Of a stretch of DNA of 64,000 nucleotides, positions 1-64,000 are shown one piece after another. The stretch covers positions 6,532 through 70,531 of the forward strand of contig JBFYPG010000021.1 in NCBI GenBank assembly GCA_041303415.1. The letters are read 5' to 3'. Source of the DNA: Bacteroidales bacterium. Lineage in GTDB: Bacteria > Bacteroidota > Bacteroidia > Bacteroidales > VadinHA17. The translations under genes were made by a program, and so were the position numbers. How positions within the stretch are numbered: position 1 is the first letter of the stretch; each line of letters opens with the position of its first letter. The notes beneath the pieces were generated by a model, which saw only the letters and a list, made by a program, of their open reading frames with translations, ran no database searches and had not been told where the DNA came from.

Positions 1-1
1 C

Positions 2-1768
2 AAGGATTTTACCATACTCTCCGATTCACTGTATAATATTTCCGAGGACAGGGTAGGACTGAAGATGAAGCTTGATGAAGGCAATCAGTACTTCCTCAGG
101 GGAGTGAACTGGGTTGGTAACAGCGTATACAGGAAAGAAGATCTTGACAGGGTTTTCAATGTTGAAAGGGGCTCTGTTTATAACCAGTCACTTATTCTTG
201 ACAGGCTCACCGGTTCCGCAGGGGCTGAAGATGCCGTGAATAATCTTTATCTCGATTACGGATACCTCTTCTCGCAGGTCGTGCCGGTTGAAGCAAACGT
301 TGAAGGCGATTCGGTCGATCTTGAGATAAGAATTTATGAAGGAGACCAGGCATATGTCAACGACATAATGATAACCGGGAATACCCGTACCAATGAACAT
401 GTTGCCAGGCGCGAGCTCTATACACTGCCAGGCGATCTTTTCAGCAAGGAGAAGATCATAAGGTCAATACGCCAGCTTGGGGTTCTCGGGCATTTCGACC
501 CGGAAAAGATCAATCCAACCCCCCTGCCTGACCCGGTGAACGGAACCGTTGATCTCCTCTACAAACTTGAAGAAAAAGCAAACGACCAGTTTGAGATATC
601 CGGGGGATGGGGAGCCGGAATGCTGGTCGGGACAGTCGGGGTGCGCTTTAATAATTTTGCAATGAGGAATTTCTTCAAGCCTGGTGAATGGAGGCCTTAT
701 CCTTCAGGTGACGGTCAATCGCTGAGCATAAGGGCACAATCCAACGGCAGGGTGTATCAGTCATATAACCTTTCGTTCATGGAACCTTGGCTTGGCGGCA
801 AAAAACCGAACTCATTCTCTGTTTCAGTCTACCGGTCAAAGCTTACTAACAATACAAAGAGAGGAGAAGACGGGTACCAGTCGATGATAATTGACGGGGC
901 GGCAATAGGTCTTGGAAAACGGCTCGAGTGGCCTGATGATTTCTTTTCACTCTTCGGCGAAACCTCTTACCAGCGGTATGACATGAACAATTATACAGTG
1001 ATGCAGTTCCTGTTCCAGAATGGGGTGGCAAACCTGTTCAGCCTGACAGGAAGGCTGCAGAGGTTCTCAACCAGTCCCAACCTGATTTACCCGAGGAGCG
1101 GGTCATCTTTTACACTCTCCCTTCAGGCAACTCCTCCTTATTCGCTTATAAGCGGCAGGGATATGTCGGGTCTCACCGATCAGGAAAAATATAAGTGGAT
1201 TGAGTTCCACAAATGGATATTCAAGGCTGATTACTATTTCCCGATGACCAGGGATGACAAGCTGGTTCTCAACACCAGGTTCTCATTCGGATATCTCGGG
1301 CACTACAATAAGGATATCGGACCTTCACCCTTTGAGAACTTCTCGGTGGGAGGCGACGGTATGACAGGATATTCTTTCTACGGCCGTGAGATAATATCGC
1401 TTAGGGGCTATTCTTCAGGCAGCGGAGGCGTGGGATCATTAACGCCACTGGATCCTGAAACAAGAGCGCCGGCAGGCAACTTATATTCAAAGATAACTGC
1501 CGAGATCAGGTACCCGATATCCCTTAATCCGCAGGCTACCATTTATGCTCTTGCATTTCTTGAAGCAGGACGGGCATGGACAAAGCTCAGTGAATACAAT
1601 CCGTTCAGGATGAACCGTGCGGCAGGGTTTGGGCTCAGGGCCAATCTGCCTATGTTCGGACTTCTGGGTATAGACTGGGGTTATGGATTCGATGAAGTTC
1701 CCGATCCGCAGAGCTTCCCAAATGCGAATAAATCACAATTCCACTTCGTTATAGGACAACAATTCTAA
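2..1768 (+). CDS. bamA: Outer membrane protein assembly factor BamA, C-terminal ~590 aa (the 5' end lies upstream of the window)
   Basis: The frame is open from nt 2, with no stop before the listed Met at 65. A POTRA-like segment is followed by a long beta-barrel region ending in an aromatic residue (...FVIGQQF). Two OmpH/Skp genes and murI follow, the usual Bacteroidota bamA neighbourhood. Confidence 0.85.
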   Translation, partial: KDFTILSDSLYNISEDRVGLKMKLDEGNQYFLRGVNWVGNSVYRKEDLDRVFNVERGSVYNQSLILDRLTGSAGAEDAVNNLYLDYGYLFSQVVPVEANVEGDSVDLEIRIYEGDQAYVNDIMITGNTRTNEHVARRELYTLPGDLFSKEKIIRSIRQLGVLGHFDPEKINPTPLPDPVNGTVDLLYKLEEKANDQFEISGGWGAGMLVGTVGVRFNNFAMRNFFKPGEWRPYPSGDGQSLSIRAQSNGRVYQSYNLSFMEPWLGGKKPNSFSVSVYRSKLTNNTKRGEDGYQSMIIDGAAIGLGKRLEWPDDFFSLFGETSYQRYDMNNYTVMQFLFQNGVANLFSLTGRLQRFSTSPNLIYPRSGSSFTLSLQATPPYSLISGRDMSGLTDQEKYKWIEFHKWIFKADYYFPMTRDDKLVLNTRFSFGYLGHYNKDIGPSPFENFSVGGDGMTGYSFYGREIISLRGYSSGSGGVGSLTPLDPETRAPAGNLYSKITAEIRYPISLNPQATIYALAFLEAGRAWTKLSEYNPFRMNRAAGFGLRANLPMFGLLGIDWGYGFDEVPDPQSFPNANKSQFHFVIGQQF

Positions 1769-1790
1769 AATTCGTGTAAAATTGAAAATT

Positions 1791-2306
1791 ATGAAAAAAA
1801 TAGGCGTTTTAACAGTAATAATGGTTCTGACTTCAGCCATGGCTGTAGCTCAGAAATATGCGTTTGTTGATTCTGAGTATATCAGGAAAAACATACCGGC
1901 CTTTACAACAGCACAGGAGCAGCTTGATAAACTCTCGGAACAGTGGGAGAAAGAAGTCGCTGACGGTTATGCGGTTGTTGAACAGATGTACAAATCGTAC
2001 CAGAATGAAGCCGTGCTTCTTTCACAGGAAATGAAAACCAAAAGGGAGGAAGCCATCATCGCCAAAGAACAGGAGATGAAGGAGCTTCAGAACAAGTACT
2101 TCGGAATGGAAGGCGAGCTTTTCAAGAAAAGGGAAGAACTTGTGAAACCCATTCAGGATGAAATTCTTAAAGCGATCAAGGACATTGCTGTTGAAGGAAG
2201 CTATGCCGTTATTTTCGATACTGCTTCCGGAGGGAATATTCTTTTTGCCAACCCCAAGTACGACATTAGCGATCAGGTACTTGAAAAATTAGGTTATAAC
2301 AATTAA
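1791..2306 (+). CDS. OmpH/Skp-family periplasmic chaperone (copy 1)
   Basis: Signal peptide MKKIGVLTVIMVLTSAMAVAQ; ~170 aa; K/E/Q-rich coiled-coil body; directly downstream of bamA. ATG at 1791 preferred over TTG at 1782. Confidence 0.8.
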   Translation: MKKIGVLTVIMVLTSAMAVAQKYAFVDSEYIRKNIPAFTTAQEQLDKLSEQWEKEVADGYAVVEQMYKSYQNEAVLLSQEMKTKREEAIIAKEQEMKELQNKYFGMEGELFKKREELVKPIQDEILKAIKDIAVEGSYAVIFDTASGGNILFANPKYDISDQVLEKLGYNN

Positions 2307-2343
2307 TTAATTACTTTTGCAAATAATTTATAAAACTATCGTA

Positions 2344-2850
2344 ATGAAAAGATTCATAGGAATTGCAGCTCTCCTGATATTTGTTGCAACTGCCGGTTAT
2401 TCACAAAACCTGAAATTCGGGCATATTAACAGCGACGAGCTTATCCAGGCACTGCCTGAATTTGATTCAGCAAATGTAAAGCTTGAAAGTCTGCAGAAGG
2501 AGCTTGTAAATGCACTCGAACTTATGCAGGTGGAGCTAAATAATAAAAGTGATGCATATAATAAGGAAAGCAAAACCCTTACTGACATTGTTAGGCAGAC
2601 CAAGGAACAGGAACTTATCGATCTCAACAGAAGGATCCAGGACTTTCAGACCAGTGCCCAGGAACAGCTTCAGAATAAGCAGGTTGAACTATTTCAGCCG
2701 ATCTATGTGAAGGTTGACAAGGCAATAAAGGACGTTGGCAAGGAGAACGGATTTACATACATTTATAATGTAGCAACACTGCTCTATGTTGATGAAGCCA
2801 AAAGCACCAATATTATGACGCTGGTCAAGGCAAAACTAGGGATCAAATAA
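2344..2850 (+). CDS. OmpH/Skp-family periplasmic chaperone (copy 2)
   Basis: Signal peptide MKRFIGIAALLIFVATAGYSQ; same size and composition as copy 1; block FGHINSDELIQALPE. ATG at 2344 preferred over TTG at 2317. Confidence 0.8.
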   Translation: MKRFIGIAALLIFVATAGYSQNLKFGHINSDELIQALPEFDSANVKLESLQKELVNALELMQVELNNKSDAYNKESKTLTDIVRQTKEQELIDLNRRIQDFQTSAQEQLQNKQVELFQPIYVKVDKAIKDVGKENGFTYIYNVATLLYVDEAKSTNIMTLVKAKLGIK

Positions 2851-2869
2851 GACTAAATATTTTTATCAG

Positions 2870-2900
2870 TGACCATCCTTTCCGGGATGGTCATTTTTTT
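2870..2900 (+). terminator. Rho-independent terminator after the bamA-skp-skp unit
   Basis: A 9-bp stem TGACCATCC / GGATGGTCA with loop TTTCCG, followed immediately by T7 (2894-2900). Confidence 0.65.
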
Positions 2901-2910
2901 ATAAGATATC

Positions 2911-3711
2911 GTGAAAAAACAACCTATCGGGATTTTTGACTCAGGCGTTGGCGGACTGACAGTCGCACATGCGATAAAACAAATCCTGCCGGGGGAAAGT
3001 CTGGTTTATTTCGGCGATACCGCCCATCTTCCCTACGGCGACAAATCAGCTGATTCAATTAAATATTATTCCCGGAGGATCACCGAATTCCTTCTTGAGA
3101 ATAATGCAAAGGTGGTGCTCGTGGCCTGCAACTCTGCTTCTTCTTCAGCATTCGACACCCTGAAAAAGGAGTTTAAGGGCAAAACCATACTTTTTGACGT
3201 TATCGATCCGGTTGTGGACTACATAAGTACCCGCGATTTCAGGAAAATTGGCGTTATAGGCACAAAGCGCACAATCAGCTCGGGAACATATGAGGCAAAG
3301 ATCAGGCAGAAGTCGCCGTCAACCACGGTAGTTTCAATGGCAACTCCGCTGCTGGTACCGATGATCGAGGAAGGCTTTATCTTTGACGATATAAGCAACG
3401 CCATCATCCGTGCATACCTTTCCGACCAGTCCCTGTCCGGTATCCAGGCTCTGATACTTGGATGCACTCATTATCCGATAATAAAGAACCAGATCAGCAA
3501 GATATTCAACTTCAATGTTGAGGTTGTTGATTCGGCCAGGCTCGTGGCATCGATACTCAGGGATGCTCTGGAAAAAAATGGACTTCTGAATGATTCGGGG
3601 AAGGTAAGGGACCAGTTTTATGTGTCAGACTATACCCCTTATTTTGAGAAGATCGCGAGAATGTTTTTCGAGGGAGATATAAACCTTAAGAAGGTTGAAA
3701 TCTGGAACTGA
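2911..3711 (+). CDS. murI: Glutamate racemase
   Basis: GTG start. Motifs IGIFDSGVGGLTV, LVACNSAS and LILGCTHYP, which carry the two catalytic Cys contexts of Asp/Glu racemases. 266 aa. Confidence 0.9.
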   Translation: MKKQPIGIFDSGVGGLTVAHAIKQILPGESLVYFGDTAHLPYGDKSADSIKYYSRRITEFLLENNAKVVLVACNSASSSAFDTLKKEFKGKTILFDVIDPVVDYISTRDFRKIGVIGTKRTISSGTYEAKIRQKSPSTTVVSMATPLLVPMIEEGFIFDDISNAIIRAYLSDQSLSGIQALILGCTHYPIIKNQISKIFNFNVEVVDSARLVASILRDALEKNGLLNDSGKVRDQFYVSDYTPYFEKIARMFFEGDINLKKVEIWN

Positions 3712-3725
3712 GCTTCTGTCAAAAC

Positions 3726-3763
3726 ATGACCAAAGTCATACACAATATTCAGGAATATTGTGT
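3726..3763. promoter_or_regulatory. Two abutting perfect palindromes between murI and korA (operator candidates or stem-loops)
   Basis: ATGAC-caaa-GTCAT (3726-3739) is followed directly by ACACAATATT-cagg-AATATTGTGT (3740-3763). No T-run follows, so this is not a classical terminator. Confidence 0.3.
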
Positions 3764-3853
3764 TGCTTCGAACTTAATTTTCAGGTACCTTTATATTCCA
3801 TAAATAATTGATTAAGTGTAATAAAGCCTCCCATCTAATACTGGAAACTTATC

Positions 3854-5698
3854 ATGGCTAAAAATTCAGAGGTTATTAAGAGAGAAGAGGTGGTGATCCG
3901 TTTTTCAGGTGACTCCGGCGACGGCATGCAGCTGACCGGGACTCTTTTTTCAGATACGGCAGCCCTATACGGCAACGACCTGTCTACCTTTCCCGATTAT
4001 CCGGCGGAGATCCGTGCACCCCAGGGAACAGTCGGAGGTGTCTCCGGCTTTCAGGTCCATCTCGGGCATTCAGAGATAAATACCCCGGGGGATTATGCTG
4101 ATGTCCTCGTAGCAATGAACCCTGCTGCCATCAAGGCAAATGCCATGTGGGTCAGGCCAGGCGGCACTATCATTTTTGATAAGGACAACTTCACTGACAA
4201 GAATATCGAAAAGGCCGGATATCTCAATGACCCCGTAAAGGAAGAAAAGATAGAAAACTACAATATCATTGCAGCTCCGATCTCATCAATGGTAAAAGAA
4301 GCCCTGAAGGATTTCGGCCTTGATCCCAAATCGGTGCTGAGGACAAAAAATATGTTTGCCCTCGGAATGGTGTACTGGCTTTTTGACAGGAAACTTAAAT
4401 ATACCGAGCAGTATTTTGAAAAGAAATTCAGCAAGAAGCCTGAAATGGCTGAAGCAAACAAGGTTGCTCTCCGGGCCGGGTACTATTATGCCGAGACCAT
4501 TGAAGCTTTGAATCCTGTTATTAAAATTGAACCGGCGGAGATTGCCCATGGCACTTACAGAAATATAAGCGGAAATGCGGCTACAGCGTGGGGTTTTATC
4601 GCTGCTGCAGAAAAAGCCGGATTAAAGCTTTTCGTGGGTTCCTATCCCATAACCCCGGCAACCGGCATACTTGAAGAACTTGCTGCCCGTAAAGACCTTG
4701 GGGTCAAGTCATTCCAGGCCGAGGATGAAATTGCAGGCATATGCACTGCCCTTGGAGCAAGCTTTGCCGGCAACCTGGCTGTGACATCAACATCAGGCCC
4801 GGGGCTGGCCCTTAAATCAGAAGCTATCGGACTTGCCGTGATGGCTGAACTTCCGGTAGTCATTGTAAATGTACAGCGCGGAGGACCTTCGACTGGTTTG
4901 CCGACCAAGACCGAACAGGCCGACCTGATGCAAGCTCTCTTCGGACGCAACGGCGAATGCCCGGTTGTGGTCATTGCAGCCAGCACACCCTCCGACTGTT
5001 TCAGGTATGCTTATGAAGCGGCAAAAATTGCACTGGAACATATGACCCCGGTTCTTCTGCTGACTGACGGTTACCTGGCCAACGGTTCCGAACCCTGGAA
5101 AATTCCCTCAGTTTCAGAGCTGCCCGGTATCAGGCCTCCCTTCGCCGACAGTAAGGATGTCCCATTTCTTCCTTACAAGCGTGACTGCGAAACACTTGTA
5201 AGGTCGTGGGCAATCCCGGGTACGCCGGGTCTTGAGCACAGGATAGGAGGGCTCGAAAAAACGTTAAAGGGAACAGTATCCTATATACCCGAGAACCATG
5301 AGATGATGGTAAAATTCAGAGCCGACAAGGTGGCAAAAGTTGCCGGTTCAATCCCCGATCTTGACGTTTATGGCGAAGATTCGGGCGACCTTCTGGTGCT
5401 GGGATGGGGAGGAACAAAAGGTTATCTGTTGACTGCCGTAAGGGAACTGCAGTCAGAAGGATATAAGGCCAGCCTCGCTCATTTCAACTATATTAATCCA
5501 CTGCCGGTAAATATGTGTGATGTCTTCAGAAAATTTAAAAAGATCGTCATTGCGGAACTCAACATGGGGCAGTTTGCTGATTATCTGAGGATGAAGTGCC
5601 AGGAATTCAGGTATGAACAGATCAATAAAGTACAGGGAATTCCATTCACCATAAAGGAGCTTAAGGATAAATGCATTAAAATTCTGGAGGAAAAATAA
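3854..5698 (+). CDS. korA: 2-oxoglutarate/2-oxoacid:ferredoxin oxidoreductase, alpha subunit (fused gamma-alpha type)
   Basis: 614 aa. The N-terminal gamma-like part (FSGDSGDGMQLTG) is followed by an alpha part with GSYPITPAT and VQRGGPSTGLPTK. The beta subunit starts 1 nt after the stop. Confidence 0.85.
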   Translation: MAKNSEVIKREEVVIRFSGDSGDGMQLTGTLFSDTAALYGNDLSTFPDYPAEIRAPQGTVGGVSGFQVHLGHSEINTPGDYADVLVAMNPAAIKANAMWVRPGGTIIFDKDNFTDKNIEKAGYLNDPVKEEKIENYNIIAAPISSMVKEALKDFGLDPKSVLRTKNMFALGMVYWLFDRKLKYTEQYFEKKFSKKPEMAEANKVALRAGYYYAETIEALNPVIKIEPAEIAHGTYRNISGNAATAWGFIAAAEKAGLKLFVGSYPITPATGILEELAARKDLGVKSFQAEDEIAGICTALGASFAGNLAVTSTSGPGLALKSEAIGLAVMAELPVVIVNVQRGGPSTGLPTKTEQADLMQALFGRNGECPVVVIAASTPSDCFRYAYEAAKIALEHMTPVLLLTDGYLANGSEPWKIPSVSELPGIRPPFADSKDVPFLPYKRDCETLVRSWAIPGTPGLEHRIGGLEKTLKGTVSYIPENHEMMVKFRADKVAKVAGSIPDLDVYGEDSGDLLVLGWGGTKGYLLTAVRELQSEGYKASLAHFNYINPLPVNMCDVFRKFKKIVIAELNMGQFADYLRMKCQEFRYEQINKVQGIPFTIKELKDKCIKILEEK

Positions 5699-5699
5699 T

Positions 5700-6722
5700 A
5701 TGGCTGAGCTGAAAACATACAATTATACTCCCAGGGATTTTAAATCGGATCAGGAGGTAAGATGGTGCCCCGGCTGCGGCGACCACGCTGTTCTGAATGC
5801 CGTTCAGAAAGCTTTAACAGAACTGGGAATACCCAAGGAAAAATTTGTTTTTGTTTCCGGAATAGGATGTTCATCAAGGTTTCCGTATTATATGGATACC
5901 TATGGATTTCATGGTATACACGGCCGTGCATCAGCAATAGCAACCGGAGTTAAAACAGCAAACCCTGAACTTTCAGTATGGCAGATCACAGGTGACGGCG
6001 ATGCGCTTGCGATAGGCGGAAACCACTTCATTCACGTAGTGCGTCGGAATGTGGATATAAATATAATCCTGTTCAACAACGAGATATACGGCCTTACAAA
6101 AGGACAATATTCACCAACCTCCGAGAAAGGCCTGGTGACAAAAACCTCACCCTTCGGAACAGTGGAAGAGCCCTTCTCGGTGGGAGAACTGGTAATCGGT
6201 GCAAAAGGCAAGTTCTTTGCCCGCACACTCGATTCAAATGTTGCGCTTTCAACACAGATCTACATTGAAGCTGCAAAACACAAGGGAGCTTCGGTAGTTG
6301 AAGTCCTTCAGAACTGCGTGATCTTCAACGACGGCATCCATGATGTTGTTGCCGGCAGGGAAGTAAGAGAAGACCGTACAATAGTGCTGAAGCATGGCGA
6401 ACCGATGATCTTCGGTAAAAACAATGATAAGGGACTTGTGCTTGACGGACTGAAGCTTAAGGTGGTCAGGCTGGGAGAGAACGGCATTACTCAGAAGAAC
6501 CTTATCGTTCATGATGCCATGGAGCCGAACCCCGGCATTCAGTACATGCTGGCCAATATGAGATACCCTGAGTACCCGATGGCGCTTGGAGTCATCAGGT
6601 CGGTGCCGGGACACACTTATGAAAATGACCTTGTGGAGCAGATCAATCATATTCAGAAGGATGCAAAGATCAAATCTGTAACCGATCTGCTTGCAAGCGG
6701 CTCCACCTGGAAAGTGGAGTAG
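5700..6722 (+). CDS. korB: 2-oxoglutarate/2-oxoacid:ferredoxin oxidoreductase, beta subunit (TPP binding)
   Basis: Motifs WCPGCGDH, SGIGCSSRF and GDGD..AIGGNH (TPP motif). 340 aa, tightly coupled to korA. Confidence 0.9.
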   Translation: MAELKTYNYTPRDFKSDQEVRWCPGCGDHAVLNAVQKALTELGIPKEKFVFVSGIGCSSRFPYYMDTYGFHGIHGRASAIATGVKTANPELSVWQITGDGDALAIGGNHFIHVVRRNVDINIILFNNEIYGLTKGQYSPTSEKGLVTKTSPFGTVEEPFSVGELVIGAKGKFFARTLDSNVALSTQIYIEAAKHKGASVVEVLQNCVIFNDGIHDVVAGREVREDRTIVLKHGEPMIFGKNNDKGLVLDGLKLKVVRLGENGITQKNLIVHDAMEPNPGIQYMLANMRYPEYPMALGVIRSVPGHTYENDLVEQINHIQKDAKIKSVTDLLASGSTWKVE

Positions 6723-6780
6723 GAGGCGTTCCCATTTATTTTACTATTTTTATCTTCTTATATTCTCACATATTGGTGTG

Positions 6781-9700
6781 ATGGATGGGAATAACCATAT
6801 AACCCCTGAATACAGAAAATTGCTGCACGACCAGCAGGAGAGACTGAAAGAACTGGGGTGCATAAACCAGACAACTTATATACTCAAGGAGGGGAAGCCA
6901 ATTGAAGAAACCCTTCAGCAGATCGTACTTCTTCTTCCGGCTGCCTGGCAATACCCTGACTATACCTCAGCCAGAATAAAATTCCGCGACAAAAACTTTG
7001 AAACACCTGATTTTCAGGAGACTGCATGGAAGATGGCTCAGGAATTCATGACCATAGACGACGAGAAAGGAGCAATCGAGGTCTTCTATACCAGGGAATT
7101 TACAGTGGAAAATGAAGGACCGTTCCTGAAGGAGGAAAGAGACCTGATCCGGAATATTGCAAGCCTTGTAACCGGGTATATAAACAGCTATAAGGCACGC
7201 GATTTCATCAGGATGACAAAGGCGCCCCGGGAAGAGGAGGACATCTCAAATGTTTCGAGCAGGAAGCTGCTTCAGAAATTCCTCGAACGTCACAATGCTG
7301 AAAGAGATGTATTTCACGACCTTCAGCCTTTTAAAGTCAAGGAGATACTGCTGGTGGCAAACCTGTACGATGCTTATTCAATTGAGGGAGAAGGCAGGTT
7401 TGCAGACCACATTCTTGGAGAATATTACCAGCTCAGTCTGACATCACTGCCCAGGGTAACAGGGGTTTCGAGCGAGGAGGAAGCATTCAATAAGCTGAGA
7501 TCCAGGCATTATGACATGATAATCATAATGATCGGCATCCATAAGGAGAGCCCAATGCTGCTTTGCAAGAAGATCAAGGACAAGTACCCGTACATGCCAA
7601 CATTCCTGCTTCTGAATAATCCGGAGGATGTCCCATATGTAAGGAAGCAGAAGGCAGGCGGCATCCCCTTTGATAATTATTTCGTGTGGACGGGCGAATC
7701 GAAGGTTTTCTTCGCAATGGTGAAGCTCCTTGAGGATATGGTCAACGTCGAAAATGACACGCGGAAAGGACTTATAAGGGTGATACTTATCGTTGAGGAT
7801 TCAGCCGAATATTACTCCAGCTACCTCCCGATGCTATACACCCTTGTGCTTGAACAGACCAGGAACCTCATAGAGGATGTCTCGACCGATGAGCTTTATA
7901 AAGTGCTGAGACTAAGGGCAAGGCCAAAGATTCTTCTCGCATCCACCTGGGAAGATGCCATCACGATATACAATAACTACAAGGAGAGCCTGCTGTGCAT
8001 CATTTCCGATATGCGGTTTCCAAGGAATGGCGTCATGCATGACACTGCCGGTTTTGAACTTATTCAGCAGGTAAAGGCGGAACTGCCCAACCTCCCCACA
8101 GTTCTTCAATCGGCAGATGCTGAGAATGCACGATATGCCTATACCCTGAAATCGAATTTCATAAACAAGAATTCTGAGAGCCTCCTCCAGGACCTTAAGT
8201 CATTTATCAACTATTACCTCGGTTTCGGGCATTTTGTATACAGGGATGACAAGGGGCGGCAGATAGCCGTGGCTAAATCAATGAAGGAGTTTGAATCATA
8301 CCTTGAGACCGTTCCGGAAGATTCACTGGCCTATCATGCAATGAAAAACCATTTCTCTTTGTGGCTGATGGCAAGAGGGGAGGTAAAAATAGCCAAGCTT
8401 ATCAATCCAATAAAAGTCACCGATTTTCAAAGTCTTACAGAGCTGAGGAAGTTTCTTCTCGACATAATCCGTAGACGGAGGCGGGAGATGAACAAGGGTC
8501 GCGTTGTAAATTTTGAGGAATCCGTTACGATTGATGAAACAAATGTTGTAAGCCTTTCGGGCGGGTCGCTGGGTGGAAAAGGCAGAGGACTGGCTTTTAT
8601 AAATACCCTTATTTACAGTTTTGAGCTTGGCAGGCTTCTTCCGGGGATCAGGATCAAGGCGCCTGTTACGGCAATCATCGGGACGGATGAGTTCGACATG
8701 TTCATGGAACGAAACCATCTGTGGGATACCATCAAGGAGGAGAGAGCTTACACACTCCTGCAGAAGCTTTTCCTGACGGCTAATCTCAGCTATACTCTCG
8801 AGAAAAAACTGAGGATGTTCCTCAGGCAGACAGAAAAACCTCTTGCCGTAAGATCATCCAGCCTTTTTGAAGATTCAATGAATCAGCCATTTGCAGGAAT
8901 ATTCAGGACATACCTTCTGCCAAATAATCACGCTGATTTTGATGTCAGGCTCCGGCAGCTCTCAGATGCAATCAAGCTGGTTTTCTGTTCTATCTATTCA
9001 AAAAATGCACGCACATATTTTGAGGCCATTAACTATAAGATAGAACAGGAAAAGATGGCAGTGGTACTTCAGGAGGTTGTCGGAAACCGTTTCGAAGATG
9101 CATTTTATCCTCATATCAGCGGAACAGCCCAGTCATACAATTTTTACCCTGTTGCTCATATGAGACCGGAGGAAGGATTTGCCGTGATGGCTGTCGGGCT
9201 CGGGCACTATGTTGTTGAAGGGGAAAAGGCTTTCAGATTCTCTCCGGCTTACCCGGCAACTGATATTCTTTCACATCACGACCAGTCCGAAAACTCACAG
9301 GTGCATTTCTATGCAGTAGATATGGCGAAGAAAGACCTTAACCTGCTTGAAGGCGAAAATGCCGGACTTGTTTCCCTTGATATCGGCAAGGCGGAACAAC
9401 ATGGCACGCTTAGTCATTCAGCCTCAGTGTATAACGTTGATAATGACACTCTTGTCGCCGGCCTTGATATTCCCGGGCCCCGTGTGGTCAATTTTGCGGA
9501 TATTTTAAAATACAACTATGCCCCTTTGGCATCTACGATAAGGACCATTCTTGATGTGGTCACGGAAGCCACTGGAAATCCTTCCGAGATTGAATTCGCT
9601 ATGGACCTGACAAGGGACAAGGACGGGCATACCTCATTTTATCTCCTTCAGATTAAACCGCTTATCGGCACAATAGCCGGATATGACATCGAACCCGGGA

Positions 9701-10224
9701 GTTACAGCAGGGATGACGTCGTGCTTGAAACAGGGAAAAGCATGGGTAACGGAGTGATAGATGACATCACGGATGTGATATACCTCGAACCCGAAAAATT
9801 CGATAATCTTCAGACACCCCTGATGGCTGACGAGATAGACAGGATAAACGAAAAAATGCTTAAAGAAGGCAGGCGATACGTGCTTATAGGCCCCGGAAGA
9901 TGGGGATCAAGGGATAAATTCATCGGCATACCTGTCGTTTGGTCCCAGATATCAAACGCAAAGATCATTGTTGAAATCAGCCTTCCCGATTTTCATGTTG
10001 ATGCCTCGCTGGGCTCCCATTTCTTCCATAATGTCATATCAATGAACGTAGGTTATTTCTCGATTAACCATTCCCTGCAGAACGGTACTGTCAACTGGGA
10101 CAAGCTAAAAGCTCAGGAAACCGTTGATAAGGGAATTTTCTTCAGGCATGTAAGGTTCGAAAAGCCCCTGCTGATAAGGATGGACGGGAAAAAGGGAATC
10201 GCAGTAATTACAATGAATCAATAA
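6781..10224 (+). CDS. Multidomain protein of unknown function: N-terminal sensor module + receiver-like domain + receiver (REC) + PEP/pyruvate-binding (PPDK_N-type ATP-grasp) domain + conserved C-terminal domain
   Basis: ATG at 6781 chosen because the listed start at 6691 overlaps korB. REC signature RVILIVEDSAEY...CIISDMRFP. ATP-grasp signatures GGSLGGKGRGLAF and LAVRSSSLFEDS..QPFAGIF. The C-terminal block YVLIGPGRWGSRD..IGIPVVW is shared with the next gene. No GG.TSH phosphohistidine motif was seen. Confidence 0.6.
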   Translation: MDGNNHITPEYRKLLHDQQERLKELGCINQTTYILKEGKPIEETLQQIVLLLPAAWQYPDYTSARIKFRDKNFETPDFQETAWKMAQEFMTIDDEKGAIEVFYTREFTVENEGPFLKEERDLIRNIASLVTGYINSYKARDFIRMTKAPREEEDISNVSSRKLLQKFLERHNAERDVFHDLQPFKVKEILLVANLYDAYSIEGEGRFADHILGEYYQLSLTSLPRVTGVSSEEEAFNKLRSRHYDMIIIMIGIHKESPMLLCKKIKDKYPYMPTFLLLNNPEDVPYVRKQKAGGIPFDNYFVWTGESKVFFAMVKLLEDMVNVENDTRKGLIRVILIVEDSAEYYSSYLPMLYTLVLEQTRNLIEDVSTDELYKVLRLRARPKILLASTWEDAITIYNNYKESLLCIISDMRFPRNGVMHDTAGFELIQQVKAELPNLPTVLQSADAENARYAYTLKSNFINKNSESLLQDLKSFINYYLGFGHFVYRDDKGRQIAVAKSMKEFESYLETVPEDSLAYHAMKNHFSLWLMARGEVKIAKLINPIKVTDFQSLTELRKFLLDIIRRRRREMNKGRVVNFEESVTIDETNVVSLSGGSLGGKGRGLAFINTLIYSFELGRLLPGIRIKAPVTAIIGTDEFDMFMERNHLWDTIKEERAYTLLQKLFLTANLSYTLEKKLRMFLRQTEKPLAVRSSSLFEDSMNQPFAGIFRTYLLPNNHADFDVRLRQLSDAIKLVFCSIYSKNARTYFEAINYKIEQEKMAVVLQEVVGNRFEDAFYPHISGTAQSYNFYPVAHMRPEEGFAVMAVGLGHYVVEGEKAFRFSPAYPATDILSHHDQSENSQVHFYAVDMAKKDLNLLEGENAGLVSLDIGKAEQHGTLSHSASVYNVDNDTLVAGLDIPGPRVVNFADILKYNYAPLASTIRTILDVVTEATGNPSEIEFAMDLTRDKDGHTSFYLLQIKPLIGTIAGYDIEPGSYSRDDVVLETGKSMGNGVIDDITDVIYLEPEKFDNLQTPLMADEIDRINEKMLKEGRRYVLIGPGRWGSRDKFIGIPVVWSQISNAKIIVEISLPDFHVDASLGSHFFHNVISMNVGYFSINHSLQNGTVNWDKLKAQETVDKGIFFRHVRFEKPLLIRMDGKKGIAVITMNQ

Positions 10225-10235
10225 AAAGTTGTAAA

Positions 10236-13208
10236 ATGACCATTATAGAAGGGATTCTTGATCTTCAGAAATACGATTTCACCGACACATCTTTCAACCT
10301 GCTAATGCAGAAAAGAATCCATAAGGTTCTTATAATATGCAGTAATTATGATAATTACATGCTTGAGGAAGACGGCAGGATCGATGAGCAGATCTTCAAT
10401 GAGTATGTGTCGCTTAATCTGAGGTATCCCCCCATTTTTGTACAGACCGACAATGCTGATGATGCGTTCGGAATGCTTCAGGCCGGCGATGTTGACCTCG
10501 TGATATCGATGGTAAGCCTGAAGGGCACAGATGTTTTTGCACTGGCAAAAAGGATCAAGGAACAATATCATTATATTCCTATTGTAGTTCTTACATATTT
10601 TTCAAGGGAGGTTTCCTTAAGGCTTGAGGGCGAGGACCTGAGTGCCATTGACTATGTTTTCTGCTGGCTGGGCGATGCTGCGCTCATACTGGCGATAATC
10701 AAGCTTATTGAAGACAAGATGAATGCCGAACACGACATAGAAAGCATAGGGGTTCAGGCTATAATTCTTGTAGAGAATTCAATAAGATACATCTCTTCGT
10801 ACCTTCCGAACCTCTACAGGATCGTACTGATGCAGTCGCTCGACTTTCAGCGGGAAGCACTGAATGAGCATCAGCGGATGCTGAAAATGAGAGGCCGTCC
10901 GAAGATACTTCTCGCCACCAACTTCAACGATGCGGTGACACTGTATATTAAATATAAGTATAATGTACTTGGTGTAATTTCCGATATCAGCTATAAGAAA
11001 GATGGCGTTCAGGATGAGAATGCCGGCATAGAGCTGTGCAAAGTGGTGATGGCCGATGATGATAAAGTGCCCTTCCTTCTACAGTCATCAAGCTCTGAGC
11101 ACAGGAGGTTTGCAGAGGAGCTCGGCGCTGGCTTCATCAACAAATATTCCAAGTCACTCTCCCTGGAGCTGAGGAATTTTATCATCCAGAACCTGGCTTT
11201 TGGGCCGTTCGTATTCAAGAACCCCGATACAATGGAGCCGATAGCAATTGCTACCGACCTCCAGAGCCTTCAGCAGAAGTTACTGACCATCCCCGATAAT
11301 TCACTTGATTATCATGCGACCAGGAACCACTTTTCCAAATGGCTTAATGCCAGGGCTTTATTCCCTGTAGCCCAGATGTTCAAGTATATCCGAAAGGAAG
11401 ATTTTGATACGATGGATGAGATGAGGAGGTTCCTCTACGTAGCCATCTCAAGCTTCAGGCTTGGAAAAGGCAGGGGTGTGATTGCCAAGTTTGACAAGTC
11501 AACTTTCGATGAATACCAGATATTTTCACGGATTGGTGAGGGCTCAATTGGAGGGAAAGCGCGAGGGCTTGCATTCATAAACAAGATGATCAAGAACAAC
11601 AAGCTTTTCAACAAGTTCCCTGATGTGCTGATTACGATTCCGAGAACTGTTGTGCTGAGCACAGACATCTTCGATGAGTTCATGGATCATAACAACCTCT
11701 ATTCAGTAGCACTCTCCGATCTTTCCGACGATGAGATACTTAACCGTTTCATAAATGCCGAGCTGCCCGGGAGGGTTTACCAGGATTTTTATGCTTTTCT
11801 CGCTGTATCAAGAAGCCATCCCCTGGCAGTGCGCTCTTCAAGCAAACTGGAAGACTCACATTACCAGCCTTTTGCAGGAGTCTATTCAACTTATATGATA
11901 CCACGGCTCCCCGACAACAAACTTATGGTAAAAATGCTGTCGGATGCCATCAAGGAGGTTTATGCTTCAGTCTATTACAAGGCAAGCAAGGCATATATGA
12001 CCGCAACCTCCAATGTTATTGATGAAGAAAAAATGGGCATCGTCCTTCAGGAAGTCTGCGGGAACAGGCACGGCGATATCTTTTATCCGACAATCTCGGG
12101 TGTGGCCCAGTCAATAAATTATTATCCTATCGGTTCCGAAAAAGCAGAAGACGGCATAGCTAATGTCGCATTCGGGCTTGGAAAACTGATCGTTGAGGGA
12201 GGCATGTCGCTGCGCTTCTGTCCCCGCCACCCGAAAAAAACACTTCAACTTTCGTCTCCTGAGGTGGCTCTCAGAAATACGCAGAAAGAGTTCCGTGCCC
12301 TTGATCTGAATATGAGCAGCTTTGTGCCGTCGACTGACGACGGGATAAATATTCCACGGATCGATATAAGGGATGCCAACAACGACGGAGCTATGAAATA
12401 CATTGCCTCCACCTATGACATACAGAACAATGTGCTTCATGACGGAATATTGCATCCGGGCAACAGGGTAATTACATTTTCAGGGATTCTGGAGCATAAA
12501 TCTTTCCCCCTTGCCGATATACTTACCACCCTTCTTGATCTCGGCCAGAGGGAGATGAACAATCCTATTGAAATTGAATTTGCAGTGAACCTTGAAACGC
12601 CCCCCGGCACTCCAAAGGTTTTTAACTTTCTGCAGATCAGGCCAATAGTTCATTCGGAGGAAACATACAACATTAATCTTGAGAAGACTAGCTCAGGGGA
12701 TTCCATAATATTTTCAGAATCGGCTTTGGGCAATGGTGTTTTCAAGGGGATACATGACCTCGTTTATGTCAAGCCTGAATCATTCAACGCATCCCAAAAC
12801 AAGTCCGTTGCCGGGATAATTGAGAATCTGAATTCTTCATTTGTCAGGGAAGCCCGGGGTTATGTGCTTATAGGGCCAGGCAGATGGGGATCGACAGATC
12901 CCTGGCTGGGGATACCGGTCAAATGGCCTCAGATATCGGCAGCCAGGATAATTGTGGAATCCGGGCTTAAGAATTACAGGATAGATCCAAGCCAGGGTAC
13001 ACATTTCTTCCAGAACCTTACATCATTCGGGGTAGGTTACCTTACGATAAATCCTTACATCAATGAAGGATATTATGATGTCGATTACCTCAACAGGCTC
13101 GATGTGGTTTATGAAGACAGTTTCATCCGCCACATCCGTTTCGATAAGCCGCTGGAGATCATGATCGATGGCAGAAGGCACAAGGGAGCGATAATGAAGC
13201 CGGTATAA
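10236..13208 (+). CDS. Paralog of the preceding gene, lacking the N-terminal sensor module: receiver-like domain + REC-like domain + PPDK_N-type ATP-grasp domain + conserved C-terminal domain
   Basis: Collinear blocks with the upstream protein: AIILVENSIRYISSYLP, RPKILLAT, VISDISY, NSLDYHATRNHFSKWL, GGKARGLAFIN, LAVRSSSKLEDS..QPFAGVY, and YVLIGPGRWGSTDPWLGIPVKW...GTHFFQN. Confidence 0.6.
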   Translation: MTIIEGILDLQKYDFTDTSFNLLMQKRIHKVLIICSNYDNYMLEEDGRIDEQIFNEYVSLNLRYPPIFVQTDNADDAFGMLQAGDVDLVISMVSLKGTDVFALAKRIKEQYHYIPIVVLTYFSREVSLRLEGEDLSAIDYVFCWLGDAALILAIIKLIEDKMNAEHDIESIGVQAIILVENSIRYISSYLPNLYRIVLMQSLDFQREALNEHQRMLKMRGRPKILLATNFNDAVTLYIKYKYNVLGVISDISYKKDGVQDENAGIELCKVVMADDDKVPFLLQSSSSEHRRFAEELGAGFINKYSKSLSLELRNFIIQNLAFGPFVFKNPDTMEPIAIATDLQSLQQKLLTIPDNSLDYHATRNHFSKWLNARALFPVAQMFKYIRKEDFDTMDEMRRFLYVAISSFRLGKGRGVIAKFDKSTFDEYQIFSRIGEGSIGGKARGLAFINKMIKNNKLFNKFPDVLITIPRTVVLSTDIFDEFMDHNNLYSVALSDLSDDEILNRFINAELPGRVYQDFYAFLAVSRSHPLAVRSSSKLEDSHYQPFAGVYSTYMIPRLPDNKLMVKMLSDAIKEVYASVYYKASKAYMTATSNVIDEEKMGIVLQEVCGNRHGDIFYPTISGVAQSINYYPIGSEKAEDGIANVAFGLGKLIVEGGMSLRFCPRHPKKTLQLSSPEVALRNTQKEFRALDLNMSSFVPSTDDGINIPRIDIRDANNDGAMKYIASTYDIQNNVLHDGILHPGNRVITFSGILEHKSFPLADILTTLLDLGQREMNNPIEIEFAVNLETPPGTPKVFNFLQIRPIVHSEETYNINLEKTSSGDSIIFSESALGNGVFKGIHDLVYVKPESFNASQNKSVAGIIENLNSSFVREARGYVLIGPGRWGSTDPWLGIPVKWPQISAARIIVESGLKNYRIDPSQGTHFFQNLTSFGVGYLTINPYINEGYYDVDYLNRLDVVYEDSFIRHIRFDKPLEIMIDGRRHKGAIMKPV

Positions 13209-13226
13209 TAACGGCTCAACAGCTTG

Positions 13227-13254
13227 CCCCGTCCCGAGTCCTCGGGATCGGGGG
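13227..13254. terminator. GC-rich imperfect hairpin between convergent genes (possible bidirectional terminator)
   Basis: CCCCGTCCCGAG-TC-CTCGGGATCGGGG lies between the stop at 13208 (+) and the fabD stop at 13274 (-). A T5 run follows at 13271-13275. Confidence 0.4.
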
Positions 13255-13273
13255 CGTAACGGTACAACTGTTT

Positions 13274-14158
13274 TTATTTCAGTACAGCAGAATCGGTCGG
13301 GATATCTTTATTTACTTTTTTGATCAGTCCCTGTAATATAGTTCCTGGGCCTGCTTCAGTAAACGAGGTTGCTCCGTCTGCTATCATGTTTATAATTGTT
13401 TGTGTCCATCTTACCGGTGATGTAAGCTGATCAACCAGGTTTTTCATTATAACTGCCGGATCAGTGAATGGACTGGCATTTACATTCTGATAAACAGGGC
13501 ATTGAGGTTTGCTGAAGTGAGTTGCCCTAATGGCATCCTCGAGTTCGGCTCTGGCAGGTTCCATCAATGGTGAATGGAAGGCTCCCCCGACAGATAATTT
13601 AATGGCACGCCTGATACCTTTTTCCTTAAGGGCTTCGATGGCCTTGTCAATTCCTTCATTTGAGCCGGAGATAACTATCTGCCCCGGACTGTTATAGTTG
13701 GCCGGAACAACAATTTCAGGAACTGAAGCGCATACTTCCTCAACAATTTTGTCATCGGCGCCCAGAATTGCCGCCATCGACGATGGATTTTTTTCGCAGG
13801 CCCTTTGCATGGCCATGGCTCTTTTGAAAACCAGAATGAGTCCGTCTTCGAATGTGAGTGCCTTACAGGCAACAAGGGCCGAGAACTCTCCGAGTGAATG
13901 ACCGGCGGCCATATCAGGGGCAAATGCATTGCCGGTAACTATTGCAAGGATTGCTGAGTGCAGGAATATGGCTGGCTGTGTAACGCGTGTCTGCCGCAGA
14001 TCTTCATCTGTACCGCTGAACATGATATCGGTGATCCTGAATCCCAGCAGTTCATTGGCTTTTTCAAACAGTTCCCTGCCGGCGGCAGATCTTTCATAGA
14101 GGTCTTGGCCCATGCCCGGGAACTGAGCTCCCTGGCCGGGGAATACGTATGCTTTCAT
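13274..14158 (-). CDS. fabD: Malonyl-CoA:ACP transacylase
   Basis: Motifs FPGQGAQ, GHSLGEFSAL (active-site Ser) and GGAFHSPLM. 294 aa. Confidence 0.9.
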   Translation of the reverse strand: MKAYVFPGQGAQFPGMGQDLYERSAAGRELFEKANELLGFRITDIMFSGTDEDLRQTRVTQPAIFLHSAILAIVTGNAFAPDMAAGHSLGEFSALVACKALTFEDGLILVFKRAMAMQRACEKNPSSMAAILGADDKIVEEVCASVPEIVVPANYNSPGQIVISGSNEGIDKAIEALKEKGIRRAIKLSVGGAFHSPLMEPARAELEDAIRATHFSKPQCPVYQNVNASPFTDPAVIMKNLVDQLTSPVRWTQTIINMIADGATSFTEAGPGTILQGLIKKVNKDIPTDSAVLK

Positions 14159-14213
14159 AATCGGTTAACAAAATGGAGGCCTTAGCCGGCCGGCTGCAAA
14201 AATAAAAAAATTA

Positions 14214-14861
14214 TCAATGCAGCCTCGATCCGATAAGATGAACAAATTCCTCGCGGGTATTGATATTCTCCAGGAATATGCCTGTAAAAGCCGAAGTCGT
14301 TGTCACGGAATTCTGTTTCTGGACTCCTCTGATCATCATGCAAAGGTGCTGGGCTTCAATGACTACTGCGACGCCTAGCGGATTGAGGCATTCCTGTATG
14401 CAGTTTCTTATCTGTGTCGTCAGTCTTTCCTGAACCTGGAGCCTCCGGCTGAAAGCCTCTACCACCCTGGCTATCTTGCTTAAACCGGTTATTTGGCCAT
14501 CAGGAATATAAGCTACATGAGCCTTGCCGAAAAAGGGAAGCATGTGGTGCTCGCACATCGAGTAAAGATCGATGTCCTTTACAATCACCATCTGCCGGTA
14601 TTCTTCCCTGAATTTTGCAGAGTTAATAATATCACAGGGATTGATGGAATAACCGTTGGTAAGGAAATGAAGTGCCTTTGAAACTCTCTCTGGTGTTTTT
14701 ATAAGGCCTTCCCGGCCCGGATCCTCGCCTAACAGCTCAAGTATCCTTTTGTACATGGAAGAGAGCTCTTTAATGTTTGATTCATCCCATTTTTCGATTC
14801 TTGTATAACCGTTATTTGCGTTTTTCACCTCGCAGTTTTCCGATTTCTTTATTTCAGCCAT
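14214..14861 (-). CDS. folE: GTP cyclohydrolase I
   Basis: Motifs [10 protein letters not shown] and [13 protein letters not shown] at 14861 is preferred over the TTG at 14894 and gives an ATGGCTGA start/stop overlap with queD. Confidence 0.85.
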
Positions 14862-15264
14862 AATACTCGATATAATTGTTTTCCGTTTCTTCAATTTTCA
14901 CGCAGTGCAGCTCGGCACCCTCTTTTTCAACCGGCAAACGAAGTTCATTCCAGATTGCAACCGCAAGATTTTCTGTCGTTGCAATCTTCCCCTTCATGAA
15001 ATCAACTTCAAGATTGATGTTCTTATGATCGATTTTTGAGATTACCTTTTCCTGGATAATTCTCTTGAGCGTATCGATATTCAGTACAAATCCATGACTG
15101 TCAGATGGTTCTCCTTTTATTGTCACCCACAGGATATAATTATGACCATGCCAGTTTACATTTGAACATTTGCCGAAAACCTCACTGTTCCTCTCATCTG
15201 ACCAGTCAGGCCTGAACATCCGGTGCGCAGCGCTGAACCTTTCCCTGCGTGTAAGATAGATCAT
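14854..15264 (-). CDS. queD: 6-carboxytetrahydropterin synthase / 6-pyruvoyl-tetrahydropterin synthase family
   Basis: 136 aa. Motifs FSAAHR and NWHGHNY (Zn-binding His). Translationally coupled to folE. Confidence 0.8.
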
Positions 15265-15340
15265 ATGCAGTGGTGTTTTATTTACAATAATAACCTTTAA
15301 AGTTAAGATTTTTTATGGTTTTATGTAATATATTTATGCA

Positions 15341-15398
15341 GTTGAAAGGTTGAAGGGTGTTGAAGAGGGTTGAAGGAGGTTGAAGGATGTTGAAGAAA
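15341..15398. repeat. Tandem oligomer repeat, six GTTGAAG-core units (period 8 then 10 nt) running into the mqnB start
   Basis: The units are gttgaaag / gttgaagggt / gttgaagagg / gttgaaggag / gttgaaggat / gttgaagaaa. The mqnB ATG (15387) lies inside unit 5, and AAGGAGG (15373-15379) lies in unit 4. Confidence 0.85.
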
Positions 15399-16058
15399 GT
15401 TCTGATAGTAGCTGCAACTGAGAGTGAGGCTGATGCCCTGAGGATGATTTCAGGCATGATTAAGGTTGAAAATTGCTTCCGGTTCGGAAACCTGGAGATA
15501 GATCTTCTTGTGACTGGTGTTGGTTCTGTCTCCACATCATGGGCCATGATGAAATGGTTTTCTTCGAATCCCGGACCGGAACTGGCCATTAACATTGGCA
15601 TAGCAGGAAGTTACAGCCACGATATTGCAGTTGGGGATGTTGTTGCACCGGTTTCCGACTGCTTTGCCGATTCAGGCGTGGAAACAGAAGATGGCTTCAT
15701 CACTCTTTATGAGGCAGGCATGGGCGATCCTTTCGTGAGAGGAGGAAAGATGGTTTCAGACAATATTTACACCACGGTTCTCATGAAAATGCTGAGGCCG
15801 GTTTCTGCAGTTACTGTAAATACTGTTACCGGATCAGCTGATACGATACGAAAGATCACGGGAAAATTTAATCCCGGAATCGAAACCATGGAGGGCGCTA
15901 CTTTTTTTTATATTTGCCTGCGGGAAAAAATCCCCTTTGTTTCTTTACGGTCCATTTCGAACAGAGTAGAGCCCAGGAACAGGAAAAAGTGGGATATACA
16001 TCTGGCTGTCGGCAATTTATCAGAGAAGCTCAGGGATTTCCTTATAATGGTTGAATGA
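15387..16058 (+). CDS. mqnB: Futalosine hydrolase (PNP/UDP-1 nucleosidase fold)
   Basis: 223 aa. Blocks LIVAATESEA, TGVGSV, GIAGSY, VNTVTGS and ETMEGATFFY...LRSISNRV are typical of MqnB/MTA-nucleosidase-like enzymes. Immediately followed by mqnD. Confidence 0.7.
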   Translation: MLKKVLIVAATESEADALRMISGMIKVENCFRFGNLEIDLLVTGVGSVSTSWAMMKWFSSNPGPELAINIGIAGSYSHDIAVGDVVAPVSDCFADSGVETEDGFITLYEAGMGDPFVRGGKMVSDNIYTTVLMKMLRPVSAVTVNTVTGSADTIRKITGKFNPGIETMEGATFFYICLREKIPFVSLRSISNRVEPRNRKKWDIHLAVGNLSEKLRDFLIMVE

Positions 16059-16062
16059 AATT

Positions 16063-16914
16063 ATGAAACTGACACTGGGATTCTCGCCATGCCCTAACGA
16101 CACCTTCATTTTCGATGCAATGGTGCATGGGAGAATAGATACGGAAGGGCTTGAGTTCGATTATTTCATGACAGATATAGAAGAACTCAATACCAGGGCA
16201 TTATCAGGAGATGTTGATATTACCAAATTGAGCCTGCTGGCTTTTGCGCTTGCATCACATAACTATCTTATACTTGATTCAGGAAGTGCCATTGGCCACA
16301 GAAACGGACCTCTGCTGATAACCAAAAAACAGATCGACCTGAAAGATATAGCCTCAGCCAGGATAGCTATTCCGGGAAAAAACACTACTGCCAATATGCT
16401 CTTTACTATTTTCTGGCCTGAAGCGGCAAATAAAAAAGAGTTTATTTTTTCGGAGATTGAAGATGCCCTTCTCAGGGATGAAGCTGATGCCGGTCTTATA
16501 ATCCATGAAAAACGATTTACATATCATAAGAGAGGATTCCTGAAATTAGCCGACCTGGGGGAACAGTGGGAGAAGCTCACGAACCTTCCCATTCCGCTGG
16601 GTACAATCGCTATAAACCGCAGGATACCGGAAGAGACAGCGCTGAAGGTTAACCGTATCATTCACCGCAGCCTTGAGTACGCCTATCACGATTCACTTGC
16701 ATCATATGATTTCATTAGGGCAAATGCCCAGGAGATGGACAGTACAGTAATGAATAAGCATATCAAGCTGTTTGTAAATAAATACACTTCAAACCTCGGC
16801 AGGGAAGGGAAAAAAGCAATAAGCGAACTGTTAAGGCTGGCAAGAGGCAAAATGGAAATTCCGGATCTGCCTGAAAATATTTTCCTGACAGGCAATCGAT
16901 CAAGCACAATCTGA
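16063..16914 (+). CDS. mqnD: 1,4-dihydroxy-6-naphthoate synthase (futalosine pathway)
   Basis: The N-terminal LGFSPCPNDTFIFDAM motif is characteristic of MqnD. ~284 aa. ATG at 16063 lies 5 nt after the mqnB stop (the listed TTG at 16051 overlaps it). Confidence 0.75.
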   Translation: MKLTLGFSPCPNDTFIFDAMVHGRIDTEGLEFDYFMTDIEELNTRALSGDVDITKLSLLAFALASHNYLILDSGSAIGHRNGPLLITKKQIDLKDIASARIAIPGKNTTANMLFTIFWPEAANKKEFIFSEIEDALLRDEADAGLIIHEKRFTYHKRGFLKLADLGEQWEKLTNLPIPLGTIAINRRIPEETALKVNRIIHRSLEYAYHDSLASYDFIRANAQEMDSTVMNKHIKLFVNKYTSNLGREGKKAISELLRLARGKMEIPDLPENIFLTGNRSSTI

Positions 16915-16926
16915 TCAGTAAAAGAT

Positions 16927-17499
16927 ATGAAACTAAAAGAACTTATTGCCAGAACGCGTTCATACAGGCGGTTTGATGAATCGCACCGGATAGACTATAA
17001 AATACTTGAGGGTTTGATCGACCTGGCAAGGCTTTCCCCTTCAGGAGCCAACAGGCAGCCGCTTAAATTCGTATTGTTCAATTCAAAACGTGATTGTGAG
17101 AGACTCTTTCCTTCGCTTGTATGGGCTGCATATCTGAAAGACTGGGATGGCCCGGAAGCCGGAGAGAGGCCTTCAGGTTACATAATTATACTGGGTGATA
17201 AAACCATATCCGAAGGATTCGGAGTGGATCATGGAATTGCTGCCCAGAGTATCATGCTTGGCGTTAATGAAGCAGGTCTTGGAGGGTGCATGTTTGCCTC
17301 AATAAGGCGCGAACAGCTTCGAAACGAATTCAGTATACCTGAAAAATATGAGATCCTCCTGGTCCTTGCATTAGGCAAACCCATTGAAAATGTGATAATT
17401 GATGAAATTAACGATGGAGACGTCAGATACTGGAGAGACAAAAACAGTAACCATCATGTACCAAAGCGGCCCCTGAATGAGTTAATTGTTAAGCTGTAA
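16927..17499 (+). CDS. Nitroreductase-family flavoprotein
   Basis: 190 aa. Motifs RSYRRF and LARLSPSGANRQPLKF, typical of the nitroreductase fold. Confidence 0.75.
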   Translation: MKLKELIARTRSYRRFDESHRIDYKILEGLIDLARLSPSGANRQPLKFVLFNSKRDCERLFPSLVWAAYLKDWDGPEAGERPSGYIIILGDKTISEGFGVDHGIAAQSIMLGVNEAGLGGCMFASIRREQLRNEFSIPEKYEILLVLALGKPIENVIIDEINDGDVRYWRDKNSNHHVPKRPLNELIVKL

Positions 17500-17515
17500 C
17501 CGTAACCGGCAGGAA

Positions 17516-18232
17516 ATGCGGAAATGTTATATCATATTGCTTATGCTGTTCTGCTCTGTCATCGCAGTTAACGGGCAGGTGCTGAAAGATGCAGGTTCCA
17601 GGATCCTGTTTCATGGTGCAATTTTTGACGCCGCCACTTTAAGGGCGCTTGCCGGATCACAGATAATAATCAACAGCAAGTCATACTCGGTCAGCGATGA
17701 GGAGGGCAGGTTTGCATTTTATGTATTGAGGGGCGACACGGTCTCCTTCACAAGGGTGGGATATAAATCTGCCCGGCTCACTATAAGCGATACTCTTTCA
17801 GGCAGGGAATTTGTTGCAGGCGTCTATATGCACACTGATACACTGGAAATAGAGGAAGTGGTCATAATACCAAGGTTTTCCAACCTGCGGTCAGAGATGT
17901 TCACATCCCGTCCCGAAGCAGACATAAAGATCGAAAATGCAAAATATAACCTTGAAGTATCATCCTACCAGGGAAGGTTGGGTACATCGCGGTTGGGCGA
18001 TCCGGCAATGAATTACGAGGTACTGAGGCAGCAGCACCGCAGCGACGCCTACTCGAAAGGGCAGATCCCGTCAGACAGGATCGTCGGGTTAAGCCCTTTT
18101 ATGATAATACCTGCTGCATATCTCCTTATGAACGGATTGCCTCAAAAACCCTCTCCCCTGAAACCGCAAATCACCGAACAGGAAGTGGAGCAGATCCACA
18201 GGAAATATATTGAAGCAATCAGGAAAAAATGA
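17516..18232 (+). CDS. Secreted protein with a carboxypeptidase-regulatory-like (CarboxypepD_reg) beta-sandwich domain
   Basis: Signal peptide MRKCYIILLMLFCSVIAVNGQ. The block G.IFDA......AGSQIIIN......SDEEGRFAF.V..GD.V.F..VGY matches the CarboxypepD_reg pattern. Confidence 0.55.
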   Translation: MRKCYIILLMLFCSVIAVNGQVLKDAGSRILFHGAIFDAATLRALAGSQIIINSKSYSVSDEEGRFAFYVLRGDTVSFTRVGYKSARLTISDTLSGREFVAGVYMHTDTLEIEEVVIIPRFSNLRSEMFTSRPEADIKIENAKYNLEVSSYQGRLGTSRLGDPAMNYEVLRQQHRSDAYSKGQIPSDRIVGLSPFMIIPAAYLLMNGLPQKPSPLKPQITEQEVEQIHRKYIEAIRKK

Positions 18233-18240
18233 TTCTTGTT

Positions 18241-18288
18241 TCGGATTTCGGATTGGGGATTTCGTCCCGATAGATCGGGACGCAATCC
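18241..18288. repeat. Oligomer repeat (TCGGATT x2, GGGGATT) fused to an 8-bp hairpin between convergent genes
   Basis: tcggatt-tcggatt-ggggatt is followed by the stem CGTCCCGA / TCGGGACG (18263-18282, loop TAGA). An outer pairing joins GGATTG (18250-55) with CAATCC (18283-88). Confidence 0.7.
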
Positions 18289-18301
18289 TCAATTCAATAA
18301 A

Positions 18302-19213
18302 TCATCCTTTATAGAATATGGCCTTGATTATCTGGCTGGCCATCTTCGGATTTTCCTTTAGCCGCCTTGTGCAGTAGCCAAACCATTTGACTCCGAACGG
18401 AACATAAATCCTCATGGTGTGGCCTTCAGCTACTATAGAGTCGCGGAGACCGGGAGTGACGCCGTATAGCATCTGGAATTCGTACAGATTCTTCGGGACA
18501 TTGTATTGTTTTAAAAGCTTATAGGCGCCTTCAACCAGCGGTTTGTCATGAGTGGCGATCCCGACGTGTATCTTGTTTTTGAACATGAATTCCAGATCTT
18601 CCAGGAAATGCTGGTTTACCTCTTCATATTTTTTATATGCAATTGCTTCAGGTTCTATGTAAATTCCCTTGCAGAGTCTGAAACTGAGAGGAGCGGCTTC
18701 GCTGTTAAGGTCAGCCAGTGATTTTATGTCATCGAGGGTCCTCCTTAGATAAGCCTGGACCACAAGCCCGACATTCGATGGGAATTCGGTTTTCAGCCGG
18801 CGGAAAAGTTCTATTTCAAGAGTCGTGCATGGTGAATCTTCCATATCGATCCTGATAAAACCATTGTATGAAGCTGCCTTTGCCACTATCTCCCTGATAT
18901 GCCTGTAGCATACTTCCTTATCTATCAGAAGACCAAAACTGGTGGGCTTGACGGAAAAATTCCCCATGATTCCGTTCCTGTACGAGACATCGATCACATC
19001 AAGGTATTCCTTCTTGTTGGCTTCAGCTTCACTGAGATCTTTTATAAATTCGCCAAGAACGTCAATTGTGACAAGGATGTTTTTGCCGTTGAGTTCTTTT
19101 GATACGCGCATTGCATCGTCTACTGACTCCCCCGAAACATAGGATTTGGAGAATATCCATACGAACTTTTTCGGAAAATAAGGCAATATTGCAGCAATGA
19201 ATTTGTTAAACAT
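18302..19213 (-). CDS. Proline dehydrogenase (monofunctional PutA-like)
   Basis: 303 aa TIM-barrel-type sequence. Blocks ILVTIDVLGE, IRIDMEDS, FRLCKGIY.EPE and YVPFG..W.GY..RRL.ENP are typical of ProDH. Confidence 0.75.
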   Translation of the reverse strand: MFNKFIAAILPYFPKKFVWIFSKSYVSGESVDDAMRVSKELNGKNILVTIDVLGEFIKDLSEAEANKKEYLDVIDVSYRNGIMGNFSVKPTSFGLLIDKEVCYRHIREIVAKAASYNGFIRIDMEDSPCTTLEIELFRRLKTEFPSNVGLVVQAYLRRTLDDIKSLADLNSEAAPLSFRLCKGIYIEPEAIAYKKYEEVNQHFLEDLEFMFKNKIHVGIATHDKPLVEGAYKLLKQYNVPKNLYEFQMLYGVTPGLRDSIVAEGHTMRIYVPFGVKWFGYCTRRLKENPKMASQIIKAIFYKG

Positions 19214-19398
19214 ATTGTGTTTTTTTGTCGGCTCTAAATTAATTACAAGATGCTAATTAACTTTATCTGAGTCTCTTTTTTAATGACCTTTGTCATTGAT
19301 AAGCAGTGCGGCAGCCTGAAAATTGCTTATTTTGAACAAATTTTTAACACTATGCAACCATTTATTTTTATGGTATGTCTTAAAAATGTCCTCAGCAT

Positions 19399-19962
19399 AT
19401 GATGAGTGACCCGCAAATAATAGAAGGTTGCGCCAGGAATGACAGGAAAGCGCAGCAGGAACTTTACAGCAGGTATTCCGGGTTTTTGCTGGGTGTATGC
19501 ATGAGGTACGCGACGGATAAGGCTGAGGCGGAAGATATTTTGCAGGATAGTTTTTTGAAGATTTTTTTCAATATAAAGGATTTTTCAGGAACAGGTTCTT
19601 TCATAGGATGGCTTAGGAAAATTGCGGTAAATACAGCAATAACACACTATCACAAACATCTTAAATTCAGGTATCATATTGAGATTGAGGATTTTGTGTC
19701 GATGGAAACAGGCACTTCCAGTTTTGAGGAAGACCTCTTTACATCTGATGAGCTGTATAGGGTGCTTAACTCTCTCCCTGCAGGCTACAGGATGGTTTTC
19801 AACCTGTATGCTGTGGAAGGATACAAGCACAAGGAAATAGCCGACATGCTTGGGATCGATACAAATACATCGAAATCGCAGTACAGCAGGGCGAAAGCTG
19901 TTATACGGGACAAGCTTGAGAAGCTTCGCAGACTGAAAGGCAACTACCCGGCCGCTGACTGA
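19399..19962 (+). CDS. ECF-type RNA polymerase sigma-70 factor
   Basis: 187 aa. Region 2 (ILQDSFLKIF...WLRKIAVNTAI) and region 4 (YRMVFNLYAVEGYKHKEIADMLGI..NTSKSQYSRAK). Confidence 0.85.
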   Translation: MMSDPQIIEGCARNDRKAQQELYSRYSGFLLGVCMRYATDKAEAEDILQDSFLKIFFNIKDFSGTGSFIGWLRKIAVNTAITHYHKHLKFRYHIEIEDFVSMETGTSSFEEDLFTSDELYRVLNSLPAGYRMVFNLYAVEGYKHKEIADMLGIDTNTSKSQYSRAKAVIRDKLEKLRRLKGNYPAAD

Positions 19963-19990
19963 AAATTTTGAATCTTGAATTATATTAATT

Positions 19991-21322
19991 GTGAAAGAGG
20001 AACAGGAAGATAAGGTATTAAGTGAGCTTTTCCGGCATAAACTGGAGAATGCGGAAGTGATCCCTTCACCCGGTCTCGGCAAAATGCTGATGCGCAGGGT
20101 TGCATGGAGGGAGTTCCTCCGTTTCAATCCGGCAAGGTTCAATGCCTGGTATGCAGGCAGTGCCGCCGTTGCAGGTGCAGCGCTTGTCCTTATACTCACG
20201 ACCAGCCCCGGAAAAGACAATGATCCGGAATCTTCCACAATTATAACCAGGCCCTCCGCCACTGAAGCATTAAATGAAGATGCCAGAGGAAATGACGCCG
20301 CTCCTGAAGCCGGTGAATCAGTAAATGTCAGAAGCAGCCAGAAAAATGCCGGAGCAGGCGCTGAAAAACCGGCGGCAAAAACAGAAGCAAATGAAGTCTC
20401 CGTCGATGGTCCGGAAAAGATCAACGGAGTTTTGCCTTCTGCCGAAGTGCCTCCGGTAACTGATGGAAAAATGCTGGCAGGCGATACACCCGGAAAGAAT
20501 AAACTTCAGATAACAGCAAGAAAGGCTGATAATATAATAAATGCATCCGTTACTGAAGGGTGCGCTCCCCTTAAAGTGCTTTTCACGACCAGATCGCTGT
20601 TGTTCGATTCATGTCGATGGTCATTCGGCGACGGAGGTTATTCCTTTGAAAAGAATCCTGAATGGATATTTGACGTTGAGGGAGAATATGAAGTGATACT
20701 GCGCGGGTACGGAGAAGACGCGAGGCAATCATTTTCATCAGTTATGATTAAGGTTCATCCCAACCCCGTGGCCCGTTTTGAAATAGAACCGGAGAACGCA
20801 GTGATACCCGGTGACGAAATCACCTTCCTCAATTATTCAACAGATGCTTCGGAATACAGATGGGATTTCGGCGATGGCAATTCATCTGATCAGTTTGAAC
20901 CAAAATACTCTTACAGCCGCTATGGAAATTATACCGTAAGGCTGATAGCATATTCGGTATTTGGCTGCCCGGATTCACTTGTGGTTCAGAATGCATTCGG
21001 ATCGGGTTATTATGTCAGGTTCCCCAATGCATTCATACCGAATCCCAACGGACCCTCAGGCGGATTTTATACGAACAGGAGCGATGAAGACGTCTATGTA
21101 TTCCACCCTGCTCATTCAGGAGTGTCTGATTATCAGCTCAGGATCTTCAGCAGGCGCGGCATGCTGGTCTTTGAAAGCAGCGATGTCAATACGGGTTGGG
21201 ATGGTTATTATAAGGGACAGTCCGTTGAGCCTGGAGTTTATGTCTGGAAAGTACGGGGAAATTATATAAATGGCGAACCTTTTACCCTGATGGGTGACGT
21301 TACACTTTTGAAAGGTCGATAA
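19991..21322 (+). CDS. Anti-sigma-like N-terminus + single TM + Ala/Pro-rich linker + two PKD domains + T9SS type-B (CHU_C/gliding-associated) C-terminal sorting domain
   Basis: GTG start 29 nt after the sigma gene. TM segment AWYAGSAAVAGAALVLILT. PKD signatures CAPLKVLFT..WSFGDGG and YRWDFGDGNSS. C-terminal block FPNAFIPNPNG...DYQLRIFSRRGMLVFES...GWDG...GVYVWKV. Confidence 0.65.
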   Translation: MKEEQEDKVLSELFRHKLENAEVIPSPGLGKMLMRRVAWREFLRFNPARFNAWYAGSAAVAGAALVLILTTSPGKDNDPESSTIITRPSATEALNEDARGNDAAPEAGESVNVRSSQKNAGAGAEKPAAKTEANEVSVDGPEKINGVLPSAEVPPVTDGKMLAGDTPGKNKLQITARKADNIINASVTEGCAPLKVLFTTRSLLFDSCRWSFGDGGYSFEKNPEWIFDVEGEYEVILRGYGEDARQSFSSVMIKVHPNPVARFEIEPENAVIPGDEITFLNYSTDASEYRWDFGDGNSSDQFEPKYSYSRYGNYTVRLIAYSVFGCPDSLVVQNAFGSGYYVRFPNAFIPNPNGPSGGFYTNRSDEDVYVFHPAHSGVSDYQLRIFSRRGMLVFESSDVNTGWDGYYKGQSVEPGVYVWKVRGNYINGEPFTLMGDVTLLKGR

Positions 21323-21326
21323 CATC

Positions 21327-21346
21327 ATTCAGGAAGTCGCCTGAAT
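21327..21346 (+). terminator. Weak stem-loop just after the PKD/CTD gene
   Basis: ATTCAGG-aagtcg-CCTGAAT, starting 5 nt after the stop. Only a short interrupted T tract follows (gggcTTTTgc). Confidence 0.3.
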
Positions 21347-21514
21347 AAGGGCTTTTGCATTCATCACACAAAACCCGACGTTCATCTATTCTAAACCTCC
21401 ATTCATTGAAAAAATTGATGAAACATATCACTTTTAGCCGAATTTTACGTTTAAATGAATGAATTGTGACGGGATTTCACTACTTTCGTCTACACAAATC
21501 TAACAGGATCGACC

Positions 21515-22507
21515 TTGCTGAGGAGGATTATATACATATCCGTGCTGACTTTTATCCTGTGTACAAATGGTTTTAGTCAGGATCCGACATTCTCTCAATT
21601 CTATGCTAATCAGCTTTATCTGTCTCCCTCATTTGCAGGAGCCACTGAGGAGTACCGACTCAGCATGAACTACAGGAACCAATGGCCTGCTATACCCGGA
21701 GTCTTCCATACCTACAGCGTTTCGTTCGATAAGGCGCTGATCAATTTCAATTCAGGTATTGGCGTGCTTGCAACATACGACGTTGCAGGTTCAGGCGAAC
21801 TGAGCACTACAAATATCGGATTGCTTTATTCATATGATTTCAACATCAACAGGGAATGGCATGTAAGGCCAGGGGTAAATTTTAAATTTTATTACCTCGG
21901 CCTTGATCTTGCCAAGCTTTTATGGAGCAGCAGCATTAACGGGGGAAGTACACCGACTCCATCAATTCACCCGCCGGCATTCGATAAAGTTGCAGATGTT
22001 GATTTTGCAACATCTGCCCTTGTTTATAACGACAGAATATGGGCCGGTTTAACCCTTGACCATCTGCTTGTTCCTAAAACCTCATTCTACGGTGAGGATG
22101 CAAAGGTGCCGATTAAGTTCAATCTTTACGGTGGAGTGCAGATCATCAAGAAAACAAGGCTTAGGACAAAGCTCAGGGAGGTATTGTCAGTAGCAATGAA
22201 TTTCCAGACCCAGGCAAAATTCTTCCAGACAGATATCGGATTATATTATTATAAAGACCCGCTGATCTTTGGTCTCTGGTACAGGGGTATCCCGCTGGTG
22301 ACATCACAGGCAGGTGATGCCATAATCGGCCTCGTTGGCATAAAAACCAGCCAGCTTCATATTGGATACAGCTACGATTTCACCATTTCCAACCTCATAA
22401 GCTCATCTGCCGGAGCCCATGAAGTGTCGCTGGTATATGAGTTCACGTCGTTTACGATCGGCTCCCAGAAAAAAAGGATCAGAGCTATTCCTTGTCCGGA
22501 ATTTTAA
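21515..22507 (+). CDS. PorP/SprF-family type IX secretion system outer-membrane protein
   Basis: TTG start and a signal peptide. The hallmark N-terminal DPTFSQFYANQLYLSPSFAG and the block YRNQWP are present. ~330 aa beta-barrel. Confidence 0.8.
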   Translation: MLRRIIYISVLTFILCTNGFSQDPTFSQFYANQLYLSPSFAGATEEYRLSMNYRNQWPAIPGVFHTYSVSFDKALINFNSGIGVLATYDVAGSGELSTTNIGLLYSYDFNINREWHVRPGVNFKFYYLGLDLAKLLWSSSINGGSTPTPSIHPPAFDKVADVDFATSALVYNDRIWAGLTLDHLLVPKTSFYGEDAKVPIKFNLYGGVQIIKKTRLRTKLREVLSVAMNFQTQAKFFQTDIGLYYYKDPLIFGLWYRGIPLVTSQAGDAIIGLVGIKTSQLHIGYSYDFTISNLISSSAGAHEVSLVYEFTSFTIGSQKKRIRAIPCPEF

Positions 22508-22556
22508 TTCTTTTATCTTTGCGCCTTACTATTGTTAAACAAATATTGATCTCAAG

Positions 22557-23159
22557 ATGAAGAATCTTTCAGTTATACTGTTCTCAGTTTTGTTCGTGGC
22601 ACTGGGTGCTCTCTATTTTCTCCATTTTTCAGGAGGTTCAAAAGCTAAAAAAGCCAAAACGCCCGGAGAACAATCCGTATCTGTCTCATCAGGTATAGCT
22701 TATGTAAATGTTGATAGTCTGATTTTTAAATTCGATATGTTCTTCGACAGAAGGGATGAACTGATGGGCAAGCAGCAGAAAGCTGAAAGTGAGCTGAATT
22801 CAAAAGCCGGACAGTATGAGAAGAACGCAAGGGATTTCCAGGAAAAAGTGACAAAAGGCCTTGTTACAAGAGCCACTGCAGCTGAGATGGAACAGTCGCT
22901 CCTCCAGCAGCAGCAGGAACTGGTCAATCTGCGCGACAACCTCCAGGCTAACCTCATGGAGGAAGAGCAGGTGATGAACAGGCAGATCCTTGAATATATT
23001 ACCTCTTTCCTCGAGGAGCACAAATCTGAATACAACTATCAGTACATACTTGGTAAAAGCTTCGGCGGACAGGTGCTTTACGGAGATTCCACGCTTGACA
23101 TAACCGCTAAAGTACTTGAAGCATTGAATTCACAGTATCAGGCAGAGAACAAAAAATAG
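22557..23159 (+). CDS. OmpH/Skp-like protein (third copy in the window)
   Basis: N-terminal hydrophobic anchor, then a Q/E/K-rich coiled-coil. The block IAYVNVDSL resembles the start of the mature OmpH domain. Confidence 0.6.
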   Translation: MKNLSVILFSVLFVALGALYFLHFSGGSKAKKAKTPGEQSVSVSSGIAYVNVDSLIFKFDMFFDRRDELMGKQQKAESELNSKAGQYEKNARDFQEKVTKGLVTRATAAEMEQSLLQQQQELVNLRDNLQANLMEEEQVMNRQILEYITSFLEEHKSEYNYQYILGKSFGGQVLYGDSTLDITAKVLEALNSQYQAENKK

Positions 23160-23160
23160 T

Positions 23161-24423
23161 ATGGGTTTCGCCGCTGACTGGCTTAACCGGAGGGCTCTGT
23201 TCCCAGAGTTTATAAAAGAACCGCCTGATGATCAGACAGGCATAATGGTCGTTATACCTGCTTTCGACGAGCCGTCAGTTTCTCCGCTCCTGGATTCCGT
23301 TAATTCATGCTCGGTGCCGGATTGCAAGGCAGAGGTCATCATCGTTATCAATGCTCCTGAAAATGCTTCAGTTGATAGCCTCAGAAACAATACTCAGTGT
23401 TTTAAAAGCATCTTAGACTGGAAAAAGACCAACAATAGCTTTTTCCGGCTTTATGTCTTTGATGCCGGTCAGGCTCCGGTGAAGAAGTGGGGTGTTGGTC
23501 TTGCCAGAAAAACAGGAATGGATGAGGCCCTCCGCAGGTTCAGTTTCATAGACAGGCCTGATGGCGTAATCGTATGCCTTGATGCAGACTGCAGGGTTGA
23601 GAAGAATTATTTCACTGCGATATCCGGAGAGCTTCTCTTGAAGAAGAGAAGAAAAGCCTGCTCAATATACTTTGAGCATCCGCTCTCGGGTATTGAATTC
23701 CCCGAAAGAATATACCGCTATATCATTCAGTATGAACTGCATCTGAGATATTTTGTCCAGGGGCTCAGGTATGCCGGATATCCGAATGCCTTTCATACCG
23801 TAGGATCAGCAATGGCTGTAAAGGCTGATCAGTATATGAAAGCGGGCGGCATGAACAGGAAACAGGCGGGTGAGGACTTTTATTTCTTTCAGAAGCTGAT
23901 ACCGCTCGGGGGTTGTTTTTCACTTACGTCCACTACGGTTTACCCATCTCCGCGCGAGTCATACAGGGTGCCTTTCGGCACAGGAGTTATGATTGCGAAG
24001 CTTCTCGGCGAAAACAGCAACCGGCTCCTTACATATAATATATCAGCATTCTCTGAGCTTAAGGAGCTGTTTATAATAGGCCCGGAACTTTATAATATGG
24101 GAAAAGGAGTCTCCGCGGATCATCATGACGATCTGCCTTCAGGTATAAGATCATTTGTCGACAGGCAAGAGTGGTCAGAAAAAATCGCGGAGATCCGGAG
24201 GAACACTTCCTCTGCTGATGCGTTTCTGAAAAGGTTTTTCAACTGGTTCAACACTTTCAGAATTGTAAAGTATATGAATCATGTTCATAACGGAATCTAT
24301 GAAAAGCAGGCAGTTTCAAAGTCTGCCTGCGACCTTCTGAACGCAATGGCCCCCGGATATCATTCAGGGAGTGCAGAAGAGTTGCTGATTATCTTCAGGG
24401 AACTTGACAGGCAGTCAGGCTGA
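23161..24423 (+). CDS. Family-2 glycosyltransferase
   Basis: Blocks VVIPAFDEP, VIIVINAP and VCLDADC (DxD-type), followed by a QAGEDFYFFQK block. The start lies 1 nt after the upstream stop. Confidence 0.7.
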   Translation: MGFAADWLNRRALFPEFIKEPPDDQTGIMVVIPAFDEPSVSPLLDSVNSCSVPDCKAEVIIVINAPENASVDSLRNNTQCFKSILDWKKTNNSFFRLYVFDAGQAPVKKWGVGLARKTGMDEALRRFSFIDRPDGVIVCLDADCRVEKNYFTAISGELLLKKRRKACSIYFEHPLSGIEFPERIYRYIIQYELHLRYFVQGLRYAGYPNAFHTVGSAMAVKADQYMKAGGMNRKQAGEDFYFFQKLIPLGGCFSLTSTTVYPSPRESYRVPFGTGVMIAKLLGENSNRLLTYNISAFSELKELFIIGPELYNMGKGVSADHHDDLPSGIRSFVDRQEWSEKIAEIRRNTSSADAFLKRFFNWFNTFRIVKYMNHVHNGIYEKQAVSKSACDLLNAMAPGYHSGSAEELLIIFRELDRQSG

Positions 24424-24426
24424 GAT

Positions 24427-24765
24427 TCAATTGTTTTTGCGGGCGATCTCCCGGTCTTCCCTGGGACTGAGAATTATGTAAAGGTCCTCGTCAGGCTTTT
24501 TCATCCGGTACTGTTCCCGCGCAAATTTCTCAAGGTTGTCATTATCGGTTTTCAGCTCAAGGAGCTTTCTCCTGTCTGCCTCGATCTTTTCAAGATAATA
24601 CTCCCTGTCCTTCCTGAGCCTGTTCATCTCCCTGATCTCCTTATACCTTGATAAGAGATTGTTTGAATCAAGGAGAAGCAGCCAGATCAGGAATATAAGT
24701 ATGGTCAGGATGTATTTGTTCCTGAAAGCCGCAGGAATCTTATCAATGAATTTAAACCTTATCAT
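24427..24765 (-). CDS. Septum formation initiator (FtsB/DivIC-like) protein
   Basis: 112 aa, with one TM helix (YILTILIFLIWLLLL) followed by a coiled-coil (EIREMNRLRKDREYYLEKIE). Confidence 0.6.
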   Translation of the reverse strand: MIRFKFIDKIPAAFRNKYILTILIFLIWLLLLDSNNLLSRYKEIREMNRLRKDREYYLEKIEADRRKLLELKTDNDNLEKFAREQYRMKKPDEDLYIILSPREDREIARKNN

Positions 24766-24791
24766 TCCTGTGCAAAGCTACAACTATTTTT

Positions 24792-24995
24792 TCATCCGCC
24801 GCTCATCAGGTAAAGCATCTGAACGTTGTCACCGTCACGGATCACAGATGTTTCATACTTGTCTTTAGGTATGAGCGCGCCATTTATCTTTATAACTCTC
24901 ATCCTGAAGGAGAATTTTTTCAGTTCGATCATCCGGGCCACGCTCAGCGGATCCTCCTCAAATATTTCTTCACGGCTATTGAGCAATATCTTCAT
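24792..24995 (-). CDS. ThiS/MoaD-family beta-grasp sulfur-carrier protein
   Basis: 67 aa ending in ...LMSGG (C-terminal Gly-Gly). The block INGALIP......IRDGD.V is present. ATGA overlap with the upstream E1-like gene. Confidence 0.7.
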   Translation of the reverse strand: MKILLNSREEIFEEDPLSVARMIELKKFSFRMRVIKINGALIPKDKYETSVIRDGDNVQMLYLMSGG

Positions 24996-25594
24996 GATTG
25001 GCCCGCCTGTTTTTTCATCAGTAAAATTTCGATAACAAGGTTGGCCTGCATGTTCGCCACGATGCTTACCCTGGGCGCCATCGGGGGGTGATCGTCATCT
25101 GCCGTTGTCGATTCATCACCGCAAACATAAAGTGTATCATCTATTTTGCGCGACCTTATCGCTTCATTCTTTCCATATCCTGCCAGGCCTGATCCTGTAA
25201 CAACGGGAATACCCGGCATCCTCATCTGGATAGTCTCGATGAGCATTTGTTTCATATCGCTGCTGTCGAATGCCTCGACTATAATATCACAGCCCGCAAA
25301 GATCTCCGGAATGTTTTTCTCATCCAGCTTCAGGGTATGGGCAATCACATTCACTGCCCGGTTGATACGCTGAATATTTGCTTTAAGCGCATCTGTTTTA
25401 TACATCCCCGCCTGATCAGCAAAGTAATATTGCCTGTTAAGGTTGGCAGGTTCAATTTTGTCAAAATCAGCGATAACCAGGGTTCCGACCCCGCTTCTGG
25501 CCAGCGAAACCGCGCAGTTTGATCCAAGACCTCCTGCACCTGCTATTCCTGCGCGGAAGCTCCTGAGACGCGATTCAATTTCAGAAAATCTCAT
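24992..25594 (-). CDS. ThiF/MoeB-type (E1-like) sulfur-carrier adenylyltransferase, short form
   Basis: 200 aa. Rossmann motif IAGAGGLGSNCAVSLARSGVG.L.IADFD.IE.ANLNRQYYF. Confidence 0.7.
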   Translation of the reverse strand: MRFSEIESRLRSFRAGIAGAGGLGSNCAVSLARSGVGTLVIADFDKIEPANLNRQYYFADQAGMYKTDALKANIQRINRAVNVIAHTLKLDEKNIPEIFAGCDIIVEAFDSSDMKQMLIETIQMRMPGIPVVTGSGLAGYGKNEAIRSRKIDDTLYVCGDESTTADDDHPPMAPRVSIVANMQANLVIEILLMKKQAGQS

Positions 25595-25755
25595 CGAGGC
25601 TGTACTTTTAAAACACTAATGCAAATATACAATATAAATTTTCGGCAGGGACTTAAGGCGGAAACGGATAACTACCTGATTAATATCATACTGAACCTCC
25701 GCGGATTTTATTAACTTTAACAGTTTATACCCATCTCATAAACAATTTTGATAAT

Positions 25756-27909
25756 ATGGATATTGCAGCGATAAAAGCACAGCACAGGCTCATTAAGGAA
25801 TGGAAATATACCTGGACCCCCCTTGATAAAGGATATACTGACAAGACCCTTTATATTAATGTAGGTACTTCAGAAATAAAAGATAAAGATGTACCGCCGG
25901 TGATGAAGGAGAAATTCATTGGGGGCAAAGGATATGGACTCAGGCTACTTTGGGATGCCACGAAGCCTGACACAAAGTGGAATGATCCTGATAATGAGAT
26001 AATTATCTCCTCGGGGCCCATCGGCGGCATTACTCAGTACTCAGGTACCGGTAAATCGCTGGTGGTAAGCATCTCGCCGCAGACCGATTCGGTGATGGAC
26101 AGCAATGTGGGAGGGTTTTTCGGGCCATTCCTCAAGTTCTCGGGCTTTGATGCACTTGAACTGCAAGGGAAGTCGGACCGCGATGTGATAATTTTCATTG
26201 ACGGGATAAACCATAAGATTGAAATATTTGAGGCGCCTGCTGAAGCCCCTGACAGCCATGTGCTTGCCGAACAGCTTACCGAAATGTTTGCTGACAATGA
26301 CAATGAAAAAAAGAACATAGGGGTTGTTTCTTCGGGTTCTGCTGCTGAACACTCCCTGATAGGGATGCTTAATTTCAGCTTTTATGACCCGAAGCGGAAG
26401 AAAGTAAGAATGAAGCAGGCCGGAAGGGGAGGCATTGGCACGGTTTTCCGTAACAAGAAGATAAAGGCGCTGGTGTGCAAGGTGCCCGGAGTAAAGGGTA
26501 ACCTTAACAATGTTGTTGATCTTGATGCGATCATGGAGCGCGGCCGACGTTTCAACCGTGAGATACGTGAGCTTGACGACAAGCAGTGCCGCATGCGGAA
26601 GGTGGGAACAGCTCACCTGATGGAGATCATGGATGATCACGATCTCCTTCCGACACATAACTATAAATTCGGCTCACATAAGGATGCACCCAGGATTGAT
26701 TCTGCAGTCTGGACATCATTCTTCACACAGGGTATTCCAGATGGCTGCTGGATAGGATGCAACATGGCCTGTTCCAAGGCAATTGACGACTATGAGCTTG
26801 CCAGCGGCCCGTACAAGGGACAGAAAGTTATGGTAGACGGACCGGAATATGAGACTGCTGCAGGCCTTGGCTCAAACGGCGGATTCTTCGACCCGCGTTA
26901 TATAATTGAAGCCAATTTCTACTGCGACACATACGGGATCTGCACAATAACATGGGGCACCAGCCTGGCCTTTATCCAGGAGTGCTATTCAAACGGCATC
27001 CTGAACAAGGAACGCACAGGCGGACTTGAGCTTACTTTCGGCAATATACCGGCCGCTCTTGAACTGCTTCACCAGGCAGCTCGCGGCGAGGGATTCGGCA
27101 AGATCGCCGGACAGGGAGTGCGCCGCATGAAACAGATATTTGCAGAAAAAGGATGGGGTGACCCTGAATTCATGCAGGATATTGGCATGGAGAACAAGGG
27201 TCTCGAATATTCGCAGTACATGTCGAAGGAGTCCCTTGCACAGCAGGGTGGTTATGCGATGACAAACAAAGGCCCCCAGCACGATGAAGCCTGGCTCATT
27301 TTCATGGATATGGTCAATAACCAGATACCTACCTTCGAAAACAAGGCCGAAGCTTTGCATTATTTCCCCATGTTTCGTACCTGGTTCGGCCTGGTGGGCC
27401 TCTGCAAACTTCCATGGAACGATGTTGAACCGGAAAACAATGCCGAAACCGATGAGCCTGCAAAGGTGCCTGAACATGTTGATAATTATGTTACTATATA
27501 CAGAGCAGTTACCGGAAGGACATTTGATAACAAGAGGCTTATTGAAGACTCAGAACGGGTGTACAATTTCCAGAGAGTATTCAATCTTCGAAGGGGTTAC
27601 GGAAAACGGAAAGATGATGACCAGCCTTACCGGGCATGCGGACCTGTTACAGTTGAGGAGTATGAATCGAGGGCTGAGAGATATGACAGGCAGCTGAAGG
27701 AAAAAACCGGGTTTGACCCTGATGGAAAGAGCACGGAAGAGAAGATGAAAGTTCTGCGCAAATACCGTGAGGATCAGTATGACAGTCTTCGTGATGCTGT
27801 CTACAATCGGCGTGGATGGAATAAAAACGGGATCCCCACAATCGAACACCTCAGGAAGATCGGGATGGATTTTCCCGAAGTTATAGAAGTGGTAAAATAC
27901 TATCAGTAA
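25756..27909 (+). CDS. Aldehyde:ferredoxin oxidoreductase family enzyme (tungsto-/molybdopterin; long YdhV-like form)
   Basis: 717 aa. N-terminal AOR_N pattern (YTDKTLYINV...GGKGYGLRLLW...SGPIGG) and a central GPEYET...G block. Followed by moeA and mogA. Confidence 0.85.
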   Translation: MDIAAIKAQHRLIKEWKYTWTPLDKGYTDKTLYINVGTSEIKDKDVPPVMKEKFIGGKGYGLRLLWDATKPDTKWNDPDNEIIISSGPIGGITQYSGTGKSLVVSISPQTDSVMDSNVGGFFGPFLKFSGFDALELQGKSDRDVIIFIDGINHKIEIFEAPAEAPDSHVLAEQLTEMFADNDNEKKNIGVVSSGSAAEHSLIGMLNFSFYDPKRKKVRMKQAGRGGIGTVFRNKKIKALVCKVPGVKGNLNNVVDLDAIMERGRRFNREIRELDDKQCRMRKVGTAHLMEIMDDHDLLPTHNYKFGSHKDAPRIDSAVWTSFFTQGIPDGCWIGCNMACSKAIDDYELASGPYKGQKVMVDGPEYETAAGLGSNGGFFDPRYIIEANFYCDTYGICTITWGTSLAFIQECYSNGILNKERTGGLELTFGNIPAALELLHQAARGEGFGKIAGQGVRRMKQIFAEKGWGDPEFMQDIGMENKGLEYSQYMSKESLAQQGGYAMTNKGPQHDEAWLIFMDMVNNQIPTFENKAEALHYFPMFRTWFGLVGLCKLPWNDVEPENNAETDEPAKVPEHVDNYVTIYRAVTGRTFDNKRLIEDSERVYNFQRVFNLRRGYGKRKDDDQPYRACGPVTVEEYESRAERYDRQLKEKTGFDPDGKSTEEKMKVLRKYREDQYDSLRDAVYNRRGWNKNGIPTIEHLRKIGMDFPEVIEVVKYYQ

Positions 27910-27915
27910 CTATCA

Positions 27916-29091
27916 ATGATCCCGTATGAAAAGGCTTTTGAGATTGTTATGAATTCCTCCTTCACGCTGGGGAATGAGGAGGTCCCTTTCACAAAGTCTT
28001 TAGGCCGGATACTTGCCGCTGATGTCGTCAGCGACATGGATATGCCCCCGTTCAATAAAGCATCCATGGATGGCTTTGCCTGCAGGAAGTCAGATATTTC
28101 CGGCGACCTTGAGATCATTGAGACAATTGCTGCCGGGAAATGGCCTGAAAAAAAGGTGGGAAGGGGCCAGTGCTCGCGCATCATGACAGGCGCTGCGGTA
28201 CCTGATGGAGCTGATTGCATCATAATTGTTGAAGAAACCATGATCCCTGAGTCGGGTAAGGTAAGATTTACCGGATCATCAATAAAAGAAAATATTGCAT
28301 TTAAAGCTGAGGATATACGGAAGGGTGATGTAGTTATAAGGGCACCAAAACAAATCACTCCGCAGGACATTGCCGTAATGGCCACAGTGGGGCATACAGC
28401 TGTGACGGTGAGCAGGATGCCCCGGATCGCTGTTATCAGTTCAGGCGACGAGATAGTTGAGCCTGATCAGGTTCCCGGAGTGTCTCAGATCAGGAACAGC
28501 AATTCATACCAGCTAGCAGCCCAGGCAGAAAGGACAGGAGTTGCAGCCAGGTACTACGGCATTGTAAGGGACGATGTTGAGGAAACATTCTCAGTGATAT
28601 CAGATGCAATCGCTGAAAATGAGATTATGCTGATTACAGGAGGAGTCTCGATGGGCGATTTTGATTTTGTTCCTTCAGTGCTTGAGCGGGCAGGAGTGAA
28701 AATTCTTTTTTCACGGGTGGCAGTCCAGCCGGGAAAGCCGACTACGTTCGGAGTACATCCAAAAGCCCTGGTTTTCGGTCTTCCGGGCAATCCGGTATCT
28801 TCATTTGTTCAGTTCGAGCTTCTTGTAAGGCCATTGATATACAGGATGATGGGAATGAACTGGGAACCGCTGACAATCTCCGTCCCTTTGAAGGATCGAT
28901 ATTCAAGGAGATCATCAGACAGGATGGGATTGATACCGGTGCATATCACATCTGACGGATTCGCGGAAGTCGTTGAGTTCCATGGTTCGGCGCACATTTC
29001 AGCGCTGCCCGGTGCATCAGGGATCGTAGCTATTTCCCTGGGCGTAAATGCGATTGAAAAAGGAGAGATTGTAAGGGTGAGGCAGATTTAA
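27916..29091 (+). CDS. moeA: Molybdopterin molybdo(tungsto)transferase
   Basis: 391 aa. Blocks PPFNKASMDGFA, RIMTGAAVPDGAD, ITGGVSMGDFDFV, VAVQPGKP and GLPGNPVSS. Confidence 0.85.
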   Translation: MIPYEKAFEIVMNSSFTLGNEEVPFTKSLGRILAADVVSDMDMPPFNKASMDGFACRKSDISGDLEIIETIAAGKWPEKKVGRGQCSRIMTGAAVPDGADCIIIVEETMIPESGKVRFTGSSIKENIAFKAEDIRKGDVVIRAPKQITPQDIAVMATVGHTAVTVSRMPRIAVISSGDEIVEPDQVPGVSQIRNSNSYQLAAQAERTGVAARYYGIVRDDVEETFSVISDAIAENEIMLITGGVSMGDFDFVPSVLERAGVKILFSRVAVQPGKPTTFGVHPKALVFGLPGNPVSSFVQFELLVRPLIYRMMGMNWEPLTISVPLKDRYSRRSSDRMGLIPVHITSDGFAEVVEFHGSAHISALPGASGIVAISLGVNAIEKGEIVRVRQI

Positions 29092-29118
29092 CGGACAGGA
29101 TGTTAATTATCAGATAAA

Positions 29119-29634
29119 ATGGAATTTCCGGGAAAGATAAATGTGCTGATTGTCACGCTTAGTGACAGGGCGCATGCCGGTGAGTACAGTGACCTCAGCG
29201 GACCTAAGATAAAGGAGATACTGACTGGTTTTTTCTGGGAACAGAACTGGTCTGGTGAGTTCAAACTCGTGCTTATCCCTGACGATGCAGCGCTGCTTGA
29301 GGGTATACTCAGAAGCTCAGGCAATGGGTACCAGGTGATTTTCACAACAGGCGGTACGGGGATCGGTCCGAGAGATATTACGGTCGAAACAGTCAGACCG
29401 CTCCTCTCAAAGGAGATACCCGGGATAATGGAATACATACGTGTGAAGTACGGATCAGAAAAACCCAATGCGCTTTTGAGCAGGGGTGTGGCAGGAATTT
29501 TGGGTAAAGCACTTATCTATACATTGCCCGGATCGGTGAAGGCTGTCGATGAGTATATGACCGAGATCCTTAAAACCCTGAAGCATACACTTGAGATGAA
29601 GTCGGGAATCGATAAGCATCCCCGGCATCAATAG
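29119..29634 (+). CDS. mogA: MogA/MoaB-family molybdenum cofactor biosynthesis protein
   Basis: 171 aa. Blocks VTLSDR and IFTTGGTGIGPRD.T.E, plus LPGS.KAV. Confidence 0.8.
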   Translation: MEFPGKINVLIVTLSDRAHAGEYSDLSGPKIKEILTGFFWEQNWSGEFKLVLIPDDAALLEGILRSSGNGYQVIFTTGGTGIGPRDITVETVRPLLSKEIPGIMEYIRVKYGSEKPNALLSRGVAGILGKALIYTLPGSVKAVDEYMTEILKTLKHTLEMKSGIDKHPRHQ

Positions 29635-30917
29635 TTGAACCTGTTATTTGTATTTGCAGCCGCAGTTCCGATTACCCGGTCATAACGCTCATAAGGGTTC
29701 CTGTAATACACGAGGACAAAGTAGTCGTTTTCGGTTTCATAGTGGCTTCCTTCAAACAGTGTTGCAGTCCCCTGGGTTTCGCCTTCTTTGAGAAATACAT
29801 ATTCGTAATTGTACCATCCCTGCTTCAGGAGCATTGAGCATTCATACTGGCCATCCTGCTGATTGTAAACCATAAGGTTATTATCGTTAAAATTCCAGTT
29901 GTTAAGCGCACCTGCTACATACATGCTTCCACCGGCCACCATATATTTTGAAGCAAGTGTAAAATATACATTTAAATAATCGGCATCTGTCTCCGGTTCC
30001 CTTCCCTCATCGGATGCTACATAAAACTTACCGTTGAAATCCTGCCAGAAAAAATAGGGTTTGAACTCGCGGCTTTCCGAAGGAGTAAGATAAATATTGT
30101 AGTAGGGTGGTGAATAATCTATTATCCTTACGAATTCTGTCTTGTACCTTATGCTTTTAATATCGAAGTAACGGAATTCGTTGCCTCCCGGAAAGATGTT
30201 CTTTTCCGTCATCGCGTTGAATTTAAGCTCGTTGTTTCCCGTAAAATCAGGCTTGAGGTTCATTTTTGCATTATTCCACCTGCCGTTCTGAAGTACGGAG
30301 CAGTAGATGTTCCGCATCGGATCGGTTACGGGTGTCCCCGCTAGCTTTACAGTGAAATCAAACTGTTGGCCTGTATTGTTGAATGCCGTGATAATAGGAC
30401 GGTAAGCCCTGAAGTCAATCTTCACGCTCTCCTCGGAGACCACAAACCGCTGTATCAGAACAGGTTTGTCAGGCTCGCCGTAGGGATATACTACAATGAC
30501 ATAATTACCTGATAGCAAGAATGATATCCTGTCATTTGGAAATGAGAGGATGTAGTGAAAGTACCTTACTGTCGTATTGAAAGAGGGCTTCACATCTTCA
30601 ATTGGATTATCAGGGAATCCTTCAACAAATTCGCTTGAAAAAACACCGGACCGGTTCCAGTCCTTGTCGCAATGAATAAAAGTATAATAATATGTCTCTG
30701 AATTATTGTCGACGAGATCAAACTGAAGGACAAGCTTCTCGCCGCCGTTCAGCTTTATTACCGGGTATGAAAAGTTCCATCCTTCCTTATACAGCTGAAC
30801 TGTTTTGATCCTTCTGTCGGAAATATTGTTTGCAAGCAGATCATTATCCGGCTCTAATGCTCCGGAAATGGCTGTTGTTAAGCCAATAAGTATGATAAAA
30901 GTCAGTGTTCTGATCAT
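29628..30917 (-). CDS. Secreted protein resembling the DUF5103 / T9SS-plug N-terminal domain family
   Basis: ATG at 30917 gives the signal peptide MIRTLTFIILIGLTTAISG. The blocks IKTVQLYKEGW.FSYPVIKLNGGEKLVLQFD and YYYTFIHCDKDW match my recollection of DUF5103. Not verified by search. Confidence 0.45.
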   Translation of the reverse strand: MIRTLTFIILIGLTTAISGALEPDNDLLANNISDRRIKTVQLYKEGWNFSYPVIKLNGGEKLVLQFDLVDNNSETYYYTFIHCDKDWNRSGVFSSEFVEGFPDNPIEDVKPSFNTTVRYFHYILSFPNDRISFLLSGNYVIVVYPYGEPDKPVLIQRFVVSEESVKIDFRAYRPIITAFNNTGQQFDFTVKLAGTPVTDPMRNIYCSVLQNGRWNNAKMNLKPDFTGNNELKFNAMTEKNIFPGGNEFRYFDIKSIRYKTEFVRIIDYSPPYYNIYLTPSESREFKPYFFWQDFNGKFYVASDEGREPETDADYLNVYFTLASKYMVAGGSMYVAGALNNWNFNDNNLMVYNQQDGQYECSMLLKQGWYNYEYVFLKEGETQGTATLFEGSHYETENDYFVLVYYRNPYERYDRVIGTAAANTNNRFNY

Positions 30918-31008
30918 TAGATCCCCTTTCAAAGAAATGTTAACAAAAATAGTGCAAAAATTATCATATCATATTTGGCATTTTTGAATAATTGATGCAA
31001 GCTATTTA

Positions 31009-31016
31009 TACATTTG
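31009..31016 (+). promoter_or_regulatory. Candidate Bacteroidota -7 promoter element (TAnnTTTG) upstream of nqrA
   Basis: TAcaTTTG lies 67 nt upstream of the nqrA ATG, with a TTTG at 30983-30986 (22-nt spacer, slightly long for the -33 element). This is a motif match only. Confidence 0.3.
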
Positions 31017-31082
31017 CAGTCAGTGTTAATTTATTAACAGAACTCATTTCCTTTGAAATTATTTTAATGCCTTCAAAATAAA

Positions 31083-32426
31083 ATGTCCAGAACGATCAGG
31101 TTAAAAAAGGGATTGAATATCCCAATAAAGGGTGCAGCCGAAAAAATTTTAGCCGGAGAATTAAATCCTGTCAGGTATGGGGTAAGACCTGTTGATTTCC
31201 CGGGGCTCATTCCCAAGCTGGAAGTAAAGCCGGGTGACAAAGTAAAAGCAGGAACTCCCCTGTTTCATGACAAAATACGGGCGGAGATAAAATTTACTTC
31301 TCCCGTCAGCGGCACTGTATTATCGGTTGAACGCGGCGACCGAAGGAAGATGCTGGAGGTTATTGTCGAGAGAAGCGGAGATGATCATATCGATTTCGGG
31401 AAGGCGGATACTGAATCGCTTTCGCGTGAAAAAATAAAGGAATTGCTCCTGGCTTCAGGCCTGTGGCCGGCAGTCAGACAGCGTCCTTACCATGTAGTCG
31501 CAAAACCCGCCGATGTGCCAAAGTCAATATTTGTGTCTGGCTTTGATACGGCTCCGCTCGCTCCTGATTATGAGTTCATTACGAAAAACTCGCCGGTTTC
31601 ATTATTCAATACGGGTATCAGGGCTGTATCAAAACTTACCGATGGAAAAGTAAACCTGGTTCTTAACGTACCAGGGTCATCCCTGAGCAGCACACCGGGT
31701 GTTGAGATATCATACATCTCGGGTCCGCATCCTGCAGGAAATACAGGAGTGCATATTCACCACCTTGATCCGGTGAACAAGGGAGAAGTTGTCTGGTACA
31801 TCAACCTCCAGGATGTGATTGCAATCGGAAGGCTTTTTGCAGAAGGCATTTACAAACCTGAAAGGATAGTTGCACTGGCAGGGTCAGAAGTTCTTCATCC
31901 GCAGTATTATAAGGTTCTTTCGGGAAGCAGCATTGCACCGCTTGTAAAGGACAATGTCAAGCCAGGCAATCTGCGTTATATCAGCGGCAACGTGCTGACC
32001 GGGACAAAAATTCCGTCTGACGGGTTCCTGGGATATTATGATTCACAGGTTACTGTAATACCTGAGGGTGATTATTATGAGTTCTTCGGATGGGCGGCTC
32101 CCGGTGCAAATAAATACAGCTTTTACAAAACGTTCATGTCAAGCCTTATGCCCGGGAAGGATTACAGGCTTGATACCAATTTTCACGGAGGTGAAAGGGC
32201 TTTTGTGCTGACAGGCAATTATGAAAAAGTTGTGCCGATGGATATCTATCCGATGCAGCTTCTTAAGGCAATGCTCGCAGGCGATATAGATATGATGGAA
32301 AACCTGGGAGTCTATGAGGTGGCAGAAGAGGATCTGGCTCTTTGTGAATTTATTTGTCCGTCAAAAATCGAGATCCAGTCTATTGTAAGAAAAGGCCTTG
32401 ATCTTATGATGAAGGAAATGAGTTAA
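31083..32426 (+). CDS. nqrA: Na+-translocating NADH:quinone oxidoreductase subunit A
   Basis: 447 aa. The N-terminal I.LKKGL.IPI.G pattern is present, and it is the first gene of a collinear nqrABCDEF set. Confidence 0.9.
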   Translation: MSRTIRLKKGLNIPIKGAAEKILAGELNPVRYGVRPVDFPGLIPKLEVKPGDKVKAGTPLFHDKIRAEIKFTSPVSGTVLSVERGDRRKMLEVIVERSGDDHIDFGKADTESLSREKIKELLLASGLWPAVRQRPYHVVAKPADVPKSIFVSGFDTAPLAPDYEFITKNSPVSLFNTGIRAVSKLTDGKVNLVLNVPGSSLSSTPGVEISYISGPHPAGNTGVHIHHLDPVNKGEVVWYINLQDVIAIGRLFAEGIYKPERIVALAGSEVLHPQYYKVLSGSSIAPLVKDNVKPGNLRYISGNVLTGTKIPSDGFLGYYDSQVTVIPEGDYYEFFGWAAPGANKYSFYKTFMSSLMPGKDYRLDTNFHGGERAFVLTGNYEKVVPMDIYPMQLLKAMLAGDIDMMENLGVYEVAEEDLALCEFICPSKIEIQSIVRKGLDLMMKEMS

Positions 32427-32448
32427 ATTACACCAGAGATTAATTATA

Positions 32449-33612
32449 ATGAGTTCGCTGAGAAACAAGTTGGATAAGCTTAAGCCCCATTTCACGGAAG
32501 GGGGCAGGTTCGCAAAGCTTCAGTCGGTATTTGAAGGGTTCGAATCATTCATGTTCGTTCCCAACAAAGTGACTTTCAGGGGATCGCATATCCGCGACAG
32601 CCTCGACCTTAAACGAACAATGACCGTGGTGTTAATAGCCCTGGTGCCGGCACTTCTGTTCGGTTGTTATAACACCGGGCTTCAGCACTTCAGGTCGGTG
32701 GGTTTGGATCCGGGTATCCTTAAGGCTTTCGGATTTGGTTTCCTGAAGCTGCTGCCGCTTATAATCGTAAGTTATGTTACCGGGCTTGGCATTGAATTTA
32801 TTGCTGCACAGATCCGGGGTCACGAGATCAATGAGGGCTTTCTGGTTTCAGGACTTCTGATCCCCCTCATCATGCCGATCGACATTCCTCTCTGGATGCT
32901 TGCTCTTGCAACAGCGTTTGCCGTAATACTGGGTAAAGAGGTATTCGGCGGCACAGGAATGAATATTTTCAATCCGGCGCTCCTGGCAAGGGCATTTCTC
33001 TTTTTCAGCTATCCCGGCTGGATGACCGGAGACAATGTCTGGACAGAGGGTCTTGCAAAAGGGCAAAACATTATTGACGGTTACTCAGGGGCGACTCCGC
33101 TGGCATTGTGTGCCCAGGGAAATCTGTCAGAACTGCCCTCATTCATGGATATGTTCATTGGCACTATCCCCGGATCAGTTGGAGAAACATCAACCCTTGC
33201 CATTCTGATCGGCGCCCTGATACTTATTGTTACCGGGATAGGCAACTGGAAGATAATCCTCAGCGTTTTTGCAGGCGGACTCACAATGGGGCTGCTTTTT
33301 AATGCCGCATCGGCCAATGCTTACATGGAACTTCCTTTCTACTATCATTTTGTGATGGGAGGGTTTGCCTTCGGGGCTGTATTTATGGCAACAGATCCGG
33401 TTTCGGCATCCCAGACTGAAACGGGCAAATGGATCTACGGATTCCTGGTTGGATTTCTGTCGATCCTTTTCAGGGTGCTGAACCCGGCTTATCCTGAAGG
33501 AGTTATGCTTGCAATTCTGCTTATGAACCTGTTTGCCCCTCTTATCGATCACTATATGGTGCAGTCAAATATCAGGAGAAGGATGAAACGGGCAGTGCTA
33601 ACGACCAAATAA
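32449..33612 (+). CDS. nqrB: Na+-NQR subunit B
   Basis: Polytopic membrane protein carrying the FMN-attachment context GYSGATPLA. Confidence 0.9.
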   Translation: MSSLRNKLDKLKPHFTEGGRFAKLQSVFEGFESFMFVPNKVTFRGSHIRDSLDLKRTMTVVLIALVPALLFGCYNTGLQHFRSVGLDPGILKAFGFGFLKLLPLIIVSYVTGLGIEFIAAQIRGHEINEGFLVSGLLIPLIMPIDIPLWMLALATAFAVILGKEVFGGTGMNIFNPALLARAFLFFSYPGWMTGDNVWTEGLAKGQNIIDGYSGATPLALCAQGNLSELPSFMDMFIGTIPGSVGETSTLAILIGALILIVTGIGNWKIILSVFAGGLTMGLLFNAASANAYMELPFYYHFVMGGFAFGAVFMATDPVSASQTETGKWIYGFLVGFLSILFRVLNPAYPEGVMLAILLMNLFAPLIDHYMVQSNIRRRMKRAVLTTK

Positions 33613-33621
33613 TTCAAGAAG

Positions 33622-34323
33622 ATGAAACACTTCAGCAACAGATATATTTTCATATTCTCGACAGTGATGGTAATTATAGTTGCAGCATTGCTGTCACTTG
33701 CTGCCACTCTGCTGCAGCCGGCCCAGGAAAAAAACCTTGAGATCGAAAAGAAACGGAGCATGCTTGAATCAATTCGTATCCCTGCAACAAAGCAAAATGC
33801 GGTCGACCTTTACGAAAAGTATATCAGGGATAGTTTTGTTCTGAATGTTAAAGGTGAGCCTGTTGAAGGTGTTGACGCCTTTACGGTTGTCCTTAAAAAT
33901 GAGCAGAAGAAACCGCTTGAGGAGCAGTATCTTCCGGTTTTCAGTGCTGAACCCGATGACGGTGAAAAACTGATTATCCTGCCTGTTGAAGGGAAAGGTC
34001 TCTGGGGGCCGATCTGGGGTTACATATCGCTTAAGTCAGATATGAACACCATTTACGGTGTCACCTTCGATCATAAGGGGGAAACTCCCGGCCTTGGAGC
34101 CGAGATCAACACGACCCCATTTGAAAGCATGTTCATGGATAAACTGCTTTATCAGGATGGGTCGTTCGTCTCTGTACAGGTTCACAAGGGAGGAGCGGAT
34201 CCTGCAGACAGCCATGGAGTGGATGCCATCTCGGGAGGAACAATTACCAGCAAAGGTCTTGAAAAAATGCTTCTTGACTGTCTGCAGAAATATGATGATT
34301 ACCTTATAAAAAACAGAATATAA
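33622..34323 (+). CDS. nqrC: Na+-NQR subunit C
   Basis: Single N-terminal TM helix. Blocks GKGLWGPIWGYISL, ETPGLGAEI and the FMN-attachment context DAISGGTITS. Confidence 0.9.
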   Translation: MKHFSNRYIFIFSTVMVIIVAALLSLAATLLQPAQEKNLEIEKKRSMLESIRIPATKQNAVDLYEKYIRDSFVLNVKGEPVEGVDAFTVVLKNEQKKPLEEQYLPVFSAEPDDGEKLIILPVEGKGLWGPIWGYISLKSDMNTIYGVTFDHKGETPGLGAEINTTPFESMFMDKLLYQDGSFVSVQVHKGGADPADSHGVDAISGGTITSKGLEKMLLDCLQKYDDYLIKNRI

Positions 34324-34326
34324 GAT

Positions 34327-34977
34327 ATGAGCGATCAGGAAAAGGAACCGATCTTTTCGGTAAAAAACCTAAAACTGCTTACCGGTCCCCTGGGAAGGAA
34401 CAATCCGATCACCGTTCAGGTTCTCGGAATATGCTCTGCCCTGGCTGTTACCGTTAAGTTAAAGCCCGCAATTGTCATGGCTCTGTCGGTAACCATCGTG
34501 ACTGCATTTTCAAATCTGGTAATTGCAGCGATGCGGAAATATATTCCCGACAGGATACGAATAATAGTACAGCTGGTAGTCATCGCAACAATGGTGATCC
34601 TTGTGGACCAGTTCCTGAAAGCCTATGTATTTGATGTCAGTAAACAGCTCTCAGTGTTCGTTGGCCTGATAATTACCAACTGCATAATTATGGGACGGCT
34701 GGAGGCTTTTGCAATGGCAAACAAACCATGGCCGTCATTCCTCGACGGACTGGGCAACGGGGCGGGATACGGTCTTATTCTTATTATAGTATCATTCTTC
34801 CGCGAACTGCTTGGTTCAGGAACCATCTATGGGTTCCCGGTAATGGAGAAACTGGGCATCTACAAGATCGGATATGAGAATAACGGTATGATAATCCTTC
34901 CGCCCATGGCCCTTATCCTGGTCGGCCTTATCATATGGGTCCAGAGAAGTCATAACAAGGAACTTATAGAGAAATAG
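34327..34977 (+). CDS. nqrD: Na+-NQR subunit D
   Basis: 216-aa polytopic protein with NNPITVQVLGICSALAVT and the Rnf/Nqr D-E family pattern. Confidence 0.9.
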   Translation: MSDQEKEPIFSVKNLKLLTGPLGRNNPITVQVLGICSALAVTVKLKPAIVMALSVTIVTAFSNLVIAAMRKYIPDRIRIIVQLVVIATMVILVDQFLKAYVFDVSKQLSVFVGLIITNCIIMGRLEAFAMANKPWPSFLDGLGNGAGYGLILIIVSFFRELLGSGTIYGFPVMEKLGIYKIGYENNGMIILPPMALILVGLIIWVQRSHNKELIEK

Positions 34978-34989
34978 GAGGGAACAACT

Positions 34990-35607
34990 ATGGAACACTA
35001 CCTGAATATATTCGTAAAGTCGATCTTTATCGATAACATGGTCTTTGCCTTTTTCCTTGGCATGTGCTCATATCTTGCTGTTTCAAAAACAGTTAAGACA
35101 TCAGTTGGATTGGGAATAGCTGTGATATTCGTTCTTCTGATAACTGTTCCGATGAACTTCCTTATAGAAAAATACATCCTGAAAAAAGGAGCCCTGATCT
35201 GGCTTGGCGAAGGATTTGCCGATGTTGACCTGAGCTTCCTTACATTCATGGTATTCATCGCTTTAATTGCAGCAATGGTTCAGCTTGTTGAGATGGTGGT
35301 TGAGAAATTCAGTCCTGCATTGTATAATTCGCTCGGAATATTTCTTCCTCTCATTGCAGTTAACTGTGCCATACTCGGAGCAGCCCTTTTTATGCAGGAA
35401 AGGGAGTACGAAAATGTTCTTGAGGCTACTGTTTTCGGGGTTGGATCGGGAATAGGGTGGATGCTGGCCATTGTTGGAATAGCGGCGATCAGGGAGAAAA
35501 TGCGATACAGCAACGTACCGGCCCCTTTAAGGGGGCTGGGGATCACATTCATCCTTACAGGGCTCATGGCAATTGCTTTTATGGGATTTATGGGAATAAC
35601 ACTCTGA
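34990..35607 (+). CDS. nqrE: Na+-NQR subunit E
   Basis: 205-aa polytopic protein. Blocks [18 protein letters not shown] and [12 protein letters not shown]. Confidence 0.9.
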
Positions 35608-35621
35608 AAGAAATATAGATC

Positions 35622-36875
35622 ATGATATTAGGTTTTTCAACGGTCGTAACAACCCTGCTGAGCATAGTTGTCTTTCTTATTATAATTCTGCTGCTGGTCG
35701 TGATACTCCTCATTGCCAGGGATAAGCTCTCCCCCAAAGGGGATGTGACCCTGCAGATCAATGACCGGGAGGTGGTGGTATCCCCGGGGTCCAACCTGCT
35801 GATGACGCTCTCCTCGAACCAGATCTTTCTGCCCTCGGCATGCGGAGGCGGAGGTACCTGCGGCATGTGTAAATGCCAGATTCTTGAGGGGGGTGGATCA
35901 ATTCTCCCGACCGAAACGGGTTTCTTTACACGGAAGGAACAGAACGATCACTGGAGACTTGGCTGCCAGGTTAAAGTAAGGGAGCCGATGAAGATCAAAG
36001 TCCCCGAATCGGTGCTGGGAATCAGGAAATGGCAGTGTGAGGTTGTGTTAAACAGAAACGTGGCAACGTTCATAAAGGAATTTGTGGTGAAACTGCCTGA
36101 GGGAGAGGAGCTTAACTTTGAACCTGGAGGTTACATCCAGATCGATGTGCCGAAATACGATACAAGCTTCAGGGATTTTGCTATTGAAGAAGAATTCAGG
36201 GGCGACTGGGATGCCTACAAAATGTGGGATCTTTCAATAAAGAATTCTGAAGAGACATTCAGAGCTTATTCAATGGCCAACTATCCTGCTGAGAAGAACC
36301 TTATTAAACTCAACATAAGAATAGCCACTCCGCCATGGGATAACCTGAAAAAACAATTCAGGAACGTACCGCCGGGGATATGCTCATCATATATTTTCTC
36401 AAGGAAACAGGGAGATAAGGTTTCAATTTCAGGCCCTTATGGCGAGTTCCATATTAAGAATACAAGTAGCGAAATGATATATATTGGCGGCGGCGCCGGT
36501 ATGGCCCCTCTGAGATCGCATATATTCCACCTGTTCCATACCCTGAAGACGAACCGCAAAATTTCATACTGGTATGGTGCAAGATCGCTCAGGGAGGTGT
36601 TCTATGAAGATGAGTTCAGGGAAATAGAGAAAAAATTCCCGAACTTCAAATTCAATCTTGCCCTCTCAGAAGCTTGTCCTGAGGATAACTGGAAAGGTTA
36701 CAAAGGATTCATCCACCAGGTACTGCTTGATAACTATCTCAGTAAACGTGATGATCCTGAAGATATTGAGTATTATTTCTGTGGTCCGCCCCAGATGAAT
36801 AACGCCGTTGTAAAAATGCTTGATAACCTTGGCGTCCCGCAGGAGAATATTTCATTTGATGATTTCGGGGTGTGA
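35622..36875 (+). CDS. nqrF: Na+-NQR subunit F (2Fe-2S, FAD, NADH binding)
   Basis: N-terminal TM helix, ferredoxin motif [15 protein letters not shown] motif RAYSMAN, and NADH-site block GGGAGMAP. Confidence 0.9.
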
Positions 36876-36879
36876 ATAC

Positions 36880-36899
36880 CCGTCGGTTTAAACCGACGG
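36880..36899 (+). other. GC-rich stem-loop between nqrF and apbE (attenuator or processing-site candidate; not a canonical terminator)
   Basis: CCGTCGG-tttaaa-CCGACGG starts 5 nt after the nqrF stop. No T-run follows. Confidence 0.3.
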
Positions 36900-36932
36900 T
36901 AATTGAGTTAACTTTAGCACAGATTCTGGTCA

Positions 36933-37946
36933 ATGGGTAACAGAGGTTTACTATTTTCTTTCTTCTTCTTTCTGTTTTTTACCTCATGCAGGAACGCTGA
37001 TCCCGGTTTCTCAAACTTTAACGGATTTGCACAGGGTACAACCTACAGTGTCGTATTTGAAAACTCTCAAAGGATAAATCTTACAGACCTGAGGACTGAA
37101 GTTGAGAAGATCCTTCGCGATTTCGACATGTCGCTGTCACTTTATCAGGATTCGTCAGTTCTTTCCAGGATAAACCGCAACGAAAGTGTGAGGCCGGATT
37201 CTTACTTCATTGAAGCCTTGAGCTTTTCAAAGAAGATATCAGCGATCACTGGCGGAGCATTTGATCTGACAGTGGGCCCGCTGGTGAAAGCCTGGGGTTT
37301 CGGACCTGATGCTTCAAGGAACTTTACAGAATCAATGCGCGATTCCCTTTTAAGCCTGGTAGGGATGGATAAAGTTGAGATCAGGGATGGGATACTTTTT
37401 AAGTCCGATCCGCGCATAAACCTTGATTTCAATGCCATTGCACAGGGATACTCGGTTGATGTGATTTGCAGATATTTCGACAGCGTTGGAATGAAACGCT
37501 ACCTGGTGGAAATAGGAGGCGAGGTAAGGGTAAGAGGTGACAAGAGGGGCGTGCTCTGGAGGATTGGCATCGACCGACCCGTTGATAACAACATGTCGCC
37601 GGGTGAAGACTTGCAGGCAATCATCAGTCTTAAGGACAGAGCCCTGGCAACCTCCGGCAATTACAGGAAATTTTATGTTGAGAACGGGATCAAGTATTCA
37701 CATACCATTGATCCCAAAACCGGATATCCGGCAAGGAACCAGTTGCTTAGCGCGACAATTCTGGCCGGCGATTGCGCCACGGCAGACGCAGTTGCCACAG
37801 CCTGCATGGTGATGGGAAAGGAAAAGGCAGTAGATTTTCTTAATCTGCATAATGAGTTTGATGCATACCTCATCTACTCTGACGATCAGGGCAGCTTCAG
37901 AACCTGGGCTACAAAAAATCTGGAAGAGTATATTTCGGCACCTTGA
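36933..37946 (+). CDS. apbE: FAD:protein FMN transferase (flavin transferase for NqrB/NqrC)
   Basis: Lipoprotein-type signal (LFFTSC). Blocks GGAFDLTVGPL, FNAIAQGY, GGE and TSGNYRKF..........HTIDP.TG. Sits directly after the nqr operon. Confidence 0.85.
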   Translation: MGNRGLLFSFFFFLFFTSCRNADPGFSNFNGFAQGTTYSVVFENSQRINLTDLRTEVEKILRDFDMSLSLYQDSSVLSRINRNESVRPDSYFIEALSFSKKISAITGGAFDLTVGPLVKAWGFGPDASRNFTESMRDSLLSLVGMDKVEIRDGILFKSDPRINLDFNAIAQGYSVDVICRYFDSVGMKRYLVEIGGEVRVRGDKRGVLWRIGIDRPVDNNMSPGEDLQAIISLKDRALATSGNYRKFYVENGIKYSHTIDPKTGYPARNQLLSATILAGDCATADAVATACMVMGKEKAVDFLNLHNEFDAYLIYSDDQGSFRTWATKNLEEYISAP

Positions 37947-37953
37947 GAATCTT

Positions 37954-38048
37954 AACCACGGGGTAACACGGAGTTCGACACGGTGTTACACTGTTTCTAA
38001 TACCGTGTAACTCTGATTAACTCTGAGCAACTCCGTGGTTTATTTTTT
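37954..38048. repeat. Imperfect inverted repeat with ~10-nt-periodic arms plus a T-run; likely apbE terminator, overlapping the 3' end of the convergent small ORF
   Basis: The left arm (37954-37991) is aaccacgggg/taacacggag/ttcgacacgg/tgttacac. The right arm (38005-38040) is gtgtaactct/gattaactct/gagcaactcc/gtggtt. The arm ends AACCACGG and GTTACAC pair perfectly. T6 lies at 38043-38048. Confidence 0.7.
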
Positions 38049-38262
38049 CTCCGCATGTATTACACCCCTCAAGATTATCTCCGGGATTGCATCCGATATC
38101 AGTCTTCTGTGCACATGTTATCCCCCTTTTCCTCATTTCTTTATTATGACCCACGTGTGTATCAGGGAACTTCCCGCCGGGTTTGAGAAGCATCCGGATG
38201 CCGAGAAATGCAAAGGCAACAGCCAGCAAAACAATGCTTATTATGAGAAGTTTGATTATCAT
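38017..38262 (-). CDS. Small membrane protein (81 aa): one N-terminal TM helix + four-cysteine tail
   Basis: MIIKLLIISIVLLAVAFAFLGI is followed by ...ITCAQ..IGCNP....GCNTCGE. The gene is convergent with apbE and is the only gene between nqr-apbE and the E1 gene. A possible NqrM-like role is inference only. Confidence 0.5.
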   Translation of the reverse strand: MIIKLLIISIVLLAVAFAFLGIRMLLKPGGKFPDTHVGHNKEMRKRGITCAQKTDIGCNPGDNLEGCNTCGEKINHGVAQS

Positions 38263-38299
38263 TCTTGTTTCAGTTTTATTTTAAATACCCCCTTTCTGA

Positions 38300-38348
38300 T
38301 TTCCCCCAAGGGGGAAAGTTTAAACACTCCTTCCCCCCTGGGGGAAGG
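38300..38348. repeat. Two GC-rich perfect palindromes in a divergent intergenic region
   Basis: TTTCCCCC-aa-GGGGGAAA (38300-38317) and CCTTCCCCC-ct-GGGGGAAGG (38329-38348). Confidence 0.8.
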
Positions 38349-38468
38349 CCGGGATGGGGGTATTGTTGCAAATATATAACTCATTTTGCCTCTTTCAATT
38401 AAACAACTGTATCAAATATTTGTTTATTGTTCAGGAACTGAAATTGAATAATATGCAGACAGGTATAT

Positions 38469-40925
38469 ATGAAGCAAACCTACACATTATCAGATAAATA
38501 TATGAACAAGGAAAACATCCTTGCCGATTTCAGGCTGGCAAACCTGAGCCGCAGCCTCAGTATCATCGGTCGCCGTGAAGTGTTGTCGGGAAAGGCAAAA
38601 TTCGGCATATTCGGCGACGGCAAGGAGATTATCCAGCTGGCAATGGCCAAACAATTCAGGAATGGAGACTGGAGATCGGGGTATTACAGGGACCAGACAT
38701 GGATGATGGCAATGGGGCTCTACGGTTCAGTGGAGTTTTTTCACCAGCTTTATGGTAATACCGACCGGGAAATCAACCCGGGGAGCGGTGGGCGGGTATT
38801 CAATAACCATTTTTCAGTTCCGAACATCAACCCTGACGGTACGTGGCGCGACCTGACAAAACAGAAAAACTCATCATCTGACATATCCCCTACAGCCGGG
38901 CAGATGCCAAGACTGCTGGGGCTTGCCTACGCTTCAAAGCTGTTCCGCCAGAACAAGGATCTCCATCAGTTTAAGACATTATCGATAAAAGGGAACGAAG
39001 TGGCTTTCGGTTCAATCGGAGATGCCAGCACCTCTGAAGGTCATTTCTGGGAGACAATGAATGCTGCAGGCGTTCTTCAGGTTCCGATGGCTGTCTCTGT
39101 ATATGATGACGGGTACGGAATATCAGTCCCGAAAAAATACCAGACCACGAAGGGAAGCATTTCCGATATTCTGAAGGGATTTGAAAGGGAGAATGACCGT
39201 CCGGGCATTATTATATATAAAGGTAAAGGGTGGGATTACCCCGGCCTGATTAAATTGTACGAGGAAGGCATTGAAATCTGCCGCAGGGATCATGTGCCTG
39301 TCCTGTTTCATATTGAAGAGGTTACCCAGCCGCTGGGTCATTCAACCTCGGGTTCTCATGAAAGGTATAAATCAGAAGAGAGGCTGAAGTGGGAGGAGGA
39401 ATATGACCCGATAAGAAAGATGAGGGAGTGGATCATTGACCAGAAGATAGCAACATCTGAAGAGCTTGACAGGGTGGCATCTGAAGCAGAAGAAGAGGCA
39501 AAAGAATCAAGAAAGAAAGCATGGGATATGTTCCAGGCACCGATAAGGATTGAGCGCGACGCCCTTGTTAAAATAATCAGGAGCCGCAGCTGTTCCTGCC
39601 ATGAAGATGTAAAGGAAGCCACAGTAAATGACATCACGGAGGAGCTGACAAAAGTGATATCGCCTATCCGTAAGGATAACTTCATGGCTGCCAGGAAGAT
39701 ACTGAGGAATGTATGTGAAACCTGCAACAAAGCTGATAATCTGAAAGAGGAGCTTCATGGCTGGCTGAGACGCAATTACCAGGATGCATCAGTTAGCTAC
39801 AACACTTTTCTTTATAACGAAACTACTTCATCGGTAATGAATGTAAAACCGGTTCCTCCTGTCTGGTCGGAAAGCTCTCCGGAAGTCCCCGGAAGACAGA
39901 TACTCAGGGATAATTATGATAAGCTGTTCTCAAAATACCCTCTTCTGGTAACATTCGGTGAGGATACAGGCGGCATTGGCGGTGTCAACCAGTCACTTGA
40001 GGGATTGCAGAAGAAATTCGGCGAGCTCAGGATAACCGATACGGGGATACGCGAGGCCACCATCCTTGGCCAGGGAATTGGTCTTGCCCTCAGGGGAATG
40101 AGACCAATAGCTGAGATACAATACCTTGATTATCTGATGTATGCAATTCAGGTTCTAAGCGACGACCTGGCAACAACCCATTACAGGACAGCCGGAAAAA
40201 TGATAGCCCCGCTTATAATTTCAACAAGAGGGCACAGGCTCGAGGGTATATGGCATTCGGGATCGCCAATGAGCATGCTTGTAAATTCTGTAAGAGGTGT
40301 TTTTGTGTGTGTGCCAAGGGATATGACCAGGGCGGCCGGGTTCTATAACACGCTTCTTGAGGGAAGTGATCCCGCAATTGTGGTAGAACCTCTGAACGGA
40401 TACAGACTCAAGGAAAAAATGCCTGACAATATTGGTGAATTCAGGATGCCGCTTGGCGTTCCCGAGATCCTGAGCCTGGGAACAGATCTCACGCTTGTTA
40501 CCTATGGTTCAACAGTCAGGATAGCCCAGGAAGCCATAAGGCAGCTTGCCGACCATGGCATTTCAGTGGAACTGATCGATGTCCAGACGCTGGTTCCTTT
40601 TGATACGGGAAAAACAATTCTTGAATCACTGAAAAAGACCAGCAGGGTGCTTTTCCTTGATGAGGATGTTCCCGGAGGAACAACTGCCTTTATGATGCAG
40701 GAGGTTCTTGAGAGACAGGGAGGCTGGAACTTCCTTGATTCTCCTCCAAGAACACTCACCGGTAAGGAGCATCGTCCGGCATATACGACCGATGGCGACT
40801 ACTTCTCCAAGCCGAGCGCCGAGGATATCTTCGATGCAGTGTATGAAATGATGAGGGAAGCGGGTTATGACCCTATTATCCTCAGCAACTCAGTCGCTGC
40901 CTCTCCCGGACCCGAAGTTTCATAA
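38469..40925 (+). CDS. Fused E1 alpha/beta component of a 2-oxoacid (branched-chain/pyruvate-type) dehydrogenase, TPP-dependent
   Basis: 818 aa. The N-terminal half is E1-alpha-like (GSIGDASTSEGHFWE). The C-terminal half is E1-beta/transketolase-like (FGEDTGGIGGVN......D.GI.E...G.G.GLA..G.RPI.EIQ). Confidence 0.8.
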   Translation: MKQTYTLSDKYMNKENILADFRLANLSRSLSIIGRREVLSGKAKFGIFGDGKEIIQLAMAKQFRNGDWRSGYYRDQTWMMAMGLYGSVEFFHQLYGNTDREINPGSGGRVFNNHFSVPNINPDGTWRDLTKQKNSSSDISPTAGQMPRLLGLAYASKLFRQNKDLHQFKTLSIKGNEVAFGSIGDASTSEGHFWETMNAAGVLQVPMAVSVYDDGYGISVPKKYQTTKGSISDILKGFERENDRPGIIIYKGKGWDYPGLIKLYEEGIEICRRDHVPVLFHIEEVTQPLGHSTSGSHERYKSEERLKWEEEYDPIRKMREWIIDQKIATSEELDRVASEAEEEAKESRKKAWDMFQAPIRIERDALVKIIRSRSCSCHEDVKEATVNDITEELTKVISPIRKDNFMAARKILRNVCETCNKADNLKEELHGWLRRNYQDASVSYNTFLYNETTSSVMNVKPVPPVWSESSPEVPGRQILRDNYDKLFSKYPLLVTFGEDTGGIGGVNQSLEGLQKKFGELRITDTGIREATILGQGIGLALRGMRPIAEIQYLDYLMYAIQVLSDDLATTHYRTAGKMIAPLIISTRGHRLEGIWHSGSPMSMLVNSVRGVFVCVPRDMTRAAGFYNTLLEGSDPAIVVEPLNGYRLKEKMPDNIGEFRMPLGVPEILSLGTDLTLVTYGSTVRIAQEAIRQLADHGISVELIDVQTLVPFDTGKTILESLKKTSRVLFLDEDVPGGTTAFMMQEVLERQGGWNFLDSPPRTLTGKEHRPAYTTDGDYFSKPSAEDIFDAVYEMMREAGYDPIILSNSVAASPGPEVS

Positions 40926-42619
40926 CCGCTTATTCCAAGCCTTGTCCGCATCTGACCGACAAACACATTGTTCCTGAAGAATGATGCGAAATACTCTTCT
41001 GCAATTCTTTCATGGAGATCCCTGTATTCTGGGGGGCCGAAAATATTTGCGAAATATGAATTGACAAGGCCGCTCGAAGTGGTTGTTCCCTTGCTCATTA
41101 CGGCTCCTTCACGAAATACCTTCAGAGCTTCGCCTGCTGATGAAAACCTTTCGATAACAGGATGTTCATTGTCAATCTGCTCATAATTATTTGCATAGAG
41201 GATATAGTCAATCCTGTGTCCCCTGATCACGTTTTCAAATGAGGTCACAGGGAGCACTATCCTTGAATTGACCTGGCTGGGATTCATTATTATTGATCTG
41301 TCGAGATGTCCGAAAGCATATCCGGGTTGAAGGTCATCAAGCCTGAGGAAAGCACCGGTCTCGGTACCGTAGCCAATAGGGTTCCCATCCGCATCCAGCT
41401 CTATGGATCCCATATCATCGGCAATGATTGTGAGCTCACGGATCTGCCTGTCGCCAAGTACGCGGAATGCTTCAAGAGTCTCAGATTTTCCTGCACCTGT
41501 ATCTCCGATCATGAGAACCGTAGCCTCCATGTCACCCTGGAGCATTATCCTGACCATTGCTCCATGGAACGGCAACCTGCCTGCTTTGATCATTATTGAA
41601 TTATGCAGGGTTAGGATCATTTTTTTCAGGTAACCGAAGTACCCGAATTCCTGATTGCGGGGAATGGCCCCGACAAGGATTCCATTAGTTTCATCTTCAC
41701 AGAACACCGTAGAATAATCTGAGAGACCATCAAGAACCTTTTCATGAATTCCGTAAATAAAGATCGCATCCGGTTTCTTTTCCAGCTCTGAATCACTAGC
41801 CAGCTGGAAAAGATTGCACATCGAAAGTCCAAGCTCAAGGAATGTCAGGTGAACATAAACCATTATCAGAAGCTTTCCTGCTTTTACTGGGTAGCAAAGC
41901 CAGTCGGCAGGATCAACCTGAACCAGGTCGACAGGATTCCGGACGATCCGTTTGAAATGCCCGGTGCGCTTGTTCATAGGCTGCTGAATCACAAGCGGTG
42001 GATAGATCAGAACCTGCCTGATCACAGGGATTGAATTCAGCTTATGGTACCTGGCGTCAGGATAAGGAATATCTTTTGGAAGGGATATTACTGCCATTTC
42101 GGCTCCGGCCATGACCTGCCTGTAGACATTCGGATGGCTCCCGGTAATGTTCTCCTGGATGTGCCTGTAAACCATCCTGATCAGGTGAGTGAGGTGTTCA
42201 ATAGTCTCATTGAATGTGCGATAGGGCCGCTTATCGAGCCGGTCACCCTCAGAATCATTTATTATGAAGCGGTCGAAATGCCTCCAGTAGTCGTAAAGGT
42301 ATTCGACAAAACTGTTAAGAAGCTGAAGGTTCCTTACAAAACCTGAAGAGCGGCCGTAAATATGGGGAACGACTCCTGCTTCATATTTGAAGAGCAGCGT
42401 GAGGGTTTTAACGAGTTCAGATACTTCCGGGTAACCTGATACTCCATCCTGAAATATGTTCATCAGGGGAGACCGCTTCGACCTCAGATGGTCAAGACAG
42501 TGGTCCAGCACCATCCTGAACTTTTCGCTTTCCAGCAGTTCTTCAGCTGTTTCGCACATCCTCTCACGGTTGTGAAGGATTGCTTTATTACCGATTATCC
42601 TGAGCAGGCTTTTTTGCAT
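40865..42619 (-). CDS. Protein with a C-terminal HPr kinase/phosphorylase-like (PEPCK-fold) P-loop domain and a ~350-aa N-terminal domain of unknown function
   Basis: The block FHGAMVRIMLQGDMEATVLMIGDTGAGKSETLEAFRVLGDRQIRELTIIADD matches the HprK/P signature H-G...G..(V/L)LI.G.SG.GKSE.ALEL......L(V/I)ADD. Confidence 0.5.
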   Translation of the reverse strand: MQKSLLRIIGNKAILHNRERMCETAEELLESEKFRMVLDHCLDHLRSKRSPLMNIFQDGVSGYPEVSELVKTLTLLFKYEAGVVPHIYGRSSGFVRNLQLLNSFVEYLYDYWRHFDRFIINDSEGDRLDKRPYRTFNETIEHLTHLIRMVYRHIQENITGSHPNVYRQVMAGAEMAVISLPKDIPYPDARYHKLNSIPVIRQVLIYPPLVIQQPMNKRTGHFKRIVRNPVDLVQVDPADWLCYPVKAGKLLIMVYVHLTFLELGLSMCNLFQLASDSELEKKPDAIFIYGIHEKVLDGLSDYSTVFCEDETNGILVGAIPRNQEFGYFGYLKKMILTLHNSIMIKAGRLPFHGAMVRIMLQGDMEATVLMIGDTGAGKSETLEAFRVLGDRQIRELTIIADDMGSIELDADGNPIGYGTETGAFLRLDDLQPGYAFGHLDRSIIMNPSQVNSRIVLPVTSFENVIRGHRIDYILYANNYEQIDNEHPVIERFSSAGEALKVFREGAVMSKGTTTSSGLVNSYFANIFGPPEYRDLHERIAEEYFASFFRNNVFVGQMRTRLGISGYETSGPGEAATELLRIIGS

Positions 42620-42776
42620 AACGATTTACAAATCCGGGCAAAAATATGATAATAATTAATTTACTTTCGGAAATTGCTTAATTATTTATACAATATTTTT
42701 CAATACTTTTATCAATTGAAAGGGCATTGTTATTGAAGGGGGACTTTAATTAAAAAATTGTAAATTGCCATCGCTT

Positions 42777-43367
42777 ATGAAACCAGAGCTTGACCTGTTT
42801 ACAATACTGCCCGAGGACAAAATACCGGAGAAGGGAAAGATACTGATATCCGAACCTTTTCTCCCTGATACTTTTTTCAACCGCACGATTGTCTATCTGG
42901 CTGACCATAATGCAGAAGGGTCTGTCGGGTTCATCCTCAATAAAAAGCTGGAAATAAAAGTATGCGATGCCATTTCCGGATTTGACAGCTGGCAGGAATA
43001 CCTGAGCATGGGAGGACCAGTGGCTCCGGATACCCTTCACTACCTCCACGACCTCGGCGATAAGATCCCCAAAAGCGTCCTGGTTGATGAGAACATTTAC
43101 TGGGGCGGCGATATTGACTTTATCAGGGGGCTTATCAGTAAAGGAAAACTGGACAATACACAGATAAGGTTTTTCCTTGGTTATTCCGGCTGGTCGGCCG
43201 GACAGCTCGAACGCGAGCTTAAGGAGAACTCATGGGTTATTGCAAAAGTAAAAACAGATATTGTTCTGAATAATCCGGTCGATAATACCTGGAAAAAAGT
43301 TCTCAGGGGACTGAATAACAAATACCGGATGTGGGCCGATTTTCCGGAGTCGCCGGATATGAACTAG
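42777..43367 (+). CDS. yqgE: YqgE/AlgH-family protein (UPF0301)
   Basis: Blocks GKILISEPFL.D..F.RTIVYL..HN.EGS.GFILNK, GGPV, YWGG and GYSGWS.GQLE.EL...SW. ATG at 42777 preferred over the TTG at 42765. Confidence 0.8.
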   Translation: MKPELDLFTILPEDKIPEKGKILISEPFLPDTFFNRTIVYLADHNAEGSVGFILNKKLEIKVCDAISGFDSWQEYLSMGGPVAPDTLHYLHDLGDKIPKSVLVDENIYWGGDIDFIRGLISKGKLDNTQIRFFLGYSGWSAGQLERELKENSWVIAKVKTDIVLNNPVDNTWKKVLRGLNNKYRMWADFPESPDMN

Positions 43368-44374
43368 AGGTGTAATATTTTAAATACCAGTTCTTTAAGC
43401 AAGTCGCCTGGTTCGCTGCTGAGATCGCCGAAGCCTTTCGATTTCATGTCATAAGTCCTTAACAGGCTGATGATCTGTACCGTTTTTGAAACGTTGTACT
43501 TTGATGCGGCAGCCTCGTATTCCCTGACGAAATATGGATTGATCTTGAGCGAGGCAGCCACATTGTTCTTTGATTTATCGGGCAGGTAATGATACGTGAG
43601 CAGCTTGCTGAAGTAGCTGAACAGCGAGGCGATAGAAAGGGTTATCGGATTATCCTTCGGATTTTCAGCGAAATGATGAACTATCATGTTGGCCTTCAAT
43701 ATGTTCCTTTCCCCTACAGCTTTCTGAAGTTCAAAATTATTGTAGTCCTTGCTTATGCCGATATTCTTTTCAATGAGCGAGGTGGTTATTACCGGTTTCC
43801 CTGCGGGAAGGGTAATTATCAGTTTCTTTAGCTCGTTTGCTATTTTATGAAGATCTGTTCCGAGGTACTCAGTAAGCATGGCGCTGGCATTCGGGTCGGT
43901 TTTTATCCCCTGGGCCATCAGATACCTCTCTATCCATGCCGGGACCTGGTAGTCGCGAAGCCTCGGTGATTCAAAGTAAACAGCCTGCTTCTCAAGGGCT
44001 TTGAAGAATCTTGTCCTCTTATCCAGGTCCTTGTATTTATAATTGATTACAAGGATCGTGGAGAGCAGGGGCTTCTCAAGATAATGTATAAGATCTTCTA
44101 TTTTTTTAAGTGATTGCGCCTCTTTGACAATAATAACCTGGTGGCTCGACATCATCGGGAATTTCCGTGCAGCGTCAATTATTGCAGGAACGGTTGTATC
44201 TTCACCGTACAGGACAACCTGGTTGAAGGATTTTTCGGCTTCTGGCAGTATCTTTTCTTCTATAAAATCAGTTAAGAGGTCGATATAATAGGGCTCCTCT
44301 CCGGCAAAAAAATAAACCGGTTTGAAGATCCTTTTTTTCAGGTCAGATAATATTTCCTCGTATGTGTCTGCCAT
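43364..44374 (-). CDS. holA: DNA polymerase III delta subunit
   Basis: 336 aa. The N-terminal block KPVYFFAGEEPYYID is typical of Bacteroidota HolA, followed by a helical C-terminal half. Confidence 0.8.
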   Translation of the reverse strand: MADTYEEILSDLKKRIFKPVYFFAGEEPYYIDLLTDFIEEKILPEAEKSFNQVVLYGEDTTVPAIIDAARKFPMMSSHQVIIVKEAQSLKKIEDLIHYLEKPLLSTILVINYKYKDLDKRTRFFKALEKQAVYFESPRLRDYQVPAWIERYLMAQGIKTDPNASAMLTEYLGTDLHKIANELKKLIITLPAGKPVITTSLIEKNIGISKDYNNFELQKAVGERNILKANMIVHHFAENPKDNPITLSIASLFSYFSKLLTYHYLPDKSKNNVAASLKINPYFVREYEAAASKYNVSKTVQIISLLRTYDMKSKGFGDLSSEPGDLLKELVFKILHL

Positions 44375-44375
44375 T

Positions 44376-45146
44376 TCAGAACCTCAGATGTTTGACTGAG
44401 ATACCATTTTCCTTTATCTCTCTCAGAGAATCAATACCTATTTTGAGGTGAGTTTCGACATATTTACCGGTCACTTTTTTATCGCTTGCTTCTGTCTTTA
44501 TACCTGTTGATATCATCGGCTGATCTGAAACCAATAAAAGTGCTCCAGTTGGTATCTCGTTGGCAAAACCGACTGTGAAAATTGTCGCTGTCTCCATATC
44601 GATTGCCATTGCACGGGTTTTTACCAGATATTTTTTAAACCTTTCATCAAACTCCCAGACCCTTCTGTTGGTTGTATATACTGTCCCTGTGTAATATTCA
44701 AGATTGTACCTGTTTATAGTTGCTGAAATGGCGCTCTGAAGCTTAAATGCCGGAAGAGCGGGGACCTCATTGGGAAGGTAGTCATTGGATGTTCCGTCAC
44801 TGCGGATAGCTGCAATAGGAAGAATCAGATCTCCCAACTTGTTCTTTCTCTTAAGCCCCCCGCATTTACCCAGAAACAGTACAGCATTTGGACTTACTGC
44901 ACTTACCAGGTCCATAACAGTAGCAGCATTCGGACTTCCCATACCGAAGTTGATAATTGTTATGCCATCAGCCGTTGCACTTGGCATGTTTTTATCTTTT
45001 CCTTCTACCTTTACATTGTTCCACTTAGCGAACAACTCTACATAATACAGATAGTTGGTAAGAAGAAAAAAATTACCAAAACTTCTGAGTGATTTGCCTG
45101 TATATCGCGGCAGCCAGTTATTAACAATCTCCTCTTTGGTTTTCAT
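44376..45146 (-). CDS. amn: AMP nucleosidase-like (short, PNP/UDP-1 fold) nucleosidase
   Basis: 256 aa. The N-terminal NWLPRYTG block is followed by FGMGSPNAAT, GKCGGL and AIDMETAT. Confidence 0.7.
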   Translation of the reverse strand: MKTKEEIVNNWLPRYTGKSLRSFGNFFLLTNYLYYVELFAKWNNVKVEGKDKNMPSATADGITIINFGMGSPNAATVMDLVSAVSPNAVLFLGKCGGLKRKNKLGDLILPIAAIRSDGTSNDYLPNEVPALPAFKLQSAISATINRYNLEYYTGTVYTTNRRVWEFDERFKKYLVKTRAMAIDMETATIFTVGFANEIPTGALLLVSDQPMISTGIKTEASDKKVTGKYVETHLKIGIDSLREIKENGISVKHLRF

Positions 45147-45200
45147 AAAGAAATAACGATATTAATAATCTAAATATCTTTGTAAGAGAAAAACCTAATT

Positions 45201-45278
45201 CTTGGTGTCCCTTTGTGCCTTGGTGTCTTGGTGGCTTTTTTTTACCACAAAGGCACCAAGACGCCAAGTTTCACCAAG
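45201..45278. repeat. Imperfect hairpin with arms made of tandem CTTGGTG/CTTTGTG units
   Basis: Left arm cttggtgtccctttgtgccttggtgtcttggtgg (45201-45234), T-rich 9-nt loop, right arm accacaaaggcaccaagacgccaagtttcaccaag (45244-45278). 25 of 34 positions are complementary by my count. Confidence 0.8.
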
Positions 45279-45305
45279 ATTATTCTGGTCTAAAAGTACA
45301 AAACA

Positions 45306-45764
45306 TTGTTGAAACAGTTAAATCTGCCGGAATATTCATTCAGGATCAGCGGGGAAGAGGGTTCTGAGATGATATTCGATCCGATAAGGAAGAAATCCGT
45401 AAGGCTCACTCCTGAAGAGTGGGTGAGGCAGAATTTTGTGCAATACCTTATTAATGAGGGTAAGTACCCGCCCGGGCTTATCGGGATTGAGGTGATGTCG
45501 CTTTTCAACAACCTGAGAAAAAGAGTTGATATCCTGATACATAACAGGGCAGGCTTGCCGGTAATGATAATAGAATGCAAAGCACCAGAGGTACCTATCG
45601 ACGATGATGTCTTTGACCAGGCTGTATGCTATAACATGGGTTTCAGGGTACCATACCTGGTTGTTACAAATGGCATCGTTCACTATGCATGCAAAATTGA
45701 CCATGAACAGAAGAAATATGACTTTCTTCTTGTGATACCCCTTTATGAAGATTTATTAAAATGA
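45306..45764 (+). CDS. Type I restriction enzyme HsdR N-terminal-domain-like (PD-(D/E)xK fold) stand-alone protein
   Basis: 152 aa with a TTG start. The blocks LNLPEY.F.I......IFDPIRKK.V.LTPEEWVRQNF and VDILI......P.MIIECK form a D...ECK nuclease-like motif. Confidence 0.6.
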   Translation: MLKQLNLPEYSFRISGEEGSEMIFDPIRKKSVRLTPEEWVRQNFVQYLINEGKYPPGLIGIEVMSLFNNLRKRVDILIHNRAGLPVMIIECKAPEVPIDDDVFDQAVCYNMGFRVPYLVVTNGIVHYACKIDHEQKKYDFLLVIPLYEDLLK

Positions 45765-46756
45765 TCCCGGTAACCTGTGCCATAATCCGTAATGAGGATA
45801 ACGAAGTGCTTGTTGTCCAGAAAGGTGAAAAGACAGACCACCCTTATAAATGGGAATTTCCCGGAGGCAAGCCGGGCAAAGGGGAGACAGAAGACGAATG
45901 CATCATCAGGGAGATCCGGGAGGAGTTGTCGATGGATATAATTATATGCAGCAGGCTTGAACCTGTTGAATATGATTACGGGCATAAAAAGATACGTCTT
46001 ATCCCTTTCATCTGCGATACACTTGAAGAACTTCCTGTTCTCACCGAGCATATCGATTTCAAATGGGTGCCGGATGAAAAACTCGAAGCTGTCGAACTGT
46101 GCGAGGCAGATATAAAGGTTGCCTCAGAATACATGAAACTGGCTGGCAATAAGGTATTTGTAAAAGAACAGGAAACAGAGAGTGAGCTGTCAGCAGAAGT
46201 TGATAATGAGCTTCAGAAGATGATAAATGGCATGATGAGCTTGCAGGAAGCGGAATGGGTCGCAGCTTCTGCAGGAGAGAACCCTGTCCTGTTCAGGAAA
46301 CTGCTTGATTATTCATTCAGTTCCGGAATGAAACTCGCTTTCCGTGCATCCTGGGCGTTGTCAAAAGTGATTGATAAACACCCCGACCTTATACTGCCTC
46401 ATCTTGACAGGCTGATTGAGAGCCTGGACAGCCTGGATAATGAAAGCACTCAAAGGTCATTCCTGAGGATACTATCCATGTCGGACCTTACCCTTGTAAC
46501 CCAGAAGCACCAGGGAATACTGGCCGATCACTGCTTCAGGGCACTCAATTCAGGATTCTCAGCAATCGCCATCAAGGCTTATTCAATGGAGGTAATATAC
46601 AGACTGGTGGTGATCTATCCTGAACTCGCTCATGAACTGGCTGCATCAATAAACCTGCTCCAGGGAGAAGGATCTGCAGGTATAAAAGCCAGGGGAAGTA
46701 CAATACTCAGGAAGCTAATGGACAATAGTCCTGACAGAGGAAAATCAAAGGAATAA
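45761..46756 (+). CDS. NUDIX hydrolase (MutT-like) fused to an all-alpha HEAT/ARM-like C-terminal domain
   Basis: Nudix box GGKPGKGETEDECIIREIREELSMDI in the first ~130 aa. The last ~190 aa are helical repeats (FRASWALSKV..., LRILSM...). ATGA overlap with the upstream gene. Confidence 0.7.
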   Translation: MIPVTCAIIRNEDNEVLVVQKGEKTDHPYKWEFPGGKPGKGETEDECIIREIREELSMDIIICSRLEPVEYDYGHKKIRLIPFICDTLEELPVLTEHIDFKWVPDEKLEAVELCEADIKVASEYMKLAGNKVFVKEQETESELSAEVDNELQKMINGMMSLQEAEWVAASAGENPVLFRKLLDYSFSSGMKLAFRASWALSKVIDKHPDLILPHLDRLIESLDSLDNESTQRSFLRILSMSDLTLVTQKHQGILADHCFRALNSGFSAIAIKAYSMEVIYRLVVIYPELAHELAASINLLQGEGSAGIKARGSTILRKLMDNSPDRGKSKE

Positions 46757-46830
46757 TCAGCCCGCTTCATGATGTGATTCTCTGCTGTTGACATATTTTT
46801 TGTACTTTTACACTTTAATTTATCTCATTA

Positions 46831-47679
46831 ATGCGAACCATATACACCAGGGGTTTACTTTTATCAGGTCTTTTATCCGTAATACTTTTTTTTCAGGTCC
46901 ATGGTCAGGTCTACAGGCTGCTTGAAGACCCTGTAACCGGCATAATGACCTCCAGCGGCATTGAAAAACCTGTTACAGTCAAAGTTGTTTATGATAACTA
47001 TTTAAAGGTTAATGGATTAAAGGAAGACTGGGGTTTTTCAATTATGATTGAGGGATTGGACAAGGAGGTGCTTTTCGATACCGGAACAAATCCTGAGATC
47101 TTCGCCTCCAACTTTAAAAAGATGGGACTTGATGCATCAGCTATCGACTATCTGGTCATCTCGCATGAACATGGCGACCATACCGGGGGAATTCCTGCCT
47201 TTGCCGGGATGAAAAAGAATATCCCGGTAATCATCCCTCACAGTTTTTCTGGTAAATTCAAGGAGAGGATGACAGTTCTGGGTCTTGAACCAGTGCTGGT
47301 AAATAAGCCGGCTGAGATTTGCGAAAACCTTTTTACATCCGGTGAGTTTGATTTTCAGATAGCTGAGCAGGCACTGGTACTTGATACAAAAAATGGACTG
47401 GTTGTCATGACCGGCTGTTCTCACCCCGGGATTGTTAAGATGCTAAACAAAATAAAATCTGATTTCAATAAAAACATTTTTATGGTTTTCGGGGGATTTC
47501 ACCTGATGCAGAAATCTGAAAAGGAGACGGAGGAGATCATTCAGGAAATGAAAGCTATGGGAGTTGTCAGATGCGGCGCTACTCATTGCACGGGAGATAA
47601 GCAGATCAGCATGTTCAGGGAGGAATTTGGCGAAAACTATGTTGAGATGGGAGTCGGTAATACTCTTGTAATAAACTAA
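46831..47679 (+). CDS. Secreted MBL-fold metallo-hydrolase
   Basis: Signal peptide, the HxHxDH motif (ISHEHGDHTGG), and downstream TGCSHPG and GGFH blocks. Confidence 0.7.
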   Translation: MRTIYTRGLLLSGLLSVILFFQVHGQVYRLLEDPVTGIMTSSGIEKPVTVKVVYDNYLKVNGLKEDWGFSIMIEGLDKEVLFDTGTNPEIFASNFKKMGLDASAIDYLVISHEHGDHTGGIPAFAGMKKNIPVIIPHSFSGKFKERMTVLGLEPVLVNKPAEICENLFTSGEFDFQIAEQALVLDTKNGLVVMTGCSHPGIVKMLNKIKSDFNKNIFMVFGGFHLMQKSEKETEEIIQEMKAMGVVRCGATHCTGDKQISMFREEFGENYVEMGVGNTLVIN

Positions 47680-47796
47680 TATTCAGAGATTAAGGGGGGG
47701 GCTTTATTTTGTAACAATAACTTAACAATTTCCGGCCGGTTAAAACCCCCGGATCAGGTAATTTCGCGCTGTCAACAGAACTTTACCTGACATAAA

Positions 47797-48783
47797 ATGA
47801 CATTTCTCGTTATTGTAATAGCTCTCGTTCTCATCTTTGACTTCATCAACGGATTTCACGACTCAGCCAATTCAATAGCGACAGTTGTTTCAACAAAAGT
47901 GCTTTCCCCCTTCTCCGCAGTACTTCTTGCAGCCACCTTTAATTTTATCGCATTTCTGGTATTTGAGCTTGATGTTGCCAAAACCATTGGAAAAAACGTT
48001 ATTGATCAGGATATAGTTACCATGAATCTTATAGCAGCAGCTGTTGTTGCAGCCATTATCTGGAATCTACTTACCTGGTGGTGGGGCCTTCCTTCAAGCT
48101 CCTCACATACCCTGGTCGGCGGCCTGATTGGTGCTGCAGTGGCAGGAAGCGGCTGGGATTCAGTCATTTACTCGGGGGTGGCAAAGATAGGAATGTTTAT
48201 TGTTGTCGCGCCTCTTCTTGGATTTGTCATGGCTTATATAATTTCTGTGATCGTTCTCCACATAGTAAAGAACCGGACACCCTCAGGCGTTGATAAATGG
48301 TTCCGCAGGTTGCAGCTGGTTTCAGCGTCAGCCTTCAGTCTTGGTCATGGAGGGAATGATGCCCAGAAATCGATGGGAATAATCTGGGTGGCACTTATGG
48401 CCAGTGGCAAAATCGCAAAAGATGCACCTATAGACCTATGGATTGTGCTCTCATGCCATGCAGCTATTGCCCTCGGGACTCTTTTCGGCGGATGGAGGAT
48501 CGTCAAAACAATGGGGCAGAAAATAACCAAGCTTAAGCCGTTTGAGGGGTTTTGTGCTGAGACCGCCGGAGCATTGACTCTTTTCGGCGCAACACATATG
48601 GGGATCCCGGTAAGTACAACTCATACAATTACAGGATCGATAATGGGAGTCGGGGCAACCAAACGTCTTACAGCGGTAAGATGGGGAGTCTCAGGCAAGA
48701 TATTTATCGCATGGCTGCTTACCATTCCTGTGTCAGCCGTTATTGGAGCAATCATGTACTATTTTTTCTCGGCTATTTTTTAG
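47797..48783 (+). CDS. pit: Inorganic phosphate transporter, PiT (PHO4) family
   Basis: The N-terminal FDFINGFHDSANSIATVV block and the internal repeat half GHGGNDAQKSMG are the hallmark duplicated GANDVAN-type motifs of PiT. Confidence 0.85.
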   Translation: MTFLVIVIALVLIFDFINGFHDSANSIATVVSTKVLSPFSAVLLAATFNFIAFLVFELDVAKTIGKNVIDQDIVTMNLIAAAVVAAIIWNLLTWWWGLPSSSSHTLVGGLIGAAVAGSGWDSVIYSGVAKIGMFIVVAPLLGFVMAYIISVIVLHIVKNRTPSGVDKWFRRLQLVSASAFSLGHGGNDAQKSMGIIWVALMASGKIAKDAPIDLWIVLSCHAAIALGTLFGGWRIVKTMGQKITKLKPFEGFCAETAGALTLFGATHMGIPVSTTHTITGSIMGVGATKRLTAVRWGVSGKIFIAWLLTIPVSAVIGAIMYYFFSAIF

Positions 48784-48793
48784 AACCCTGAGG

Positions 48794-50566
48794 TCAGTTT
48801 CGGGGAAGCGAAAAGAGGAATTCAGTTCCTCCGCCTGCTTTATTTCTCACAAGTATCTCACCTTTATGGAGGAGGACCGCATTTTTGACTATTGCCAGGC
48901 CGAGTCCGGTTCCCCCGCTCTTTCTCGACCTGCCTGAATCAACCCTGTAGAAACGCTCAAATACCCTGTTCAGGTGCTCCTGGGGAATGCCAACGCCATT
49001 ATCAGAAAAAGAGAAATGATAAAATTTCCTGTCCTCATTATAAACGATGATGTTTACAATAGCATTGTCCCCGGCATAATTCACGGAGTTCTCCAGAAGA
49101 TTCTGAAATATTGATAGGATCAGCGACCTGTTGCCTCTGATCACAACATCCTCGCTTATGTCAGCCACAATCTGCATGTTCCTTGATTCAATTGCCGATT
49201 TGAAGTTTTCCCTCACCTCCTTCACTATCTTCCTTATCTTTACTTTTTCAGCCTGAAAGGATGCACCTGCCTCCTCAATCCTGTTCAGTACCGAGATGTC
49301 ATTGATAAGATCAGTGAGCCTGTCAGTCTGCGCCATTGCCTTTTCAAGGAAGTACTTCTGCTTTTTAGGCTCTATTTCTTCATCGTTCAGGAGTGTTTCA
49401 ATATATCCTTTTATCGATGACACTGGTGTTTTGAGCTCATGGGCTATGTTTGAGGTCATCTGTTGCTTGATAAGCTTGTTCTTGCTCATCTTTGTCACAT
49501 CGCTCAGGATCACCTCGAAGCTCCTGTCGTTGAATATGACACACTGGATCCTGAAAAACCTGCCGTCCTTTGTTACCTGGTATTCAGTCATCGGAAGATC
49601 AGAACCTGATTGTAAACTGCCAGGATTTTTATCAATAAAGTCAATTATCTCACCGAATTCAGGAATATCAAAAAAGTTGGATGAAAAGATCTTAAGGTCC
49701 CCTGAGATCATATTCATAAACTGAATGAAGTGATCATTATTGAAATTGATCCTTTTATCTGGAGAGAAAATTGCAACGCCTTCATTCAGTGCATTAAGAT
49801 GTTTTACAAGCTTTTCCTTCTCATTTGTAAGGTCGTTCTTTGCTGCCAGGAGATTGTTATATATATCAAGTATTTCGGCGCCAATAATTCCGAGCTCATT
49901 CTTTGGAAATTCTGATTTAAAGGGTTTATCATGTGTGACACTCACGGCAAAATCCCTCAGTCTTGTTACCGACTCACCGAACTTGTTTGTAACGATGAGA
50001 AGAACAATGCCTACAATTATGAACAGGAGAAGAAGGATGAAAAGAAAGTTGAGATTCGCCTTCAGGAAGTTTGCAATGTTCACATCATAAACCACTGCCG
50101 CCCTGATATAGTAAAGCGTATAGAATTTTGAAAAATAATAAAAGTCCTGTCCGGTCGTCCCCGAGCGTCTCACTGCCGTACCGAAATCAGACCTCCCTGA
50201 TTCAATTATCTCAGGCCGTGATCTGTGGTTCTCCATTTTTTCATAGTCGGGCACCGAACTGTCATACAGCACATTGCCGGCTGTATCAATTATTGATACC
50301 CGGAGATTCGGAAGGGGAAGAAGCGCGTAGAGCGAATCGATGAGATGGTAATTGCCACTCTGATTAATTGAGTTTATGTTGATGTAATTATCAACTATTT
50401 TGGTTATGTTGTTGAGTTCGTCATTCAGGGTGAGGATGCGGTAATCCTTTTCACGGCGGAAAAGATAAGATATGATGAGTATCGCAACAACAACGAAGAT
50501 CGCAGAATAAAAGAAAAGCAGGTTATTCCTGAATTTATTCCGTGTAAACGCCATTTTAAACTTCAT
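48794..50566 (-). CDS. Sensor histidine kinase (two TM helices, extracytoplasmic domain, PAS-like domain, HisKA + HATPase_c)
   Basis: H-box [17 protein letters not shown]-box LLENSVNYA, and G-boxes DNGVGIP and [10 protein letters not shown]. The stop lies 10 nt from the convergent pit stop. Confidence 0.8.
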
Positions 50567-50568
50567 TT

Positions 50569-51255
50569 TCAGAATTCAAAAAAATAACCGTAACCCGATT
50601 TGTTCTTCAGGTTTTGCCCGAAGAGGCCCAACTTGCTCCTCAGCCGTGTGATATTGACATCCACTGTCCTGTCTGTTACTATAACATCATCGCCCCAGAC
50701 TCTGGCCAGGATATCCTCCCTTGAAAATACTTTCGACTGGTTTTCAAGGAGCAGTTTCAGTATCTCATATTCCTTCCTTGTAAGCTCAATTTTTTCATCA
50801 TTGATTATGAGACGTTTTTTCAGAGTGTCAAGCTCAACCGCTCCATATTTTATTATCGAGAGGTTCTTTGCCTTTTCCTTCTGGGATCTCTTAAGGACAG
50901 CCTTTACCCTGGCAGTTAATTCATTGATTGAAAACGGCTTCGCTATATAATCATCCGCGCCAAGGCTGAATCCGGTAAGGATGTCATTTTCCTTATCCTT
51001 TGCTGTAAGAAAGATGACCGGTACACTCATACCCAGTTCATTCCTCAGCTTATCTGCAAGCCTGAAGCCCGACATCGGGCCCATCATCACGTCAAGCAGT
51101 ATCAGGTCGATGCTTCCAAGATCCCTTTTTACAGCTTCCTCGGCTGAGTGGGCAACCTCTGTAATATAACCTGCATTGCCCAGGTTGTACTGGAGGATCT
51201 CGCACAGGTCCTCTTCATCGTCAACAATCAGGATCTTCTTGTTCTTCAGTTCCAT
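50569..51255 (-). CDS. OmpR/PhoB-family response regulator
   Basis: ATG at 51255 ([16 protein letters not shown]). Receiver Asp context LILLDVMMP-like ([13 protein letters not shown]). Winged-helix C-terminus ([12 protein letters not shown]...[12 protein letters not shown]). 2 nt from the kinase gene. Confidence 0.85.
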
Positions 51256-51361
51256 AATGGTATAAAGGTAAGTGCATTTTCTTAAAACTAAAAAAATGCC
51301 CGCCGGAACTGGTAACCACAGACCAACGGGCATTCACAATCAATCATGCAAAAAACACCCC

Positions 51362-54259
51362 TTAAAACAGAGAATAGCTCAGCTTAAGGTGGTATGTTAT
51401 TCCGGGTTCAAGTCTGGTAAAAAACTGGTCTGTTGGGTTAAATGACTTGAAAACTGATTCCTTTTTGTCATTAAGAATGTTATCAATCTTGATCCCGATC
51501 TGTGTCCTTTTTTCTTTACCTAAGGTCTTGCTTGCTGTCATGTTCAGGCTGTGAAAAGGAAGAGTATAAATATCAGGCCTGTCAGCTATTCCCACGTACT
51601 GAAGGGTCTTCCCCTGGACATTATAAAATATTCCGGCCTCAAATCCCGACCAGAATCCTCTTTCTCCTCCAAGATAGGATATTCCGCTGTTAATAATATA
51701 CGGCGCCTGTCCGGCCATTTCACGGTATTCTTTTACTGTCTGTGTGGTTCGTGCGTTTTCAATCCTGCTCAAATATTCTGTTGTGCTCATATCAATGCGT
51801 GATCCGGTAACTGAAGTATTGGAAGTGATGTTGAAATTCCTGAAAGCAGGACCAAAAAGCTCATCAAGGTTCTGACGGAATTCAACCTCTGCTCCCACAA
51901 CCTGGCCGTTTCCGACATTCCTGGGCTGGAATGTTCCGGTCTGTGAGGCAAACTGGATGATTTCAATGGGATTGATAAAGTATTTGTAGAAGCCGCTGAC
52001 AGAGATCATCTGACCTGAAGTTCTGAAGGTTTCCCATCTCAGATCCGCATTGTGGATATCCGAGCTGATAAGGTTCCCGTCCCAGAAAACCTTCCCGGAG
52101 AATTCATCTGCGTCTCTGAACATACCGCCTACAAAGGTTCTTCCGCTGACGGGATCCGATATTTCAGCATATGATAGTTCCTTGAATGAGGGCCGTGCAA
52201 TGGTTTTGGCATACGACAACCTTAGGTTCTGGTTTTTGGAAAGGGCATAAACTATATTAACCGACGGGAATATTCCCAGGTCGTTCATAACTTTATCATT
52301 ATCCAGAACAATAGTACCAAGTTGATTCTGACCGGTATATCTCTGTGAGAAATTTTCAATACGGATCCCGGCTATTAGTTTTATCCCGCGTACCAGGCTC
52401 ATTTCCGATGAAACATATCCTGCAATATTATTTGAAGAGGAATTAAACTTGTTCGGATTAGAAGGAACAAAGCTTGCCTCGTAGGTTGTTCCCGACATAA
52501 ACTGATTTCCGTTCATCGGCCAAAGATTATCAGAACGGAATATTTCATCCGGATCCCCGGTAAGAGGAACATTCCGGATATTGAGTGCAAATTTGTTAAC
52601 CAGGAAATCCCTCTCTTTGTAAGTGTATGCACCTCCGAAATTCAATTTTGCTTTTTCTCCCCGGAATTTATACTCCTTCGAAAGGTGGAAGAGACCGACT
52701 ATATTGACCTCCGACAATTCACGCCAGATCCTTTCGGGGAAACCTGATTCAGTATTAATTCTCAGATCATTATCGTTTTTAACATATCTTAGAAAACGGG
52801 CATCGGGATCGCTGATTGACGAATAGGTCGGTGATAGTTTCCATACAAGCTCCCAATCCGTAACTCCAAAAGAGTGTTTCCCGTCAAGAAGAATATTTGT
52901 CAGTCCACGCTGACTGTATTCGAGGTTATGCTGAAAGGCAATAAAATTACTTCCATTGTCGGATCCCTCATAATCGAAGATACCAGCTTTTGATTCTCCG
53001 TTCTGCAGATGCAGGAAGTTCAGTCTTATTTTTGAATATTTTGTTTTCACTGCAACACCTGCAAGACCGCTGAGCAGGACACTGCTTACCCCGAAATTAC
53101 CTTTCTGAAACTCCCTTACCTCCAGCTCTGTAACATCCGGGTCGCTGGCCATGCCATACCTCCCATATTCTGCATCCTTATAGAACTCTGTATTGCTTTT
53201 ATAGGAGAATCCGAAATTATATCCAAGGGTTATATTTTTCAGAGGTACCTGGTTGCCGAAGGAAGTTCCTATGCTGTAATCGATGAGGCTCATCTGTTTC
53301 ATAGCGGCCATAGTGGGGTTAAATCCATCAAGGATCTCTCTGAACCTCAGGCCTTTCTCACCATAAGGATCACCAAGCACCGAGGCAAAGAATGGAACAT
53401 CGGTTGTAGCCGGAATGGCGCGTGTCCCATCATCAAATCCCAGAAAATCTGTACGGCCTCCTTCATAACTCAGATAATCGCTTTTGAAATGGAAGTCAGG
53501 ATTGTAACTGGAGCTGAGGCTTATATTCCCCTTTTTCTGATCGGGGAAATCCTTTATTCCAATATCAATGACCCCACCTGTGAAATCGGCGGGCAGTTCA
53601 GCACTGAAAGATTTGTACACAATAATATTATCAATGATGCTGGTGGGGAAAATATCCATTTGCAGGGTGTTCCTATCGGGATCAAGGCCCGGTATATCAA
53701 CACCGTTGACAATAGTTTTGGTATACCTGTCGCCGAGTCCTCTTACAAATACATATTTTCCTCCTTCAATCGACACGCCGGGAACTCTTTTCATCGAGGA
53801 GGCTGCATCGGAATCTCCCATCCTTCTGATGTTAGCAGATGAAATACCATCCATAAGAGTAGGTGCATTCATCTTTATCGACATGATAGCACCTTCCGTG
53901 TTTCTTGTCATGCTGGCCGTTACTGTTACTTCAGACAAACCTATTGTTGATGATTTCATCGGCAGGTTTTCGAGAACAGTAACATTTCCGGCAGTTACCT
54001 TAACACCTGTTATTGTTTTCGATTCATATGAAACGAAGGAAAACTTCAGGTTATAGGTTCCGGGGGCAATTGGCAGGTTGAATTTACCATCGAGGTCAGT
54101 TGTGATCCCAATAATGGTCCCTTCCACAACAACAGTTACACTGATAAGAGGTTCTCCGGTTGTTTCGTCGGTTACTGACCCCCTGATGATACCCTTCTGT
54201 GCATCCAGCTGTGCGGAAAAAAATAATAGAAATAAAATTAAAACATTAAAAGAACGCAT
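51362..54259 (-). CDS. TonB-dependent outer-membrane receptor with an N-terminal CarboxypepD_reg domain
   Basis: Signal peptide. Blocks GIIRGSVTDETTGEPLI.V.V and a plug region (V.G...EGGKYVFVRGLGDRY), then a 22-strand-size barrel ending in aromatic ...LKLSYSLF. Confidence 0.8.
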   Translation of the reverse strand: MRSFNVLILFLLFFSAQLDAQKGIIRGSVTDETTGEPLISVTVVVEGTIIGITTDLDGKFNLPIAPGTYNLKFSFVSYESKTITGVKVTAGNVTVLENLPMKSSTIGLSEVTVTASMTRNTEGAIMSIKMNAPTLMDGISSANIRRMGDSDAASSMKRVPGVSIEGGKYVFVRGLGDRYTKTIVNGVDIPGLDPDRNTLQMDIFPTSIIDNIIVYKSFSAELPADFTGGVIDIGIKDFPDQKKGNISLSSSYNPDFHFKSDYLSYEGGRTDFLGFDDGTRAIPATTDVPFFASVLGDPYGEKGLRFREILDGFNPTMAAMKQMSLIDYSIGTSFGNQVPLKNITLGYNFGFSYKSNTEFYKDAEYGRYGMASDPDVTELEVREFQKGNFGVSSVLLSGLAGVAVKTKYSKIRLNFLHLQNGESKAGIFDYEGSDNGSNFIAFQHNLEYSQRGLTNILLDGKHSFGVTDWELVWKLSPTYSSISDPDARFLRYVKNDNDLRINTESGFPERIWRELSEVNIVGLFHLSKEYKFRGEKAKLNFGGAYTYKERDFLVNKFALNIRNVPLTGDPDEIFRSDNLWPMNGNQFMSGTTYEASFVPSNPNKFNSSSNNIAGYVSSEMSLVRGIKLIAGIRIENFSQRYTGQNQLGTIVLDNDKVMNDLGIFPSVNIVYALSKNQNLRLSYAKTIARPSFKELSYAEISDPVSGRTFVGGMFRDADEFSGKVFWDGNLISSDIHNADLRWETFRTSGQMISVSGFYKYFINPIEIIQFASQTGTFQPRNVGNGQVVGAEVEFRQNLDELFGPAFRNFNITSNTSVTGSRIDMSTTEYLSRIENARTTQTVKEYREMAGQAPYIINSGISYLGGERGFWSGFEAGIFYNVQGKTLQYVGIADRPDIYTLPFHSLNMTASKTLGKEKRTQIGIKIDNILNDKKESVFKSFNPTDQFFTRLEPGITYHLKLSYSLF

Positions 54260-54295
54260 AATTGATTGTTTATGTTATTATTTACTATTGAAACC

Positions 54296-54314
54296 CGCAG
54301 GGAAGATCCCTGCG
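54296..54314 (-). other. Stem-loop between the lipoprotein gene and the TonB receptor gene
   Basis: CGCAGGGA-aga-TCCCTGCG lies 24 nt downstream of the lipoprotein stop (minus-strand sense). It is followed on the minus strand by GGTTTC only, so it is at best a partial terminator. Confidence 0.3.
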
Positions 54315-54337
54315 AGTTCCATGGTTACTTTTTATTT

Positions 54338-56089
54338 TCAGAATGATGAAAGCTGTCCGTTCTGATCGGCCCAGGACCATCCGGTGAATTTTGTCTTGTC
54401 GGCACCTGTGGTCGGCGTTGTTACTGATGTTGCATGTACATCGGTCCCGTTTTTGAAAATGCTGGTAAGGGCAACACCTGATGCCGGGGTTATCTGAAGG
54501 TTACTGAAATTCAGGATGCCTCCGGCAAAATTATCCAGTGAAGCCTGTCCGCTCAGCGACAGGTCGCCATAACCAGCAGTGGCAGGATTGGGGAAGTTGA
54601 AGAAATAGATATCCTGGAATGTTCCCCTTGCCCCTGATCTGAAGTCACCGAGCTCAGAAGTCGGATTACCTTTTACCGAACCCTTCTTTACCGTATGAGC
54701 TGCAAGCATTGTACCTTCCGGTCCGTCGATTTCAAGTGCATGGTCGGTGAGGTCACCACAGATTATTATAAAGTTATCCAGAGTACCAGCCCATGACTGA
54801 TCGGTATCAACACAGTCATCACCAGGGTTCCAAATAAGGGTATTCTTTACATTCACTGTACCGCCGAACCATTCAATTCCGTCATCCTGGTTGGCTACCA
54901 CTTCGATATTCTCAATAATGGTTCCTGACCCTACGCCGCCCAAAGTAAGACCGTTGATCTCGTTACCTTCGCCAATATTTGCGCCTCCGTGACGTATCGA
55001 AATATATTTAAGTGTTCCTGAATTGTCTGTTGCATCTGTACCTCCATAAAGGCCATTCGGATCAGATACCGGTATACCTTCTATCTGCATCGCATCAGCT
55101 GCAGCTGAAATTGGTGCTTTACCAAGAACAATCAATCCTCCCCAGAGTCCGTTTACTGTCGGCGCAAGGTTCGGGCTGATGATCTCACCCGGAAGTATCT
55201 GGTCGGCTACCGACGTGAAGATGATCGGTGATGTTGAGGTACCTGAAGCTTCGATCTTTCCACCACGTGCTATCATAAGAGCAGTGGCATTTGATCCTGA
55301 ACCCTCACGGCCTTTTATTATAGTTCCGGGCTGTATAGTCAGAGTAAATCCTGATAGTACAGCAATACGGCCTTCAAGGATGTAGATTTTCCCTGTTTCC
55401 CAAGTTGTGTTTGCTGAAATATTTGATGTTACAGATGTTGTAGGAAAAGCCTGAACGTTAACTACTGCGACTGACTGGCCTGTTTTATTATTATTATCAG
55501 TCATTGTAATGGTTACTGACCCTGCACCTACAGTTCTTGCTGCAGTGAATGTTACGACAACGTTACCTGAAGTAGCTCCTGCTGATGCATCAGTTTTAAT
55601 CACGGCTGTACCACCTGCAGCAATCAAAGCTGATGATTTATAACCTCCCTCTGCAGCAAAAGGAAAGGTAAGGTCGACTGTTTTTGTAACTGTAACAGTG
55701 GAACTTGCCGGTAAAGTGATCGTGGGTGCGCCTTCTTCAAAAACAGTTAAAACCGCGGTTGCCGATTCTGTCTGACTTTCGTCATCTGTTAAGGTGAGTA
55801 TTACTGCTCCGGCTCCGGATGTTGTTCCTGCTGTGAAAGTAACAACTATTTCGCCGCTGGTTGATCCTGCTGCTGCAGCTGTTTTTACAGTTGCATTACC
55901 ACCGGTAGATGTTAATGCTGCTGATTTGTATCCCGCTTCTGCGGTAAAAGAAAACGTCAGGTCAACTGCCTGGCTGACCTCTACTGTGGTACTTTCCGGG
56001 GCTGTTACAACAGGCAAGGCATATTCTTCCTTGCAACCTGTAAGAACTGCCAGGTAAAGCACCAGACCAAAAATTAAGATTCTTTTCAT
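54338..56089 (-). CDS. Surface lipoprotein: two tandem Ig-like repeats followed by a probable beta-helix/beta-solenoid domain
   Basis: Lipobox LAVLTGC. Two ~95-aa repeats show roughly half identity, followed by a Gly/Thr/Asn-rich C-terminal ~370 aa. First gene of the minus-strand unit with the TonB receptor. Confidence 0.6.
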   Translation of the reverse strand: MKRILIFGLVLYLAVLTGCKEEYALPVVTAPESTTVEVSQAVDLTFSFTAEAGYKSAALTSTGGNATVKTAAAAGSTSGEIVVTFTAGTTSGAGAVILTLTDDESQTESATAVLTVFEEGAPTITLPASSTVTVTKTVDLTFPFAAEGGYKSSALIAAGGTAVIKTDASAGATSGNVVVTFTAARTVGAGSVTITMTDNNNKTGQSVAVVNVQAFPTTSVTSNISANTTWETGKIYILEGRIAVLSGFTLTIQPGTIIKGREGSGSNATALMIARGGKIEASGTSTSPIIFTSVADQILPGEIISPNLAPTVNGLWGGLIVLGKAPISAAADAMQIEGIPVSDPNGLYGGTDATDNSGTLKYISIRHGGANIGEGNEINGLTLGGVGSGTIIENIEVVANQDDGIEWFGGTVNVKNTLIWNPGDDCVDTDQSWAGTLDNFIIICGDLTDHALEIDGPEGTMLAAHTVKKGSVKGNPTSELGDFRSGARGTFQDIYFFNFPNPATAGYGDLSLSGQASLDNFAGGILNFSNLQITPASGVALTSIFKNGTDVHATSVTTPTTGADKTKFTGWSWADQNGQLSSF

Positions 56090-56217
56090 ACTTTTATTTT
56101 ATTATTGATTGATTAGAAATTCCCTGGTTTATCCGTGGCAAATTTATGGACAGTATATTTCGTACCGGTTAAGGAAATATTAAGGTTTTGTTACAATCTC
56201 GGGTAAAGCTGGTTTTT

Positions 56218-56318
56218 CTCTGTGGGACTCTGTGGTTTCTCCGTGTAACTTTGTGTAACATATTTTTCTTCAAGAACTTACACAGAGAAACACAGAGGAG
56301 GCACAGAGATCCACAGAG
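56218..56318. repeat. Imperfect inverted repeat (41-nt arms, 19-nt loop) built from ~10-nt-periodic CTCTGTG-type units
   Basis: Left arm ctctgtggga/ctctgtggtt/tctccgtgta/actttgtgta/a. The right arm reverse-complements to ctctgtggat/ctctgtgcct/cctctgtgtt/tctctgtgta/a. 31 of 41 positions are complementary by my count. Confidence 0.85.
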
Positions 56319-56350
56319 AATTAGTAACTTGCGTTTTTAATTTATGGTCA

Positions 56351-57034
56351 ATGAAAAGAGGAGTATTTCTATTATTTGGATTATCAGGATTCCTGACACT
56401 ATATTCACAATCATTCATTCTCCCGAATTACGGGATGAAGAGTCATGAAACGCTGGAAATCAGCAAGATAGAAGTCAGTTCCGGGGGCACATCATTTTAT
56501 ATGACTATTGAGAACCGTATCCCGGGAGGCACTTTCTGTGTCGACAAGAACACATTTTTGATCTATCCCGACGGTACACGCAGTAAGCTTGTATCAGCAA
56601 GCGGAATACCTGTCTGCCCCGATTCATATAAGTTTAAGGCGCCTGGTGAAAAACTTGATTTTGTGCTTTTATTCCCTCCTCTTAAAGAAGGAACCGGATG
56701 GATTGACCTTGTTGAGGAATGCAGTGATCACTGCTTTTCATTTTATGGAGTGACCGTTGATAATGATCTGAACGGGAAGATCAATGAAAGCTTTGCCCTG
56801 GCGGAACGTGAAGAGACATCGAAAGCCATTATAAGCCTTATTGATCTTATCGGAGAAATAGATAAGAAGAACCTGGGTATTGAAGGCCTTCTCTACTTAA
56901 CAATTGTAAAGCTGAGTGATGAGGCAGGCTCAAAAGCGATTGCCGCCGAATGGTATAAAAAAATGAAATCTTCAGGAGCGCCCAGGGTGAACGAGTATCT
57001 TAAATACCTTAATGATAACGGTATCAGGTATTAA
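56351..57034 (+). CDS. Secreted hypothetical protein (Cys-containing beta-rich N-domain + helical C-domain)
   Basis: Signal peptide MKRGVFLLFGLSGFLTLYSQ. I recognised no family motif. Coding looks real: compact spacing and a terminator after the stop. Confidence 0.5.
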   Translation: MKRGVFLLFGLSGFLTLYSQSFILPNYGMKSHETLEISKIEVSSGGTSFYMTIENRIPGGTFCVDKNTFLIYPDGTRSKLVSASGIPVCPDSYKFKAPGEKLDFVLLFPPLKEGTGWIDLVEECSDHCFSFYGVTVDNDLNGKINESFALAEREETSKAIISLIDLIGEIDKKNLGIEGLLYLTIVKLSDEAGSKAIAAEWYKKMKSSGAPRVNEYLKYLNDNGIRY

Positions 57035-57060
57035 AACGATTAAGGCATATTTCAAAAAAG

Positions 57061-57091
57061 AAAGGCTGACCCGGAAAGGATCAGCCTTTTT
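57061..57091. terminator. Bidirectional rho-independent terminator between convergent genes
   Basis: AAAGGCTGA-cccggaaagga-TCAGCCTTT, with an A-run upstream (caaaaaag) and a T-run downstream (ttttt). Confidence 0.6.
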
Positions 57092-57110
57092 GAACATACA
57101 ATATCTTATC

Positions 57111-58745
57111 CTAGAAGTTCAGTTCAACGCCAACACCTAATACTATTGTGCTTTTCTTGTAGGTTTCCTTTGGCAACATATCGGTTGCCCCGAGAAGATG
57201 ACTTACATTCTTCTCATTTTCAAGATACATAGTATAACTTCCTCCAAGGTTAATTCTGATCATATCAGTAATGCCGTAAGCCAAACCGCCACCAAATGTG
57301 TGTGTGGCATTGCCGAATGTAAGATCACTCTGGTATTTGCTGTTAACGCCTAAATTGCCATATACATATCCTGCACTTACAAGAAAGTTGTCGGAAATAT
57401 TGTATTCCAGACCTGCCTGGACAGACATGCCGTTATTGTCAATAATTTCGCTGTTGTCAACATGTGTACCGTTTATCTTATGTCCATAGTCAGCTGATTT
57501 ATCGAAGTAATAATTACCTCCCAGAGACAGCTTGATATTTGATAAACTGTAATCGACACCGACTGCAAGCATAGCAGGCATATCTGCTCTTTTCACTTCA
57601 TCCTGAATAAATATGCCGCCTCCCATTGTTGGGCTTGCCAGGGATGTTGTGAGTTCAAGCTTGGTCAGAAATTCATATTTAAGGGCAATATTCAGGTTCT
57701 CAATCGGTGAGACATTTACGCTTATAATCGGAGTATAGCCCATTCCGGTCTCTTCAGCATCAACTTCCACATCTGCGGTCTTGGATGCATTACTGGATAA
57801 AGTTGTTCCGGTTGCTAAGAATACAGGTGCAGCCCCAGCTAATATTGCCTGGGCTTGAGTGAGGTTAAGTCCGGCTGGATTTTGACCGGCAGCACCAATT
57901 ATTTGCTGTATCGTGGCAATAGCAGTGGCATCTAATCCGTAAGCAGCTAAAGCAGGATTTGTTAGCAGCACAGAACCTAAACTATATGTACTAATTAGTG
58001 TTTGTAATCCTGCTGAATACCCGGTTGCTCCTGTGTAAAGTTGGTTCATTAAATCTGCACCGTCTGAAAAGAAATCACTGGCAAGTACCATAGAGCCGTT
58101 ATATGCAGCTCCGAAAGCAGGATAATTCGGATTGATACTTATGTCTCTCAGGTAGCCGTTATAAGTATTTTTAGCAGTTACCAGGCGGACACCTGCTGCA
58201 ACAGAGATCATATCATTTATCTTGTACGATACATTTGCCTGGTATCCAAAATAGATTGATGAACCCTCGAAGAATATGTCAGCATCGTAATCGGTTGTTC
58301 CGAAATTTGTGAAAGTGGCTGGAACAAGATCTGCAATGCTCATTTCAAATGATGGCAGTCCGGCCTCATAAGTAGCGCCGCCGCCGCCGCCGACAGGATT
58401 AAATCCGAAAGAGACAGCAAACTTGTCCAGTTTGTAGGCTGCAGCAACAGAGGGGAACAATGGTGCTTTTACCGATCCTTCGTAAAGGTCATTGTGAAGG
58501 TAACTGTAGTCGTTGGTAATTTCTCTTTTTTGAAAAATTGTCTGATTTGAAACGGCAAAATGGAATCCATTGTCCATTTTCATTATTCCGGCAGGATTAT
58601 AGTAAACTGCATCAGTTTCTGTTGATGCATTCCTTGAAGGGAGCCGAACCCACGAAGCGCTCTGGTTAGTATTTGTAACCAGTCCTCCGGCCAAAAGTGT
58701 TCCGGCAATCATAGTTCCGGTAAATAAAAGGAGAATTTTTCTCAT
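57111..58745 (-). CDS. Outer-membrane beta-barrel, FadL/OmpP1/TodX-like transport protein
   Basis: Signal peptide, an N-terminal ...AVYYNPAGI... hatch-like motif, an alternating beta-strand pattern, and a C-terminal aromatic ...GVGVELNF. Confidence 0.5.
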   Translation of the reverse strand: MRKILLLFTGTMIAGTLLAGGLVTNTNQSASWVRLPSRNASTETDAVYYNPAGIMKMDNGFHFAVSNQTIFQKREITNDYSYLHNDLYEGSVKAPLFPSVAAAYKLDKFAVSFGFNPVGGGGGATYEAGLPSFEMSIADLVPATFTNFGTTDYDADIFFEGSSIYFGYQANVSYKINDMISVAAGVRLVTAKNTYNGYLRDISINPNYPAFGAAYNGSMVLASDFFSDGADLMNQLYTGATGYSAGLQTLISTYSLGSVLLTNPALAAYGLDATAIATIQQIIGAAGQNPAGLNLTQAQAILAGAAPVFLATGTTLSSNASKTADVEVDAEETGMGYTPIISVNVSPIENLNIALKYEFLTKLELTTSLASPTMGGGIFIQDEVKRADMPAMLAVGVDYSLSNIKLSLGGNYYFDKSADYGHKINGTHVDNSEIIDNNGMSVQAGLEYNISDNFLVSAGYVYGNLGVNSKYQSDLTFGNATHTFGGGLAYGITDMIRINLGGSYTMYLENEKNVSHLLGATDMLPKETYKKSTIVLGVGVELNF

Positions 58746-58888
58746 ACTTCAGATTTTAAGTTTGTATTCAAAAAACAGGTCAAAAATATACAATAATTTG
58801 AATTTTCCAATAAGTCTAAAATAGTATATTGATATTTAGTCACTTGGGCAGGATTTTCAATACTATTCGAAAAATAAACAAAATAATA

Positions 58889-58940
58889 CAGGTCGTGCAG
58901 GTCGTGCAGGTCATGCAGGTCGTGCAGGTCGTGCAGGTCG
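58889..58940. repeat. Tandem 9-mer array (CAGGTCGTG)x5.8, the left arm of an inverted repeat enclosing the four-helix-bundle ORF
   Basis: caggtcgtg caggtcgtg caggtcatg caggtcgtg caggtcgtg caggtcg. Confidence 0.9.
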
Positions 58941-58985
58941 AAAAAATTGTTTATCTTTATTTACTAACTATAAAATCGTGCTAAA

Positions 58986-59348
58986 ATGAGTACAATCAAG
59001 AATTTTGAGGATTTGGAAGTATGGAAAATGTCCAGGGAACTAGTAAACATTATTTATTCAGATTTTAAAAGATCTCATGATTTTAGTTTCAGAGATCAGA
59101 TAACCAGGGCAGGGATATCGATAATGAATAATATAAGTGAAGGATTCTGCAGGAATAGTGATGCTGAGTTTTATCATTTTCTTAATATTTCTAAAGGTTC
59201 AGCCGGAGAAGTAAAAAATATGTATTATATTTCTGAAGATCAGAAATATACTACTAGAGAAATTTCAAAAGAGAGAAGAAATAAGGCTCAACGCCTTATA
59301 AACAGCCTGGGCACCTTTATGAAATACCTTAAGGGTAGCAAGAATTAA
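58986..59348 (+). CDS. Four-helix-bundle protein (23S rRNA intervening-sequence protein / Avd-like family)
   Basis: 120 aa. The blocks FEDLEVWK..RELV..IY, RDQI.RAG.SI.NNI.EGF.R.S..EF..FL.IS.GS.GEV are the signature pattern of this family. Confidence 0.85.
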   Translation: MSTIKNFEDLEVWKMSRELVNIIYSDFKRSHDFSFRDQITRAGISIMNNISEGFCRNSDAEFYHFLNISKGSAGEVKNMYYISEDQKYTTREISKERRNKAQRLINSLGTFMKYLKGSKN

Positions 59349-59370
59349 TAAATTCCTTACTCAGGACTAA

Positions 59371-59419
59371 GACGTTATAAGACCTGCAAGACCTGCAAGA
59401 CCTGCAAGACTTGCAAGAC
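59371..59419. repeat. Tandem 9-mer array (GACCTGCAA)x4 plus a degenerate unit, the right arm complementary to the 58889-58940 array
   Basis: gacctgcaa x3, gacttgcaa, gac. The reverse complement TTGCAGGTC matches the upstream GTGCAGGTC register at 8 of 9 positions per unit. Confidence 0.9.
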
Positions 59420-59457
59420 AGGTATCTCTTTGTTGCCTGACGTCCTTCGCCCTCCTG

Positions 59458-59493
59458 CTGACGCCTGACGCCTGACGCCCGACGCCTGTCGCC
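59458..59493. repeat. Tandem 7-mer array (CTGACGC)x5, with an isolated copy at 59437
   Basis: ctgacgc ctgacgc ctgacgc ccgacgc ctgtcgc c, followed by T6 and abutting the stop of the minus-strand acetyltransferase gene. Confidence 0.85.
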
Positions 59494-59497
59494 TTTT

Positions 59498-60100
59498 TTA
59501 TGTGAGCTTTTCACTATAGATATCCCACTCATAGGCTTTGCTCCTGGGGATTATCTTTATATGATTATCTCCTCTTACCACGGTAGAGCGCGACGGAATC
59601 TCACCCGAAATAACACAACCTGCACCTATTGTTACTTCGTCACCTATTTTTGCGCCGGGTAAAATAACACAGTTAGCCCCGATCCAGACATTGTTCCCTA
59701 TCTCAACTCCTTTCACCGGACCGGTTTTCCTGTGATCATACTTGTCATGGTTTGTTGTAACAATAACACTATTGGCTGCAATACCAACATTATCTCCCAT
59801 TTTAAGTCCCCCTGATGCGTTTATATATACTCCCATATTATCTCCGGGATCGCACATGATACCTTTCTCAATAAATCTCCATCCCCTGATTTTACTCCTG
59901 AAGTCAACCGGCCATGGCACCATCCGGTTAAAGCCGACGATCTTCTGCATGAAGAAATACTGCCACAACACCCTGTGATGTTTCATATATCCTGTCCTGG
60001 GCCTCTTATATTGCGGATAAAAGAGTTTTACGAGCCACCTGAAAAGTGTCTGATCAAGAAAAAAACTGAAACGTCTGAACGGATTCATTCTTAAAATCAA
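59498..60100 (-). CDS. Hexapeptide-repeat (left-handed beta-helix) O-acetyltransferase, WcaF/sugar-acetyltransferase-like
   Basis: Hexapeptide repeats GDNVGIAANSVIV...IGNNVWIGANCVILPGAKIGDEVTIGAGCVISGEI. 200 aa. Confidence 0.75.
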   Translation of the reverse strand: MILRMNPFRRFSFFLDQTLFRWLVKLFYPQYKRPRTGYMKHHRVLWQYFFMQKIVGFNRMVPWPVDFRSKIRGWRFIEKGIMCDPGDNMGVYINASGGLKMGDNVGIAANSVIVTTNHDKYDHRKTGPVKGVEIGNNVWIGANCVILPGAKIGDEVTIGAGCVISGEIPSRSTVVRGDNHIKIIPRSKAYEWDIYSEKLT

Positions 60101-60855
60101 TAATCAACATTAAAATCCTTAAGCATAACAGATTGATCATGTAACGGGGAATAAGAATTATCATCCCCTCCCATGAAACAGGAAAGAAAAAGATGATCAA
60201 TTTTCAGTTTATCAGTCTTACGGAAACAAACCGGATCCTGTGCATCAGTATCAACTTCATTGACGGTTACTCTGACAATGCCATTTTCTTTTTCAGGATC
60301 ATTCATTGCAAGATTCAGGGATATTGAGTTCCATACTCCGGTATTAAGGTGAACATATTCACCATTGATCCTGAGGAAGTTCTTTTCTCCGAATTGTCCT
60401 TTCATTTTTGCGTGGTACAGGTATGCGCAGATTGTACCTTTCTCCTTGAACATGAACCTTACACTCCACCCGTCATATCCTGTCGGAACCTGTCCTCCTG
60501 AATTCCCAGCACCGCCTGCCATTCCGGGTAATTTCCCTCCCTTAACAAAATCAAAACCCTCCTTAAAAAGCACTTTAAATGAAAGAGTGGCTCTGTCAAC
60601 GGGTTCCGGAAAAGGTACCCTGCAGTTGCTTCCAATAAAAGGACCGAACCTGCCTTTCAGAAGGTCCAGCCTTATAACATATTCGTTGTTAAATGGTACG
60701 ATCCTTGCATACCTGGCCCTGGGCAGGATTAGCAGCTTTTTTCTTGTCCTTGGACCCACAAGAAAAGAAGCGTTCTTTGTTCCGAAAATCCGGTTCAGGC
60801 GTTTTTCAGTCAGATATCCGGGCCGGCAGGATGTAAGGTTGCTTTTCAAAAGCAT
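60097..60855 (-). CDS. Concanavalin-like protein resembling the polysaccharide-lyase (PL14-like, Polysacc_lyase) family
   Basis: The block DFVKGGKLPGMAGG......G...TGYDGWSVRFMF matches my memory of the GGKLPGL...GWS.R.MW signature. No signal peptide. 4-nt overlap with the acetyltransferase gene. Not verified. Confidence 0.4.
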   Translation of the reverse strand: MLLKSNLTSCRPGYLTEKRLNRIFGTKNASFLVGPRTRKKLLILPRARYARIVPFNNEYVIRLDLLKGRFGPFIGSNCRVPFPEPVDRATLSFKVLFKEGFDFVKGGKLPGMAGGAGNSGGQVPTGYDGWSVRFMFKEKGTICAYLYHAKMKGQFGEKNFLRINGEYVHLNTGVWNSISLNLAMNDPEKENGIVRVTVNEVDTDAQDPVCFRKTDKLKIDHLFLSCFMGGDDNSYSPLHDQSVMLKDFNVDY

Positions 60856-60861
60856 GGTTCT

Positions 60862-63800
60862 TCAGATTTCTTTCAGCAGCTCAAACTCCTCCATCAGACC
60901 GTAATCGAGCAGATCGTAATCCCTCCCTGCCGGATATGATTTGACATTCCGGAAATGCCATGGACCCACCAGGCCAGGATCAGGGTTGTTGAAATGCGGA
61001 CCAAGAAGGTTTTTAAGGCTCCCGATGACCTTCACTTCGATCTTATTTACCCCGGCTTTTATGAACCGGGTAACATCAGCCTGAAACGGAGGGAACGCGA
61101 TCACGCCTGCAGGCTCTCCGTTAACAGTAACTTCTGCGATCGTGCCCTTCCACTCATTAAGACTTACAACATATTTTCCCTGCGGATCTTCAATGATGAA
61201 TTCCCTGGTATATGTGATATCCCACGAATAGAATAGCAATCCCTGATCCTTCCAGCTTCCCATTGTTAATTTATTAACAGCAGGCTCAATGCTGAAGCCT
61301 TTATCAGCTGGCATAACAGAGAAATTGCCTAGTATATACACAGGCTCAATTTCAGCGTGTATCTTCATCTGGGATACATTCAGTGTTATTGAATTAATGC
61401 CTCTCTTAACAAGGTTCTCTATGTTGTAAACACCAAGCTCCCTGTCGAGCCACCATTTTCCCTCTTCTGCCTTTGCTTCCTTTCCGTTAACCATGACACT
61501 CCATAATTCCGGTCTTTCGATAACGGCTTTCATCCCGGCAAAATCAACTGCACCTCTGATATTGAAATAGTAAGTGGCTGTAAATCCGGTATTTGCTTCA
61601 AAATTATCGCGATCGACTATATTTGTCTTAAACTGTACAGAACTATTCCAGGGATTTCCTACGTCAAAGCCATAGTGCTTGTATACCCTGTCGGCAGCAT
61701 CGTAATTGTGAATGTCCTTAATGATCTCATCCACGATCTGAAGATCGCAGAATTCTATAGTAAGAACATTGTCCCCTTTCCTGCTGACGGTCATTTCCCC
61801 GGATTCCATAGCTGTGAATTTTCCCGGCATTTCGGGGATCTTAAATATACCCTGTTTGCTGAGCGGAAGATAAAGCAGCAGGCTTCCTGCCGGGGGAAGT
61901 TCGAAATTCAGCATGACATCCTTCCCTGCAGGAGTGCATGGGTATCCGTTGATCTCTCCTGATATTGTATTCAGCTCAATTGCCTCTGCGCCTCTGGTCA
62001 ATACTGTTCCTTTAATCGGCTCTTCAAGACTTGAATTGACCAGGAACAACAACTGACCGTCCGTCAGGTACCTGCGGTGATGATAAAGCTGGCCTCCCTT
62101 CACCTCAGAAAACCTTGATTCCTTTGAGAGGAAATACTTTGAGATAACCTCATCGTTAAGTTCACTTACAAGAATGATTTTGTCCCTGTATACCTCAAAC
62201 ATCTTTTCAAGGGCTGTATCATATGCCCCGTCAACAAGCGTCGGAAGTGAAAAGGAAATTAGCCTGCCGCCTCCGGCAACAAGCTTGCTGATAAGCCTGA
62301 ATGTTTCCTTGTCAAGGTTCTCAACCATGGGAGGGAGGACAACAGTTGAATAGTTCCCCTGCCCGACAATGAATCTGCCCGACTTCACTGACCCCATATC
62401 CTTGATTATGTTTTCGGAACCCAGGTCATATTCCACCTGGTTCTTTTCAAGCTCAGTTATAAAAATCTGGAATGACTGCCCTGTCTCAGCACATTTCGGA
62501 TTGCGTTTTGCATATGAATCATATAACCATGCAGAGGTTGTCGGCTCAATTACAAGGATCTCATTTATTTGTCTGCCTGCCGATAATGCCAGCGACAGCC
62601 GTGAGTAATGATCGCTGATATACCTGTAGTTATCCCACCATGGTTCATGGTAATCAAAAGTGGGAGGGTAGTCATATTTTCTTGCACCTGCCAGGGAGAA
62701 ATATGTAAGGTGCTGGTTCATAAAGTTAACGCCGAGCGCATATTCCCAGTCGCCGTTCCGTTTCATGTCAGTGAATGTCAGTTCCCATCCTGATCCGCCG
62801 TATGTCTCGCTCAGTTTCCTTTGCCTGCCGGTCTGGTTTGCAGCACTGGCAAGCTCCTTCACCGACCTGATATTCCCGAATTGTGCCTGAGGGGATACAT
62901 CGTCAAACTGGTTGAACAGCATATCAATTGCAGGCACCTGGTGCCAGGCATACATTGCCATGTTATCGCCGCCGTGGCGCATATTGGGCCATTCATGTTC
63001 CCAGTAGTGCCCCGTGAACTTCAATCCCTTACTTTCGCAATATTCATAATATGGTTTTGACCAGCGGTCAATGAAGAGCTGAAGCAGGGTCTGGGTGTAG
63101 TTATGTCTGACCTTTTTCCAGTCGCCGGCCTCTTCAAAGAGCGCCGGAAGCTGCGTCCTCAGGTCATATCCCCATTTTTCGAGGAACACTTCAAACAGGT
63201 CGGGAGTCCATCGGATCCCTCCCGGGGTATTTATGTGAGGCTCGTCGGTAAAGATTCCGGGGATTGTGTTCCCGAATTCACTGCCGGTTTGCTCCCCATA
63301 CCCTTTCATTGTAAGTTCAATGAACTTCTCTGTGACACCCGGATAGAGAAGATCGACATAAGTAAATCCCCCGTACCATTGGCTTTTGCCGTGATATGTT
63401 TTTGTGAAGAGGAAATAATTCCCTGTCTTGCCTTTTTCAGTATCAAGTGCTGAGGTGATGTCAAGGTAACTGCCGTTATCTTCCTTCAGGCAAAGGAAAT
63501 ACCTGTCTGCTGTATCAGGAAGAGTTTCAACCTTCGTCAGTCTGAGCCCCTGTCCCTGGTTGAACGACTCGGGCATCTGGTCGGGCACATGACCGCCGGC
63601 AAAGCCGCTGGGGTAGGAGTTTTCGTCATATATCCAGACCTTCATTCCGAGTTCCTTTCCCTTTTCAACAGTGTGTCTGAAGAGATCAAACCATTCGTCC
63701 GACAGGTATTCTGTAATCATTCCGGGGCGCGGATGCACAAATACCTGGCGGATTCCCTGTTCATTGAAATCATTCATGAAATTGTCAATCTCCTCTTTAG

Positions 63801-63984
63801 TGATCTTATAATTCCACACAAAGAATGGAGCTGTTGTATATTCAGCCGAAGGTGTTTTGAATTCTGCCGACAATGCTGCGAAGTCGTTGATCTTTACTTC
63901 GTTAATGGCGGATCTCTTGCAGGATGCCGTACCAAATAGTATGGTAACTAACAGGAACGATGACAGAAGAATCTTAGCTTTCAT
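60862..63984 (-). CDS. Large secreted lipoprotein glycoside hydrolase (family not assigned)
   Basis: Lipobox FGTASC. 1040 aa. The N-terminal block TAPFFVWNYKITKEEID......GIRQVFVHPRPGM.TEYLS.EW......G...GMKVWIYDE..YPSGFAGG is typical of uncharacterised Bacteroidota glycosyl hydrolases. The C-terminal beta-sandwich modules look sugar-binding. Confidence 0.6.
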   Translation of the reverse strand: MKAKILLSSFLLVTILFGTASCKRSAINEVKINDFAALSAEFKTPSAEYTTAPFFVWNYKITKEEIDNFMNDFNEQGIRQVFVHPRPGMITEYLSDEWFDLFRHTVEKGKELGMKVWIYDENSYPSGFAGGHVPDQMPESFNQGQGLRLTKVETLPDTADRYFLCLKEDNGSYLDITSALDTEKGKTGNYFLFTKTYHGKSQWYGGFTYVDLLYPGVTEKFIELTMKGYGEQTGSEFGNTIPGIFTDEPHINTPGGIRWTPDLFEVFLEKWGYDLRTQLPALFEEAGDWKKVRHNYTQTLLQLFIDRWSKPYYEYCESKGLKFTGHYWEHEWPNMRHGGDNMAMYAWHQVPAIDMLFNQFDDVSPQAQFGNIRSVKELASAANQTGRQRKLSETYGGSGWELTFTDMKRNGDWEYALGVNFMNQHLTYFSLAGARKYDYPPTFDYHEPWWDNYRYISDHYSRLSLALSAGRQINEILVIEPTTSAWLYDSYAKRNPKCAETGQSFQIFITELEKNQVEYDLGSENIIKDMGSVKSGRFIVGQGNYSTVVLPPMVENLDKETFRLISKLVAGGGRLISFSLPTLVDGAYDTALEKMFEVYRDKIILVSELNDEVISKYFLSKESRFSEVKGGQLYHHRRYLTDGQLLFLVNSSLEEPIKGTVLTRGAEAIELNTISGEINGYPCTPAGKDVMLNFELPPAGSLLLYLPLSKQGIFKIPEMPGKFTAMESGEMTVSRKGDNVLTIEFCDLQIVDEIIKDIHNYDAADRVYKHYGFDVGNPWNSSVQFKTNIVDRDNFEANTGFTATYYFNIRGAVDFAGMKAVIERPELWSVMVNGKEAKAEEGKWWLDRELGVYNIENLVKRGINSITLNVSQMKIHAEIEPVYILGNFSVMPADKGFSIEPAVNKLTMGSWKDQGLLFYSWDITYTREFIIEDPQGKYVVSLNEWKGTIAEVTVNGEPAGVIAFPPFQADVTRFIKAGVNKIEVKVIGSLKNLLGPHFNNPDPGLVGPWHFRNVKSYPAGRDYDLLDYGLMEEFELLKEI

Positions 63985-64000
63985 AGTTATCTTATGTTAT

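Follow-up and report, generated by a model that had tools for sequence, protein, structure and literature searches.

Paired receiver/PPDK_N ATP-grasp proteins with a new C-terminal domain and a genomic link to gdh in Bacteroidota

Two adjacent genes in a 64-kb window (the whole stretch of Bacteroidales DNA that was analysed) encode large paralogous proteins, P1 and P2, in which two receiver modules and a linker precede a PPDK_N ATP-grasp domain. In the family that they represent, the ATP and Mg ligands of this domain and the characteristic residues of the second receiver are conserved, the canonical phosphohistidine domain is absent, and gdh recurs as a gene neighbour. We tentatively read P1 and P2 as phospho-Asp-gated, ATP-dependent phosphotransfer enzymes that act at the glutamate/2-oxoglutarate node and may modify GDH, and rate this reading at somewhat short of an even chance. 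Within it, catalysis itself is inferred, as are the acceptor residue and the target, the pairing of P1 with P2 and the direction of regulation.

Domain anatomy of P1 and P2

The locus comprises the following features.

3854-5698, + strand: korA-like gene of a two-subunit 2-oxoacid:ferredoxin oxidoreductase
5700-6722, + strand: korB-like gene of the same oxidoreductase (Pfam POR/POR_N and TPP_enzyme_C for the pair as a whole)
6723-6780, + strand: korB-P1 spacer, 58 nt, following the korB stop at 6722
6781-10224, + strand: gene P1, 1147 aa (N-terminal domain, pseudo-REC, REC, linker, PPDK_N, C-terminal domain)
6781-7275, + strand: P1-only N-terminal domain, ~165 aa (ERLKELxCIN...AWQYPE...EGPFLKEERDLI), kept in all P1 orthologues
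7336-7734, + strand: P1 REC1, pseudo-receiver, ~aa 186-318, no acidic pair, Met at the phospho-Asp position
7771-8211, + strand: P1 REC2, predicted true receiver, ~aa 331-477, with E-D pair, Asp (IISDMRFP), Ser (LQS) and Lys (INK)
8212-8565, + strand: P1 linker domain, DUF5752-like (Pfam DUF5752), GFGHFVYR...SLAYHAMKNHFSLWL
8566-9663, + strand: P1 PPDK_N ATP-grasp domain, aa 596-961, Pfam E 1.1e-34
9688-10221, + strand: P1 C-terminal domain, GPGRWGS.D ... IIVE ... SLGSHFFHN
10225-10235, + strand: P1-P2 spacer, 11 nt
10236-13208, + strand: gene P2, 990 aa (pseudo-REC, REC, linker, PPDK_N, C-terminal domain)
10317-10715, + strand: P2 REC1, pseudo-receiver, ~aa 28-160, Met92 at the phospho-Asp position
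10749-11195, + strand: P2 REC2, predicted receiver, ~aa 172-320, with E180, N181, D250, S284 and K303
11196-11543, + strand: P2 linker domain, predicted by AF2 as two short strands and a bundle of helices (NSLDYHATRNHFSKWL)
11544-12671, + strand: P2 PPDK_N ATP-grasp domain, aa 437-812, Pfam E 5.2e-35
12672-13205, + strand: P2 C-terminal domain, aa 813-990, with invariant R883, G885, D888, E908, S919, G921, H923, F924 and F925

Re-checking reproduced exactly the gene positions and the 58- and 11-nt gaps of the preliminary description, and all peptide motifs quoted there were found in the P1 and P2 translations. The P1 open reading frame spans 6691-10224 with its first ATG at 6781, and we placed the start there because a database protein of 1147 aa (P0121) is identical and the orthologues measure 1147-1148 aa; P2 orthologues measure 989-991 aa. 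BLASTP aligned P1 with P2 over 976 residues at 38% identity (659 bits, E = 0), far beyond chance. Together with the 11-nt gap, this alignment bore out the view of the genes as tandem collinear paralogues, and the proposed order REC-REC-PPDK_N was recovered in both.

The PPDK_N assignment held firmly, PF01326 scoring 120.6 and 121.7 bits in P1 and P2 against a cutoff of 27. A profile search of the PDB retrieved the ATP-grasp domains of rifampin phosphotransferase (RPH) and PEP synthase at 1e-9, RPH (5hv1/5fbs) being the nearest solved sequence relative. Homology to RPH and PpsA is restricted to this domain: the RPH match is limited to profile positions 467-614, about 150 residues, and hhalign against E. 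coli PpsA gave 96% probability for the ATP-grasp domain only. Residues K441, R533, E539, D540, Q605, E779, E781 and Q800 (P2 numbering) were invariant in 53 diverse members, which share 30-53% identity with P2 except for two close orthologues at 85-88%. All nucleotide and Mg ligands of PPDK_N (GGK, RSSS-x-x-ED, Q605, E779-x-E781, Q800) are invariant in this set, and PpsA and PPDK use the same Lys/Arg/Glu/Gln ligands. The PPDK_N scores of 1e-34 and the invariant ligands suggest that the ATP-grasp domain is catalytically competent.

P1 and P2 differ from PpsA and PPDK in what surrounds this homologous domain. Two receiver modules and a linker precede it, and the swivelling phosphohistidine domain and the PEP/pyruvate TIM barrel are missing. 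The ATP-grasp domain, ending in 'E-x-E ... LQxRP', is directly followed by a further domain in the place that the His domain takes in PpsA, but this domain has no detectable Pfam or PDB relative. Only 178 aa follow the ATP-grasp domain in either protein, and the C-terminal TIM barrel (PF02896) is absent; neither PF00391 nor PF02896 matched P1 or P2 at E <= 1. The C-terminal domains of 43 family members gave no Pfam match at E <= 10, PF00391 included, and the PDB profile search returned nothing outside the ATP-grasp domain in the C-terminal direction. AF2 predicted the P2 C-terminal domain (178 aa) as a compact unit (pLDDT 94, pTM 0.90), for which Foldseek found no PDB match at E <= 0.001; the best one (E 0.019, TM 0.37) was not a His domain. 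Furthermore, a forced hhalign comparison with the PpsA His domain yielded a non-significant 0.3% probability, and the likeness of 'GRWGS-DPWLGIPV' to 'GGRTCHAAIIARELGIPAV' was discarded as statistically unsupported. Pfam, PDB profile, Foldseek and hhalign thus all argue against a swivel His domain hidden in the C-terminus, in line with the missing motif of the preliminary description.

An invariant His lies within S-x-G-[ST]-H-F-F of this domain, and Arg, Asp, Glu and Ser are invariant as well; the lack of a GGxTSH motif is thus no proof that a phospho-carrier is missing. Among 150 listed matches out of the 1700 clusters with this domain, it forms the C-terminal end of the protein in 143, the other seven being double-unit fusions, and PPDK_N lay directly upstream in nine of the nine matches scanned with Pfam. 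Predicted structure and conservation suggest a functional module at the position of the PpsA His domain. Weak Foldseek matches pointed to LD-carboxypeptidase PA5198, the carbamoyl-phosphate synthetase small subunit and a PA domain, all of which we take to share the SCOP 'swivelling beta/beta/alpha' fold; with TM values of 0.27-0.37 and E >= 0.019, we treat such a fold as a lead and not as a result. A Pol-beta nucleotidyltransferase identity was ruled out, since the NTP_transf_2 match in P0313 is an extra domain beyond its second C-terminal domain.

The preliminary description had proposed a first receiver-sized block without an acidic pocket and a second that looked canonical in P1 and degraded in P2. 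Indeed, the first block has no acidic pocket, and Met replaces the phospho-Asp. The expected Pfam Response_reg matches exist, but in this first block and not in the second: in P2 at 69-142 (33.2 bits, above the cutoff) and in P1 at 223-277 (E 2.5e-5, 24.8 bits, below the 30.2 cutoff). PDB response-regulator sequence matches of P2 were likewise confined to REC1. REC2 escapes sequence models, and its receiver identity was seen only by structure prediction and Foldseek. The AF2 model of P2 REC2 (pLDDT 93) exhibited (beta-alpha)5 topology; its top structural matches include PorX and CheY, the latter at TM 0.73-0.75 and probability 1.00. For P1 REC2, we infer the receiver fold from this P2 model. 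In P1, the E-D pair, the phospho-acceptor Asp, the Ser and the Lys are all present, as anticipated. In P2, the degradation amounts to Asp-to-Asn at the second acidic residue, so that one Mg ligand is changed in the E-N pocket compared to the E-D pocket of P1, but D250, S284 and K303 are intact. Conservation of REC2 was high among 53 members (E180 in 52, D181 in 44, D250 in 49, S/T284 in 51 and K303 in 50). The Asn at position 181, where most members have Asp, is fixed in 120/120 close P2 orthologues and was found in genome loci only where a P1 gene sits upstream. The receiver fold and the conserved E/D/D/S-T/K set of REC2 suggest receiver control of the protein.

The N-terminal domain of P1 has invariant columns among its orthologues and may represent a sensor module; it gave no Pfam match and no PDB sequence match (best E 0.26). 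In the P1 linker, Pfam DUF5752 (PF19027) matched residues 498-574 at 24.1 bits (cutoff 23) along half of its model (positions 20-110 of 208), and many P1 orthologues carry a precomputed PF19027 annotation. The P2 linker, a homologue of this P1 block, gave no DUF5752 match.

Family extent and gene neighbourhood

The family comprises about 1700 clusters at 50% identity (by C-terminal domain) in at least 599 species. It is common in gut Bacteroides, among them species that dominate in the human gut, and occurs in Bacteroidota and in other lineages known from metagenomes alone, under generic database names only, including 'phosphoenolpyruvate synthase' and 'pyruvate, phosphate dikinase'. Tandem P1-P2 genes with P1 immediately upstream were found at 19 genome loci. 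Receiver-less relatives are fusions of two units of about 1600 aa in total, and locus L088 encodes the equivalent two units as separate adjacent genes. Homologue listings and a literature search yielded no characterised member, which agrees with what had been stated at the outset; searches on PPDK_N with response regulators, on DUF5752, on the NCBI product name and on BT1970/BT1973 returned nothing relevant.

Among 79 Bacteroidota loci, 35 have gdh at most three genes away, 29 of them as the immediate neighbour. Its arrangement takes three forms: gdh downstream and co-directional, gdh on both flanks (Flavobacteriia), and gdh divergent (Bacteroides, Parabacteroides, Tannerella). It is also directly adjacent in seven of the eight informative distant members, receiver-less fusions included. 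Adjacency to korAB was seen at 13 of the 79 loci, in one Bacteroidales clade only; korAB-(P1)-P2-gdh strings occur at L013, L057, L058, L071 and L079. About half of the 79 loci have neither gdh nor korAB nearby.

In the window, the korAB pair (3854-6722, + strand) reached 654 bits with the NCBIfam model OAFO_sf against a cutoff of 483, and among NCBIfam models only generic 2-oxoacid ones scored well. Co-transcription with korAB had been suggested from the 58-nt spacing; scanning found neither a + strand terminator nor an exact TAnnTTTG in this spacer. The association does not extend to the family, however, as it is limited to 13/79 loci, and the corresponding spacer of relatives contains terminator-like hairpins (L013, L079) or TAnnTTTG, a Bacteroidetes-type promoter motif (L025, L057). 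We therefore rejected korAB operon membership as a family trait. The link to the PEP/pyruvate node drawn in the preliminary description has to be replaced: because gdh is the family-wide partner and korAB is clade-restricted, the metabolic link is to the 2-oxoglutarate/glutamate node. Since no gdh was found within the 64-kb window, the GDH link in the source organism rests on its relatives.

No other recurrent neighbours emerged from 74 unclassified flanking genes, and no transporter or further pathway genes recur. No histidine kinase gene adjoins P1-P2 in the window; a hybrid histidine kinase is adjacent at L083 only, and kinases are not consistently near family loci. Some systems contain Metallophos phosphoesterase genes or a Pol-beta nucleotidyltransferase domain, possible reversal or companion enzymes.

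Proposed working and rival readings

We assume that P1 and P2 would be cytoplasmic enzymes of the PEP-synthase/PPDK ATP-grasp lineage, in which one new C-terminal domain would have replaced the swivelling phosphohistidine domain and the substrate barrel. A histidine kinase would phosphorylate the conserved Asp of REC2, with REC1 serving as a structural pseudo-receiver. Released or activated by this phosphorylation, the ATP-grasp domain would bind ATP and pass either a phosphoryl or a pyrophosphoryl group on to the C-terminal domain. There, the invariant His923, whose role is a guess, and the Arg883/Ser886/Asp888 loop are candidates for accepting the group or for catalysis. From there the group would move to a target at the glutamate/2-oxoglutarate node, most likely GDH, as a reversible covalent modification; the 2-oxoacid:ferredoxin oxidoreductase may be a further target in the korAB clade. 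The units probably act in pairs, P1 with its sensor-like domain and canonical pocket alongside P2 with its Asp-to-Asn pocket, as suggested by the 19 tandem loci, the ~1600-aa fusions, the split units of L088 and the restriction of the Asn to loci with P1. In its fullest form, the proposal describes an unrecognised post-translational control of GDH, and in some lineages of 2-oxoglutarate:ferredoxin oxidoreductase, in which a two-component signal acts through an ATP-grasp 'protein dikinase' with His923 in a phospho-carrier domain; this version is possible but doubtful.

Known systems offer partial parallels. Signal-dependent covalent-modification enzymes set the flux through GDH, 2-oxoglutarate dehydrogenase, GOGAT and GS in the PknG-GarA/OdhI system of Actinobacteria and in the adenylylation of glutamine synthetase by GlnE. 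The analogy with the P1/P2 family, tied genomically to GDH and KorAB, is functional only; some members carry a nucleotidyltransferase domain, but there is no sequence or fold relationship to these systems. Response regulators with enzymatic outputs (PorX REC-PglZ, CheB, RssB) share the fold and phospho-acceptor set of REC2, but differ in that P1 and P2 have a PPDK_N ATP-grasp output, an extra upstream pseudo-receiver and no adjacent kinase gene; the literature search found no description of a response regulator with such an output. The Desulfovibrio 'nitrate cluster' contains a PPDK_N-type protein, the PPS-like Dde_0604/DVU0246, whose gene occurs together with genes for a histidine kinase, a response regulator and a phosphatase (PMC4001038). 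This protein is of a different family, has retained the mobile His domain for PEP utilisation and has its receiver on a separate polypeptide.

Gene adjacency cannot separate a regulator of GDH from an enzyme with a common substrate. P1 and P2 might thus be small-molecule dikinases that phosphorylate a metabolite of the glutamate/2-oxoglutarate pool or make a phosphorylated signal, with the substrate or catalytic site in the C-terminal domain and GDH and KorAB as neighbours through the common pool. This is unlikely, though a serious contender: the characterised PPDK_N enzymes matched (PEP synthase, PPDK, rifampin phosphotransferase and PigC/RedH) all use small molecules, the conserved polar residues of the C-terminal pocket would suit a small ligand, and the neighbouring genes encode metabolic enzymes that belong to a single node. 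Against it, the family lacks the third, substrate-binding domain of PpsA, PPDK and RPH, a receiver fused to a housekeeping metabolic enzyme would be unusual, and neither transporter nor additional pathway genes recur nearby. Moreover, paired or fused units with occasional nucleotidyltransferase or phosphoesterase partners resemble a modification cycle more than a pathway step.

It is rather improbable that the proteins are signalling or energy-state sensors that do not modify GDH covalently: the ATP-grasp domain would read ATP/AMP or autophosphorylate within a phosphorelay, the protein would act by partner binding or on expression, and gdh adjacency would reflect co-regulation only. Two receiver modules and the sensor-like domain of P1 point to signal integration, and the loci without gdh or kor neighbours (about half) and the hybrid kinase at L083 would fit, but the invariant Mg/phosphate ligands and nine invariant C-terminal residues argue for turnover and not mere binding, and Pfam found no DNA-binding domain in P1 or P2.

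A xenobiotic or antibiotic phosphotransferase of the rifampin type is very improbable. The Listeria enzymes 5hv1 and 5fbs are the best PDB sequence relatives (1e-9), and RPH shows that this type of ATP-grasp domain can be re-used with non-metabolic acceptor modules. However, the match covers ~150 ATP-grasp residues, P1 and P2 have neither the His swivel nor the rifampin-binding domain of RPH, NF041857 (RIF_Ptrans_rph) scored 17-19 bits against a cutoff of 999, and the genomic context is core metabolism rather than resistance. That the proteins are simply PEP synthases or pyruvate,phosphate dikinases, as the names in many database records and the strong PPDK_N match would have it, is refuted on domain content and hardly conceivable, given the absence of PF00391, PF02896 and any Foldseek swivel-domain match, scores of 20-52 bits with NCBIfam PEP-synthase equivalogs (cutoffs 598-1063), and 360 listed homologues with PF01326 alone or with PF00072 and PF19027 only.

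Implications for Bacteroidota

How GDH-based ammonia assimilation is switched on and off in Bacteroidota has been a puzzle since the 1980s, and these bacteria are not known to have the classical NtrBC/GlnD/GlnE nitrogen-control circuit. Old reports are said to describe reversible GDH inactivation in B. fragilis, and Baggio and Morrison reportedly found in 1996 that GdhA activity in B. thetaiotaomicron depends on trans-acting gene(s) near gdhA. In Bacteroides sp. L073, one gdh has a family gene upstream of it in divergent orientation, while the ~3 kb downstream of the other gdh hold unrelated genes; the 'downstream' factor of 1996 may therefore be something else.

An abundant, conserved and unnamed family linked to gdh in hundreds of species, which joins a signalling input, a predicted ATP-dependent catalytic core and a new domain, is a concrete candidate for this switch. 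If the proposal that P1 and P2 modify GDH is true, it would explain both the reversible inactivation in B. fragilis and the trans-acting factor of B. thetaiotaomicron. The family would, in addition, provide the first known case of a PPDK_N-type ATP-grasp enzyme that works without a canonical swivelling His domain. Thousands of database records carry a wrong name, 'phosphoenolpyruvate synthase' or 'pyruvate, phosphate dikinase', which matters for metabolic models of gut bacteria.

Gene pair and domain content

The preliminary description had reported two tandem, collinear paralogues, and this arrangement proved to be real: the genes are separated by 11 nt, BLASTP aligned their products P1 and P2 with 38% identity over 976 collinear residues (E = 0), and all quoted peptide motifs were found in the two translations. 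At the sequence level, that finding is real and correct. The P1 start at 6781 is backed by an identical 1147-aa database protein and by orthologues of 1147-1148 aa; P2 orthologues measure 989-991 aa.

Features of the window
6781-10224 (ORF 6691-10224, first ATG 6781), same strand as P2: P1, 1147 aa
6781-7275: extra N-terminal domain of P1 (residues 1-165)
10236-13208, same strand as P1: P2, 990 aa
10749-10766: ILVENS of P2 (residues 177-182)
15387-16058, plus strand: futalosine hydrolase
18302-19213, minus strand: stand-alone proline dehydrogenase-like gene

The 5′ neighbours of the pair (korA/korB-like) encode a 2-oxoacid:ferredoxin oxidoreductase made of two subunits, alpha and beta. Cutoffs were passed by generic family models only, and 2-oxoglutarate specificity is plausible. 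On the 3′ side, fabD, folE and a PTPS/QueD-like gene lie on the opposite strand. The futalosine hydrolase gene (NCBIfam TIGR03664, 146 bits versus a cutoff of 124.7) is followed by three co-directional ORFs (to 18232) with no family match, and together they may represent a Bacteroidales menaquinone cluster of the futalosine route. The proline dehydrogenase-like gene (NF045947, E 2e-57, under the equivalog cutoff) adds another catabolic gene of the glutamate family, some 5 kb away from P1-P2.

Pfam detected the ATP-grasp domain PPDK_N in both products (1e-34 and 5e-35), while Response_reg matched only the first receiver-like block, REC1 (P2, 33.2 bits, over the cutoff; P1, 24.8 bits, under it). 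Conservation was assessed in a 53-sequence alignment whose members are mostly 30-53% identical to P2. As had been described, REC1 lacks the acidic pocket: its columns show no acidic pair and carry Met, Thr or Phe at the phospho-Asp position, marking it as a pseudo-receiver. The second block, REC2, went undetected by sequence profile, PDB response-regulator matches being confined to REC1. The AlphaFold2 prediction for P2 residues 165-436 (pLDDT 93) contains a (beta-alpha)5 domain that carries an insertion and, C-terminal to it, a small linker domain of strand-plus-helix type; for the REC2 model, Foldseek retrieved nothing but response regulators (CheY TM 0.73-0.75, probability 1.00). REC2 columns were occupied by Glu180 (52/53), Asp181 (44/53), Asp250 (49/53), Ser/Thr284 (51/53) and Lys303 (50/53; P2 numbering), pointing to a conserved phosphorylatable receiver. 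The P1 linker gave a marginal Pfam match to DUF5752. The ATP-grasp ligands GGK441, R533-SSS, E539-D540, Q605, E779-x-E781 and Q800 were invariant in 53 of 53 sequences as well as in P1 and P2, and the PPDK_N domain is predicted to be catalytically intact. P1 alone carries an additional, well-conserved N-terminal domain (~165 aa) with no match in Pfam or the PDB. Its motif, ERLKELxCIN...LLPxAWQYPE...EGPFLKEERDLIxNIA, resembles the N-terminal sensor modules of many histidine kinases from archaea and Bacteroidota.

A new C-terminal domain replaces the phosphohistidine domain

No canonical swivelling phosphohistidine domain (His domain, PF00391) had been recognised, and Pfam, profile comparison, hhalign and Foldseek agree. 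PF00391 gave no match in 43 family members even at E ≤ 10, and neither PF00391 nor PF02896 occurred among the 360 homologues listed. The full-length family profile matched PEP synthases (PpsA) and rifampin phosphotransferases (RPH) in the PDB over the ATP-grasp domain only. Against E. coli PpsA, hhalign returned 96% probability for the ATP-grasp domain and 30% for the C-terminal domain, mostly from the shared ATP-grasp end ‘EIEFA...LQIRP’; against the PpsA His domain alone, the C-terminal domain reached 0.3%. A model of the C-terminal 178 residues of P2, built from a 43-sequence alignment, reached pLDDT 94 and pTM 0.90, and a Foldseek search of this domain against 350,542 PDB chains yielded nothing at E ≤ 0.001 (best E 0.019, TM 0.37), PPDK, PpsA, enzyme I and RPH entries being absent from the top 50. 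Taken together, these results show that a canonical phosphohistidine domain is absent, which upholds the central point of the preliminary description; a new conserved domain replaces both it and the substrate barrel. Its invariant residues are G70, R71, G73 (GPGRWGS), G80, G109, H111 and F112 (S-x-G-[ST]-H-F-F) in domain numbering, and D888, E908 and S919 in full-length numbering. Judged by this conservation, the domain is clearly functional. Phospho-His chemistry is on the table, since an invariant His follows Ser/Thr and the domain is placed exactly as the His domain of PpsA.

Homologue searches gave at least 8000 matches with P2 and 3353 with P1. In a separate scan of one genome per GTDB species, at least 599 species encoded the family. 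The C-terminal domain as query returned 1700 clusters at 50% identity; it stood at the C-terminal end in 143 of the 150 matches listed, those that are not double-unit fusions, with PPDK_N directly upstream in 9/9 matches scanned with Pfam. Orthologues from Bacteroides ovatus, B. finegoldii, B. salyersiae and B. intestinalis fall into clusters of 2222-4973 member sequences.

Genomic neighbourhood and paired units

The preliminary description had tied the pair to korAB and the PEP-pyruvate node. We surveyed 79 genome loci by ORF calling with phmmer or Pfam labels. korAB was the immediate 5′ neighbour in 13, and a family-I glutamate dehydrogenase gene (gdh) the immediate neighbour in 29 and at most three genes away in 35. 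The genomic link is tight to glutamate dehydrogenase (GDH) and partial to KorAB, and the earlier idea should be replaced by a GDH/2-oxoglutarate association. Both come together in korAB-(P1)-P2-gdh strings (L013, L057, L058, L071, L079). The 74 remaining flanking genes represent 97 Pfam families, each present in at most 5 loci. The P1-P2 tandem is restricted to one Bacteroidales lineage (P1 immediately 5′ of P2 in 19 loci); elsewhere in the survey a single P2-type gene was found.

Arrangements of gdh
Co-directional, downstream: many Bacteroidales
Flanking both sides: Lutibacter, Polaribacter, other Flavobacteriia
Divergent: Bacteroides, Parabacteroides, Tannerella, Paludibacter

The 64-kb window contains no gdh, so that the link to GDH is here made by homology to relatives. 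The 58 nt between the korB-like stop and the P1 start were confirmed, and a scan found no plus-strand terminator; the spacer contains neither a terminator-like hairpin nor a TAnnTTTG motif, and co-transcription with korAB is possible. Corresponding spacers of relatives sometimes carry terminator-like GC hairpins with T runs (L013, L079, also L041, L071) or the Bacteroidetes-type TAnnTTTG 24 nt before the start codon (L025, L057), indicating that co-transcription is not a conserved trait.

Other genes also adjoin the family. A ~375-aa minus-strand gene, weakly P1-like (38-47 bits), is convergent to the P2-type gene in L014 (10535-11659), L047 (10535-11656) and L050 (2045-3163); in L014 and L047, gdh lies right behind it. 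In several Bacteroidales, NuoF-like (~592 aa) and 2Fe-2S/GltD-like/hydrogenase-like (~1230 aa) genes flank the P2-type gene (L015/L018 3790-7475 and upstream; L016; L045 12701-16565), representing a further NAD(P)H/ferredoxin redox enzyme.

Nine distant members from metagenomes were looked up; eight had informative flanks, and seven of these adjoin gdh directly, in most cases with gdh first and the family gene 8-190 bp behind it. The neighbour in L085 was confirmed as gdh. The association holds across lineages and architectures. Three receiver-less proteins (P0255, P0270, P0313; 1523-1654 aa) consist of two PPDK_N plus C-terminal-domain units each, both with GPGRWGS/E/S-x-G-T-H-F-F intact; in P0255 and P0313, a canonical Pol-beta-type nucleotidyltransferase (FGS...SDVDLL) forms the end of the second unit.

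Receiver-less relatives, each immediately after gdh
L082 8001-12920: nucleotidyltransferase on second unit
L083 6001-10965: nucleotidyltransferase on second unit
L085 1304-5875: fusion P0270, no nucleotidyltransferase
L088 1559-7728: two units as adjacent genes, nucleotidyltransferase on second unit

Several unrelated lineages have calcineurin-like (Metallophos) phosphoesterase genes next to the family gene (L086 4507-5367; L088 7725-8510; three Bacteroidota loci); these could supply the phosphatase step that reverses a modification cycle.

Within the clade to which the window belongs, the paralogues differ at the second acidic position of REC2, which is Asn in 120/120 close P2 orthologues, Asp in 118/119 P1 orthologues and Asp in 87/88 single-copy Bacteroides orthologues, the Asn form occurring only at genome loci with a P1 gene upstream. 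This pattern marks a lineage-fixed change after duplication, and the paralogue differences fit sub-functionalisation. In this scheme the signal would be received by P1, which has the additional N-terminal domain and an intact pocket, and P2 would be the partner with the altered receiver; we infer a physical P1-P2 heteromer.

Proposed mechanism and alternatives

ATP-dependent catalysis by the family is very probable, and gating by the receiver is likely: phosphorylation of Asp250 would gate ATP use, and the phosphoryl group would travel via the C-terminal domain, with His923 or the R883/S886/D888 loop as candidate acceptor. We propose His923 as phospho-carrier only tentatively. The end target would belong to the 2-oxoglutarate/glutamate node, as either GDH or another component; a function at this node is probable, GDH itself as the covalent target rather doubtful. 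Yamamoto et al. (1987) reportedly observed reversible inactivation of B. fragilis GDH in vivo, and Baggio and Morrison (1996) report that B. thetaiotaomicron GdhA activity depends on one or more trans-acting genes near gdhA; reportedly, a ~3-kb segment had to be supplied in trans before the enzyme was active in E. coli. At one closely inspected Bacteroides locus, the family gene and one gdh are transcribed divergently, and the genes downstream of the other gdh are unrelated, a layout that makes the family gene only a possible match to this segment. B. fragilis NAD(P)H-GDH forms three 2D-gel spots (PMC4539542), which is compatible with modification.

A small-molecule dikinase drawing on a common substrate pool is a rival; a sensor or phosphorelay role is another. 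An RPH-like drug kinase is not supported, the likeness to RPH ending with the ATP-grasp domain. The annotated PEP synthase/PPDK function is refuted by domain content: the family lacks two of the three structural features of PEP-utilising dikinases.

In line with the earlier statement that no characterised member was known, no study of the family turned up in full-text searches. Source names are generic (‘PEP/pyruvate-binding domain-containing protein’, ‘phosphoenolpyruvate synthase’, ‘pyruvate, phosphate dikinase’, ‘response regulator’, ‘CheY-like chemotaxis protein’). The family is uncharacterised and widely misnamed, and its succession of pseudo-receiver, receiver, linker, PPDK_N and new domain is a new variant of PEP-synthase-type ATP-grasp enzymes.
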